Below, one piece after another: positions 1-64,000 of a DNA stretch of 64,000 nt; the first letter of the stretch is position 1, and every line of letters starts with the position of its first letter. Below the pieces are notes generated by a model that did no database searches, was not told where the DNA came from, and was given only the letters and a program-made list of their open reading frames with translations. The translations under genes and the position numbers were made by a program. This DNA comes from Heteronotia binoei (lineage: Eukaryota). The stretch lies in contig NC_083233.1 in the NCBI RefSeq assembly GCF_032191835.1, positions 24,304,001 to 24,368,000 of the forward strand. Reading direction: 5' to 3'.

Positions 1-277
1 CACAGCTTATGTAAAGCTAATTTAAAGCTGAAATGACATTCACAGCAGGATCAAAACATTTCCTACGTTAACTAGATAACTATTCCAACGGGTAAATCCA
101 GGTTTTCCCTGAGAGACCCCTTATTACCCAAAATGGAGAACCGACCAATCGGCCTCCATCAGAGTGTTTGTTTTTTGGCAGATGCACATACTCATTTCCA
201 GCACGTTTTGCAGAAAGGATACTAACACTTAACTACTTCGGGGACCAGCTTCAGCCCAGCTTTAAGCGCTTGCTCAC

Positions 278-307
278 CTGCTGAGCTCTGGGAGGCAGCA
301 TCTGCTT
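278..307 (-). CDS. AIFM1: Candidate 30-nt symmetric micro-exon of AIFM1 downstream of exon 3, encoding (E)ADAASQSSA
   Basis: Minus strand reads tcttctctcttttcag|AAGCAGATGCTGCCTCCCAGAGCTCAGCAG|gtgagc. Strong pyrimidine tract and donor; phase 1/1 matches the exon 3 end; no stop codon. Confidence 0.6.
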
Positions 308-949
308 CTGAAAAGAGAGAAGACGTGGTTTGGCGAGACGCCCAAGCCCAGGTAAACAGAATGCATTTCACACAGCACAAGTCAGTCCAGCATGCTCAGG
401 GACGGATTAGCAATTAGGCTAAGTAGGCACTGCCCTATGGGCCCCCTTGCCTTTAGGGGCCCTGGACCAGCTTCCCCCCCATTTCCCCCCTTGCTTGCAG
501 CCCTTCCAGCCTGCACATAAAGCCAGCAACTGAGCCGCTCTTTGCCTTGACTTGCCTGGTGTCATCACCAAGTTTGTCCCTCTCTGCCTCTCCCCTGCAG
601 CTTTGTCAAAGGGGCTTTTGAGAAGATGGCTGCAGGGGGGCCATGGGTGGTGGGGCAGGGACTCTGAGATAATCTGCAAGGGGGCTCCTGAGATTTCAAC
701 TGCGTAGGGGCCTCCACAGGGTTTAATCCGGCACTGAGCGTGCTATTTACAGAGATGCTAGAAATGGCAAACGGGGATCCACGCATATCCTGCTACAGAA
801 AAACTGCCCCCCTCCCCACCTTCTGTACTTACATGCTGAGAAACCTCCTTCTTTGACCAGGTAGCTTGAAGCTCTTTCCACCCCAATCCCATGACAGGCT
901 GATAATCTGAAGTTTGCAAGGGACCTCCCCGCAACCGTCGAACACCTAC

Positions 950-1043
950 CTGCTGGAGGCTTCCCATCTTGCTGGTGCCTCATTTCCAGGGATGAAATTC
1001 GCTCATGGTAACGTCGCTGGTCTTCTTTCAGCATCCTGTAAAC
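950..1043 (-). CDS. AIFM1: AIFM1 exon 3 (VYRMLKEDQRRYHERISSLEMRHQQDGKPPA)
   Basis: tctttag| acceptor and CAG|gtaggt donor; 94 nt, phase 0 to 1; resembles human AYKTMKEDEKRYNERISGL. Confidence 0.93.
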
Positions 1044-2232
1044 CTAAAGAGTCAAGCAGGGGACGTCTGTCATCTCCTTGCTGGGCAAGCTCAGCTTCCA
1101 AATGTATAGAGTGCTTTAGGCGTTCATACAGAGAGCCAACAGGTTTTTGTCTCCCTTGCAGACTCAAGGAAAGCTGCAGAGGTTGCTCAGCTTGGCAGGG
1201 AAGACTCTACAGGGGGTCCTGTATTTATGCAAAAACCCTGGGCATGAACAGGAAGAAGGAGCATGAGGCTCCTGTTTGACAGACAGGCAAAGGAGGAAGC
1301 AGCTGCCCCTCCCCCAAAAAACTCTGCTACTGACAACAAACCGAGGCTTTTAACAACTATGAAATATTCTTAAGTAGGCATCAGCAACTGCTAACAGTTG
1401 CTCAGATTTGGTCCCCCGACAAGTCGTTAGTTTTATTCTTGTATTTCAGTAGAATGTTATTCATTTTTGTTTCTAGTCTGATTTAGTGAACTGCTTCAAA
1501 GACCGCCGACTGTTTGGAGTGCAGGAAAAGCAGCACACAGGTATTTCAAACCACTAATTATAATAGCAAACTGGCAGACCTCTGTGCCAATCATAAAAAC
1601 AGCAAAAGTAGGCCACCCATAGACAACCTAGGGGGTCTCTACGTCCTCAAGGGACTTCCCAGGTTTCCAAGAAAAAACAGAGCTTTGTAGATCAAAAGGG
1701 AAAAAAATCAAACTTGACCTGATGAGGACTAAATATGCCTCTAAAAGGGTGGAATGTTGAGAGTAGCTGAGAGCTCATGAAAGGAAAACTAACCCGCTCA
1801 AGCTCCTGGGAATTTAAAGAATCTTGGAGGAGAAAGATTTTGCAGGGATTTTCTGGATATTCCCCACTCCTGTGGTTCTTTGAGAGAAGTCATTTGTAAA
1901 TAAAATCTCAAACTAGGGGTGACTTAGGAGATGCCGGGGTGGCTTTGGGATCTGCCAGCACTCTGGAAAACAGTAGGAGGGTTCTACCCAGCCAGCCTCA
2001 AAGTGGCTTCACAAAAAAAATACATGCTGCCTCCAGGGAATTTTTTTTTACACAAAGTCAACTCTATGGATAGCTCAAGACTGTCTGTAGGCTACTTTGG
2101 TTTTGGACTTCCCCTCCCCAGAAATTAAATAAATCCAGCAAAGCTCTCGGAAAGGGAAATAAGCAACTCAGTAGAACAGCAGAACTCAGTAGAACAGTGT
2201 ATCTCTCAGCTAGAACCAAAATCTCAAGGATA

Positions 2233-2490
2233 CTGGATTTATATCCCATCCTATACTCTGAATCTCAGAGCAGTCACAATCTCCTTTACCTTTTCCCCCC
2301 ACAACAGACACCCTGTGAGGTAGGTGGGGCTGAGAGAGCTTTCACAGCAGCTGCCCTTTCAAGGACAACTCCTGCAAGAGCTATGGCTGACCCAAGGCCA
2401 TTCCAGCAGGTGCAAGTGGAGGAGTGGAGAATTAAACCCGGTTCTCCCAGATAAGAGTCCGTGCACTTAACCACTACACCAAACTGGCTC
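2233..2490 (-). mobile_element. Squam3-like tRNA/CORE SINE
   Basis: tRNA-like head (revcomp of ccactacaccaaactggct), cctcacagggtgtctgttgtg core, ataaatcca tail; more than 10 similar copies in the window. Confidence 0.85.
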
Positions 2491-3424
2491 CACCAAACTG
2501 GATAATGGGAGAGGAGGAAGACCGAGGTAGAGGAAAGGTAAATAGAACAGCAACTTGTATCAAATGCTAGAAGTGAAAGTGTGCAAAAACCTTAAGGCGA
2601 CACAGAGCAATGCAGGAGATAAACAACATGAGAACACCAGCAAACACAAATGAGAAGCTGGGTCTTCAGGAAAGAATAGCGTCATAGATTCATGCAAAGA
2701 CTACAGCGTCCACAGGGACCTTGCAAGGGCTATGACAACAAGAATGATAGGTATACTGCCTGGATTCCTGCCCCTGATTACTAAACAGCTTTGAGGAATG
2801 AGGGCATAAGTTTGGTTGGTAAAGGAAATGCTGGCTTCATGTTCTAGGGTCCTGGGCAAAGGTCCTGGGCTCTGAAGTCCCAATAAACCCACGTGAACAA
2901 AGGGATGGATAGCAAACATTCCAGGGAAGGGGGGGGGGAACCACTTCTCATTGGGAGAACTCTGTATTTACCAAGTCACAGGTTCAATCCCTTCCATCGC
3001 CAGTCAGAAAGGGTATCGAGCATCAGGGATGAAAAACAAACTCCTTGAGTTCATGGAAGGCTGCTGCTAGTCAACCATGGACAAAATGGACTGACAGCAG
3101 GAGTCAGTATAAGGCAGCTTCATATATTCCACAATGTTATAGAAAATGAAAAAAAGAAAATGCCGTTTGCAATTTACATGGGTTTTTGGAAGCAGTGGTG
3201 ACGATATCGCAAATGCAGAGCAAGAAGACATCCGTGAATCTATGGGCAAGGGGAACACTGCAGTATTTCACTGTACTCTAACATGGTGTCCCCTTCAAAA
3301 TCAATAAAGAGGCAGTCTGTCACAGCACTGGATCCTCTCATTTTAATTCCCTTGGCGCACAGGCACACACGCACACTCCTCCTCCCATTAGCCTCACAAC
3401 CATGCACAACAATAAACCTCTAAC

Positions 3425-3541
3425 ATAGTTGCTTGCTCCTCCCACCATTAAGCAGCACACAAGCTTGTTGCTGTCCTTGCTGGGAGCCCCTGGGAAAGAT
3501 TAGCCATCAAGAAGGGGGTCTGAGATACGGCCACTGAAAAA
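3425..3541 (-). pseudogene. AIFM1: Decayed orthologue of the mutually exclusive AIFM1 exon 2b (AIF2 isoform)
   Basis: ctgcag|TTTTTCAGTGG...AACTAT|gttaga. Phase-1 frame gives VFQWPYLRPPS* (TGA at 3509-3507); a shifted frame gives GAPSKDSNKLVCCLMVGGASNY. Compare recalled human 2b VVQSHHLGSPSRSLASTGASGKDGSNLVYFLIVGATVTGAGVYY. Confidence 0.8.
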
Positions 3542-3711
3542 CTGCAGATGGAGACAGGCAAGGGGAGAAGAGAAGAAGAAACAGGAAAGGGGTAGAGAGA
3601 TCGTCAGGTGTTAAAATGAGCACACTGCCTTGGGGTGAGCAAGGTTTCTTATTTTGTCTGCAACTTTCTTTGCCAAAACTGGCATGGCTGTAAAGCAGAT
3701 GTCAACATCGG

Positions 3712-3905
3712 TCACATTTCCATATCCTGCCCTCCCTCCAAGGAGCTCCAGGCAGGGTACATCCTCCTCCTCGGTTTTATCCTTGCGACAACCCTGTGAG
3801 GTAGTCTAGGTTCCAAAATGAGCAGCAGTTGGCTCCAGATCAGTGAGCTTTGTGGCTGAGTGGGAATTTGAACCTGGGTCTTCCTAACCCTGTACAAGGC
3901 TCTCT
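3712..3905 (-). mobile_element. Older MIR/Squam3-like SINE
   Basis: acaaccctgtgaggtag core and gaatttgaacctgggtct B-box, diverged. Confidence 0.65.
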
Positions 3906-4260
3906 AAGCCCTTCTACCAGACTCAACCTTGTGATTAAGCTTTGTTCATTTAAACTACTTGAAGGCCTCTTTTATTCCTTAATCATTCCTGATTTGGCAT
4001 TCTCCATTAAAAAAGGAGGCCTTGTTCAGAAGCCGAGGCCACCTGCCCCTAAGCAGCTGGGGAGCGGGCAAGGTGAGCAGAGAACACCACCTTTTCAGAT
4101 AGACTTGCTATATTTTAACAAAATCTTCACCAAGTGTGGATGTTAGGTAGGCAAATGCCTGATCCCCAGATCTAGCAGATTCCCCCACCCCCATTTCCCT
4201 TTGCCTATTTTGCTAGGGGCTCTAACAACATTACTGTTTGGGGAGTATTTTGTATACTCT

Positions 4261-4488
4261 GTGTGTGTGCACACACGAGTCTCTGCACCTGGAAGTCATG
4301 TCGACCTCTGGTGACTGACTCCTACTGGGGCCTGGAGGATATTCAGAGAGGTGGTTGAATAAAGCCTGCCCCTGTCCTCTTGACTGGGTATTTCAAGGAA
4401 GTCTCCCACCAAGTACTAACCACAGTCGACCCTGCTTAGCTTTCGACAACCGATGAAATCAGGCATGCCTGGGCTATCAGGGTGAGGG
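4261..4488 (-). mobile_element. 5S rRNA-derived SINE (SINE3 type)
   Basis: Revcomp contains gaaagctaagcagggtcg...ggttagtacttggtgggagac (5S internal control region), a non-5S body and a (CA)n tail; sister copy at 6471-6685. Confidence 0.8.
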
Positions 4489-5089
4489 AAAACATTACTT
4501 TCTTAGTATAATGAGGAAAACAGCTAGCATTGTACAAAAGGCAGAAATGATTCCAAGCATTCTTCTCTGTCACTCAAGACAACTGAGACCTTTCAGTAGT
4601 TTCCTCCTGGGTGCAGTTTGTGGCTCGTTATCGCTTGTTTAGGAATCACACAACATCACTTAAATTGTATTTGCATTTATTCACTTACTAGTAATAAAGC
4701 CTGTCGTTGGGGGAAAATACAAGGTGCTAGAAATTTGCTTTATTTTATATATTTATTTATGCACCCCGCTTTTCTCCCCAGGCGGAACTCAAAGCAGCTT
4801 ATTTATTTTATTTATTTATATGTTCCATTCATAAATTGCCTATTCCCCACAACGCAAGGGTCTAGGTGATGTACAACCATCAAAAATAAGTTAAAACAAA
4901 AACTAAAAATGGACGACTACATTATTTCAGATGGTGTCAGACGTTCCTTCACTGCCCTGCTCTGGGCTGTAATTCGCAGGCAGGTGAGAAGAGGACAAAA
5001 GCAAAGATGGAGGGGAAAAGAAAGAGGAGGATAGAAGTAGGGTGCCACGTATGATGAAACTGTTGCTAGACTCAACCAACAGCCTAGTG

Positions 5090-5349
5090 CAGGAGTGGCC
5101 AAACTGTGGCTCACTTCACACAAATGACTCTTTCACACATGTTGTGTGGTTCTCAGAGCCCCCATGCATTTCTCTCTTTAAATCATTTCTCTAAGCCAAG
5201 CCAGCCAGCAGCTTGGAGAATGCATTTAAAGTTGCTTTCTTTCAACCTCTCCCTCCCAAATCTATTTTTTTCCTTCCTGTCCTGCAGCTCTCAAACAACT
5301 GACATTTATTCTATGTGGCTCCTACATTAAGCAAGTTTGGCCATCCCTG
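5090..5349. mobile_element. hAT MITE family A
   Basis: TIRs caggagtggccaaact / aagtttggccatccctg; exact 8-bp TSD gcctagtg. Confidence 0.9.
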
Positions 5350-6470
5350 GCCTAGTGGAACATCTCTGTGGCTCTGTGGAATTTCATTAAGTCCTGCAAG
5401 TTCCACCAGGTCTAGTTGAGGACAGCCGGATATCTTTAGAACCAGGGACCACCAGCTTTGAACATCATGTTCCCTTCCCTTGTGAGGTAGGTCAGGCTGA
5501 GCGTATGTCACGAGTTCAAGGTCACCCAGCAAGCTTTCATGACAGAAGTAGGGATTTGAATCCAGGTCACCCAGCAGCCTAACCCAACACTCTACCTGCT
5601 ATGCCATGCCAGCAGGGGTTTGCATCTTTGTAACAATGAGCCCTGCAGTATGGAACTCATCCCCTTGAGATATCAATAAAAACATGCCTGCAGTCTTTCC
5701 CCCTCCCTATTATGCAAGTGCAGGACTTACTGTTGCTTAGCCTTCCTCCACCATTCCCCCCTTTAAAAGGTTTTACTGCACGCCATACTTTACATATATA
5801 AGGCCCCAAATACAAGCTAAAGTTTTCCCCCTTAAAGGATCTGAGGCAGGTCAGAATTCTAATCTAAGGCGACTGCTGCCAGTCAAAGCAGTTTACCAAC
5901 CTGGGGTAGACAGACCACTGGTCTGATTCTTACCTTCCTCGCTCCCAGTGCCACCTTCCTAGACAGTCATCCCATACACGAGCAAGTCACACGAGGTGAG
6001 CAACCTGAAGCAGATCTACCCAGAAGTAATTCCCATTTTATTGGGGCTTGTTCCCAGGTAAGTATTCTTAGAACTGCAACTTCAGACCTTCCCCCTTCTC
6101 CACCTCCCCAGGATTTGGATCATTACATATTTTCATGATTTTAGGATGCCTTCAATGGTGTTGTGGATTTTATGAAGTTGGAAGCTGCCTTGAAGATTCC
6201 TTTTTCACAATGGGGAACAGAAACATTTTTCTCTTTCCAGTGGGAGACACCAATACCAAATCAGAGCCTGTTAGGGGGAAGAGGCACTCACCAATGGATG
6301 CCTTTTCTATTTAAAAAAAAGTCTACTTCTGCACATAGCAAGCTCTCTGAAATATAGCAGCTTCAACCAAGATGAGCTTAGAACCTTAATGAGTTGAGAA
6401 CTTTGATTCAATGGGATGACCCTAACCAAAGCTTCCTGCAGATCCAGGCAGGTTAAAATCTCAGAAGTTT

Positions 6471-6685
6471 GCCCTGACCTGGATAGGCCAGGAAAGTCCA
6501 ATCTTGTCAGATCTTGGAGGCACCTCGCAAGTACTTGGATGGGAGACCTTTTTGGAATGCCAGTAGTCAGGAGGACAGGGAAAGGATTTATTCAGCCACT
6601 TTCCTGAATATCCTCCAGACCCACAGTAGGGGTCAGTCACCAGAAGTCATCATGACTTCCAGGTGCAGACACACACACAAAACAC
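6471..6685 (+). mobile_element. 5S rRNA-derived SINE
   Basis: agtacttggatgggagacc 5S box C; body shared with 4261-4488; ends catgacttccaggtgcaga(ca)n. Confidence 0.78.
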
Positions 6686-7373
6686 ACTTTTAAACATCTA
6701 TATAAAAATATGTTTTAAAAATCTCAGAGGTTTATTCTTCCCACCCATGGGCCCTACTAGTTTGGAATACATTTTAAAGTAGAATTTAAATAGACTGGCT
6801 TTTTTTTTTTAGGCTACTGTAAGACAGAAAGGGAACTCTTACACCTAAAGAATTTGCATCTGACAGGTCTCCAAGAATAACCAGACATGTATCAGCAGCT
6901 TAAGAGAAGAAAGAAAGTGACTGGCTCAGCTGCTGCTAAGAAGGTCACGATCACAGAAGGATCACAACTGACCAAACTAAACACATCTGTTTTGACATCC
7001 ATGAAAGCAATAGCCTGTGTGTCAACCCATGCGAGTGTCCCACTACGGAAGGAAAATCACCACCATTAGCTACAACGCTGAGCTGATTTGTATGCAGACT
7101 CAAGGCAACAGGCCAAGCGCTATGCAAGTTCTATACATGTACTAAGCACCCCTCTATCTAATGAGGCAGCAAGGATAACAACCAGAGGGGAAGATGTTAA
7201 CATGGAGTCAATCCCAGGTTTATTTCCTTAGGGCACTAAAATTTCTGTGAGATTCTGCAGAGAAAGAAGGCTAGAAAACAGAGATGAGCAACAACAGGAG
7301 CATAAACTAAAGAGGAGCCACCACGTAGTTGGATACGTTGCTCTTTCACTCCCCATCAAAGCTTTCTACTTAC

Positions 7374-7513
7374 ATAGACCCCTCCTCCTAAGGTTGATAA
7401 GCCCACGAGGAGGACCAAGGCAGTAGTATCGTTTTTGCCCCCAGGAATGCCAGAGCTCATTTGTCTGCTCAGCTGTGCTTCTAAGGGAAGTTTCCATCGC
7501 TGAAACAAGTTAC
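7374..7513 (-). CDS. AIFM1: AIFM1 exon 2a ([47 protein letters not shown]): presequence cleavage region and TM anchor
   Basis: gttttag| and TAT|gtaagt; 140 nt, phase 1 to 0; close to human [23 protein letters not shown]...SVLVLIVGLSTVGAGAY. Confidence 0.95.
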
Positions 7514-8596
7514 CTAAAACACACAATTTGTTAGGGAGGGAAAATTGTCAATAATGAACTTAAAAGACAACAGTATTCATTAAATCATCAGGACAGTGGA
7601 ACACAGTCCTTGTCTGAGAGCCCATTGGCATTAAAACTTGGTTACTGAGACATGTCAGTGTCAGCACAAAAACTGACCTTCTTTACCCTCCATTTCAGAG
7701 CACAAAGGAACATCAGCATTAGAAATTCCATAACAGCTGAACCCTGTTCTAAAAAACACTTATTTTTAACCCCAGCCTCTCTCTAAGGAGTACCTAAGAG
7801 CACATGCATGGCTTTTGTTTTCTGTTCTGTTCTCACTGCCATGCTGTGAAGTAAGTCTAGCTGAGTGACACAGATTTGGCCCAGGCTTTCCAAATGAGTG
7901 TCATGAATGAATAGGGAATTTGAACCAAGCATGCTTGGACATAGTCCAACACTTTATACCACATAGCCCCAACACAAGACAGTGTCGTATTCATGACCTT
8001 AGATTAAAACAGGGGCTCAGCACCAATTATTTCACCTGCATGAAAGTATTAGAGAACATCATGCAAGAACTAGAGCGTGCCTGGAAATACCTCGCAATTG
8101 TGACTGAATTCCAGTCACACTGATCTGGAATTCATGAATCTTCTCAGAGATAGATGAATAAACTGCAATTCATGCATTACATTTTCTTAAGTCATGTGAC
8201 TTGCTTAGGTGTCCCTATAAAGTTAAGTATTAAACATATATGAAGGGAGTTGTAAGGTTCTCAGGACAACACACACAGTATTCTTTCCCCATTTCTGCCT
8301 CAGCTGACAGCTTTACCACAATAGAAATGTGCTCCTTCGGCAAAGTACAGACTGACTGCTTAAAATCAGAGCAAAAAATCTGGCCTTTAACAATGCTGAT
8401 GTTGCTGAACGGTGTTTGATTGAGAAACCTTGTAACCTGACATTTTTCATTCATATCTAAAAACAAAGAAACTTGCACTGGCTGAGAATTTTATTTTGTT
8501 CATCACCATCCAACAGAAGTCCATAAAACCAGAAGTTCAAGCATTCTTCGTATTCATTGCTAAAAACAGCAGAGAGGGCAGGATAAAAATCTAAGG

Positions 8597-8795
8597 CAGG
8601 GCTAATTTTTGTAGAGAAAGCCCAGCAGGAACTAATATGCATATTAGGCCACACCCCCTGATGTCACCATTGTTTCACACAGGGTATTTTATGGGGAACC
8701 CCAACAGTAACTCATTTGCATATTAGGCCACACCCTCTGATGCCAAGCTGGCTGGAACTGCATTCCTGTATGTTCCTGCTAAAAAAAAAGCCCTG
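8597..8795. mobile_element. hAT MITE, variant of palindromic family C
   Basis: TIRs cagggct...agccctg; two gcatattaggccacacc motifs; partial TSD atctaagg/atctaaat. Confidence 0.75.
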
Positions 8796-9808
8796 ATCTA
8801 AATAGAATAAATAAATTCAGTTTTAGAAATCAGATCATTTTAGGTGTCCAGAAACCCAGGTTCTATATTACCCAATTAGTTTAATATATGGACATCCCAA
8901 ATGTTGGTCTCTGCTTGTTGATTTAGTTGACCAGTACCTTGGAGACTGCTAATTCTCTATGCTGTCCTTTGATGTTTCTCAAACCAGCTGTGCTGAATTC
9001 TTCTCTCCATGGTCTTTACAATCTAATACCCTGCTACCAGATTGCAGTGTCAATCTGGATTTTGTTTTTTAAAGATGCTCTTCACAAGACTAGAGGCATG
9101 AGAGAAAAACTTTTTTAAAAAAAATAGTAATTCATCTGTACCACAACTGGGAACATTTTGATTCTGGCATTTAATTAGAAGTGACAGTTTTACTTTTCTT
9201 TATTTTTAGCTTTCTTTACTTTTAGCTATCAGATTTTTATTCTCAGGAATTCCCAGTCTGACGCTGTCACAACTAGGCCAAAACTTGCTCTCCTTTCCAA
9301 AAAGCCTAAAGGCACTTGATATTGAAGCAGCGAGCTCCAGTGAAATCTGTAGGGCTTGCTTCCAATCCAACTCGTTCGGGGAAATGCTGATCTGATTATT
9401 TACTTCAATAACTCGGGGGAAGCAATGTTTACACGTGTTACCTAACAATGATTTCCACTTACACCAGGGCCAACTTAACATGAACGACATATACGTTTTT
9501 TACTCTTTGAAACCTCGACCTTAGAGAACAGGTCACTCTGCTCTTCAGCTTCAGACAAGCGGCAGCTACACTTATGGCAACTTTGCAAGAGACCAAAAGT
9601 TTCCAACTAGTCAGTGACCGACTGCGTAACGCTTTCACGTCCACACAAAACTCCGATGTGGTTGTTTTGTTTTGTAAATAATATGCCATGCATTGACCCG
9701 TGAACCCCCCATTTTGCAATTGGGAAGAGAAGAAAGACTAAAAGGCAGCCCTCCTGGAGAGCTCCCCTCCTTTCCCCCTCGAGACCGCCCCCGGCGATTC
9801 CCTCTCAC

Positions 9809-9881
9809 CTGCCCCCGCCCGACCCCGCGACCTTGGGCCGAGCGCCCGCACCAGCCGAGCAGCCACGCGGCACCGAAACAT
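9809..9881 (-). CDS. AIFM1: AIFM1 exon 1 (MFRCRVAARLVRALGPRSRGRAGA), mitochondrial presequence
   Basis: ATG at 9881 in a CpG island; MFRC start as in human AIFM1; AG|gtgaga donor at phase 1 matches exon 2a. Confidence 0.87.
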
Positions 9882-10034
9882 GACGGCGGGGACGGCACCG
9901 AGAACTGGCCGCCGCCACCAGCTCCTCTCCTGTTCCCACACAGCCTGGAAAAAGAGCCGCTCGCTCTGCGCGTGCGCGCGCCGAGGCCCTAGCGCAGGCG
10001 TGTTTTTGGCGACGTTCTAGGACGCCGGATCTCC
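9882..10034. promoter_or_regulatory. Bidirectional CpG-island promoter of AIFM1 and MARS2 with an NRF1-like site
   Basis: 153 bp between divergent ATGs; TGCGCGTGCGCG at 9967-9978 (one mismatch to YGCGCAYGCGCR); second GCGCAGGCG nearby. Confidence 0.75.
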
Positions 10035-10332
10035 ATGCTCTTGGCGGAGCATGGGCAGCGCTGTCTTCGGAAGCTGCGCGTTCTCCGCATCATGCGGCTG
10101 CTTTGGCCCGTAGCCGCGCGCCGCTCTTCCATCTGGCCGCCGCCGCTGTGGGGGAGCCGGTGCTGCCCCCGCCGCCAAAGCTGCTCCTTCCCTGGCCGCC
10201 GCCAGCTCCTCTCCACGCCCATCTTTTATGCGAATGGCTCGCCGCACATCGGGCACCTTTACTCGGCGCTGCTGGCGGACGCGCTGCACCGGCACCGGGA
10301 GCTGCACGAGCGGGGAGGGCGCTTTGCTACCG
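10035..10332 (+). CDS. MARS2: MARS2 exon 1, mitochondrial methionyl-tRNA synthetase (presequence and HIGH motif)
   Basis: [24 protein letters not shown]; ACC G|gtcagt donor, phase 1. Confidence 0.93.
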
Positions 10333-10466
10333 GTCAGTAGGGTGGGACTGGGTGGGACGGGCGGCGGCGGCTGAAGCGCCGGGGATAAAGCCGCTGCGGA
10401 TTCCTTCTCCGGGAGGAATTGGGTGCAATAAAATTGCACGAGTTGAAGTTAGTTTTTTGTAGATAT

Positions 10467-10587
10467 ATCCAGGTGTGCAGCCGCGTTGGTCTGAAGCAAC
10501 AGAACAGTCTGAAGAAGTGTGCATGCCCACGAAAGCTTACGTTCTGAATAAAAGTTGGTTGGCCTTAAAGGACTCCTACTTTGTTCT
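10467..10587. mobile_element. Penelope-like element terminal fragment with internal inversion; carries a hammerhead motif on the + strand
   Basis: gcagccgcgttggtctgaagc head joined to ctgaagaagtgtgc...gaaagcttac...aataaa, shared with copies at about 29940, 48775 and 54700. Confidence 0.7.
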
Positions 10588-11487
10588 TAGTTTTTTTATA
10601 GTTGATGTTGCTGTTGTTTATCGCCATCTGAAATGCAGTTCTTGGGTTTTGTTTCAAACTGTTTTTTATTGTTTGTAAATCGTCGAGATCTAGAGCCTTA
10701 CCCCAGCAGGGAATAAGCGATATAATAATAATATTATTATTATTTAAAAAGACTGACGTGGCGGATCTCTTCTTTCTTTTTCTTTTTACTAAAAGATCTA
10801 TTTGTGTTTAATGTCAAACACAAATATAGGACATCAACAAAATTTTAAATTTAAGACAATGTAAACCAGAGCCCTTACAAATTCCTTCATCCCTGCTGCT
10901 TATTTCCTACAAAATATTTAAGAATTAATTTACACAGCTTTGCATGACATTTTCAATGCCAACAATTAGCCAGCTTGCACTGTGACTGCCTGCAGCATAG
11001 GACTGAGCGTGCTTTGTTGTGGAATGCTCAATGAAGACCTAGCAGGGAGCGGGGCGGCAGCTGCCCCCTCACCCCGAAAGAGGTATATGGGGAATGCCTC
11101 CAGACCTGGGGTTGGGGGGAGGGTTGCAAGCGCGAAATACATAGTTTTGGGCAAGGCAGTTACCAGGTTTTACAAATTGTTTGGGGAGAGACTGATTGTC
11201 TCTTCCTTTAAAGTTTCTATCCATGCTTCTCTTTCCTAAACTGCCCTGAATCTCTCTGGGGGACTCCAGGCCACTCAGAGACTCTCAGCCTAACCTACCT
11301 CATAGGATTGTTGTGAAGTTAGCTGTCATCATCCATAGCCATTGACAGCATTTTTCTCCATGAATATTTGTCGTTTGGGGGAGGCAAACTCATCTATGAT
11401 AGTGTGAATTGAGTTTAAATGCCAGCTGTGCTTATCAATCTGCACCTTCTCCCTATGGTCTTAATTTCTTACTGATGGGGCAAGTGC

Positions 11488-11691
11488 ATGGTTGCCAGCT
11501 CCAGATTGGAAAATTCCTGGATATTTGGGGGGGGGGGGGGTGGAGCCTGAGGAGGGGAGGGAAGGGACCTGAGGAGGGTATAATGCCATAGAATGCACAC
11601 TCCTTAACAGCAGTTTTCTCCAGGTGAACTGATCTCCTTTGTATGAAGGTCAGTTGTAATTCCAGACCCCACCTGGAGGTTGGCAGCCTTA
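11488..11691. mobile_element. hAT MITE with gggttgcca/tggcaaccct-type TIRs (Blackjack-like)
   Basis: ggttgccagctcc...ggaggttggcagcctta; related pieces at about 26975-27172 and 28537-28645. Confidence 0.65.
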
Positions 11692-11844
11692 GACAAGCAG
11701 TATGTTCTTTGCCAATATATGGAGAGAAGAGCTTGCTAATGCTATAGATGGAATTCCTGCGGTTTACCCTAGACCTTTGATGGGTTAGAGTTAGAGGCAG
11801 GATTGGATTCTTGGTCCATCATGCTCTCTTGTTTCTCTGCCCAG

Positions 11845-12179
11845 GGACAGATGAACATGGGCTGAAAATCCAGACAACAGCTGCAGCAGCAGGCAGTTTG
11901 CCTCAGCACTTCTGCGATCGGGTATCAGCAGAATTCCAGGAGCTCTTTACCCAGGCAGACATCTCTTATACTGACTTCATCCGCACCACGGAGCCACGGC
12001 ATAGACGGGCAGTGGAGCACTTCTGGATCTCCCTGCAGGACCAAGGCTGGCTTTATCGGGCCAAATACGAAGGCTGGTACTGCACAGCCGAGGAGACTTT
12101 CCTAGCGGCTTCTCAGGTCACAGAGCAATCTGACTCCCAAGGCTGCAAGCACATGGTCTCACTAGAAAGTGGCCATCAG
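11845..12179 (+). CDS. MARS2: MARS2 exon 2
   Basis: cccag|GG ACA GAT GAA CAT (GTDEHGLKI...YEGWYC); CAG|gtacca; 335 nt restores phase 0. Confidence 0.95.
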
Positions 12180-12576
12180 GTACCAAGAAGAAAAACTGTA
12201 TGAGTTCCTACTATATCTTATAAAATCTGCTTGGAAGGCCCTGCTTTGAATTCCTTTACTTAAGGAAGTATCCTCCTGGATTTGGAGCAGAGCCTTCTCT
12301 ATCGTGGCCTCATATTTATGGAATTCCTTATCCAGAAAGGCCCAGTTCTGCCCCAGTATTGGGATATTTAGGGAGTACTTGAAGGCCATTGTTCCTAGAA
12401 TGGCTTTTGGGCTTGCTCTGTGCTTTTGCTTCAGTCAAGGCGTAATTACTGCCTCTGTTGGACACCCTCTGAAATCCACAGACATTGTCTGTTCCAAATC
12501 TGAATCCTACTACTTTAAGGGGAACAAAAAGTTCATTCCACAAAAAAAAAAAAACACCTACTCCCTTGCATCCCTG

Positions 12577-12645
12577 TATGTATAAGTGTGTGTGTGTGTG
12601 TATGTATGTGTGTATATATGTGTTGTGTGTGTGTATATATATATA
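12577..12645. repeat. (GT/TA)n compound microsatellite
   Basis: Visible directly, abutting the Sauria SINE tail. Confidence 0.85.
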
Positions 12646-12650
12646 AATTA

Positions 12651-12958
12651 AAAGGTAAAGGTAGTCCCCTGTGCAAGCACCAGTCGTTTCCGACTCTGGG
12701 GTGATGCTGCTTTCACAACATTTTCACGGCAGACTTTTTACAGGGTAGTTTGCCATTGCTTTCCCCAATCATCTACACTTTCTCCCCAGCAAACTGGATA
12801 CTCATTTTACCCTTGGAAGGATGGAAGGCTGAGTCAACCTGAGCCGGCTACCTGAAACCAACTTCCACCAGAATCGAACTCAGGTTGTGAGCAGAGTTCA
12901 GACTGCAGTACTGCAGCTTTACCACTATGCAGCTTTACCACTCTGCGCCACGGGGCTC
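12651..12958 (-). mobile_element. Sauria (Squam1-type) SINE
   Basis: (ACCTTT)n tail, RTE-like tactcattttacc...ggaaggctgagtcaacc segment, tRNA head with A box TGGCGCAGAGTGG and B box GAGTTCGATTC. Confidence 0.85.
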
Positions 12959-12970
12959 TCCATATGTACA

Positions 12971-13131
12971 TTTTGTAGCAGGAGCTCCTTTGCATATTAG
13001 GCCACACACCCCTGATGTAGCCAATCCTCCAAGAGCTTACAGGGATCTTCTTACAGGGCCTACTGTAAGCTCTTGGAGGACTGGCTACATCAGGAGGTGT
13101 GGCCTAATATGCAAAGGAGCTCCTGTTATAA
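12971..13131. mobile_element. Palindromic hAT MITE family C (eroded termini)
   Basis: ggagctcctttgcatattaggccacac...gtgtggcctaatatgcaaaggagctcc long inverted repeat. Confidence 0.85.
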
Positions 13132-13593
13132 TGTGGGTGGGAGTGAGAGAGAGTGAGTGGGTGTGTATGTGTGTGAGAGATTCAGTTCAGCCCAAACGAT
13201 GGTTATGGACATTGACTTATGGCTTGGTGCAGTGTCCAAACTAACAACCTATGGTTTGTGATCATTTAGCAAACCCAGAATTGGAATATATTTATTTATT
13301 AAACCAGAGTTTGATACAAGTTTTCCAACCACAATTTGATAAGATGCCTAAATTGATATCCATCGTTGTGGCTGAAGTTCTGCCTCCCAGATGCTGCTGC
13401 ACCAGAGATTCAGGAGTGTTGAGCAGGTAGAAAACAGAACGAAATCATGGTTTGTACGTTGTGTAGTTGGAAGCTCAAACTGTGGTTTGGATTCTAAAGT
13501 GTGGTGGCTTTGTGCGATAATTCAGTTGAACAAGAAAAGGAACCGCCTGCCAAGCCAATGGAGAGACTGTGACCCATTTCTCTCTTGCTTCAG

Positions 13594-14757
13594 GTACACT
13601 GGACCAGTGAAGAAAATTACATGTTCAAACTGTCTGAGTTCCAGGAGCCACTGCTGAGATTGCTCCAGGAAAGAAGACTCACCATAACCCCTGAGCCATT
13701 CTACCAGCAGGTGCTCCAGTGGCTGAAACAGGACCTGCCAGACCTCTCCGTATCACGTGACAGAAACCGACTGCAGTGGGGCATCCCTGTCCCCGGAGAC
13801 TCAACGCAAACCATCTACGTCTGGGTGGATGCCCTGGTGAACTACCTCACTGTTGTGGGTTATCCTGGGGCGCACCATGACTGGTGGCCCGCAGCCTGCC
13901 ACATTGTGGGCAAAGACATCCTCAAGTTCCATGCCATCTACTGGCCTGCCCTACTGATGGCAGCAGAGTTGGACCCTCCAGAGCAGATCTTGGTTCACTC
14001 CCATTGGACGGCGCAAGGGCAAAAGATGTCAAAGAGCCTGGGCAACGTGGTGGACCCGAGAGCCTGTTTCCAGCGGTATACAGTGGATGGCTTTCGGTAT
14101 TTCCTGCTAAGGCAGGGTGTTCCCGAGCGAGACTGTGACTACTATGATGAGAAAGTCATCAAGTTGGTCAACTCGGAACTAGCAGATGTCTTGGGAGGGC
14201 TCCTCAATCGCTGCACAGCCACCAGCCTGAATCCCAGTGGGACTTACCCACGTTTCACAGAGGCATGTTTCCCTAAAGACACGGGTGCTCAAAAGGGGAG
14301 GGGGTTTGGCAAGGCTTCAGCAGAGGACTACAGGCTAGTGTCTTCCATGGAGGAGCTTCCTCTGCAAGTGAGCAGAGACTTTGAGCGCTTTCACATCTAC
14401 AAGGCTTTGGAATCCATTGTGGACTGTGCGAGGCAGACAAACGGCTTCATCCAAAGGCATAAGCCCTGGAAACTGAATCGCAACGATCCCTCAGAGCAGC
14501 TGTGGTTGGACACCATTCTCCACGTCGCCCTGGAGTGTCTTCGGGTTTACGGGCTCCTCCTGCAACCGGTGATCCCTGCCACTGCTGATAAGCTGCTCAC
14601 CAGGCTAGGCGTTGGCCCCTCAGAAAGATCTTTAAGCAACTTGACATTTCTTTCTCGCTACCACGACGAACAGTGCCCTTTTGAAGGGAGGAACCTTGGA
14701 TCTGACACTGGGCTCTTGTTTCCCAAACTGGAGAAACCCCAAGCCAGAAGCCTTTAA
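13594..14757 (+). CDS. MARS2: MARS2 exon 3 (terminal); spliced protein about 598 aa
   Basis: ttgcttcag|GTA CAC TGG; [36 protein letters not shown] and KMSKS motifs of MetRS. Confidence 0.97.
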
Positions 14758-14909
14758 ACTACTAAAACTGTAGGGGACAGGAGGATGGTAAAGGTGGGAC
14801 TGAATCTTCTGTGTTCTTTTTTCACGCTTTCAGGAGTAAAATTGGCTGCTGTTGTCTAATGATGGAGTCTTGGCAAGTGAGTGTTGGCATAGGGTGTGTA
14901 TGTTCTTTC

Positions 14910-15000
14910 CTTTAAGACCGACAAAAGTTTATTGAAGGTATGAGCTTTCATATGCACACACATTTCTTCAGATACATAGAAATGGAAGCCAACATTTCAT
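14910..15000 (-). mobile_element. Penelope-like terminal fragment with hammerhead motif (right boundary uncertain)
   Basis: Revcomp gtatCTGAAGAaatgtgtgtgcatatGAAAgctcatac...aataaa...cttaaagg. Confidence 0.65.
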
Positions 15001-17457
15001 ATATAGAGACAGACGCTGCTACAAAGGTGAACAGCAAATTGGCATACAACTTAATGGAGATGTTTTGACATATGCCAAGAGAAGGATAGCAATAACAAGC
15101 TCAGGTTATAGGTCACAATATGTTTGGATTTAATTTTGGTCAAAATACTTGCTGCCCCCCAGATCTATGCTCTCTCCGGTTTTGCAGCTGCACCTTTTGA
15201 TAAAGTAGCCTGTCCAAATTTTGAAAAGGGAGAGCCAGCCTCGTTGGCTTGAGTGGCCTCTTTCTCTTGCTGCCCTTCTGAGAATAAGAATTTCTGTTAA
15301 GTAGCATCAGGCCCCAGAAGGACACACACAGAAAGGCACTGACAAAATAACAGAATGCTTCACCAGGAGAATTTGGGGCCTTGCCTTCTTGCAGATGCCC
15401 CCATTTCTTCCCTTGCACTTTCAAAATGACACCTGGCCTCTAAACCCACCAAAGCAAGAGAACTATGGATCGCAGGTGGGCCCAAATGCTTTTGACTACC
15501 ATCGCCTACTCCCCTGCTTTCAGCTGACTGGCCAATGGTGGCATCCTATTTTGATGTGTTGTTTTTAAATACAGTCTCATTTGTGTCACCCCTCCACAGT
15601 AGCTGCAGTTTAGTTCTGGCCTCCAAATGGGTACAAGAATGAATGGATTGGGGCTGAGAGTTTTGCTGGTGAAGCCACATCGCAGCATCCTGAACCCTTG
15701 GGAGTGGCATAGCTCTTTTCCAAGTAGTAATCAAAAGGGACACGAACTGCAGTCTCACCATTAGGGAAGTATCGAAGCCTGTTCATCAACAAAACTCACT
15801 ATTCAGAAGAAAAATAATAATAAACGCACTGTAGAGGGGTCACCATTTCAGCTTGTTTGCCTGAACCCTTACAATGCAGCAACTGATATGTAGAAACAAT
15901 GTTTAATGCCTAGGTAGTGTTCCTTTGCTATGCTACGGATGTTGGGGACCCATTCTTTTCTCTCCTCCCCCCAAGCCCTGCACAGGTAAAGGGGACCTCA
16001 GGACTCCATCTCTGCTCCTTTGTACTGCCTTCCACAGTAAATCTCATTCCCTACTCAAATGGTGTCCCCAGAGGTCATCGGCACTCACTAGCAAAAGCCA
16101 CGCTGAGTTTCAGGTTCCAAAGGAATAGCCCTTTGTGCATTTCCTAAAGTGAGTTCTGAATCACGAAAGCTTGTGCCACAATAAATGACTTTGAGGCTCC
16201 ACAAAATGCTTTGTTGTTTTGGCTGCAGCGGGCTTAACATGGCTCCCCTCCTGGAATTTGTCAGACCACTGCAACACAACCAATGACAGTGTGGCACTTG
16301 AAAGCCTAATGTACATATTTTTGGCTTATTATGTTACAACATGGTGGTGCAGGACTCTTAGCTGTCTATGTACATTCCCATGCATATTCCTCTCGGGTTT
16401 ATCGCTGAATGGATTACCTGATTGTACCACAAGACACTGCATGAGAAGTGGAAAGTTTTATCTGTGATTGGTGCTGTGATACATGTGCCAAGGTTAGCAC
16501 AGTGTTGGGACTTAGTAAGAGGTGAACACGTGTGTGTGTGAACCAGCCGTATCTAATGCACCCCTTTGCCCATTCCCCCCTCACCCGTATCTTGCTTCTA
16601 GAATGGTATTCCTGGTATTTATTTACTTTGTAGACTTCCTTTCTCCCTGAGTCAAGGCAGACTGCAAAATACAAAAAGATGCAATCAAAGACCATGAAAC
16701 AATCAGTGAACAACAATACAATATGCATAAGATGCCAGAATGGGGAAACAGGGCAACAATGAATTTGCAAGGCATCAATGAACAATTAAATAAAATGCAG
16801 TGAAATCCTAAACACAGTCCTACCCTTTTACATCCAACGAAGGCTGTGTGTGTAGGAGAGTGCTTTTAATTTCTCCACCAAGAAATAGGAAAGCAAATGA
16901 CAAAACCGTATCTCAGTGAATTTATGCCTGAGACCCAAGTGCTGGAGGAAATTGTAGTGACAGTACCAGGTGTAAGAAGGGGGTGATTGCTATTGATTTC
17001 TTACTGACAAATGAAGCACCACCTCTGTAAGTGATTGCAAATTTATGGATGCTATAAATGTCTCACCGTAGCAGCCAATCCTGGAAGCTACAGGAGGTGA
17101 AGCAATTTTTAATGGAGGCAGGAGTGCAGTACTGGAGGTGATCCCAGAAGAGCTTGTGGCTAAACCAACCAGTAAGAGTGATTAATGTAATTAAAACATT
17201 TGGATGCTAGATGAGGCCAAGCAAGCCGAATTCTAGCACTTTTTACGTGTGGAGTAAATAACGTTGATTTAAATGGCTGTTAGTCATTGTAGTCAAGAAC
17301 TTTAGAATTCCAGCAGTTTGTCGTTAGAAACAAGGATGGCACCGATGCAAGACTGAAAGATCATCTGAAATTGAGCAGAACAGTGGCCAAGGGAATGTAT
17401 GTTAAAATAAGGCCAAACGATTCTGTATTGCAAGTTATACTACAAACAGATGTTTTG

Positions 17458-20400
17458 TTTTGTTTTTTAAAATGTAAATATGCTTTATTTAGAACAAACA
17501 AGTTACAGATTCAAAGTCAGGGGAAAGATAACGTTTGCTTCATTAACATTTGCATACATTCAGTCAAGGAAGGATAGGTTACATGTGAAAAAAGAATACA
17601 AAAAGCAACAAATCAAAGAAGAAAAAGGATCATAATAATGCCAGCAATAAGCTCTTGCTTGGGCATGTCATGGCTGCTTTTCCAAATATAATTCAATAGA
17701 CAGCATTGATTGCTTCGAGTTGTGAAGAATAAAGTTTGTTGGAAGCTAGATACTCTAGATAAGGGAACCAAACCCATGGAAAGGTAGGTTCAAAAAGTTC
17801 AGAGTTTCGTTGTCTGACCGAGTCTGTGATCTTGTCTAGCACACATATCTCCTGCACTTTAATATGCCAAGATGAGGATTGCCATTTGAAGGCTATTTTG
17901 AGGTGCGCAGCTGCACAAATTTTTTCTATTATTTCCAGGTTAAAAAAATTAGGAATTTTGGCAGTCCAAAGATTCAGTACTAAGTTTTCAAATTGCAAAG
18001 GAATTCTAGCCTTTAGGATGTCCAGAGTAATCTTTTGGATTGATTTCCAAAAGGACTGTATTGATGAGCATTGCCACCAGCAGTGATATTGTGAGCCTGC
18101 CATATTGCAGCCTTTCCAACATAGACCAGAGGAGTTCTTTTGTACATATACAAGTTTATTAGGGGTAAAACACCATCTCAAAATGGTCTTGAATAGCTGT
18201 GTTCTTATTTTTATGTTGGGAGCTTTGAAAGAATGTGTTTGCCATATCTTGTGCCACTGCTCAGAAGAAATGGTTTTGCCTAATTCTTTGTTCCAATATT
18301 TAGTATATGCAGGGAGTTTTGGAGTACCTATCTCACATAATAGTTTATAGACTATAGAGATGGATTTCTTCCTTATGAGATAGGGCTTTTGGATAAGGGT
18401 TTTAAAAGGGGTCGGTTTTATTATTAGTCTCTGTTTAAAGGGTGGAGTGGTCCATAAATGCTTTAGCTGTAAGTATTGGAACCAATGGATCTTAATTTTC
18501 CCTTTCTGTTCTATAGCTTGTTTTGTCAGCAGTTCCCCTTTGTTAGTAATGTCAATAAGTCTGCCAATTCCGTACTTGTGCCAGTCCTCAAAATAGGCAT
18601 TGTGTATGGCTGGCTGGAACCATTCTTGGTTGAGAAATGTTGCCACTGGTGATATTTCCAGGGCTAATTGTTTTCTATGCTTGTCCCATATTCTTGATAT
18701 AAGAAAGAATTCAAAGTTATAAGTTCCGAACAATGGGACGGGAGGTTCTAAATTGTTTATTGTATGGATTTATTAGAGGTGTAAAATTCCTCAATAGAGA
18801 CCCAATCAGGTGCGTCAGAATCATTCAATATTCTTAATAGGTTAGATAAACGAATTGCATTATGGTACAATATTATGTTGGGGAAGCCTGTGCCACCTTT
18901 CAGAATGGGTTTGCATAGTGTTTGAGAGTGGATTCTCAGGTGCTTAGAATTCCATAAGTTTAAAAGAAGGTGTTGAGCTTCTTCTGGGTAGGATTGTGGG
19001 ATTTCTAACGGTAAGGCTCTAAATAAAGAGATATATGATGGCAGTATAAAGGCTCTGACAAGGTCAGTTTGTTCCTGCCACATCCATTGAAGTTTCTGCC
19101 ATCGTTTTAATTTGGTTTTGATTACTGTTTGTATTTTATGGAAATTAGAATCGACCAGGTTTGAAAGGTTAAGTGGGATGTATAAGCCTAAGTGTTTCCA
19201 AGCTTTTGATACCCATTTATATTGGAATTCTTTAAGAAGTATTTTTTTTTGTTTCACTGGCTAGATGTATGGAGTAGAGTTCAGTTTTTTGATGGTTTAG
19301 TTGTAAGCCTGAAACCAGTCCAAATTTATTGAGTAAAGTGACAAGTGCGTTTAAGGAGGTAAGGGGTCTTGACAAATATAAAACTGCATCATCCGCAAAT
19401 AACGAAAGTTTGTGTTCTTTAGTTTTGACATGGACTCCTGTCTTTTGACGATCTGATTATCAAGCGCTATAATAAATAAAAGGGGGGATAAAGGGCATCA
19501 CTGTCTAGTGCCTCTTGATGGGTAAAAGGGTTCTGATATGAGACCGTTGATCTTGATGTTAACCATAGGATTTTTATAGACTGTAGAAATGGCTGTTAAA
19601 AATTGATCCCCAAAGTCCATATACCTTAACAAATTTATTAAATAATAAATTTCAAGGGAATCGAAGGCTTTTTCTAAATCTAAAGAACATAATCAGTTTT
19701 TTTAAAACGAGTATGATTAATTATATTAAGTGTCTGTCAGATTTCTAAAAGGCATGAAGCCAGTTTGTATAAATATACAAAGAAATAAAATGATTTCATC
19801 TAGAAACCATAATGGAAGAAAAATCTTTAAAATCCTGATTCAGGAGAGTAATGGGCGGTAAGTTTTAACATCCATGTGATCGCATCCCGGTTTGGGGAGC
19901 ATGACGATAACTGATTCTGACCATGTTTTCGGAACGGTGCCTTTAAGCAGTATATCATTGGCTACTCTTGTTATGTATTTTGAGGCATTTTGTATGAATG
20001 ATTTATAAAATTCTCTTGTGAAGCCGTCTTTGCCGGGTGCCTTGCCATTTTTAATTCTTTTGATAGTGTCATGTGCCTCCTGCTTTGTAATAGCAGCGTT
20101 TAATATATCTCTATGGCAAGATTGTAGCTTAGGTAAATTTTTAACAGATTTCAAAAAGGAATTCATTAAATCAGGATCAGGTGAAGTTGAGGTGTATAGT
20201 TGATTATAAAATGAGTAAAATTGATTTAAAATTTGATTGCTATTGGAAAATGAATTACCCTATGAATCACGGATTAGCTTAATAGGACTGTTCTTAGCTT
20301 TCTTGTTGGCCTTTCATGCTAAATTCCGAAGTGCATAGGAGTTTCTGATTTAAAATGTTTGCTTTGATTTTAGTGCCTTTTTCTGAATGTTTGCTACTTC

Positions 20401-21814
20401 TACGATTTCAGGCAAGTCACCATACAGTCAGTATGTGGTTTTGCCACCCAGCTGTCTACTTGCCTAAGGATCGAATCATCAACTACCAAGACCTCCCCCC
20501 TCTCCCTGCCCAGGGATGGTTCCTTGGCGTGAAAGGATTTCCGCTCACCAACTGAAGAAGAGGTCCCTTCTGAGGGCACCTTTCCCTTTTCCTCAGCCCG
20601 GTGCCCTGTTCCCTCTCGACCCTCATGCTCCCTGGCAGCAACGGGGCTGCCACGTTCAGAGCGGGGCTCATCTAACACGTCCCCGAAAGTCTTCTCCGAG
20701 TGCCTAACTGACTGTCTCTGCTTCTCCAGGTCAGTCACCTCAGCCGCAAGGGTACGAACTCGTTTCCTGAGGACCAGGAGCTCCTTGCATCAAGCACACA
20801 CCCAAGACTTCTGTCCTGTGGGCAGATAGTCATACATGTGACACTCAATGCAAAACACTGGAAAGTCCCCACCCTCCTGCTGGCATTCTACCATGATAGC
20901 TTTTAAAAAATATATAGTCCCCTTTTAAACCCTGTTTGTTTATGTGGCTCCCCGCCTGGATAGTCTACTTACCTTATTGGGAACACAAGGAATCTGGGTT
21001 CCTGGTCCTTACACTGTCCCCAGGCTAAGAGCCATAGGCCAAGAGCCCTTTAGCTCTCGCCCTTCACACGAACTCAGACGTTTTCAGCAACTCCCCCAGC
21101 TGCTAAGCCACAAACCTCATGCTTGTAGCACTTCTCTGCTCTATTCCAGAGCCCTCTGCAATGTGCTCAGTGTCTGGCAAGGCACAGCTTAATAATAGGT
21201 TTGAGCGTGCGTTGGATTTGAAGCACTTCGGCCAGCAGATCCAGAAATGTTGAGATGGTTGTATCTTTGAACAGAGGGCCATTTTTTGCTCTCTACCTTG
21301 CTTTTTTTTTAATCTCTGGCCCAAGTCTCTGCTTTCTGAAGGTCTTGAATATTGTCTGAATTGGCCATAGTTTTTAAAAGCCAAATTAGCAGTATCCGCT
21401 ACGTTTTGTAGGGAGGATTGGATGTCGGAAAGTTGTTCGCTTAGTGGTTTGATTAAGCAGTTCATTTCTTTTACCATATCTTTTTAAAATTAATTAAATA
21501 AATCATGCAGCTCACGTGTGTTAACACTGGATGTGTTTGTCTCCATTTCATTTTCCGTTTCTGTCGCGGTGGCCATTTTAGGTTCTGGCCTGGATTGGGA
21601 GGCCGCTTTTTTGATGGTGGTGTCTGCTTTAAAAAAGGCTTTTACCGTCACCGGTTTGGCCGGGCAGATTTTCCCTCGGTTCTCTTGATTTCTCTGCATG
21701 AGTTGTTTAGCGTTCATCAGCTCGGTTTGCATTGTGTTGGCGTTTTAGGTGGCACGGGAGAGAGCGCTCATCTAAGGTACGTCCGCCATCTTCCAGGCAC
21801 ATGCCACGCCCCCC
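17458..21814 (-). mobile_element. Decayed, internally deleted L1-clade LINE
   Basis: G-rich 5' end with AAGATGGCGG (21792-21783); coiled-coil ORF1 pieces 21732-21200; ORF2 pieces KAPGKDGF, DLEKAFDS, RGTRQ, LFADD and CWKGC...HCWWQC; A-rich tail; possible TSD atgttttg (17450-17457 / 21815-21822). Confidence 0.88.
20409..21190 (-). mobile_element. CR1 LINE 5' portion (5' UTR and start of ORF1) nested in the L1
   Basis: ATG at 20894: MVECQQEGGDFPVFCIECHMYDYLPTGQKSWVCA*CKELLVLRKRVRTLAAEV... (zinc finger/leucine zipper), then VLVVDDSILR (GDSIL esterase start). Confidence 0.8.
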
Positions 21815-21949
21815 ATGTTTTGGTATTTTGAGTGCAGAATAAAACCTGTTTACATCCAAATTACTTTTAAAAATGCAAAATAATCTATTTGAATCCATCC
21901 ACATTCCTTTAAAATGCAGAAGTCCCCTTCTGTCTTTCCACTTATGTAT

Positions 21950-22172
21950 TTAATTTGCTTCATTCATACCCCAACTTTCTCCCCAGTTGGGGACCCAAAG
22001 CCGCTTACACTGTTCTCCTTTTTCCTATTTTATCCTCACAATGACTCTGTGAGGTAGGTTAGGCTGAGAGAATACGACTGGCTACCCAAGTAAGCTTCCA
22101 TAGCACAAATGGGGATTCAAACCTGTGTCTCCCAGATACTAGTCCAACACTCTTAACCAGTACATCATCCTG
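21950..22172 (-). mobile_element. Older MIR/Squam3-like SINE
   Basis: ttttatcctcacaatgactctgtgaggtaggttagg core and gattcaaacc B-box. Confidence 0.7.
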
Positions 22173-23202
22173 GCTGTCTTGTTGAGTTTGGGCTGTTGAA
22201 ATGTCTGTCAAGTTGATGCAGCCCCAATCTTTTGGCTCCAGTTAGCATGTGTACATGTCAGAAAAGCTGGGACAGACCCTGCTACATGGGAAGTGGGAAG
22301 ATTAGGGGTCAGCTATACTGAAAGTGCAGTCCCAAACACAGTTATGCCCTTCTAAATCCATTGAAATCAGTAGGCTTAGGTGTATTTCTGCTAGGGACGT
22401 AAGCGATTATACATACTAACAAGCTGCTGCCATTTAAATCAGTTATAATTGAGTACAACAGATATGATGAATTCACTCTGCATATATTTGCACAGGAATA
22501 AAATAGTTCTAAAAAAATAAGCATTCGCTCTGCAGTGGTTGTACTGTGGAAGGTACTCATCTTAGATATTTCCTCTTGGGTGGGAAAGATGATGGAATGC
22601 TGTTTCTAAGACACCACCAGCCTTGTTTGTATCTAGTTGCCTTTTTAAAAAAAGTAATACCTTTTGGAAAATGTGCCATCTGAGTTAGGGCGCTTTGTCA
22701 TCTATTAAAAAAAATGAATGGATGGATGATGCAGATAAATGTTGCAATCCAAGTAAGTGCTGCAGCTTGCCAAAGGCTTCGTAATACCATTCCTTAGGAC
22801 CGATCAAAGTAAAATGAAACAGTGTGCAAGCTTTTGAGTTCTCCAGAAGACTTCATTAGGGTGCATGTTTTAAAAAAGGAGTGTGGGGGGACCCAGAAAA
22901 TTTCTTAGGTTGCAATGCTTTCTTGGGACTAAGCCCATTATGTAAAATGAAACTTTCCAGCACCCTTGGCTGTCTTAGAGGCAGCAGAAAAAGAGGAAGT
23001 CTCAATAGAAAACAGAAGTGCTTCACACACAAGGTCTACAAGATAGGGCCTTAAGAATGTGGCCTGAGATGTCTGTGTTTTCTCTCTCTCCCCCCTTAAA
23101 ATCTAGCTTGTTTAAGAGCTCTGGAGAACTGGGAAGCTTGCACACTTGCTTTATGTCATTTTAGTTAATCCTAATAAAAGGGGTTGAGAAGGAAGGTATG
23201 GC

Positions 23203-23501
23203 CTGGGGGTGGCCAAACTTCCTTAACGTAAGAGCCACATAGAGTAAATGTCAGATGTTTGAGAGCCATAAGACATGAACACCAGATGTTTGAGAGCCCA
23301 AAGGGGGAGGCAGGCAAATAAATGAGCTGAGCAAGAGGTGGAAAGAAAGCAATGTTAAATGTATTCTTCAAGCTGCCAGTTGGCTTGGGTTGGAGAAGTG
23401 ATTTAAAGAGATAAATGCCTTCTCCAAGCCAGCTGATGGGGCGGTGGGGGCTTCAAGAGCCACACAATATGTGTGAAAGAGCCACAGTTTGGCCACCCCT
23501 G
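23203..23501. mobile_element. hAT MITE family A, followed by a 5S-SINE remnant (about 23502-23655)
   Basis: gggtggccaaact / cagtttggccacccctg termini; internal sequence matches 42184-42498. Confidence 0.8.
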
Positions 23502-24020
23502 GATCAGATCTCAGAAGTTATGCAGGGTCAGTACTTGGGAAGGAGGCCACCAAGGAAGAACGCAGAGGAAGGCCCTAGCAAATCCCATTTGCTTCTCACT
23601 TGCCTGGAAAGCCTCTTGCTGGGGTCACTATAAGCGAACTGCAACTTGACTGTACTTTATGCCCACAATAACAGGCATTATGCATCTATTTTTGCATTTT
23701 GCTTTGGACCGATGCAACCTCTTTTGGACCACCTCGAACCTACTTATGGAGAAGGGGCTCCATATGTGAGATCCTCCTAACTGAACTGGTACCCATCAGT
23801 CTCCAGAAGTATCTTTTCCAGGGGCTTAAGGTGCCTGATTAAATGCCGGCGCCCGGGGAACTGGGGGAAGAGTTTCCCATGAAATAACACCTCTGATCCC
23901 GACAAGCACACCTCAACATTAACCAGACCACCTTCCTCCCATACAGAACTGGCTGTCCATCCTTAGCTGCGCTTTCTCGCAGGCGGCCTGTGCTCCAAAA
24001 GCGCCCGCCATCTCCCTGCG

Positions 24021-24729
24021 GAGGGTTGTCAAGTCCAATTCAAGAAATATCTTGGGACTTTGGGGGTGGAGCCAGGAGACATTGGGGTGGAGCAAGTAGC
24101 AAGGTTGTGACAAGCATAATTGAACTCTAAAGGGAGTTCTAGCCATCACATAAAGGGACTGCACACCTTTTAAATACCTTCCCTCCACTGAAAATAATGA
24201 AGGATAGTGGCATCTTCTTTTGGGGCTCGTAGAATTGGTCCAATATTTTTGAAACATGGAGGGTATTTTAGGGAGAGGCACTGGATGCTATGCTGAAAAT
24301 TCGCCCAGAACCCCAGATACCGACGGATCAATTCTCCATTAGAAGAAGAATTGAAGATTTATACCCTGCCCTTCTCTCTGAATCAGAGACTCAGAGAGGC
24401 TTACAATCTCCTATCTCTTCTCCCCCCACAACAGACACCTTGTGAGGTGGGTGGGGCCGAGAGAGCTCTTACAGCAGCTGCCTGTTCAAGGACAACCTCT
24501 GCCAAGGCCATTCCAGCAGCTGCAAGTGGAAGAGTAGGGAATCAAACCCGGTTCTCCCAGATAAGAGTCCACACACTTAACCACTACATCAAACTGGCTC
24601 TCCTATGGAATCGGTCTCCATAGGGAATAATGGAGTGTCCAGCAGTCATTTCCCTACCCCCCCCCCAAGCGGGCGGAGGGCCTCCAAACCGGGGGATCCC
24701 CTGCCTCCATCTGGGGATTGGCAACCCTC
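24021..24729. mobile_element. Long Blackjack-like hAT MITE interrupted by a Squam3 SINE (24341-24600, - strand)
   Basis: agggttgtcaagtccaattcaagaaatatc...tggcaaccct; same family as 38271-38998; TSD 6/8. Confidence 0.8.
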
Positions 24730-25327
24730 TCCCCGCTGCAGCGGGTAGCTTTGGTTTCCTTGCCCCAGGGGGGCGCCTTCTCGGAGACCGGAGGACCAGC
24801 CTTTGCTAGGTTGGGCCTGCCAGGCGTCCAAGAACTGCCTGATTTCCTCCTTTCCCCCCCGGTAGTAGCCTGGCTTGCAGCAGCAGGGCCATAGGAGGCG
24901 GCTCCGTTGGGCTGGCTGCAGCGGCGGCTACTGATGTTGCTGCGGCTCCGCCTCCGCGGGGCAGGGCGCTGGAAAGCCGGCGGGCGGCAACCAATGGCAG
25001 CGCAGCCCGAGGGGCGGCTCCCGACTGGCGAGGCGCGAGTGCTCGGGCGGCTGCAGCTCGCCGGGTAAAGGCGCCTGGCTAGCTGGCGGTTCGTGCAGGC
25101 GGGCAGCGCCCAATCCAGTCCACCATGCCGGGCCGCCGCCGCTGCCACCACCACCTCCTCCTCCTCCAGCGTTGTTGCTGCTCTTGCTGAGCCTGGGCGA
25201 GGGGCCCGCGGACGCGGCGCGACGTGCGGGCGCGTCCTGTCTCCTGAGCCGGGCGGCGGCCTCGCCTCGCTGCCTTCCCTTCCCGCCGCGCGCGCCGACT
25301 GCGCCCCCTCTCCCTCCCGGCGCCGGC

Positions 25328-25522
25328 ATGGAGCTGGAGGCCTCGCTGGAGCAGTCGGTGCAGACGCGCATCTTCAAGATCATCGTCATCGGCGACTCCA
25401 ACGTGGGCAAGACCTGCCTGACGGTGCGCTTCTGCGGGGGAGCCTTCCCGGCCAGCACCGAGGCCACCATCGGCGTGGACTTCAGGGAGAAGGCGGTGGA
25501 GATCGAGGGTGAACACATCAAG
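25328..25522 (+). CDS. RAB33A: RAB33A exon 1 ([31 protein letters not shown]...EHIK)
   Basis: P-loop GDSNVGKT and effector TIGVDF; AAG|gtaccg, phase 0; CpG island about 24850-25860. Confidence 0.93.
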
Positions 25523-27619
25523 GTACCGGCCTAGGGGTTTTTGCAGGGCGCCCCCGGGGGTGTCCTCCTTCCGAGAGGCTTCCCCTCGGGCAGGGGTCGT
25601 TTTGTAGAAAAATAGGTGGTGGAGCTCCTGCAGGGATTGTGATGCAGCTGCACCTACTATTCAGCGGACAAGGTGGGGAGGAGGAGGGGGGACCCTCAGG
25701 AAGGTTCAGGAGCTGGGCTGCTGCTGAATTCGAGGCCTGCCCTCGGGGTACCGGTTCTTGCAGCGGCCGTGCTGGAAGGAGAGGCCTGACCGTGGGCCTG
25801 GCTCTGGGCGCGCCTTCGAGGGGGGGACAAAGAGGTCACGGGCGGGGGGGGGGGGGACGAGGTATTCGTGACTTAAGCAGAGGCACTCAGGGAGGCAAGG
25901 GCGTCAAGACCTCCTAGAAACCTTCCTGGTCTGTAGGGACAGTCGCCCACCTTTTCTTCTCCTTCCTCATCCAGCTATCCAAAGGATGGAGAAACAAGGA
26001 GCGCCGGGGGGGGGGGGGGACTGCAAGGGAGGGGAAGGCTGGTCTTTTGGGGTGCGGCTTGGCCAAGGGTCAAGGTTGTCAAGAGACAGACGTCAGGACG
26101 TAACTGTTTTGCACTGAAAGACTTTCTCGTATTTCCCCTAACCCCCCCCCCCCTGAGTCTTCAGTGGAGGGGGGAAAAACCCAGGGTTGGCTCACACGTG
26201 CACCGACGTCACTCGATTACTCACAGCTCCATGATGACTTGCATCTGTACGTGTGAATGAGCCCCTTAAGGAAAACAGACAGCTCCGGGAGGTCATATGG
26301 AAAGGCCCTCTGTGGTGTATGTTTGCCCGGGAATCCTTTATGCATGTAATTGGCTAGACAGATTTGTACTTGTGCAAGACCCAGTCCCATAAGCTGTATG
26401 ATGCTCAGATCTGCTGGGCTTTAAAAAAAAATTTTTTAAGAGGGTTTCTTCGTGGTGCTCTGAGCAAAGGCTGAGGTACAAAAGTGAGTATTTCCATGAC
26501 GGAGACATGAATCTGTTATGGTGTTGCCTCATGCTGGGGATCACTCCTGCCCCCCCCTCACCCTGCACTAATTGGATTCTTAGCCTGACATTTACAAAGG
26601 ACTAGGAGCCTTTTGTGTGTGTTCTGAGGGAGGGGGTTTGAAACTGGAAATGCCCCCGGAGGAGCATTGATTTGGCATCATTGAGTTATACAAAGGGAGA
26701 CCTTGGATATATATATGGTATCTCAACTCTGCAGCATCTCTGCCCAGCTGGACCAATAAAACTCTGAGGGTGCCTACAGGGAAGGTGGGAGAGAGAGAGA
26801 GAGAGTTATGACAATCTGCGATAGTTGAGAAGCAAGCATTTAAGTAAAGCAACCTTTGCAGGTTCTTGCTCTGAACTTTTGAGCAAACTGCCTATTGCAA
26901 GCTAATACCACCTGTAACAGTGACCAGAGGGCAAGGCTGCTTTCAGTTAGGGAGAGCTTTAAGGATGCTTCCCTTTAGGTGGTACCTGGAGATCTCCGGC
27001 TATTACAATTGATTTCCAGACAACCAAAATCACCTGAGGTCACCTGATCTTGAGAGTGGACTCTGTGGCATTATATCCTGCTGAAATCTTTTTTTCCTTC
27101 CCAGCCCCTGCCCTCCCCATGCTCCACCCCAAAAATCTCCAGGTATTTTACAACCGAGATCTAGCAGCCCTAATTTGGAGGCCTAATGCCTCCTTCTTTC
27201 ACTGTTTCTCTGCTCCAAACCCCTTTTCTCCCCCACAGCTGATTACCCCAGCAAGATGTTCAAATGTGTAGTGTTACAGCATCTCCACTAGCATAATTGC
27301 ACTCTGTTTTTTAAAAATAAAATCCTATATTCTCTAAAAAGAACAATGCTAGGTTCCTTTACGTGCTTTCTATGTCCTGTGGGGTGGGACTGAGGGTGAT
27401 ATAATAGTGACACTCAAACTACCTTCAAAATTGAGGTTCACTGCTAACCATAGTGGGCCATGTCTGTCATGAATGTGGCTACTATGATGCATTGGGCCAA
27501 GGAGAACTCCAGCTTGAGGTGAGCTGGATTACTCATGCAACCAAAATGAGGCCATAGTATGGACTGCACTGCTTCAGATAGCTGGTGTGGGGGGGGGATT
27601 GCTCTTGAATGCTCTATTG

Positions 27620-28092
27620 CAGTGGTTCCCAACCTTTTTGGCACCAGGGACCAGTTTTGTGGAAGACAGTTTTTCCATGGACCGAGGGGTGGGGGTGGGG
27701 GGGGGGGTGGCACGCGATGGTTTTGGCATGACACAATTGTGGACTTTATTTTGGTGTGGTGGTTAAGTGTGCAGACTCTTATCTGGGAGAACTGGGTTTG
27801 ATTCCCCACTCCTCCACTTGCAGCTGCTGGAATGGCCTTTGGTCAGCCATAGCTCTTGTAGAGCTGTCCTTGAAAGGGCAGCTTCTGGGAGAGCTCTCTC
27901 AACCCCACCCGCCTGGCAGGGTGTCTGTTGTGGGGGAGGAAGATAAAGGAGATGGTGAGCCACTCTGAGATTTGGAGTGAAGGGCAGGATATAAATCCAA
28001 TGTCATCGTCTTATTATTATTATTATTATTACCTGGTTGATAACAGGTCACGGACCGGTACCGGTCTATGGCCCAGGGGTTGGGGACCCCTG
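27620..28092. mobile_element. Charlie-like hAT MITE interrupted by a Squam3 SINE (about 27750-28030, + strand)
   Basis: TIRs cagtggttcccaacc / ggttggggacccctg; TSD ctctattg/ctgtattg. Confidence 0.82.
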
Positions 28093-28725
28093 CTGTATTG
28101 CATTTGAAACCTCCCTGCCTCTTAAAAGAAGCCAAAGAAAAACAAGCTCAGCAGGCTGCTAAAAATGTCCTTGACGAATTTTCTCTGTTTCTTAATGTGG
28201 GGGAACATCCAAAGACAATATTTCTCCCCACCACCAGTGATTTCATTGATACCATTCACTCCACCGCCTTGCTGTGCTGTGTGCAGAACCAGCTCCTCTG
28301 TCTGTAGACAAAAAAATATGCCCCTGTTGCTGTTTGGGAAGCTTCTATGCTAGAGGACAAAGGACAAAAGGAGTAGGCAAATAGGGCAAAAGATCAGTGG
28401 CTTGAGGTAAGGCAGAGGGATTAAGTGAAGGGAGCACCTTGTTTGTTTTTCAAGAAGTAGACATCTCCCTTCTTTTACTGACTACTGCTGCTCACCTGAA
28501 TGCCTGTCTTAGTGAGCCAGACTGTCAGATTGGGTGTAAGATTGCCAGCCTCCAGGTGAAGCCGGGAGATCTCCTGGAATTAGAACTCATCTCCAGGAAA
28601 CAGACACCAGTTACCCTGGAGAAAATGGCTATGGGAGGATGGACTCTGTTGTGGGGGAGGAAGATAAAGGAGATGGTGAGCCACTCAGATTCGGAGTGAA
28701 GTCCACCCCCCTCACCCCTTTCCCT

Positions 28726-28998
28726 CCAGTTTGGTGTAGTGGTTAAGTGCACGGACTCTTATCTAGAAGAACTAGGTTTGATTCCCCACTCCTCCACTTG
28801 CACCTGCTGGAATGGCCTTGGGTCAGCCATAGCTCTCTCAAGAGTTGTCCTTGAAAAGGGAGCTGCTGTGAGAGCTCTCTCAGCCCCACCCACCTCACGG
28901 GGTATCTGTTATGGGGGGAAGGTAAAGGAGATTGTGACCACTCTGAGACTATGAGATTCAGAGTATAGGGTGGGATATAAATCCAATATCATCTTCTT
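28726..28998 (+). mobile_element. Squam3-like SINE (young)
   Basis: Full ccagtttggtgtagtgg head through to ataaatccaatatcatcttctt tail. Confidence 0.88.
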
Positions 28999-29082
28999 CC
29001 CCAAGATCTCCAAGTATTTTCCAACCCAGAATGGACAACTCTAGACTAGGGCCTAGAAGTCCCAGGTTCAGAGCCATTTAGG

Positions 29083-29666
29083 ACATAAGAACATAAGAGA
29101 AGCCATGTTCGATCAGGCCAGTGGCCCATCCAGTCCAACACTCTGTGTCACACAGTGGCAAAAAATTTTATATATACACACACACTGTGGCTTATAGCCA
29201 CTGATGGACCTGTGCTCCATATTTTTATCTAAACCCCTCTTGAAGGTGGCTATGCTTGTGGGCGCCACCACCTCCTGTGCCAGTGAATTCCACATGTTAA
29301 TCACCCTTTGGGTGAAGAAGTACTTCCTTTTATCCGTTTTAACCTGTCTGCTCAGCAATTTCATCGAATGTCCACGAGTTCTTGTATTGTGAGAAAGGGA
29401 GAAAAGTACTTCTTTCTCTACTTTCTCCATCCCATGCATTATCTTGTAAACCTCTATCATGTCACCCCGCAGTCGACGTTTCTCCAAGCTAAAGAGCCCC
29501 AAGCGTTTCAACCTTTCTTCATAGGGAAAGTGTTCCAGCCCTTTAATCATTCTAGTTGCCCTTTTCTGGACTTTCTCCAATGCTATAATATCCTTTTTGA
29601 GGTGCGGCGACCAGAACTGCACACAGTACTCCAAATGAGACCGCACCATCGATTTATACAGGGGCA
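29083..29666 (-). mobile_element. Young 5'-truncated CR1 LINE 3' end
   Basis: Open RT C-terminus (SHLEYCVQFWSPHLKKDI...EERLKRLGLFSLEKRRLRGD) and (cttatgtt)n tail. Confidence 0.95.
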
Positions 29667-29937
29667 CTACTAGATTTACACTACTAGATGACCTTGAGTC
29701 TGCTCCTCTCTTTCTTTCAACCTGTCCTGCCTCATAAGGTAGGACAAGAAGGACTCTGCTGCTCTGGGCTCCTTGGGAAGAAGACTGGGGAAAAATTTTA
29801 TAGGGAGACAGTAGGTAGCACTGGTCTTCTCCATAATACATGAGCTACATAGAAGCAACAAAGGGATAGGGCAGAGGGGAGCACAGTGGAAGGAGGCAAA
29901 TTTATTGATGCTCCCAACTTGATGACAGTCCCACATT

Positions 29938-30331
29938 ATAACAAAGTAGGAGCCCAGTAGCGCCTTTTAGACCAACCAAGTTTTATTCAGAATGTAGACT
30001 TGCATGCACACTTCTTCAGACAAGGAATGAGGTACAGTGAGCAGAGCTAAATGTAGCTGGTGGGCAGTGGTTTAAAATGCAAAGTGGTACAAAGTTAAAA
30101 TCCAATGACATTAAAACACAAATTGTTTTAACTTTGTACCACTTTGCATTCTAAACCACTGCCCGCCAGCTATATGTAGCGCTGCTCACTGTACCTCATT
30201 CCTTGTCTGAAGAAGCGTGCATGCATGCGGAAGCTTACATTCTGAATAAAACTTTGTTGTTCTTAAAGGTGCTACTGGACTCCTACTGTGTTCTTTTGAT
30301 TCAGACCAACAGGGCTGCCCACCTGGATCTA
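29938..30331. mobile_element. Penelope-like element with inverted terminal repeats
   Basis: Arms about 29940-30090 and about 30130-30280 are reverse complements; each carries a damaged hammerhead motif. Confidence 0.75.
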
Positions 30332-30435
30332 GCCCCATATTATGTTTGGAAGAGGTGCAAGATGGTACCCTTACTGAATGTAAGCGGGACTGGAGTGTGG
30401 ACAATGCCTGGATGGAAGTCTCTCCCTAAATGGGA

Positions 30436-30706
30436 GAGCCAGTTTGGTGTAGTGGTTAGGAGCGCGGACTCTAACCTGGGAGAACCAAGTTTGATTCCCC
30501 ACTCCTCCACATGCACCTGCTGAGTCAGTCACAAGTTCTCTTAGAGTTGTTCTCTCAAGAGCAGTTTCTGTTAGAGCTCTCTCAGCCTCACCAACCTCAC
30601 AGGGTGTCTCTTCTGGGGAGGGAAAGGAGATTGCAAGCCTCTTTGGGACTCCTTTGGGTAATGAAGGGTGTGGTGTAAATCCAATTTCCTCCTCCTTCCT
30701 CTTCTT
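30436..30706 (+). mobile_element. Squam3-like SINE
   Basis: Head, core and (ctt)n tail match the other copies. Confidence 0.85.
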
Positions 30707-31189
30707 CGAATTCTTTTATGGAAGAAAAGTGGGATATGTTGTCCTGATGCTCAGTCGATCATAGAACATTTATTAGGTATTACAAACACTAAATGATCTA
30801 GAATACTACATAGCCAGTTAGCACAAATGTACACATCAGAAAGTACACTGATAAGTGATCGTAAACGTAGATAAAATAGAGATAAAATTATTCATGATCA
30901 TTCACAACCAACCCATAGATCCTCACAGCAGCTAAGAAATAACCTTACATCACTTGATTGGTGTTGTAAGGATTCCAAGCAAATAAAAGGTATAAAAACC
31001 TTTATCTCCCTAAATGGGTTAAAAACCCTAAAAACAAGCCCTTCATCTGGGTAACCCTGACATTTTTGTAAGAGAGGGCTCATTATGGAGTTCCTCAACT
31101 CAGTATAAAAGCTACAATATAACAAGTCATGGGGTAAAAATTCAGGAATCCCTGCCCTATGCAGACAGCAAGAACAGTTCAGCAATGGG

Positions 31190-31335
31190 ATCAGAGGTGA
31201 TGAGCTCCCCCTTAATGGCAGTCTTCAAGCAGCAGCTGGCAAACACTGAGCAAAGATGTGTTAGGCTGATTCCGCCATTGAGTATGGGGTTGGACTTGAT
31301 GGCCGGTGTGGCCCTTCCAACTCTATGGTTCTCTT
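31190..31335 (+). mobile_element. CR1 3' end fragment
   Basis: ggggttggacttgatggcc...ggcccttccaactctatggttct, a typical CR1 3' terminus. Confidence 0.7.
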
Positions 31336-31746
31336 TGTCTTTATGCTGTTTCAATGGCTTGTTTGATCATTCTTGCATTACTTGTTGTTGTTCTTGCTGA
31401 GCAACCCCGAGCAGGTCTCTGGAGAGGGGCTGTAACTATTTTCTACATAAAATGTAATCAACAGTAAAAGAAGGGGTAGGTCTTCCCATGCTTAGTTTCT
31501 AGGATGCTTCAAATATAGTCATGTGACATGCAATCATTCTCCGAGTCTTAAAAGGTCCTGAATGTTCCAAAATAAATGGAGAAACCTGCAAGGCTTTTTA
31601 AGCTTCAGATTTGTGACTCTGGATATTTGCAGCGCTAATAATGTACTTTCCACGCTGTGCACTGAATCTAACTGGAAAGCTGGCTAGACTGTGCAAACTC
31701 TCTGCCTTTTTTATTAGCTCAACAGGAACTCTGTCTTTTTCTTCAG

Positions 31747-32202
31747 GTGCAGGTGTGGGACACAGCCGGCCAGGAGAGGTTCCGGAAGAGCATGGTAGAG
31801 CACTACTACCGCAACGTGCATGCTGTCGTGTTTGTCTACGATGTCACCAAGATGGCATCCTTCCTCAACTTAAAGACCTGGATTGAAGAGTGCAATGGCC
31901 ACGCCGTCCCTGCACTTGTCCCAAAGGTGCTTGTCGGAAACAAGTGTGACTTGCGAGACCAGATCCAGGTGCCATCCAGTTTGGCCTTGAAGTTTGCCGA
32001 CGCTCACAATATGCTTTTATTTGAAACCTCTGCCAAGGACCCCAAAGAAAGCCAGAACGTGGAGTCTATTTTCATGTGCCTGGCTTGTCGGCTGAAGGCT
32101 CAGAAGTCTCTGCTTTATCGGGACATGGAGAGACAGCAAGGGAGGGCCCAGAAAATGCAGCTCTTGCCAGATGCTAGTGGCAAAAATTCCTGTCCTTGCT
32201 GA
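31747..32202 (+). CDS. RAB33A: RAB33A exon 2 (terminal); spliced protein about 216 aa ending CPC
   Basis: tcttcag|GTG CAG GTG TGG GAC; [29 protein letters not shown] and CXC prenylation motif; AATAAA at 32312. Confidence 0.96.
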
Positions 32203-32593
32203 ACTGTGGAGGTTTTCACTCCTGACCACTTAATGAAGCAGGGCAGGTGGTTTTGTGCCTGCACAAACTGAACAAAGCCCTGCTGGTCTCAATCTAAGAT
32301 AATGTTAAATTAATAAAAATTTGTATGGCTCACAACTGGTTTGGGTGTAACTTTTATCCTTACAGGTTTGCATTTTGAGGCAGGCAGGGAAGAAGCCATT
32401 ATCCAACATTCTCAACTATTTGGTTGTACCAGTCTCCCTGGCTGAGTTAACCACGCTGCTTACATCACAGAATAGAGTCTGCTGGCCACATTCAATGATC
32501 TTAATGTTGATAGAGGGCAAGTCACCCCCACCAGGTTTGCAAAAACATGGGACAAAATAGTGAATCTTTGTTTTAACAACATAAGAACATGAC

Positions 32594-32839
32594 AGCCAGT
32601 TTGGTGTAGTGGTTAAGTGCGCGGACTCTTATCTGGGAGAACCGAATTTGATTCCCCACTCCTTCACATGCACCTGCTGACCTTGGGTCAGCCACAAATT
32701 CTCTCAAAGCCGTTCTGCTTTGTCAGCCCTACCTACCTCACAGGGTGTCTGTTGTGGGAAGGGGAAGGAGATTGTAAACTGCTCTGAGACTTCTGGTAGT
32801 GAAGGGCAGGGTATAAATCCAATCTCTACATCATCATCA
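32594..32839 (+). mobile_element. Squam3-like SINE
   Basis: Same head, core and tail as the other copies. Confidence 0.85.
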
Positions 32840-34856
32840 GTGGGTAGCTCGCCACTGCATGGGAACTTAGAATACATATGACCTGCCGCTTAACCAGAAT
32901 GAGAAGCAGAGTGTTGTCCTTATTCCAGATGATTCAAGGGCCAGCACAGTATAACATAGATGGCTGAACTTTGTGTGTGAACAGATGGTTAGGGAAGCGT
33001 TCATTTATCAGGAACATGGATACAGCAATGTAAGGCTTAGGGTACATTAGCAACTCCACTGGTTATTTGGCCCTTTACATCACCCATGTCAGTTTACCGA
33101 CAAATGCAACCTGTAGATTGTAGGTTAAGTTTCCTGGAGGAGCTATTGTCCCATTCTAGTAAAGTATGTAAGGAGAAGAGAGGGAGAGAAGCAGTGAATG
33201 GATCTGGAGGCATGAATCTGCTGGTTTATTAATAATAATAATAAATAATATTAGATGTTCCTCATCTGGACAGTCGGGTTGGAATGCAATTTGGAGTTTC
33301 CTGCTTAAGCTCCAGACTTCCTTGGGTCACTTCTGAGAAGGAAATCATATGAACTGAATCAATAATTAATAATATGGTTCCTTTTCTCACTGGAGTGAAC
33401 TGTTACAATGGAGGGGAGACATGAGCGTAGGAAGACACCATGTCATTTAGCAGCTCGACATGAATCTTTCTTCAGAAATCACTAGAACAGTGTGTAGATC
33501 CACCCCTGCGGATCTGGCTTCCTTTTTGTTGCAGTAGCATTCAGCTCTATCCTTGAAAGATGAATTTGCTAGCAGACAACTGAGTTACCAGAGTGTGTTG
33601 TGCAGGGCCACCTTGACACTTCCAGGTAAGATTTTCTTCCAGCCTAAGGGAAACTGTAACCATTTTGCACATGGTTTAGACTGTGGTCAGCAGCTCCTTG
33701 CCCTACATTTCTCTAGCTGTTGTGCAGGAATACTAGATTCAGTTTCTATAAAATACGGGTTACAGACCTGGCCTTGATAGCTACTGAGGTTAAAATATGT
33801 AAAATTGTCCTAGTCTTCAGGTCAGTAGTCAAATAGTTCAGGCCAGTTGCCTACACTAGGAAAGATTTATTTCCTTCTGTCCATAATTTCAGGAGGGAGT
33901 CCTGCAACTTTTGGTACTGATACAGCAGATCAGAAGCATAATAAGCCTAATGTAGTGATTGTTCCTCAGGAAGAACTGAAAGCTTAGCGGATCCGTGAAT
34001 TAGCAGTATCTTTGAGACTGTCTGCTTTTGCTCCCACCTTGTTACTTTTTCCTTCCCTGTGTCAACTGGCAATGTTTTAGGAGCAGGATGAGCCTGGAGC
34101 TAATTTTATCTATTGACTTCATTCATAGTCTGCCTCCTCCCTGAGACTCAAGGTGGATTATGCAATTGAACACAATGCAGTTTCAAAGTTAAAATGTTGA
34201 ACAAGGCTTATATTATAGGATGCTGAACTGTCAGAAGTCAGCAAATGAAGGCACCTTCAGTCTAGTACAAATTATGCTTCTGCCCTCTAAATGAGGAGAA
34301 AGGTCCTTTGGTAGCTGCAGCAGAGAATTTTATTTGAGTCTGAATAGCAAGATGTCATCTTACAAGAATTGTAATCACTTCATTTATTCAGATATTTCTA
34401 CTCTTTCCCCCTCCCATGGGGATCTACAGTGGCTTAAAATATTGTTCTCTTCCCCTCCATTTTCTGTTCACAACAACCCTGTGAGATAGATCAGGCAGCA
34501 AGAGATAGAATGAAAATACCTTAGGGGCCATTAGTGATCATTAATGGCAGGCAGGAATTTGAACCTGGCTGTCCGATATACTAGTCCAATGCTCTAACCG
34601 GTACAACATGCTTGTTCTTATCACAGATAGGAACTGGGCCAAGCATTAATGAGGCTTTCTGTTTCTTTGAGAATTTTTTTGTTGTATTCCAACTAGGTTC
34701 ATATCATTGGTAAATATATTTAAATTTAACTAAATGTCAGTACACCATTTCAATGTAATTCAGACTGAAAAAATAAAAGGTGTGCAAGGCAAACAGAAGT
34801 TACAAGAGTTTGCATCACAGGCTGATGAGCAAACCAGAACAACCTTTGCCTTATAC

Positions 34857-35152
34857 CAGGGTGGCCAAACTGTGGCTCAAGCCACATGTGTCTCTTTCAT
34901 GTATATAATGCGGCTCTTGAACACACACACACACAACACCCTGTCTGCTGTCTTGGAGAAGGCATTTGTCTCTTTAAATCACTTCTCCAAGTCAGAATGC
35001 ATTTAAAGTTGCTTTCTTTTCACCTCTCTCCCTCAATCTATTTTCCTTCCTTCCAGCAGGTCTCAATCATCTGACTGTCATGCCTCGTGATTCCCAAACA
35101 TCTGATGTTTATTATATGTGGCTCTTACATTAAATAAGTTTGGCCACTCCTG
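34857..35152. mobile_element. hAT MITE family A
   Basis: TIRs present; exact 8-bp TSD ccttatac. Confidence 0.9.
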
Positions 35153-35379
35153 CCTTATACACAGGCAAACCAGAAATAAGCAAGGAGGCAACAGTGGTAC
35201 AGAAGGCAGTGCAGTAGCTTCTTTGATGCCCTCTTCGGTTGGGAAGGTTAAAGCTGGATTTGCCTGTTCAGACTTCTCATGAATCATTAATAAAGAAAAG
35301 TTGGGTGCAGAAAAAAAAACCTCCCAAAATAAAACAGAATACGGAAGAGTTTGATTGAGGGAATAGCTGCAGTCATGTC

Positions 35380-35573
35380 CAATGTTCCCTCTAAGCTTCA
35401 GAGTCTTGTGAGCAGAAATTCTATTTTGTGAGCTACTGGCAATAAAGTTGTGAGCTACACCATAAATTAGTGTGCTCTGGGCTCATCCTTCCTGTGCTAA
35501 GACAAAAATGTGTTTGCTGGAGACTAAAAATCTGTGAGCTAGCTCACCCAAACTCAACTTAGGGGGAACACTG
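35380..35573. mobile_element. hAT MITE family B
   Basis: TIRs caatgttccctctaag / cttagggggaacactg; exact TSD gtcatgtc. Confidence 0.9.
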
Positions 35574-35879
35574 GTCATGTCCCATTTTGATCCACATAGT
35601 ACTAGTGAAGATTGGAGGAGAGGGCTGTGGTGTTTAGGATTTTTGGGGGGAGGTATGCTATGTATTTAAATGCTATGTAGCTATTTAAATATAAAAGCTT
35701 TTCTTTTGTTTTCAGTATTTATACCTCATTTGAGGGGATTCCCCCCTCCCCGGGTAGGCAGGAGGGCCATCTGCTATGTTCAGCAATACAAGTTCTGTAA
35801 CTAAACATAGTAACTTCTACGCTGTCATTCATGGGCCGAGTAAAAAACCCCAAAAACATATTGACTTTTTCTTTCAGGT

Positions 35880-36498
35880 CTTTCCGTCGAACTAATTTGT
35901 TATGAGGGCCGGATCTGACATAAATGAGACCTTGAGGGACTGGGCCATATCGGACTGGATCATGTGTGTACCTATTTAAGATTAGGTAGCAGATATATAA
36001 ATGTTATAAAGAACACAAACACAAATAATATTTTTAAAAAACTTAAAACATGCTTAAAACGTTAGCACTCATTGGTCTTAAAAGTGCTTTCTTTGTATTT
36101 CTCCCATGGGATCCAGGGAACTGGGCAAAGGAAGCTCTGGTTCTTTCCTTCCTTCCCCAGGGACTGGTGGCGGGGAGGGGGGGAGGGAGAGGAAGCCTCA
36201 GTCAATAGAAGAAAAAGAGACTTGGCTCAGTAGCTCTGCTGTGCGATTGAGCCTGGCAAAGCAAGCTCTCCTTCCCTCCCCTTTCTCCCCAAGGGAGGAG
36301 CCTCAGCGAATGGGGGAAACAGAGGTTTTGCTCTGTAGCTCCTGTGTGATTGAGCAAGCCTTGCAAAGCAAGCTGTGATACAGAAGAAAGCAAGAGAGAG
36401 AGAGAGGAGGAAGCAGATGACAGCCAGTTGCTCGGGGGCCTGATAGGAGCCCTCCGGGGACCTGATTCGGCCTTTGAACTGCATGTTTGACACCGCTG
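35880..36498. mobile_element. hAT-type non-autonomous element upstream of RBMX2
   Basis: Ends gcatgtttgacaccgctg (TIR-like); degenerate left end; no TSD verified. Confidence 0.5.
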
Positions 36499-36549
36499 TC
36501 TAAATGCAACATGTCCCGCTTTTCTGTCTTCTTCCCTCCCCACCCCACA

Positions 36550-36881
36550 GCATCCCCTTTGCCAACCTTTCGAACGCGCCTGCGAGGCTTCCATTACAAG
36601 CCAGGGCAGAAAACAGGAAAAATATGGCTTCAAGGGCTGCTACCTGTAAGCATGCGCAGCTTCTTGCAAACAACCACCAATGGCTGATCGCGTTTCACCC
36701 AGAGCACCGTTTTCAATCAGACGCAGAATCTAAAGGGGCGTGGAATAGGAAGCTGGAGAAAGAGAGATTTGGATTGGTTACTCTTCAGGCGACTCGCCCA
36801 AGAGGCGGGTTCGTCACGTTCGCACAGCCCGCTGGAATGTTTAGGGCATGCGCAGAGCGACAGGTGAAGGCGCCGGGTAAC
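36550..36881 (+). promoter_or_regulatory. RBMX2 promoter/5' UTR with NRF1-like sites
   Basis: CpG-rich; GCATGCGCAG at 36650 and 36846; CCAAT-like ccaatggc. Confidence 0.6.
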
Positions 36882-36886
36882 ATGAA
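36882..36886 (+). CDS. RBMX2: RBMX2 exon 1 coding part (ATG AA)
   Basis: aacATGAA|gtaggt; joins exon 2 to give MNPLTKVKLINELNERE. Confidence 0.85.
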
Positions 36887-37187
36887 GTAGGTTGGTGGAA
36901 AGGGGGGGGGGGGGGGGTTGGAATGGGTCTGTACCAGGAGTGTGTGAAGTGATAACACGGAAGAGTACCTCTAAGCGTGTGCAGAGTGCCTTCACATCCC
37001 AGTTAACTAATTGCGTATCCCTGGGCGAAGTTTGGGGATTCTGGGCTTTCAAAACGGTGTGTGTGTCTTCTGCGTAGGCTTGAGGCCCCAATGCTTCTCT
37101 TTAGAAGCTCTTTAGACATGTGGCAAGGTAGGGCGAAAGGTACTACGAAGATGCCTGAACTGAGTATTTTCTGTTCATCTTCTTTAG

Positions 37188-37303
37188 CCCGCTGACCAAA
37201 GTGAAGCTGATCAATGAGCTGAACGAGCGTGAAGCCCAGCTGGGTGTGCAAGAGAAAGTATCCTGGCATGCTGAGTATAGTGACAGCGCATGGGTGTTTG
37301 TGG
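37188..37303 (+). CDS. RBMX2: RBMX2 exon 2
   Basis: ctttag|CCCGCTGACC; NPLTKVKLINELNEREAQLGVQEKVSWHAEYSDSAWVFV; G|gtatgc. Confidence 0.95.
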
Positions 37304-37407
37304 GTATGCATCAGGCAATGAGGCAGGGTTGGGTGGCCAACCCCTGCAGCAGCGGTGGCTCAAAGTGTGTCAAAAACGCACTTATCAGATTCTGCTGTTT
37401 CTTCCAG

Positions 37408-37459
37408 GGGGTTTACCATACGAGCTGACTGAAGGAGACATCATCTGTGTCTTTTCACA
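37408..37459 (+). CDS. RBMX2: RBMX2 exon 3 (RRM start)
   Basis: GGLPYELTEGDIICVFSQ; ttccag| and CA|gtaagt. Confidence 0.95.
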
Positions 37460-37574
37460 GTAAGTAGAACTTTTTTGCCCAGACTTGGATGCTTTAGGCT
37501 AGCGCAATTTTGGAAGCTAAGCAGGATCAGTAGTTGGATTGGACACCACTGAGGAAATCCAGGGTTGCTATGCT

Positions 37575-37712
37575 GGGGTATCTGAAGAAGTGAGCAGTAA
37601 CTCACAATAGCTCATACCCTGCCACAAGTTTTGTTATTTAAGGTGCTACTAAACTCTGTCTCTTTTGTAATGCCACAAACAGACTAACACAGCTACCCAT
37701 CTTGACCTAAAC
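37575..37712 (+). mobile_element. Penelope-like terminal fragment with mutated hammerhead, preceded by a 5S-like fragment (about 37490-37575)
   Basis: gtatCTGAAGAagtgag...ctcacAATAgctcatac, with GAAA mutated. Confidence 0.55.
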
Positions 37713-37825
37713 CAACTGTGTTCATATCTTGACTTGAAAACCGTATAGGGTCAGCTGTGGCTTGACAGCATATTCCATTCAGAACACCCTCCTTACCCAT
37801 GTTGATAGCTGAGAGGTATAGATCT

Positions 37826-38095
37826 CAGTTTGGTGCAGTGGTTGAGTGTGTGGACTCTTATCTGGGAAAACCAGGTTTGATTCCCCACTCCTCCACTTGC
37901 AGCTGATGGAATGGCCTTGGGTCAGCCATAGCTCTCCCAGAGTTGTCCTTGAAAGGGCAGCTTCTGTGAGAGCTCTCTCAGCCCCACCTACCTTACATTA
38001 TGTTTGCTGTGGGGGAGGAAGGTAAAGGAGATTGTGAGATGCTCTGAGACTCTGATTCAGAGAGAAGGGTGGGGTATAAATCTATGGTCTTCATC
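37826..38095 (+). mobile_element. Squam3-like SINE
   Basis: Full-length copy. Confidence 0.87.
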
Positions 38096-38270
38096 TCTGC
38101 CCTGATGCCCTTTGGCTACAATCCTGACACGGAATATTTACCTTGATTTCTGTCTCTCACTATCCTCAAAGTATCTTGTTCTAGTTCATGTCTTTAGACA
38201 GTCGTCAAACACTGTGACAATAAAATATATTCAAATAAAACAGCCATTAAAGGAATCCTTTACTCATCCC

Positions 38271-38998
38271 TAGGGTTGCCAAGTCCAATTCAAGAAATAT
38301 CTGGGGACTTTGGGGGTGGAGCCAGGAGACTTTGGGGGTGGAGCCAGGAGACATTGGGGCGGAGCCAGGAACAAGGATGTGACAAGCATAACTGAACTCC
38401 AAGAGAGTTCTGGCCATCACATTTAAAGGGACAGCACACCTTTTTAAATGTCTTCCTTCCATAGGAAATAATGAAGGATAAGGGCACCTTCTTTTGGGGC
38501 TCATAGAATTGGACCCCCTGCTCCAATCGTTTTGAAATTTGGGGGATACTTTGGGGAGAGGCACTAGATACTATATTGAAAATTTGGTGCCTCTACCTCA
38601 AAAAACAGCTCCCCCAGAGCCCCCGAAACCTCCAGATCAATTCCCCATTATACCCTATGAGAAGACGTTTTCCTCTCCACCCCCTCCCCCTCCCCCCTGC
38701 CCCCCCCCTGTTTCTGGGAAATCTGATGCAGGGGACAGAACTCACTCACCTCCGGAGGTGCAAAGGCACATGGTCCTTTGGGGGCGTGGCTGGGCTCCCC
38801 TCCCTTCACCGGCCAGCTGACTGGGGGCGGGAAGCAGCCTGAGAAAACGGAAGAGCTCTGGCTGCTGCGATCGGGGCTGGGTGGGAAGGGCTGCCGTTCT
38901 CCCCCCCCGCCTCCCCCCGCTTTCCCTTTTATGGCCAGCGGGGGGAGGAGGCTCCAAATCTGGAGTCTCCAGGCCTAGCGGGGGATTTGGGAACCCTA
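38271..38998. mobile_element. Blackjack-like hAT MITE (728 bp)
   Basis: TIRs tagggttgcc / gggaacccta; exact TSD ctcatccc. Confidence 0.9.
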
Positions 38999-39782
38999 CT
39001 CATCCCTGTTATATGTTTCCTCTAAGAAAGGACCCAAGTTACATCTGGAAGACACATGTTTGGGTCACAGGGAGAAGAAAGTTCCACAGCTGGCTAGTGA
39101 ACATCAAGGATGTCTTTTTGTGGACTGTTGATATGTTAGCCTACTACCCACAGATCAGTGTTAAGAGCCATCTTTTGGCTTGTGGTAGCACACATCCTAG
39201 AGGTTCTTTCTCTGCATGTGATGTTACCTTTGAGGAAGGGCTGGAGGACTAGAAGATAGATTTGTTAACCATGATAGGTACATGGAACATCCTTGGTCAA
39301 AGGCAGTATACTGAAAAGCAAATGTGTGGTGTAGTGGTTTTGAGGACTAGACTAGTATATAGGAGACCCAGACTCAAATCCCCTCTCATGCCATGGACGC
39401 TCACTGGGAGATGTTGGGCCAGACATACTCTTTCATCCTAATGTACCTCGCAGTGTTGTTGTAAGGATAAAATGAAGGTGAGGAGAACAATGTAAACCAC
39501 TTTGGGTCCCCACGGGAGAACGATGGGGTACAAATTAATAATTAAAAAAGAGGTTCTCACCATGCTTTGTTTTATAAATGCTGGCCACATTTGGAAACAG
39601 GATGCTGCAGTAGATGAATCTTCGGCCTAATCCAGGAAAGCAACACTTTTATATTAATAGTCCTGATTAAAAAGTAGAATTGTGTTTTTCTCAGCAACAT
39701 GAGAAGTGCTGCAGAAGAATTTGAAATGTTTTTGGAGAACTGCTGGTGAGAAGACATTTAACCTGCTTGAGTTCCCCTTCAG

Positions 39783-39912
39783 GTATGGGGAAATTGTGAA
39801 CATCAACCTGGTACGTGATAAGAAGACAGGGAAATCCAAAGGCTTTTGCTTCATTTGCTATGAAGATCAGCGAAGCACCATTCTTGCCGTAGACAACTTC
39901 AATGGGATCAAG
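39783..39912 (+). CDS. RBMX2: RBMX2 exon 4
   Basis: [43 protein letters not shown] (RNP1); cttcag| and AAG|gtacag. Confidence 0.96.
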
Positions 39913-40756
39913 GTACAGTTGACAGGGAAGGAAAAGCCAGTGTAAGGCCCAGTGGCACCTTAAAATGTATACCAGCACACGGTTTTGAGAGTTAGCTGCT
40001 CACTTTATCAGATGCATCTCACTCATGATAGCTTATGCTGCAATAGGTTTTGTGGCTCTTTGAGCTGCCACTGCAGTTTAATTTTGTTAAAATGGATTTA
40101 CCTCCTGCGGAGGTTTTTGCCAAAATGTCTGTTATCTCTGTGGCAGTGCTCTGAGGCTTGAAGCAGAGTGGAAACAACATGTCTTAAAGGCCCTTTCTCC
40201 TGTTATGAAGTTACAGGACACGTAAAGCTCTCACTTAGCTTGGTGTTGTCTATTCTGAGTGGCAGCAACTCTCCATGGGCTTTGAGAACACCTGATACCC
40301 AAGATAACTTTAAAATGTCTCCTTTTGACATAGGAGGAAGTTGTGAGGATTTACGAAGGCACCTTTAATGAGTCAGAGTGTTGCTTCTTCTGCCCCAGTA
40401 CTTTCTATTTGGACAGGCAGTAACTCTCCATTCCTGCTACATGAAATCTTTCCCCTCCCTTTTCAATTGGGAACTAAATCTAGGACCTTTTGCATGCCAA
40501 GCAAGCATTATTCTACTGCTGAGCTGTAGGTCTCTGCCAGAGTCTTTTCCAGTTAAAGAGGATCAGGTAGGAGGTGCTGTAAAAAGACCTCAACTGGAGA
40601 CCCTTGAGAGGAGCTGCCAGTCTGAGTAGACAGTATTGACTTTGATGGACCCATGTCATGATTTGGTATAAGGTAACTTTGTGTGCGTCAAGGCTGTTTG
40701 GCGTCTTATGAAGCATTTAGTTGATGTATGTGCTTCTCCCATGAGTCATGATAAGA

Positions 40757-41035
40757 GAGCCAGTTTGGTGTAGTGGTTAAGTGCACAGACTCTTATTTGG
40801 GAGAACCGGATTTGATTCCCCACTCCTTCACGTGCACCTGCTGATGTGACTGTGAGTCAATCACAAATTCTCACAGAGCTGTTCTGCTCAAGGGCAGTTT
40901 CAGTCAGAGCTCCCTCAGCTCCACCTACCTCACAGGGTGTCCATTGTGGGGTAGGGAAGGGAAAGGAGATTGTAAGATGCTCTGAGATTCCTTTGGGTAA
41001 GTAAAGGGCAGGGTATAAATCCAATCTCTTCTTCT
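40757..41035 (+). mobile_element. Squam3-like SINE whose tail abuts the RBMX2 exon 5 acceptor
   Basis: ...gggtataaatccaatctcttcttct then ctgttgacag|exon. Confidence 0.88.
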
Positions 41036-41045
41036 CTGTTGACAG

Positions 41046-41226
41046 ATCAAAGGAAGGACAATTCGTGTGGACCATGTAGCTAACTATCGTCCTCCCAAAG
41101 ACTCTGAGGATATTGATGACATAACCAAAGCCCTCCGGGAAAAAGGATGTGGCATTAAAACACCTCCCCCCAGTTCACCTGAATCCTCAGAAGATGAGGA
41201 AGTGGAAGTGAAGAAGCACAAAAAAG
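41046..41226 (+). CDS. RBMX2: RBMX2 exon 5
   Basis: IKGRTIRVDHVANYRPPKDSEDIDDITKALREKGCG...KKHKK; AAG|gtgacg, phase 1. Confidence 0.95.
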
Positions 41227-41845
41227 GTGACGGCCCAGTGTGAATGAGCAAGAGAGAGCGTGCATGGAAGTATCTTGTATGTCTCTTTGAAGATTCCAAG
41301 GTTTTGAAAGGCCTAAATATGATTCCTAGATGGAAATATAGGCCAAGACTGGCAGAGCATGCAGGGAAATCTGCAGCCATGTCACCAATCTGCTGCCCTG
41401 GTTTATTGAGCTCTTTAGCTCAGCTAGGGTGAGGTGTGGTTGGCTAGAGGCTTGTTAGTTTTGATAGCTTGGAGAAGGTAGATGAGGAGGAGCTGGAATG
41501 CTGTTTCCTGGTTTTTGAAGATCTACTTCCACAGAAAATGTTAAATGTAAATGTATTTATCCTGATTTCCAGCCCAAAGTTGGCTCACAAACCAGCTCAC
41601 AGGATAGAAAATTTAATGCAAATAATAAAATTCAATACAATATTCCTTGAGGAAGGGAATTCTCAGCGGGGAGCTGAATTCAGGCATGGCAGGGAGAGGC
41701 CTCATGGCTTCCTGGGCTTTCGCCGATGGTGGCAGTTGAAAGGTGGAGGGAGGATGGTGTTCAGCTGGCCCTGAGCACAATACAGGTGGGATTTCGTACT
41801 TTTTCTTCTCCTGCAAGACAATCCCTCATTGATGGCTGTCATTAC

Positions 41846-42000
41846 CAGAGCTTTTTTTGTAGCAGGAACTCTTTTGCATATTAGGCCACACACCCCTGAT
41901 GTAGCCAATCCTCCAAGAGCCTGTAAGCTTTTGGAGGATTCACTATATCAGGGAGTGTGGCCTAATATTTAAAGGAGTTCTAGCTACAAAAGAAGCCCTG
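41846..42000. mobile_element. Palindromic hAT MITE family C
   Basis: Long internal inverted repeat; exact TSD gtcattac. Confidence 0.9.
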
Positions 42001-42183
42001 GTCATTACAATTTACAGTTATTAATAAAGTTTCAGGGCAACAGTCTCTGCTCGGTGTGTAGGGCAGAACTTTAACTGCTAGCTGGTGGGGTATAGTGTCA
42101 GACTGTGACCTGGGTTCAAATTCCTGCTCTGCAATGAAGCTAGCTTGGTGATCTTGGACCAGTCGTTTATACTCAGCCTAACC

Positions 42184-42498
42184 CAGGGGTGGCCAAACTT
42201 GCTTAACACAAGGACCACATAGAATAAATCTAAAATGTTAGAGAGCCACAAGACATGAATGTCGGATGTTTGAGAGCCACAAGACAGGAAGGAAAGAAGG
42301 CAGGCTAATAGATGCGGGAGGGAGGGAAAAAGCAACTTTAACTTTAAATGCAATCTCCAAGCCAGTGGCTGGCTTGGCTTGGAGAAGGATTTAAAGAGAG
42401 AAATACCTACTCCAAGCTGGCCAATGGCGTTTTGAGAGTCAAACAATATGTGTGAAAGAGCCACATGTGGCTCCTGAGCTGCAGTTTGGCCACTCCTG
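42184..42498. mobile_element. hAT MITE family A inserted in an old MIR-like SINE
   Basis: Exact TSD gcctaacc; the SINE continues on both sides. Confidence 0.9.
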
Positions 42499-42711
42499 GC
42501 CTAACCCTATCCTGCTGGATCGTTAGGGTAGAATGGAGAAGGAGGAAGGGTGAAGTCAAGATATACTAAATAGATAATAATTTAGTCCTGGTATTATTCC
42601 CTGTCTGGGAATGCTGGACAGAAAATAGTTGGGGGCTGAGATGCTAGGACAGAGTGAAATGGACATCTCCAGAAGGCTTTTAGATATCAATCTGTTTCTC
42701 CTCCTCTAAAG

Positions 42712-43418
42712 AAAAAAGCAAGAAGAAGAAAAAAGAAAAGAAAGAGCATCGGAAACGTATGAAAGAGGAGCTCCCTGCAGATGCACCACCTGCTAAAGCC
42801 AAGATCAAAGTGGAGAGGGAAGATCCAGGCTATGAACGATATGCTGGTGCAAGTCAGCAAACCTCGAGCTCCTCTGGGCACAAACCCGCCAGCTGGGCAG
42901 TGCAAGAACAAGAACTCATGTATGAACGTGTGAGAGAGAGGTCAAGAGAGAGAGGCGGGCAAGGTAAAAGAGAAAGATCTCCAGAAAGGGATCAGAGAGG
43001 AGAGGGATCTCGAGACAAGGGCAGAGAAAGGCATTGGCACGACCAGAGAGAGGGATCTGGAGAGAAGTTTCAAGAGAAAGTCAGAGAGAGGGACCAGCAG
43101 GATCAGAGAGAGGGGTCTCGAGAGAGGGGCCGGTATGATCAGAGAGAGCGGTCTCGAGAGAGGGGCTGGCAAGATCAGAGGGAGGGGTCTCGAGAGAAGG
43201 TCAGAGATTGGGACCGGCAGGATCAGAGGGAGGGGTCTCGAGAGTGGGGCACAGAGAGGGGCTGGCAGGATCAGAGAACATCTCATGTCGACCGGGGTGA
43301 GGAGAAGCATAAGAAAACAGAAGACAGAACGAGAGCAGCAGAAAGCAGGAGATCCCGAGAGCGATGGGAGAACAGAGACAAACCACCCAGGGAGAAGGAG
43401 TCTTCCAGACACTACTAA
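42712..43418 (+). CDS. RBMX2: RBMX2 exon 6 (terminal; Lys-rich, then RE/DQR repeats); spliced protein about 396 aa
   Basis: ctctaaag|AAAAAAGC, phase 1, in frame with the ORF at 42759; stop at 43418; AATAAA at 43702. Confidence 0.9.
42990..43280 (+). repeat. Coding minisatellite in RBMX2 exon 6
   Basis: Seven GAY-CAG-AG (DQR) anchored units at 42990, 43041, 43101, 43137, 43173, 43221 and 43269; spacings 51/60/36/36/48/48 nt. Confidence 0.88.
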
Positions 43419-44027
43419 CCTTCGTGTTCCACCTTTGCAAGTGCAAACAGACACAAGGGGGGTGGGGGTGGACCTACTGCTGCACCAGCTCAGTGAAAAG
43501 AGGGAGAGAGCCCTGGCTGCTGGCAGGAATTTCTCTGCAGCTCTGTGCTGCTCTGCTTGGCAGAAAAAGGCCCAAGAACTGAACTCTTCGGATTCATTGG
43601 TCTGGACATGAGAGAGCTGCTGGGGACCATCTTCACTTTGGCCAGAATGGTGTGGCTTGGGTATCTTTTTTTTTAAACACATTATGTAGAAACTCAGATT
43701 TAATAAATGTGCTTCAAGCATTTGCAACAGCCCACACTGATATATTTCTGAAGACTGTGGTACATCCAAAGTTGCCATTCTGTTTGGCCTCTCATGTATC
43801 CTGTTGAGTCAGGCAGTGGAAACGCTTGAGGACGGGTATGTTTTACTGCCCAGAGAATGTTCACTGGAGAGCAAGGAGGCAGCATAGCCGGCATCTCTCT
43901 GCCAAACGGGATATGTAACCTCGGGGGTCTGAGAGCTTCGCTTGCAAGGACTCTTGACACAAGTTGGGCCAGCCTGTTCTGTGGAGCCACTAAACTTATC
44001 CTTGAAGGTGGGTGGGTTACCTTCAAT

Positions 44028-44207
44028 CAGGGCTTTTTTTTATATAGCAGGACCTCCTTTGCCTTAGGCCACACACCCGATGTAGCCAATCCTCCAAGAG
44101 CTTATAGGGATCTTCTTACAGGCATACTGTAAGCTGTTGGAGGGTTGGCTACATCAGGGCTGTGTGGCCTAATAGGCAAAGGAATTCCTGCTTCAAAAAA
44201 AGCCCTG
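44028..44207. mobile_element. Palindromic hAT MITE family C
   Basis: cagggcttttt...aaaaagccctg; TSD ccttcaat/ccctcaat. Confidence 0.9.
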
Positions 44208-45014
44208 CCCTCAATGATGAAAAGAAGTTCAGGTAACTGGGAGCTGGGGTTGCTAGGAACCGATAACACTGGTCCTCCAGCATCTGGGCTGCCTTCAGAT
44301 TCTCTGTTCAGCACAACAGAAGATGCAGCAGCTGATGCTTAAAGTGCCCAGGAGGCCTCCAAGTGACACATCATCTCTGAGATCAACTGGGCAGGATATC
44401 CTAGTGACTTCTATGTGCCATTTTTAAAAAATGTGGTTGGATCCAGCCAACTTTTCCCATGAATGTCTCTCAAGTCCCCTCCCTACTGCAGCCCCTATCC
44501 CACATGGCCTTTATACATGCATGTCCCATGATCCCCAACATAGCCTGTTTGGGTAGTCAAAGGGGACTCCTTTCTTTTTCAGCTGTTGAAAAGCTGGTTG
44601 GATCTACTCCAGTCGTGTTTTTGGCCTTACTTTTCAGCCTAAATTTGACTCCCAAAGCACCTCACAGGAACGCAACACCCAATATGAATGTCATTAAAAA
44701 TCCAACATAAAATGCTTCTTTTGGGGAAGGAATTCTCTCTGGAGCTACATGGGGGAATGCTTGGCTGCTTCCTGCCCTCTCTCCCCACAGCCCCGTTAAG
44801 GCCTATTGAAAGCTAAAGAGGAGGAACTCTTAAACTAAAGCTGGAATTGTGATTGACAGCGTTCCACAGAGGGCTACTGGACACAAGAAACTGCCTTATA
44901 TTGGTCTGTCAAGGTTGGTACTGTTTACTCTGAGTAGTGGAGACTCTCTAAGGTCCCAAGCAGAGGTTTTATAGCCCTGTTCCCCTGATGTTGCCTCCTG
45001 GCTCTGGGATTCAG

Positions 45015-45240
45015 AGGTTTAGTGCCTCTGAATGTGGAAGCTCCCCTCAGTCACCAGGGCTAGTGGCCACTGATAGACATATCCTCCCTGAATCCATCTA
45101 ACCCCCTTTTAAAACTGTTTATTCTTGTGACCATCACTACATCCTCTGGCAGTGAATTCCACATTTTAATCTCTCACTGTATAAAGTAGTATTTCATTTT
45201 GTCCATCCTGAACTTATTCCCCATCAGTTTCATGGGATAC
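45015..45240 (-). mobile_element. Older CR1 3' fragment
   Basis: ccactgatagac...ctggcagtgaattccaca matches the young CR1 copies, diverged. Confidence 0.7.
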
Positions 45241-45248
45241 CCTAGGGA

Positions 45249-45517
45249 GAGCTAGTTTGGTGTAGTGGTTAAGTGCATGGACTCTGATCTGGGAGAACCA
45301 GGTTTGATTCCCCACTCCTCCACTTGCACTTGCTGGAATGGCCTTGGGTCAGCCATAGCTATCGCAGAAGTTGTCCTTGAAAGGGCAGCTGCTGTGAGAG
45401 CCCTCTCAGCCCCACCCAGCTCACAGAGTGTCTGTTGTAGGGGGAGAAGATATGGGAGATTGTAAGCGTCTCTCGACTTCAGAGAGAAGGGCGGGATATA
45501 AATCTGCAATCTTCTTC
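45249..45517 (+). mobile_element. Squam3-like SINE followed by (CTG)n and an older MIR-like copy (about 45547-45690)
   Basis: Full head, core and tail. Confidence 0.87.
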
Positions 45518-48500
45518 CTGCTGCTGCTGCTGCTTAAAGAAAATGCCTTAAAGAGAGCCAGTGTGGTGTAGGTTAGAGTGGAAACTAGGTATGTTCAAAT
45601 CGCAAGTCCACCATGGAAGCTCACTGAGTGACCTTCAGCATTACCTCATAGGGTTGTGAGGATAAAATGGAGGAGACCTGGATGACAGTGATGTAAGCAC
45701 AGCTTTTTTTGAGCAGGAATGCAGTCCCGGCTGGTTTGGTGTCAGGGGGTGTGGCCTAATATGCAAATGAGTTCCTACTGGGCTTTTTCTACAAAAAAAC
45801 ACATACCAGTGGAGAACAGTGGCGTATAATTAAATAGAATGCCCTTGCTTCTTTCCTGCAGAGCTGTGAGTGCCGTGCAGAGAGGGGTTGTGCTTTTAAT
45901 CTCTGGTTGACGTTTGGCAATAGTGCTTCTGCTGCAGCTTCTGTTCCATTTTTATCCTGTCCTTTCTCCAAGGAGCTGAGGGCAGCATCCACGGTTCTCC
46001 CCCATTTTACCCTGCCAAGCATCTCCCTGCTACCTAACTGATAACAGAAGAAGGATTTCCTCCATAGAAAATATTGCTTAGTTGCTCCTTTTCTGTGAGA
46101 TTAGAGTGGGTGTAGGGGGAGGGGTCTAACAGCTGCTCAAGAAGTGGAAATGTGATAGGTAAAGATTCCCCCCCCCCCGCTGTACCCCCCATGTGTAGGT
46201 TTTTGTTTTAACAGTATGTAGGTTTTTGTTTTGTTTAACCATACCTGATTAATTTCTGCCTCCCGTGTGGCAGAGAAAGCTTCAGAGGCCATGCCAGGAA
46301 AAGGATTGCCCATTTGGCAGATTTCAGTATCACTCCCTGGGTTCTTTCTGCGTAGCCCTACAACTCACAACCCTCACGACTTGGCAGGTTTTGATATGTG
46401 CTGTTCATATGTGTCCCCTGTGGGTGTTTTAAGGGTGCAGCACAGTTCCACGACTGCCATCTACTGGTCCCAGAGCGAAGCGCTCATCCAAGGACGATTC
46501 CCACATTGTCCCTTTGTCCTTAAAAAACCCTGCAAGGCATACTATAGCCCTGCTCCATTTCTCCCCTCAGGAAACAGCTAAACTATCAAGCAGAAGCCGT
46601 TGAATCAAAGGTGTTCTCTCTATGTATTTTGGTTAGGGTAGATCTTTCCCTCAGCTGGGGAATAAGTGACTGGAACCTGAAACATATTATAAAGTCCCAA
46701 GGGCAAGTGCGGTATGAAGGATCAGTTTGGTGGGTTGAACAAAACTTTTAGCAAGCAAACCTGCTAAGCTCACTTGCAGCTTCTTCTGCCCATTCTGTCA
46801 GAAGGAAACAGCCTGGAACTAAGACGTGAAAGTCAGCAGTTACTAAGAGCCAAAGGAGAGAGCAACACAGCCACATCTTCCTAAATACTGTTCATTTGTA
46901 ATGGGGACTGTCACCTGATTAAAGAGTAATTTATTGCTTAACTGATTAAGCCTTTGTGGGAAAACCATGTGATTTTTAGCAAGCATTATCAAAGCAGCAT
47001 CCTTTTTCCTTTCATATACAGAAGGGGAGACCTTCTCTAAGATGGTGTGCTGCCCTTTGTCATTTTGATAAGTTCTAGTGTCTTTAAAAACACACACACA
47101 CACACTAAAATCTGCCACATTAATTAAGGAATCCTTATAACGGTTGTTAAACCAATCAGTTAATGGGCTGAATATTTCTGCTCTTGTTTATTCTTAATGG
47201 GAGGCGGGATCTATATGGATGTTCTACATGTACAAGATTTCAGGGCATCTCCTGTAAGAATCCCAGGTAGCAGCTCAAGGCCTCTGTCTGAGACTCTGGA
47301 GAATTGCCACCATTCAGAGCAGATTGAAAAGAGCTAGATGGATTGGCTTCAGCTTTTTGTGTCCAAGAGCACTGTGATCAGGACTCAGCTGAACTGTTAC
47401 ATTTCTTCCTCACTACTATTCATGGAAAGAGGGCACTGAAAGCTGATGGAGACAAAATTCTGGGAGCCCACAAGTATATCAAATTCTCTGAACTTTCATT
47501 ATTAAAAAAGTCTTTATCCCTCTTCCTTGTAGAAATGTACCTTTCCCCTAAATATATATATATATATATCTTGCCTTTCTACCCTCACAATGGCCACCAA
47601 GGTGGCTAACAAAGTAAATTTGTATCTCCTACATCATTTGTATCTCATACATCGAAACCAACCAAAAATAACATATCACTAAAGCCAGAGCTAAAATTAA
47701 AATACACACAAAGACATAAAAAGTCAACAATTTATATCTCCACAATTGAAGGGACTAGAGGCTTATTTTGTTTTGCAATGAACACTGTGAATTCAGAGAC
47801 CCTGATGCACATTTGTTGTTTTATCTTGAGGTAATGATATTCTAGCATCAATTTTTATAAAGTGAAGCCTCCTGTGGCAGGGATAGGAAACATCTGTTGT
47901 GGGAACAATCTCAGGGGACATCTGAGGGACTCAGCTAATGTGCCTTCTCTTTATGGAAGAAACAATCCACCTTTCCCATCCCCCGCCCCCTTTTGCCTTC
48001 CCCATTAAGCATCTTTACATTGCTGTGAGCTTGCTTTTTTGTTTTGCATGAGTAGAAAAGTATTTTTTCCCCAGTTACTTCTTGCCAGAAGCTGATGTTT
48101 CCCTTCATTCTGTGTGGTTTATTCCCAGGTAATGTGAGCCATTTGTATCTCATCTATAGTGCACTTCAGTATTCTGGCTGGGTCTCTTTGCTGTGGGGAG
48201 CTGTTATTGTTTTCCTCCTCCTCATGGTTTCATACAGCCATCTGCATGCACAGGCCACAAATAAAAGCCATTCTATGAAAGCCCTTTACTGTCTCATACC
48301 TTATTAACAATGACTGTTCTTAAAGGTGCAACTTGAGAGTTGCTTTGTTTACTGCTTCAGACCAACACGACTGCCCACCTGCATCTGTTCTACTCATACT
48401 ATCAGGAAGCCAAGTTTTGCTATATTTGAATCAGGGTCATGCGGGGAAAGCGGAAAGAATCTGTACTCGGAGGCCCATCATGATGCCTCTAGGCAGCAGT

Positions 48501-48774
48501 ATTTCCATGCAAGTTCACATACAGGCAATTCAAAAGGGTGTATTTTGTAATGTGGTAGAGTGCAAGTGCTACATGCAGAACGTCCCAGGGTTCTATTCTG
48601 GGCATTTAAAAGATCTCAGCTAGCACATGATTGCTCTGTAGGGCACCATTGCCACCTATAGCAGACAATACTGATCTAGGAGGATGATCGAATAATGTGG
48701 CTTCATAGTCAATCTTGGCTGAACAGCTGAGGCTGTAAATATAGGTATGAAACTGAATACATGTATATTTAACA

Positions 48775-49085
48775 GATCCAGGTGGGCAGCCGTGTTGGTC
48801 TGAAGCAGTAGAACAACGGAGAGTCAAGTAGCACTTTTAAGACCAACAAAGTTTTATCCAGAATGTAAGCTTTCGTGTGCTCTAAGCACACTTCGTCAGA
48901 CAGTAGGATGGAATGGCAAGCAGTCCTAAATATAGAGAAAGCAGCCAGTGAATCAGCATGCAAAATCATGGAAATATTCCTTAGCAGATTAAAAGAATCA
49001 CAAGCTTGTGATTCTTTTAATCTGCGAAGGCACATTTCCATGATTTTGCATGCTGATTCACTGCCCACTTTCTTTATATTTAATA
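48775..49085. mobile_element. Penelope-like fragment with an intact hammerhead motif (- strand) and a 118-bp palindrome
   Basis: gatccaggtgggcagccgtgttggtctgaagc head; motif at 48864-48902; palindrome 48946-49063. Confidence 0.75.
48864..48902 (-). ncRNA. Minimal type I hammerhead ribozyme motif (activity untested)
   Basis: tgt-CTGACGA-a-gtgtgct(tag)agcacac-GAAA-gc-TT-aca: core boxes, 7-bp stem II, 3-bp stem I, palindromic AGCT stem III. Confidence 0.65.
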
Positions 49086-49239
49086 TAAAAGGTCAACAGC
49101 CTCCTTGTCCACAGAGCCTGCGCTGCAAAACCTGACCTCCCAGCACTTCTAACATTGCAGAAAATCTATCCCCAATTTTTCCACTCTGTGCTGCACCATG
49201 ACCACGCCCCTCCATCCTGCAGAATTTAGGGGAGGGATG

Positions 49240-49563
49240 AGTTTGATGGGCGTGACATCACGCGGGAGCTGTGTGGGCGGGCATCTACTTTCCCCACTCT
49301 TCCATTGGCTACATTTGTCACCTCCCCGGCCCGGCCCCCCGAAGCGCCTATTGGCTCGTTCAGTCACAAGCCGCCCGCACCGATCACGAGGCGACGAAGC
49401 GTTCGCCTTTTTTACTTTCTGTTTGGCCTTTGCCGGCTACCGTCTCAGAGCCGGCCTCTTCTGCTGCTGGGGAAAAAGAAGAAGACGGCGCCAGAGAGAG
49501 CGAGGCTGCTGCCTGCGGGAGGGGGAGTCCCCGCCGGCTCCCTCCTCCTCCTCTGCAGCCGCC
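49240..49563 (+). promoter_or_regulatory. SLC25A14 CpG-island promoter/5' UTR
   Basis: Two inverted CCAAT boxes (ATTGG at 49304 and 49350), a GC box and gtgacatcac. Confidence 0.6.
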
Positions 49564-49627
49564 ATGACGGCGCTGAGCTGGAAGCCCTTCGTGTACGGAG
49601 GGCTGGCTTCGCTCGTGGCTGAGTTCG
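49564..49627 (+). CDS. SLC25A14: SLC25A14 (UCP5/BMCP1) first coding exon (MTALSWKPFVYGGLASLVAEF)
   Basis: gccATGa Kozak context; G|gtgggt, phase 1; WKPFVYGGLAS-VAEFG signature. Confidence 0.9.
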
Positions 49628-49886
49628 GTGGGTGAGAATGTCGGGCTCGAGCCAGGCCTCCCGCGCGCGCGTGCCCCCGCCCCGCCCCTTGGCGTTACCA
49701 GGCAACACGCCCCGCCCCTTCCCAGTCCCTAGCAACGGCCTAGTCGGATGCCTTGGAGTCCCTTTCCTTTTCCAGAGCTTCTCCGGAGGCTCGTATTTAT
49801 TTGTTCGGCGCGTTTTAATCCCCTCTAAGGAGCTCCGGGCAGGTAATATGGATTTTCCCCCTCCTCCATTTTATCTTCATAACAGC

Positions 49887-50052
49887 CAGGGCTTTTTTTG
49901 TAGCAAGAACTCCTTTGCATATTAGGCCACACCCCCTTGATGTAGCCTGTCCTCCAAGAGCTTATAGTAGGCCTTGTACTAAGAGCCCTGTAAGCACTTA
50001 GAGAATTGGCTACGTAAGAGGGTTGTGGCCTAATATGTAGAGGAGTTCCCTG
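49887..50052. mobile_element. Palindromic hAT MITE family C (right TIR truncated), inside an old SINE
   Basis: TSD ataacagc/ttaacagc. Confidence 0.8.
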
Positions 50053-50109
50053 ATTAACAGCCCTGTGGGGTGGGTTAGGCAGAGAAGGATTGGCCTGTGG
50101 TCACCCATG

Positions 50110-50261
50110 CAGGGCCGGCCTTGGACTGTCTGGCACCCTAGGCAAGGCTAGCTTCCCCCCCCCCGCATTGGTAACGTTACCCAGTCACATGGGGGCACCT
50201 AATTTGGCACCGCCAGAAGGCTGGCGCCCTAGGTAATTGCCTAGTGGCAAGGCTAGCCCTG
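50110..50261. mobile_element. hAT MITE (cagggccggcc-type TIR)
   Basis: Exact TSD cacccatg. Confidence 0.85.
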
Positions 50262-50311
50262 CACCCATGGCAGGTGGGGATTTGGTTAGGCCCTCGTTGG
50301 ATACTCTTAAC

Positions 50312-50494
50312 CAGGTCTTTTTTTAGTAGCAGAACCTCCTTTGCATATTAGGCCACACACCCCTGATGTAGCCAATCCTCCAAGAGCTTACAGTGTGCCC
50401 TGTACTAAGAGCCTTGTAAGCTCTTGGAGAATTGGCTACATCAGGGGTGTGTGGTCTAATATGTAAAGGAGTTCCTGCTACAAAAGAAGCCCTG
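50312..50494. mobile_element. Palindromic hAT MITE family C
   Basis: Near-perfect hairpin; TSD ctcttaac/ctcttaaa. Confidence 0.9.
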
Positions 50495-50798
50495 CTCTTA
50501 AACTACTGCACCACAGAAGGTGACTGTTCTGTTTTCTGCTTGGCAGCTGTTTTGATCTACAAGGAATGGGGTGGGGGGGAGAGTTTCTCAGTGTTTCAGG
50601 ATTAGGGAACTGATTAGGGTAAAAGGATGTGGGTGTATTGTGGATGCATTGGTATTTCCATATGAGCAATGCTAGGTTATGTTGTGTGTTTAGTTTGCTC
50701 TTCCTCCAAGAAAAGGTCAGTGTTTCTACCTCTTTCTGTTTTTATGTTCACAACAACCTTGTTAGGTGGGTGAGGGAAACAGCAGCTGAGCTGGCCAG

Positions 50799-50990
50799 CA
50801 GCGTTCCCTCTAAGCTGAGTTAGTGTGCTAGCTCACAGATTTCTAGCCTCTGGCTCACACATTTTTATCTTCGCTCAGGAAGAATGACCCCAGAGCACAC
50901 TCATTTATGCAGTAGCTCACAACTTTAATGCAAGTAGCTCACAACGTAGAATTTTTGCTCACAAGACTCTGCAGCTTAGAGGGAACACTG
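50799..50990. mobile_element. hAT MITE family B
   Basis: cagcgttccctctaagctg / cagcttagagggaacactg TIRs. Confidence 0.87.
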
Positions 50991-53379
50991 CTGACAAACT
51001 GCAGTGAGGTTTGAACCTGATATGTCACTCTAACCATTACTCTGCGTTGGCTCATGATTCAGATCCTGATCATCATTGAAGCTCCTTGGGTGACCTTGAG
51101 TCAGTCATTCTTTCAACCTTGTAGGGTTAACAGGAGGCTAAAATAGAGAATATGTTGACCTTAGCCCCTCAGGAGATGGAGGGTAGTGCTTACTATTCAA
51201 TTAAAACCTTTCTCTGTATGTCTCCCCCCCCCCATCAGCTTTCTATGGTAGTTCACCTTTGTAACTCTTTTTATAGTAATTCATGCTGCATCTAGTCTGT
51301 TCCATTGTAGATGCAAGACAAAGAAAAATTCCTTTTTTCTCAGCCTTTCAGTTAATTTCCCTGTTCTCTCATTTCTCTTGTAACTCTGATTTATTGCTCA
51401 TACATGGGGTGTTGATGATCTTACTGATCTGCTGATTTTGATGCCATGGTAGGCTATTTTAACTAAACTTTTAAAGTTGGGGTTTATGATTGTCTTACTG
51501 TTCTGATATATTTCTCAGTAAGCTTTTTTAGAAGCTGTCTTAAAAGCCTTTTTGACTGAGACTTTGTGGGTGGTTTGTTTTTGTGTGTGCGGGCATATTT
51601 TAGTCATTTATTTACAAAATTTATACGATGCCTTTCTGTGCAGTAATGGCCACCAGTGTGGTTAACAGTTAACACAGTTAAATTGTGAAAACAACAATAA
51701 AATCTGTTCTGGTATCTTAAAGATGAATAGATTTATTGTGTCATAAGCTTTCATTGAAATACAGCTTACTTGTGTAATACCTGATTCATTATACTCCATT
51801 AAGGATATATGAAGAATCTAGCTGGCTCAAATCAGAGGTCTGTTTTGTTCAGCATCCAGCTTGTTTGATCATCCAGATGTTTCTGGAAACCTTACGAGAA
51901 GGAGACATGAGCAACAACCCTCCCCTGCTTTTTGTATCTAGTAACCTTTATTCAGTAGTGTGCCTCTCTGAAAATGAGGTTCTGTCTTGGCTAATACCTG
52001 TATGTAAGAACAATTAGCCATGTATCTGCTTAGTGCGTTTCACAGGCTAGCATGGGAGGCTCAGGCAACCAGCAGGTATTTGGAGTACTTCATAGTTGCA
52101 AACAGTGGGCCTAAAAGGCCGTGAAATACAAAGTATTGTGTTGGACTGTGCAAGTTACCTAGAACAGCCTCAGGGTGTTCTTTCCCTCAAATAATAATTA
52201 CTCAGACTTGGCATTTGTCTCCAGTGCTAGCTGTTGCACTAGATAGTTGTATAATTTCATTATATAACAGTATAAAGAACTGGTATAAAAATCTGCTTAT
52301 TTTATTTTTCCATCCTGTTCTCTCCCACCTCTGAGGGTGTATGTAGGATTGTAAGCCACCTCGAGCCCATTAGGAAAAAGGCAGTATACAATAGAATGTT
52401 CAGATTATTTCTTATACATTATTTCACTAATCCTCATGACAGCCCTCCTGTATAGGTTAGTATTACTGCAGAAACATGGCATGACTTATTGTTGTACACC
52501 TACAAAATTTAATGATTTTGAGCTGGAGAACACCCTGATCTAACAGATACCGTTTTGTAGTGGCTAAGAAGCCCTACTATCAAGATGGCAACTGAAAAAA
52601 AAACCTAATTTCACGCTTCTGTAGAATTGCTTACTTTTGGCAGGGTATAGTGTTGGTTAGGCTTTACCTGTGGCAGGTCAAATGAGACATTTCTCAGCAG
52701 TGGGATGGCTTGGGATTGTGCTACACAGATGTTTTGGGAAATGGCCAGTTTGCTAGTACTTAAAAGTAAAAAGAGATTTCCCACAAAAAATCTAAAGATA
52801 CCTGGTGTAGTTCAGTTTCTGACACTGCAAAATTTGGATATGGCCAGAACCTGAGCAGAAAATCTCATTAGCACCACCAGAGCTCCTTGGAGGAATGTGA
52901 GGTACACTAGTTTCATTCCTTACATCATTTTCCCTGTTTATTTATTTACATTAATTATAGTCTGCTTTTCTCATTTGGACTCAGGGCAGATTACACAGAG
53001 TGAGTCAATATAGTGGACAGATGGGACATTCAGTAAACAGTGCTATAGGGTTAGGGTTGTAGAACCACCCAGAAGTCTGAAAACAGAACTGAAGCATAGC
53101 GTAAATACTGGCACATTAAATGATGCAAAATTCTGTAGTGGGATCCTATCTTCAACAAGCGGTATGCAGTAGTATAGAATAGTCCTCAAAAAAATTCCGA
53201 TTAACTTTGTGAATCATTTAGTACAGTGCAAGTCTGCTGCCTGCATTGAAAAGCTCTCTTGAATAATTCAGTTTTGCATAGTTTGTGGAAAGCCATGAGA
53301 GTGGATTTTTCCTGACCTGCTCAGGCAGGCCATTCCACAGAGCGAAGAAGGCAGGCGGATGGGCCATTGTTGTCCGTTT

Positions 53380-53601
53380 GAAGAGTAGGTTTTTGTACCC
53401 TGCTTTTCTCTACCGGAAGGAACCTCAAAACAGCTTACAATCACATTCCCTTCTTCTCCCCACAGCAGTCGCCTTGTGTAGTAGGTGGGGCTGAGAGGGT
53501 TCTGAGAGAACTGGGATTGGCCCAAGGTCATCCAGCAGGCTTCATGTGGAGGAGGAGTGGGGATCTCCAGATTAGAGTCTTCTGCTGTTAACCACTGCAC
53601 C
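53380..53601 (-). mobile_element. Squam3-like SINE
   Basis: Reverse-oriented tail, core and head. Confidence 0.75.
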
Positions 53602-53905
53602 TGCAGAACAGTATTCCTGTTCTGTAGCAGACCATCCCTCTCTCATCTTCTAACCAGTTAAAGAAAATCCCCTCCATTGTTCCCTTGGCTGCAAAACATA
53701 GTTGCATATCAAGCGGTGAGTATGCATAAGAATTACACATTGGCAGGTGCCCGAAAACTGATGTTTCCATGAACTACAATTGTCTTAATATCCCAATAAA
53801 AAAACACAAAAGGAAATGGGTAGTGTTCTGTTGTATGGAATCACATGTGTATGCGTTCACAGCCACAACTGTGTTGCCTGAACTGTGGCTTCTCTTCCGT
53901 TACAG

Positions 53906-54053
53906 GGACTTTCCCCGTGGATCTCACCAAAACACGACTTCAGGTTCAAGGCCAAAGCATCGATGCCCGTTTCCGAGAGATCAAATACAGGGGCATGTTC
54001 CATGCCTTGTTTTGCATCTACAAGGAGGAAGGCATCCTAGCGCTCTACTCTGG
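53906..54053 (+). CDS. SLC25A14: SLC25A14 coding exon 2
   Basis: [50 protein letters not shown]; carrier motif PxD/ExxK/R. Confidence 0.96.
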
Positions 54054-54222
54054 GTAAAGTCTTCCACTTGTCATATAACGTCTTTTGTATGTCATCTTTT
54101 GGATCCTGAATCTGTTAAGAGTGTGAAAGTCTAACCTGGATTGTTGAGATATGGGTGGAAGCGGCAGTGCAACTTTTGTGCTGAATGAATCTTAAGCCAT
54201 CTTTCTTCCTCTCCTGTTGCAG

Positions 54223-54317
54223 AATTGCTCCAGCCTTGCTAAGACAAGCATCTTATGGCACCATAAAGATTGGCATATATCAGAGCTTGAAGCGGCTGTT
54301 TGTGGATCGCTTGGAAG
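54223..54317 (+). CDS. SLC25A14: SLC25A14 coding exon 3
   Basis: [31 protein letters not shown]; phase 2 to 1. Confidence 0.96.
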
Positions 54318-54699
54318 GTCAGTGCTTTTTAAAAAACTTAATCCGTAAAGTACTTTGTTGATGGTACCATACAAATAACTACTTGATATTTAGCTTGTTG
54401 CTTCCCTTATGCTGCTTGGGCTTTCTTCTTCTTTTATGCCTCTAGGTCCTAAGTCCCCAGTTGCAAGCAAACAAGCTCCACCAATTAAAGACACAGGGCA
54501 ATTACATCCAAAGATGCCATAGAGTATTGGGTTTTTTATACCTCAAAGATGAAAAATGTTTGAGCTAACAGCTATCTATCTCCACTCACTTGCTGACCCT
54601 TCATGTATCTTCATTGTCTCTGGGTGTGGGAAATGTGCTCCTTCTCAGAACTGGGCAGCCAGGAAAGTTCTGACCTTTATTCAAGCAACTTGGAGCTAT

Positions 54700-54800
54700 T
54701 TAGAACAAAGTAGGAGTCAAGTGGCATCTGTAAGCCCAACAAAGTTCTATTCAGAATGTAAGCTTTCATGTGCTCTAAGCACACTTCATCAGGCAAGGAG
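54700..54800 (-). mobile_element. Penelope-like terminal fragment with hammerhead motif (54757-54795)
   Basis: Revcomp CTGATGA-a-gtgtgct(tag)agcacat-GAAA-gcTTaca. Confidence 0.68.
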
Positions 54801-55617
54801 CTATTTAGCTTTCTCTTGATCCATTTCTAGCAAAACTCTGCAGCACATCCTGCACATCAGGACTGAATCCCAAAGGAGGTCTCTTGTTTTCCTTTTAGAA
54901 ACTTGCAGCTTGGTGCTGTTGCTCTTAAGCACCCATTGGTGCTGCTCTCACGTTACAGATGGAAAACACTGATACAGATTGGAGGAGGAATGACTCTAAA
55001 ACCTACATCAACAAGCACACCTCCCGGCTTTCCACTCCCCAGCACAGTTTCCTCTGTCTGCTTCTGTGTCAAATGCACTGTGTTGTGGTCTCTGTGCTTC
55101 TGGGTACTATGTCCTAAATGTTTGTTTCCCTGCAGGCCCAGGGTAGCCAGTGACCCGGTCTCCTTTGGAGAGTGCTGCGGTCAGTACCACTACCCTTTCC
55201 CAGCATAACTGCTCTAACTCTTGGCCTTTCTGTTCTGGACTAATAACCTAATCTAGTTTGCTGAGGGGTTTTCCCCCTGTGTTGGGATGATTGCTCCAGG
55301 TATCAATAGAATCTCCTCTACCAAAGCTCTTTGAACGTGGCCATGGGGGAGTGGGTGGCATTCCTTCAGAGGGAGACGACACTGAGTCCGCTCCCTTACT
55401 CTCATTCGCTACGCTGCAGAAATCCAGCAATCGCACAATGCTGTCCTCAATATCTTAGGCGCAGGAGAGAGGAGGCTGGAAAATTGGAGCAATTGGTCTT
55501 TGTATAGTAGTGTATCATTATCTTCTGTTTTCCCTCCTGAAATCTACTTTGATGTTGTCCTCAGACACACAGTCTTGGTTTCTAAGTCCACTCCAAATAT
55601 CTTCTTCCTCATTGCAG

Positions 55618-55703
55618 ATGAAACGTTACTGATCAATGTAATCTGTGGGGTGGTGTCAGGGGTGATCTCCTCGACACTGGCAAATCCAACAGATGTGCTG
55701 AAG
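55618..55703 (+). CDS. SLC25A14: SLC25A14 coding exon 4
   Basis: [29 protein letters not shown]; attgcag| and AAG|gtaaga. Confidence 0.96.
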
Positions 55704-56157
55704 GTAAGAGGGGGTTTCCTGTACTAATTAGCTGCTGCTTTCTTGGCTATTATTTTCCCATGGTGACATACAAATGCCATATTGTCGTGTTCTCCAAGCT
55801 TCTAGTACTGCTATACCTGCTGCTCCATGTGTCTCATACTCTTCATCCCTAAGTCTAAGCCCACCAGATAGCCAAAGAGAGGCTGAATGTAATATTGCTC
55901 AGTTGCTGTGTTGATGTAGTTCAGCTAATTCATGTAATGGTGTGTGTGTATGTGCATTTATGACAAGCGGCATTGAAAGGTGTGGAACAGCAGCATAGGT
56001 TTAGCCTCCTTGACCAAATTGGATATATGTACGCTTAGTCTGTTGGTCTCCTAGATGATGATTTTGGATCACAGCTGTTGCTCTAAACGTTCAGAAACGG
56101 TGTTTGCTTCTCTGCTAGGGAAGTCACTTGCTGCTGTTTCTCTTGTTCTTCTTTTAG

Positions 56158-56253
56158 ATCCGAATGCAGGCACAGGGCAGCCTGTTCCAAGGTGGAATGA
56201 TTCACAGTTTCATTGACATCTACCAACAGGAAGGCACACGGGGTCTTTGGAGG
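56158..56253 (+). CDS. SLC25A14: SLC25A14 coding exon 5
   Basis: [32 protein letters not shown]; AGG|gtgagt. Confidence 0.96.
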
Positions 56254-56712
56254 GTGAGTGCTGCCTTGAGCGTGCCCTGTCTTTCTCCAGTCTTGCTTTC
56301 AGAATGCCTGTATCTCACCTGCTTTGTTTAGGAGAGAGAAAACCTTTGCAGAAGATCTCCTTAGGAATTAGAGGAGATGCTTCGGTTTGATTTTAGAGTC
56401 TATAAAGATAGCCGTATTCTTTTGGGTAGTGCCAGAAGCAGCCAGATCCACTGTGATGTCAAGGGAGGGCGGAATTACTTACAGGCCCACCTCTAAAAAT
56501 TCCCTCTTTAGCTGACTGCTTTAAGGTAGCCTCCATTCTGGATGTTCCCTTAAGAGTGAGAGAATATTGCCTGGCTTTGTGCCACATAAATTGTGAATAG
56601 TTTTGTTTGTTTTCATTATTATATATAATAATGAAATGATGATTGACTAGTGCTTGCACAGGGGACTACATATACATAGGTATATACACATACATGCACA
56701 CACACACATATA

Positions 56713-56992
56713 TAGTCCCTTGTGCAAGCACCAGTTGTTTCCGACTCTGGGGTGACATCGCATCACGGCGTTTTCATTGGCAGATTTTTTTACAGGGTGG
56801 TTTGCCATTGCCTTTCCCAGTCATCTACCCTTTACCCCCAGCAAGCTGGGTACTCATTTTACCGACCTCGGAAGTATGGAAGGCTGAGTCAACCTTGAGC
56901 CAGCTACCTGAACCCAGCTTCTGCCAGGATCAGATTCAGGTCATGAGCAGAGCTTGGACTGAAGTACTGCAGCTTACCACTCTGCGCCATGG
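56713..56992 (-). mobile_element. Sauria (Squam1-type) SINE, preceded by (TA/CA)n
   Basis: Matches 12651-12958. Confidence 0.85.
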
Positions 56993-58469
56993 GTTATATC
57001 CTGTCTTAACTCCTTGGACTCAAGGTGTCTAGCAAAGCAGTAGGTTGCAAAAACATATTGAAAAACCCAATAAAATCAGCAATGTGTAGCCAGATCTGTC
57101 AAACAATTTGCCCTCCCCTCAGTGTCCTTTGAAATAAAGCTGTCCACACACCTTCCTGAAGAAAGTGAAGACATCTGCCACACTGATGTGATTAGCCATT
57201 TTAAAGGACTGCTCCTACCATAGAAAAAGCCTGTAAACTGTAGCCAGACATATGGTCCTGAGATCCTTAGTCCTGAGCTGAATGGTTTGGAGATAGTCAT
57301 TGATTCTGCCCTGAATTTAAGGAACTACAATATTCAATGCAAGACGGGGATTTTTCACAAATATGTCATAAAAAAGAAGGGGTCATCTTACATTTGCATA
57401 GAAGTTACAAGTATTTTTAAGTGGTTGTCTTCATGCAAATGCTATAGTTTTGGCTAACATGCTTTGGTCTGTACTGCTATTATTGGCTATGATATCTCAG
57501 CAACATGGGTTAATGCAGAGTTGTGCTATCTCCTACAGTTTTGCAGGAACAGTATGTCACTGCAAGCATGAAGTTCAGTGTTCTGATAATCTGTTTATAT
57601 TTTATATATCAATAAGCTTTTAGCCCTGATCGCTATGAAGATGTCAGCTCAGCAGTTACTGTTTTGTTCTTTAGAGAGAATGGAAGAAAGGACAGCAAAG
57701 AGAGGATAATGCCAGTCTCTCGGGTACGTGCTCCAGGTCCAGGCAGATAAGTCCCCAATGGTTTGGAAGTGCTGTTTGGCCCTAGCGCCAGCTAAAACTG
57801 GAGCTCTAGACAGACATCAGAAGTGTGCTTGTTTTGAGCATGAACCTCATTTGCTGTCAGGCTCGTGCGCTTCCCTTTTCACATAGAATTGCAATTGGAC
57901 TTCCTGCTTTTGGAAGTCTTCCATCTAAAGTTGTTGTTAAAGCACCTGCATTTGGATTGGACAACATGCTGGAATCCAAATACTTAGGTTCAGATGATAC
58001 AACAAATTGGAAGCAGTCTGGGTCTGTAGCAAATACTGGTTGGTGCTGTAAATGTTAGTGGTGTCCAAAATGGTATTGGCAAAGCAGAATAGAAGATGGG
58101 TTGAAGGGTAGAGGGAAAGGTACCAAGTAACCTGAGTGTAATCGTTCCTTTTCACATTGGTATCTCATCCATCCTCTAAAGTACTCGTGGCAACTTATGT
58201 AGGATTTTCCCCATGTAAACTTCACAGCAGCCCTGTAAAGTAGGTGGAGCTGATAATAGTGACTGCTGAAAGTCACCAAGTAGGTTTTCTGGATGAGAAG
58301 GGGTTTGTGTTCTGGTTTTTCCTGGTTGGTCCCAAGAGCTATTTAGGTCATCATATGCACTTTCATGTACGTGCCCTTCACTGTACCTCTGGGATTTTAA
58401 TAGAGTTACCTCTGGAACTTCTGTGAACTGGACCACTTCAAGGGTCTTTCCCCAAGTATATGTTAAGTG

Positions 58470-59536
58470 CTGTCAAGTTACTTCTAACTTACAGTGTCCC
58501 TATGTGTGACCATCAAAATGTCCTTGCAAATTGAGGGCTTTGATTGATGCTGGGCCTTCCTCTTTTCCTGCTGACTTCAACTTTTTCTAGCATTGTTATC
58601 TTTTCCAGTGAGTCTTCTCATGTGACTAAAGTACAATAGCTTCAGTTCGGTCATTCTAGCTTCCAGAGAGAGTTCAGGCTTGATTTGATCTAGAACCCAC
58701 TTATTTGTCTTTTTGGTGGTCTATGGTATCTGTAATACTCCTGCACCGCATTTCAAATGAATCAGCTTTCTTCCTGTCAGATTTCTTCATTTTCCAACTT
58801 TCAGACCCATACATAGTAACGGGGAATACTGTAGCATGAGTTATCTTGATCTGGATTGCCAGTGACATATCCTTACTCTTAAGGATCTTTGAGCTCCTTC
58901 ATGGCCACTCTTCCAGTCTCAAGTCTTTTCCTGATTTGTGGGTTCCAGTCAATACTCCCTCTAAGCTGTGGATTCTCGTGAGCAAAAATTCTACTTTGTG
59001 AGCTACCGGCATTAAAGCTGTGAGCTGGCGATTTGGCTACTGCATAAATTAGTTTGCTGTGGGGCCATCCTTCCTGAGCTAAGACAAGAATGGGTGAGCT
59101 GGAGGCTAAAAAAATTGTGAGCTAGCTCACCCTAACTCAGCTTCAAGGGAGCACTGGTTGCAGTCTTCCTTTTGGTTGATGATTGAACCAAGGTATAGCA
59201 GATCTTTAACCATTTCTGTTTTTTCAGCATCAACCTTACAGTTGTTTAATTCCCCCGTAGTCATTGCTTTTGTCTTCTAGATGCTCAGCTGTAATCTTTC
59301 TTTGGCACTTCCTACTTCAACCTTCATCAGTCATCATTTCAAGTCTTCACTGTTTTCTGCCAGTAGTGTGGTGTTATCTGCATATCTCAAACTGTTAAGT
59401 TCCTTCCACCAGTTTTCACTCCATCTTCATCTAGACCAACCTTCCTTATGATATGTTCTGCACATAGATTGACAAGAAAGGGAGATTCAGTGCATGCTTG
59501 TCTGACAACTTTGCCAACTGGGAACCATTCTGTCCC
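58470..59536 (-). mobile_element. RTE/BovB-like LINE 3' fragment interrupted by a hAT MITE
   Basis: Revcomp gives NSLRYADNTTLLAENSEDLK (RT YADD region) and BovB-like downstream sequence; contains stops. Confidence 0.8.
58950..59156. mobile_element. hAT MITE family B nested in the BovB-like fragment
   Basis: TIRs present; TSD gttccagt/gttgcagt. Confidence 0.87.
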
Positions 59537-59689
59537 ATTTCTTTTAAAACCAATTCTAGCTTGTCATGATCCGCCCAGTGAAAAGCTCTGCCGTAATCTA
59601 TGAAACACAAACTGATTTTCTTCTGAAAATCTGGTGTATCCTTTAGTAACCAACATAAATTCCCTAAGCTTTTTGGGATTTTTTTTCCC

Positions 59690-59880
59690 CATTAAGTCAC
59701 AGCTGACTTATGGCAGTCCTGTGGGGTTTTCAAAGCAAGAGACTTTCAGAGGTGATTTGCCATTGCCTGTTCTTGTGTTGTGCGACCCTGGTATTCCTTG
59801 GTGGTCTCCCATTCAAATGCTAACCAGGGCAACCCAGTTTAGCTGATGAGATCTGATAACCTGAGCTATCCAGACCAGTG
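59690..59880 (-). mobile_element. 5S-derived SINE with a Sauria/RTE-like body
   Basis: Revcomp has cagatctcatcagctaa...ctggttagcatttgaatgggagaccaccaaggaatacc, followed by ggcaatggcaaatcac. Confidence 0.65.
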
Positions 59881-60159
59881 CTTCTGTTTTATTCATAACT
59901 TGATTAGCGTCTGAATTTTCCTAACTCAGGGCAAACCCCCCACACTCAGTATTAAAAGTTTTCTTTCTCCTCACAGAAGACAAGCAGGAAGGGAGAAGTC
60001 AGTTGCCCGCAAGCATTGCCCAAATACCAGCTATCAAAGCCTTGCAAATGCTAATGACTATCCTAACCAGGCACAATGAAGTGGCCAGATCATACCTCCG
60101 TGGCTGGGATCTGACACCTAGAAGTTGGCATAGTGGCTTGGGAGTGCAAGAGGCTAGAT

Positions 60160-60790
60160 TAAGAACATAAGAACATAAGAGAAGCCATGTTGGATCAGGC
60201 CAACGGCCCATCCAGTCCAACACTCTGTGTCACACAGTGGCCAAAAATTTTATATACACACATACACTGTGGCTAATAGCCACTGATGGACCTCTGCTCC
60301 ATATTTTTATCTAAACCCCTCTTGAAGGTGGCTATACTTGTGGCCGCCACTACCTCCTGTGGCAGTGAATTCCACATGTTAATCACCCTTTGGGTGAAGA
60401 AGTACTTCCTTTTATCCGTTTTAACCTGTCTACTCAGCAATTTCATCGAATGCCCACGAGTTCTTGTATTGTGAGAAAGGGAGAAAAGGACTTCTTTCTC
60501 TACTTTCTCCATCCCATGCATTATCTTGTAAACCTCTATCATGTCACCCCGCAGTCGACGTTTCTCCAAGCTAAAGAGTCCCAAGCGTTTCAACCTTTCT
60601 TCATAGGGAAAGTGCTCCAGCCCTTTAGTCATTCTAGTTGCCCTTCTCTGGACTTTCTCCAATGCTATAATATCCTTTTTGAGGTGTGGCGACCAGAACT
60701 GCACACAGTACTCCAAATGAGACCGCACCATCGATTTATACAGGGGCATTATGATACTGGCTGATTTGTTTTCAATTCCCTTCCCAATAA
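60160..60790 (-). mobile_element. Young 5'-truncated CR1 3' end, followed by a Squam3 3' half (about 60862-61008, + strand)
   Basis: Open RT C-terminus nearly identical to 29083-29666; (cttatgtt)n tail. Confidence 0.95.
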
Positions 60791-62758
60791 GATTGTATCT
60801 TCCTTGTGATTTCAGGAAAGACTTCCTTGGTCCACAGAAAGGGTGGGAAAACAGAAAGGCTTGAAAGGGCACCTGCTGTAATTCTCTCAGCCCCACCCAC
60901 CTCACAGGGTGTCTGTTGTGAGGGAGGGAGGAAGGTAAAGGAGATTGTGAGCCGCTCTGCGATTCGGAGTGGAGGGCGGGATATAAATCCAATATCATCT
61001 TCCTCTTCATATCTAATTTCCCTCTTGATGGCTGCCAGTGTCACATACAACAGACAAAGAGCTGCCTGCCGGGACAAAGATATCAAAGCAATGGGAAGAT
61101 TTTAGAACATTAACTTCTAAATTAAAGAACCTGACTTGGAACAAGATCAGTTAGGGCAAGTATAGGGTCAGGGAAAGGGGAACTGGGTAAGTTCTTTACT
61201 ATTTTAAATTATGGTAGTTCTCCATACCACATAAATCCCATAGTTCAAACACACTATTTAAAACGGGTGCCATGGATAGGGAGGTGTTCATTTGCAAGAT
61301 TACTGTTTCCCTAGAAATGTGGAAAACTGTCCTGTGGTAACCAGACCTTGGGTAGCAGGAGATGTAGGTGCCAGGTGGAGCCTTAGAACGGCAATGCTCT
61401 AAAGCTGTTGGGAGTACTGGCCATAAGTGGGTAGCTGGAACACCTTGAGGATGATATTTGAGTGGAAAGGCAGCCTAGAAATGCTTTAAATAAATTGTAA
61501 AGCAACTAGTTAGCAGAATACCAGAGGAGTAGAGAGAGAGAGAGAAGGCCTGTATTGTTTGGGCAAGCCAGTTGAACAGTATCAGGTACCAGGTGAATAC
61601 ACTGGTACCTACTACCTAGCCATACACAGTGGCACCCATGGGTCAGCGGGGGCCATTCTGCCACACATGCAAGTGTAAATTGTATGCTCAGAAGTAAATT
61701 ACGTTGGGTTAGATAAAAGCTGCTTAATAGATGCAGTTCTGAATGTAAAATGTTGACTCCTCCCCCCCAAACCAGCACAGACTGAGTAGACAGATGAGGC
61801 AAGAGAGGTATGGCATGGGGAACGATACCGGTATAGAACAGAGATTGACATGTTTTGGGTAAAGACCCTCTACTTCATCACTGCAGAAATGCCCTTTAGG
61901 TTATTCTTGAGTCTGCTAACTTTCAGTATTTTCTCCATCATACAAAACAAAAAATTTTTGTGGTAGGGATGAATTTCAAGGTTTTTTAAGCTTTGTTGCC
62001 TCCTGCATATGCAGCTGCGATTGTTCGCCTTGTATCCAAAGCCTCTCTTCGGTGCAGAAAACTATGACTGTTGTCAAAGCTTCCTGTATCCCAGCTGTAC
62101 GCCTCTGTGGGAAAGAGGAGGTCAGATTGAGGTTTCATAAATCAGTTTTTGTTCATACAGTATTTTTAAAGCAAACTCATTCTGTTTCCTTGTTCAAGCC
62201 TTAAATAGTTGCTTGGTCCTCGGGATAAATCTCTGGAGGATACTGATTTGCTCCTTCTGCTGTGTGGGTCCAGTAGAGTTTTCCAGAAGGCCGTGGAAGT
62301 AATTGGGGGTCACAGTTGCAGACCAGCTGGATTTATAGAGCTTAAGTAAGATAACAGAATGGGGGGGGGGGGGTAAGAATCTGCATTATTGTAAACTAAG
62401 GAATTTCAAATAAAAGCTTCTTTTTCACCCATCCATTTTCCTGGACTTTGACTCACTCAATCAAAATTAAGTTACAAATTCATAGGGGTGAGGGATTGAA
62501 AGGAAAATATGAAAATGAATGTAAGAAAAGCAGCTCAATGTGTCCAAGCAATAGTTTATGAATTTCTGTTTGTGGGATGGCAGGAGAAAGGGTGAAGCAA
62601 ATAAAGCTATTGATTCTAATTCTAGAAAGGGCTAGATCCTGAGTAGGCATGACATCTAGTGGGCTGCTAACCTCAAGGCAGTCGGGAACGGTGATGAAAG
62701 AAAGTTACAGACAAGTTGCAGGCAATGAGCAATTATAACTCTCTGTATAACTTAACAG

Positions 62759-62883
62759 GGTGTGGTCCCTACTGCTCAGCGTGCTGCCATTGTGGTTGGA
62801 GTAGAGCTGCCAGTCTATGACATCACCAAGAAACACTTAATCCTTTCGGGGTTTGTGGGGGACACAATCTTCACCCATTTCAT
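62759..62883 (+). CDS. SLC25A14: SLC25A14 coding exon 6 (gene continues beyond the window)
   Basis: [41 protein letters not shown]; ttaacag| and AT|gtgagt. Confidence 0.96.
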
Positions 62884-63484
62884 GTGAGTATTTGCCAGTT
62901 CTGTATATGTTAAGACTACCTATCGGGTTCTCAATTTTCATAGACAATGGGGAGGAGCAGCCAATTTCCTGCAAGAATAGCCTTTTGGAAATGCAGTTCT
63001 TTCCGCTGTCTGCTTGTGGGCAGATCAGTTTGCCAGGTAGATGGGGAAGAGACAAAAGCTTTAGAATGCACTCCATTGTCAAAGGCTGGAGATACATGTG
63101 GTAGATTAAGGGATTATTACGGTGGCTTTGTTCCATGTCACTATTATATAACTCAAATAATCTAGTACCTTAGCATTGCAAGAGAATACATTTGAGGATC
63201 TAGAAATGGCTGCAGTTACTCGTTGTGGAGGTCCTTCAATAGATTGTGTCGTCTTTAGTTAGAATTGTTCATGCATACATTTAAGAGGGCTTACTGGTAA
63301 GGATGAGCATTCAGATATTAATTAAAACCAAAAATGCCTTGTCTGTTAACATTAAGGAACAATTTGAACGGGAAAATTCTTGGCTGTAATATTCAGAAAT
63401 CCTGGAGGTTATTCTGGCTTCTAGCTTAGAGTTCCAGAAAGTTGGGGAAGATGTGAAGAAAATGTCATATATATAACTGACAGG

Positions 63485-63678
63485 CAATGTTCCCTCTAAG
63501 CTGTAGCATCTTGTGAGCAAAAATTCTACTTTGTGAGCTACTGGCGTTAAAGTTGTGAGCTACTGCATAAATTATTGTGCTCTGGGGTCATCCTTCCTGA
63601 GCTAAGACAAAAATGTGTGAACTGGAGGCTCAAAATTTGTGAGCTAGCGTACACTAACTCAGCTTAGAGGGAACACTG
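63485..63678. mobile_element. hAT MITE family B
   Basis: Exact TSD ctgacagg. Confidence 0.9.
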
Positions 63679-64000
63679 CTGACAGGGACATTTTTCAGTC
63701 AGCTGTTACATATGGTTTATATTGATAGGTTCAAGATACTATTTACATTGGTCACATTGTTGGCTCACTGATTTAGTTAATACTATATAAGCAGTAAGTC
63801 CCGTTTGCTTTGTTATTTTGTCCTGCGCCTGCTAGGCACAGGGGTAAAAGTTTAGCTAGGTCCAGCTGGAAAAGAAAATGGACAGCACTTGGGCAAGCCT
63901 CAGTATGAAATGGGGTACCTCTTGTGTTTCCATGAGTTTGGTGTTCATATGTGATGAAAACAGAATATGTGTGCATTTTTTTAAGCCGCTTTGTGGGTGA

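What the first reader, a model, noticed from the sequence alone, without database searches (positions are those of the whole stretch)
3425..3541. AIFM1 exon 2b (brain AIF2 isoform) is present but broken: lost isoform or poison exon
Seen: between exons 2a and 3 lies a 117-nt segment with intact AG and GT. It aligns residue for residue with recalled human exon 2b (VFQWPYLRPPS* vs VVQSHHLGSPSR; GAPSKDSNKLVCCLMVGG vs GASGKDGSNLVYFLIVGA). It has TGA where human has Arg, a +1 frameshift just after, and about 15 nt missing from the TM segment (131+1-15=117). Known: mammalian 2a/2b are mutually exclusive and 2b gives a neuron-enriched isoform with a different anchor. Inference: exon 2b predates the mammal/reptile split and this lineage lost the coding isoform. 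The retained splice sites could make it an NMD-triggering exon that lowers AIF in brain.
Basis: partly seen in the sequence, partly recalled or inferred. Interest (0 to 1): 0.8.

Follow-up and report, generated by a model that had tools for sequence, protein, structure and literature searches.

The report
Dead AIFM1 exon 2b in gecko
This 117-base stretch is the decayed remnant of the alternative "brain" exon 2b of the mitochondrial gene AIFM1 in Bynoe's gecko; it is a real but ordinary case of exon loss, and nothing shows that it is still used.

Summary
Window 3425-3541 (minus strand) lies between AIFM1 exon 2a (7374-7513) and exon 3 (950-1043). It is the ortholog of exon 2b, the exon specific to the AIF2 isoform.

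- **Homology:** a DNA profile built from six other squamates with an intact 2b hits only this spot in the window (E=3e-41).
- **Species:** the genome is Heteronotia binoei.
- **Damage:** against intact orthologs the gecko copy carries AGA>TGA at codon 12, a +1 insertion in codons 15-17, and a 12-nt deletion in the membrane segment. It also has a lineage-specific donor change, GTAAG>GTTAG. All three reading frames are closed.
- **Rate of change:** its Heteronotia-specific changes are almost all amino-acid-changing. They accumulate at the intronic rate, and so do the splice flanks.
- **Relatives:** the other gekkonid sampled, Paroedura picta, has deleted about 1.6 kb that includes the exon. Eublepharis and Sphaerodactylus keep it intact. 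A snake and a skink also lack it.
- **Age:** exon 2b is intact in turtles, birds, an alligator and mammals, so it predates the amniote split.
- **Poison-exon idea:** unsupported. Two RNA runs cover exon 3 and a spliced junction but give zero depth on 2b, and no RNA run was listed as holding it. Tissue is unknown and brain was not tested.
- **Not checked:** raw DNA reads were not available, so the lesions are unconfirmed in reads.

Verdict: a true pseudoexon and an old loss in Gekkonidae, of modest interest.

The parts
3425..3541 (-). Relic of AIFM1 exon 2b (AIF2-specific alternative exon), 117 nt, with all three frames closed
   Evidence: Sequence and translation. Seven-species alignment A3. 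nhmmer E=3e-41.
3507..3509 (-). Premature TGA at codon 12, where orthologs have Arg (AGA in the other geckos, AGA or CGG in the other lizards)
3491..3500 (-). Region holding a +1 nucleotide insertion (codons 15-17). The exact base is ambiguous within this run.
   Evidence: A single-column gap in all six orthologs against Heteronotia.
3436..3437 (-). Junction of a 12-nt deletion that removes four codons (A/T-V-T-G) of the membrane-anchor segment
3417..3424 (-). Degraded splice donor GTTAGAGG. The T at +3 (position 3422) is unique to Heteronotia; the other six species have GTAAG.
   Evidence: Crude U1 duplex energies.
3542..3581 (-). Splice acceptor AG and polypyrimidine tract, still recognisable but changing at the intronic rate
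7374..7513 (-). AIFM1 exon 2a (140 nt), the exon used in the annotated protein
   Evidence: tblastn of P0021.
9809..9881 (-). AIFM1 exon 1 coding part (ATG at 9881, ends in phase 1)
950..1043 (-). AIFM1 exon 3, covered by RNA contigs in runs X1 and X2
278..307 (-). 30-nt AIFM1 mini-exon after exon 3, joined to exon 3 in RNA contigs (joint 307/950)

Best explanation
The segment is a pseudoexon, the non-functional remnant of AIFM1 alternative exon 2b. In other amniotes this exon replaces exon 2a to give the AIF2 isoform, which has a different inner-membrane anchor.

In the lineage leading to Heteronotia binoei the exon stopped being maintained. It then accumulated a stop codon, a frameshift, a 12-nt deletion, a weakened donor and many radical amino-acid replacements. 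The gene now makes only the exon-2a form.

Shown: orthology, the lesions, the near-neutral pattern of change, deletion of the exon in Paroedura, and no RNA coverage in two runs.

Inferred: that the loss is old, perhaps before the Heteronotia/Paroedura split, and that the relic is now silent intron sequence.
For: - **Position:** it lies between exons 2a and 3 of AIFM1.
- **Orthology:** profile hit at E=3e-41, unique in the window. The only match in the whole genome to the Eublepharis 2b peptide is this spot.
- **Lesions:** four Heteronotia-only lesions against six intact squamate orthologs. All frames are closed.
- **Type of change:** about 17 amino-acid-changing versus 2 silent nucleotide changes. 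These fall partly at residues invariant or nearly so in the others (L2F, C4W, H6Y, S16F, Y29C, I32M).
- **Rate:** Heteronotia-specific substitutions are 11/116 in the exon and 8/80 in the splice flanks, against 102/974 in the flanking intron.
- **Relatives:** Paroedura picta lacks about 1.6 kb that includes the exon, while the flanking intron aligns collinearly. Eublepharis and Sphaerodactylus have intact exons.
- **RNA:** contigs in X1 and X2 cover exon 3 (depth 86 and 58) and the 307/950 junction but give depth 0 over 3400-3599. No RNA run was listed as holding 2b words.
Against: - No raw DNA reads could be laid, so the lesions rest on the assembly alone. NCBI also flags this species' AIFM1 model as LOW QUALITY.
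- The acceptor and pyrimidine tract are still good, and a GT is still present.
- The rate argument is weak on its own. The intact Sphaerodactylus exon changed just as much (13/116).
- The RNA runs are small metatranscriptomic contig sets of unknown tissue, and contigs drop rare forms.
Confidence: 0.85

Rival explanations
1. Regulated poison exon. The relic is still spliced in, for example in neurons. Its stop lies 82 nt before the 2b-3 junction, so it would send the transcript to nonsense-mediated decay and lower AIF levels.
For: The acceptor AG and pyrimidine tract are retained, a GT is present, and every frame has a stop more than 55 nt upstream of the junction. No brain RNA was examined.
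Against: - The donor carries a lineage-specific A>T at +3, and even the intact orthologs' donors are already weak.
- The exon and its flanks change at the intronic rate.
- Paroedura deleted the exon outright.
- Depth is zero in two RNA runs that do hold AIFM1 mRNA, and none was listed in the RNA index.
Confidence: 0.06
2. Assembly artefact. The exon is really intact in the animal, and one or more lesions are sequencing or assembly errors.
For: No DNA reads were available. The NCBI model for this gene is flagged LOW QUALITY.
Against: - Four independent lesions of different kinds sit in 120 nt, alongside many radical substitutions.
- A 12-nt deletion and two point changes are not typical long-read errors.
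- All 16 coding exons match the protein model without visible breaks.
Confidence: 0.03
3. Recent loss confined to Heteronotia, independent of the Paroedura deletion, rather than one old gekkonid loss.
For: The two species share no diagnosable lesion, because Paroedura has no sequence left. Only three open-reading-frame lesions have accumulated.
Against: The substitution load equals the full-branch intronic load. Two gekkonids out of two lack a working exon, while both non-gekkonid geckos keep it.
Confidence: 0.25

Closest known systems
Mammalian AIFM1 exon 2b (AIF2, brain-specific isoform; Hangen et al. 2010, as described in PMC6315035 and PMC7896227)
   Same: Same gene and same position between exons 2a and 3. 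It is clearly homologous in sequence to primate and shrew 2b-bearing isoforms (P0131, P0134, P0135).
   Different: The mammalian exon is 131 nt, open, and used in brain. This copy is 117 nt and has a stop, a frameshift, a deletion in the membrane segment and a weakened donor. No use in RNA was seen.
Intact squamate exon 2b (Eublepharis L008:6317-6445, Sphaerodactylus L007:6129-6257, Sceloporus, Podarcis, Anolis, Pogona)
   Same: Orthologous exon with the same flanking splice-region sequence. Identity to Eublepharis is 84% over the exon.
   Different: Those copies are open and in phase (125-131 nt, length 2 mod 3) with GTAAG donors. In Sphaerodactylus and Sceloporus they are annotated as mRNA isoforms.
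Poison exons coupled to nonsense-mediated decay (for example those of SR-protein genes; general knowledge)
   Same: Inclusion would introduce a premature stop well upstream of an exon junction.
   Different: Known poison exons are highly conserved and detectably included. This one changes at the intronic rate, is deleted in a relative, and shows no inclusion in the RNA available.

Membership tests
AIFM1 exon 2b (AIF2-specific alternative exon) | Lies between exon 2a and exon 3 of AIFM1, on the gene's strand | tested here: met
   Exon map.
AIFM1 exon 2b (AIF2-specific alternative exon) | Sequence homology to 2b of other species, distinct from 2a | tested here: met
   nhmmer E=3e-41. Alignment A3. 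Similarity to its own exon 2a is only weak.
AIFM1 exon 2b (AIF2-specific alternative exon) | Open reading frame in phase with exons 1 and 3 (length 2 mod 3, no stop) | tested here: not met
   117 nt (0 mod 3), TGA at codon 12, all frames closed.
AIFM1 exon 2b (AIF2-specific alternative exon) | Hydrophobic membrane-anchor segment complete | tested here: not met
   Four-codon deletion, plus Y29C and F30C.
AIFM1 exon 2b (AIF2-specific alternative exon) | Included in brain mRNA in place of exon 2a | not testable with these tools
   No brain RNA run was served. Two runs of unknown tissue show no coverage.
NMD-coupled poison exon | Inclusion creates a stop more than about 50-55 nt upstream of an exon junction | tested here: met
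   The TGA ends 82 nt before the exon's 3' end.
NMD-coupled poison exon | Detectable inclusion in RNA | tested here: inconclusive
   Depth 0 over 3400-3599 in X1 and X2, while exon 3 is covered. None was listed. The data are contigs only and the tissue is unknown.
NMD-coupled poison exon | Exon and splice flanks conserved above the neutral rate | tested here: not met
   Lineage-specific change is 9.5% in the exon and 10% in the flanks, against 10.5% in the intron. The exon is deleted in Paroedura.
Pseudoexon / exon death | Disabling lesions in one lineage while outgroup orthologs are intact, with a relaxed substitution pattern | tested here: met

The most novel reading that the evidence does not exclude
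The relic is still recognised by the splicing machinery in some neurons. There it would act as an unproductive, NMD-triggering exon that tunes AIF dosage, meaning a dead coding exon has been re-used as a regulatory switch.
Probability: 0.05. Interest if true: 0.55.

Novelty: new member of a known kind. Interest (0 to 1): 0.3.

Why it matters
AIF2 has been described only in mammals in the papers I could reach. Its physiological role is still unclear, and the knockout mouse is viable (PMC6315035).

The comparison here shows two things:
- The exon is old, at least as old as amniotes, and well conserved.
- It has nevertheless been lost in gekkonid geckos and is absent from the one snake and the one skink sampled.

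These are natural knockouts. They could help ask what the stronger membrane anchor of AIF2 is for. For the gecko genome itself the practical value is annotation: this is intron sequence, not an isoform.

Tried and rejected
- **Raw-read confirmation of the lesions:** the run search returned no DNA holder, so it was not possible.
- **RNA index query with the exon alone:** none was listed.
- **Joining 2a to 3 in one read-laying run:** the span exceeds the 6,000-letter limit, so direct 2a-3 junction evidence was not obtained. Only exon 3, the 307/950 junction and the absence of 2b were seen.
- **Rfam scan of 1-12000:** nothing.
- **Repeat origin:** rejected, because the 221-nt region is single-copy.
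- **A second intact 2b copy elsewhere in the genome:** none found.
- **Genomic look-ups for P0030, P0020 and P0061:** no record, since only the longest isoform is indexed. Python data are therefore missing.
- **Other gekkonid proteins (for example Gekko):** none found, so the lesions could not be dated within Gekkonidae.
- **The original AIF2 paper (Hangen et al. 2010):** not held.
- **U1 duplex energies:** crude and possibly out of register, so they are used only as a hint.
- **Source of the LOW QUALITY flag on the NCBI model:** all exons matched without a visible break, and the reason stays unknown.
- **Rate test as a dating tool:** weakened because the intact Sphaerodactylus exon is equally diverged.

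Full report
**What is in the window**

AIFM1 lies on the minus strand at the left end of the window.
- The exon 1 coding part runs 9881-9809 and ends in phase 1.
- Exon 2a is 7513-7374, 140 nt, with an AG acceptor and a GTAAGT donor.
- Exon 3 is 1043-950.
- A 30-nt mini-exon is at 307-278.
- The rest of the gene lies left of the window.

A protein named by NCBI as AIFM1 of Heteronotia binoei (P0021) matches these exons exactly. Its contig length, 85,482,965, equals that of the window's contig. The genome is therefore Bynoe's gecko.

**The observation**

The 117 nt at 3541-3425 (minus strand) sit between exons 2a and 3.
- They are preceded by a long pyrimidine tract and an AG, and followed by GT.
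- Entering from exon 1, the frame reads eleven codons and then TGA (3509-3507).
- The frame that would continue into exon 3 is open only in the second half.
- All three frames contain a stop.
- The region is single-copy in the 2.6-Gb genome.
- No other match to a gecko 2b peptide exists anywhere in the genome.

**Is it exon 2b?**

I did not rely on a recalled human sequence. I searched with exon 2a and then with full-length relatives.

Proteins carrying a distinct second version of exon 2 are annotated in primates and a shrew (P0131, P0135, P0134). They are also annotated in turtles, birds, an alligator, Sceloporus, Phrynosoma and the gecko Sphaerodactylus townsendi.

I then fetched AIFM1 genomic loci of nine squamates. 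An open, in-phase exon 2b lies between exons 2a and 3 in six of them:
- Eublepharis (L008:6317-6445)
- Sphaerodactylus (L007:6129-6257)
- Sceloporus (L009:5873-6001)
- Podarcis (L010:6574-6702)
- Anolis (L012:3769-3900)
- Pogona (L013:6823-6948)

The seven-species DNA alignment (A3) shows that the Heteronotia segment is the ortholog, including 40 nt of conserved splice flank on each side. A profile built from the six intact species, leaving Heteronotia out, hits window 3577-3390(-) at E=3e-41. Nothing else in the window scores below E=0.2.

**The lesions**

Four lesions are unique to Heteronotia against those six orthologs:
- AGA>TGA at codon 12.
- One extra base within codons 15-17 (window 3491-3500).
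- A clean 12-nt deletion removing four codons of the hydrophobic anchor (junction 3437/3436).
- The donor changed from GTAAG to GTTAG (T at 3422).

Squamate 2b is 128 nt, so 128+1-12=117.

The remaining Heteronotia-specific changes are almost all amino-acid-changing, roughly 17 against 2 silent nucleotide changes. They fall partly at positions invariant or nearly so in the others: L2F, C4W, H6Y, S16F, Y29C and I32M.

**Age of the loss**

I used Eublepharis as the reference in a three-way comparison.

| Lineage | Exon 2b | 40-nt splice flanks | Filtered flanking intron |
|---|---|---|---|
| Heteronotia-specific | 11/116 (9.5%) | 8/80 (10%) | 102/974 (10.5%) |
| Eublepharis plus stem | 3.4% | not computed as a rate | 8.8% |

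The relic and its splice signals have therefore changed about as fast as the intron over the whole branch since the split from Sphaerodactylidae. On the Eublepharis-plus-stem branch, by contrast, the exon changed much less than the intron.

One caveat applies. The intact Sphaerodactylus exon also changed a lot (13/116), so the rate alone does not prove early loss.

Independent support comes from Paroedura picta, the only other gekkonid I could obtain. Its intron 2 aligns collinearly with Heteronotia and Eublepharis at 70-78% identity. However, about 1.65 kb of Eublepharis sequence containing exon 2b (L008 5651-7306) collapses to 57 nt in Paroedura (L006 5422-5479).

So both gekkonids lack a working exon, while both non-gekkonid geckos keep one. 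A single old loss in Gekkonidae is the simplest reading, but two separate losses are not excluded.

**Wider pattern**

No trace of 2b was found in two further species, even with unfiltered nhmmer:
- The snake Thamnophis elegans, whose intron 2 is only about 1 kb.
- The skink Lerista edwardsae, whose intron 2 is about 2.3 kb.

Lacertids and iguanians keep the exon, so these would be separate losses. Each rests on one genome.

**Is it still used?**

- No RNA run was listed as holding words of the 117 nt.
- Two metatranscriptomic RNA runs, kept as contigs and of unknown tissue, were laid on window 200-6199.
- They cover exon 3 with 0 and 2 mismatches (depth 86 and 58).
- They show the spliced joint 307/950 with minus-strand GT..AG ends.
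- They have depth 0 in both bins covering 3400-3599.

This is weak negative evidence. Contigs drop rare forms, and brain was not sampled.

If the relic were included, the stop lies 82 nt before the junction, so the transcript would be an NMD target. Several facts argue against maintained use:
- The altered donor.
- The crude U1 pairing energies: -3.5 for this donor, -4.3 for intact 2b donors, -7.0 for exon 2a, and -12 to -15 for exons 1 and 3.
- The neutral rate of the flanks.
- The outright deletion in Paroedura.

**Comparison with what is known**

Papers I could read describe AIF2 as a brain-specific mouse and human isoform. It is made by using exon 2b instead of 2a, and it has a more hydrophobic, more firmly anchored membrane segment. 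The knockout mouse is viable (PMC6315035, PMC7896227). I found no statement on non-mammalian conservation or loss, but the original paper is not held.

The relic meets the positional and homology criteria for exon 2b. It fails the open-frame and intact-anchor criteria. It is best filed as a dead ortholog of a known exon.

**Limits**

- No DNA reads were served, so the lesions rest on the assembly.
- NCBI flags the AIFM1 model of this species as LOW QUALITY. I saw no break in any coding exon.
- Four lesions of different kinds plus many radical substitutions make an artefact unlikely.

**Verdict**

The homology and loss-of-isoform readings are supported, and the poison-exon reading is not. This is an ordinary exon death with a mildly interesting phylogenetic pattern.

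Noticed in passing
L006:5422-5479 (Paroedura picta AIFM1 intron 2): About 1.65 kb that holds exon 2b in Eublepharis is missing here, while the flanking intron aligns collinearly. A second gekkonid therefore has no exon 2b at all.
   Followed up: yes
L011 (Thamnophis elegans) and L014 (Lerista edwardsae), intron 2: No exon 2b is detectable in a snake (intron 2 about 1 kb) or a skink (about 2.3 kb). These look like further independent losses in squamates, each based on one genome.
   Followed up: partly
Snake AIFM1 proteins P0061, P0095, P0114, P0117, P0126, P0127, P0129 (exon 2a and exon 3 parts): In all snakes listed, the exon 2a and exon 3 peptide is strongly diverged from other squamates. 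It has a more aromatic membrane segment and a basic stretch after it. Whether this relates to the absence of exon 2b is unknown.
   Followed up: no
window 2229-2490: A SINE-like repeat draws enormous summed RNA contig depth (over 300,000) and many rearranged joints in both RNA runs. This reflects a highly transcribed dispersed family, not this locus.
   Followed up: no
window 278-307 (-): A 30-nt AIFM1 mini-exon, which is alternative in other reptiles' isoforms, is joined to exon 3 in the RNA contigs of both runs (joint 307/950).
   Followed up: partly
P0023 (Phrynosoma), P0041 (Cariama), P0015 (Sphaerodactylus, UniRef): These gene models read exon 2a and exon 2b one after the other in a single protein. 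That looks like an annotation error for a mutually exclusive pair.
   Followed up: no
P0021 (NCBI model of Heteronotia binoei AIFM1): The model is flagged LOW QUALITY PROTEIN, yet every coding exon matched the genome without a visible frameshift or stop. The reason for the flag was not found.
   Followed up: partly
window 3534-3543 (-) and orthologs in A3: All species have two AG dinucleotides 8 nt apart at the 2b acceptor (CAG TTTTGCAG). The annotated isoforms use the first. Whether the second is ever used is unknown.
   Followed up: no
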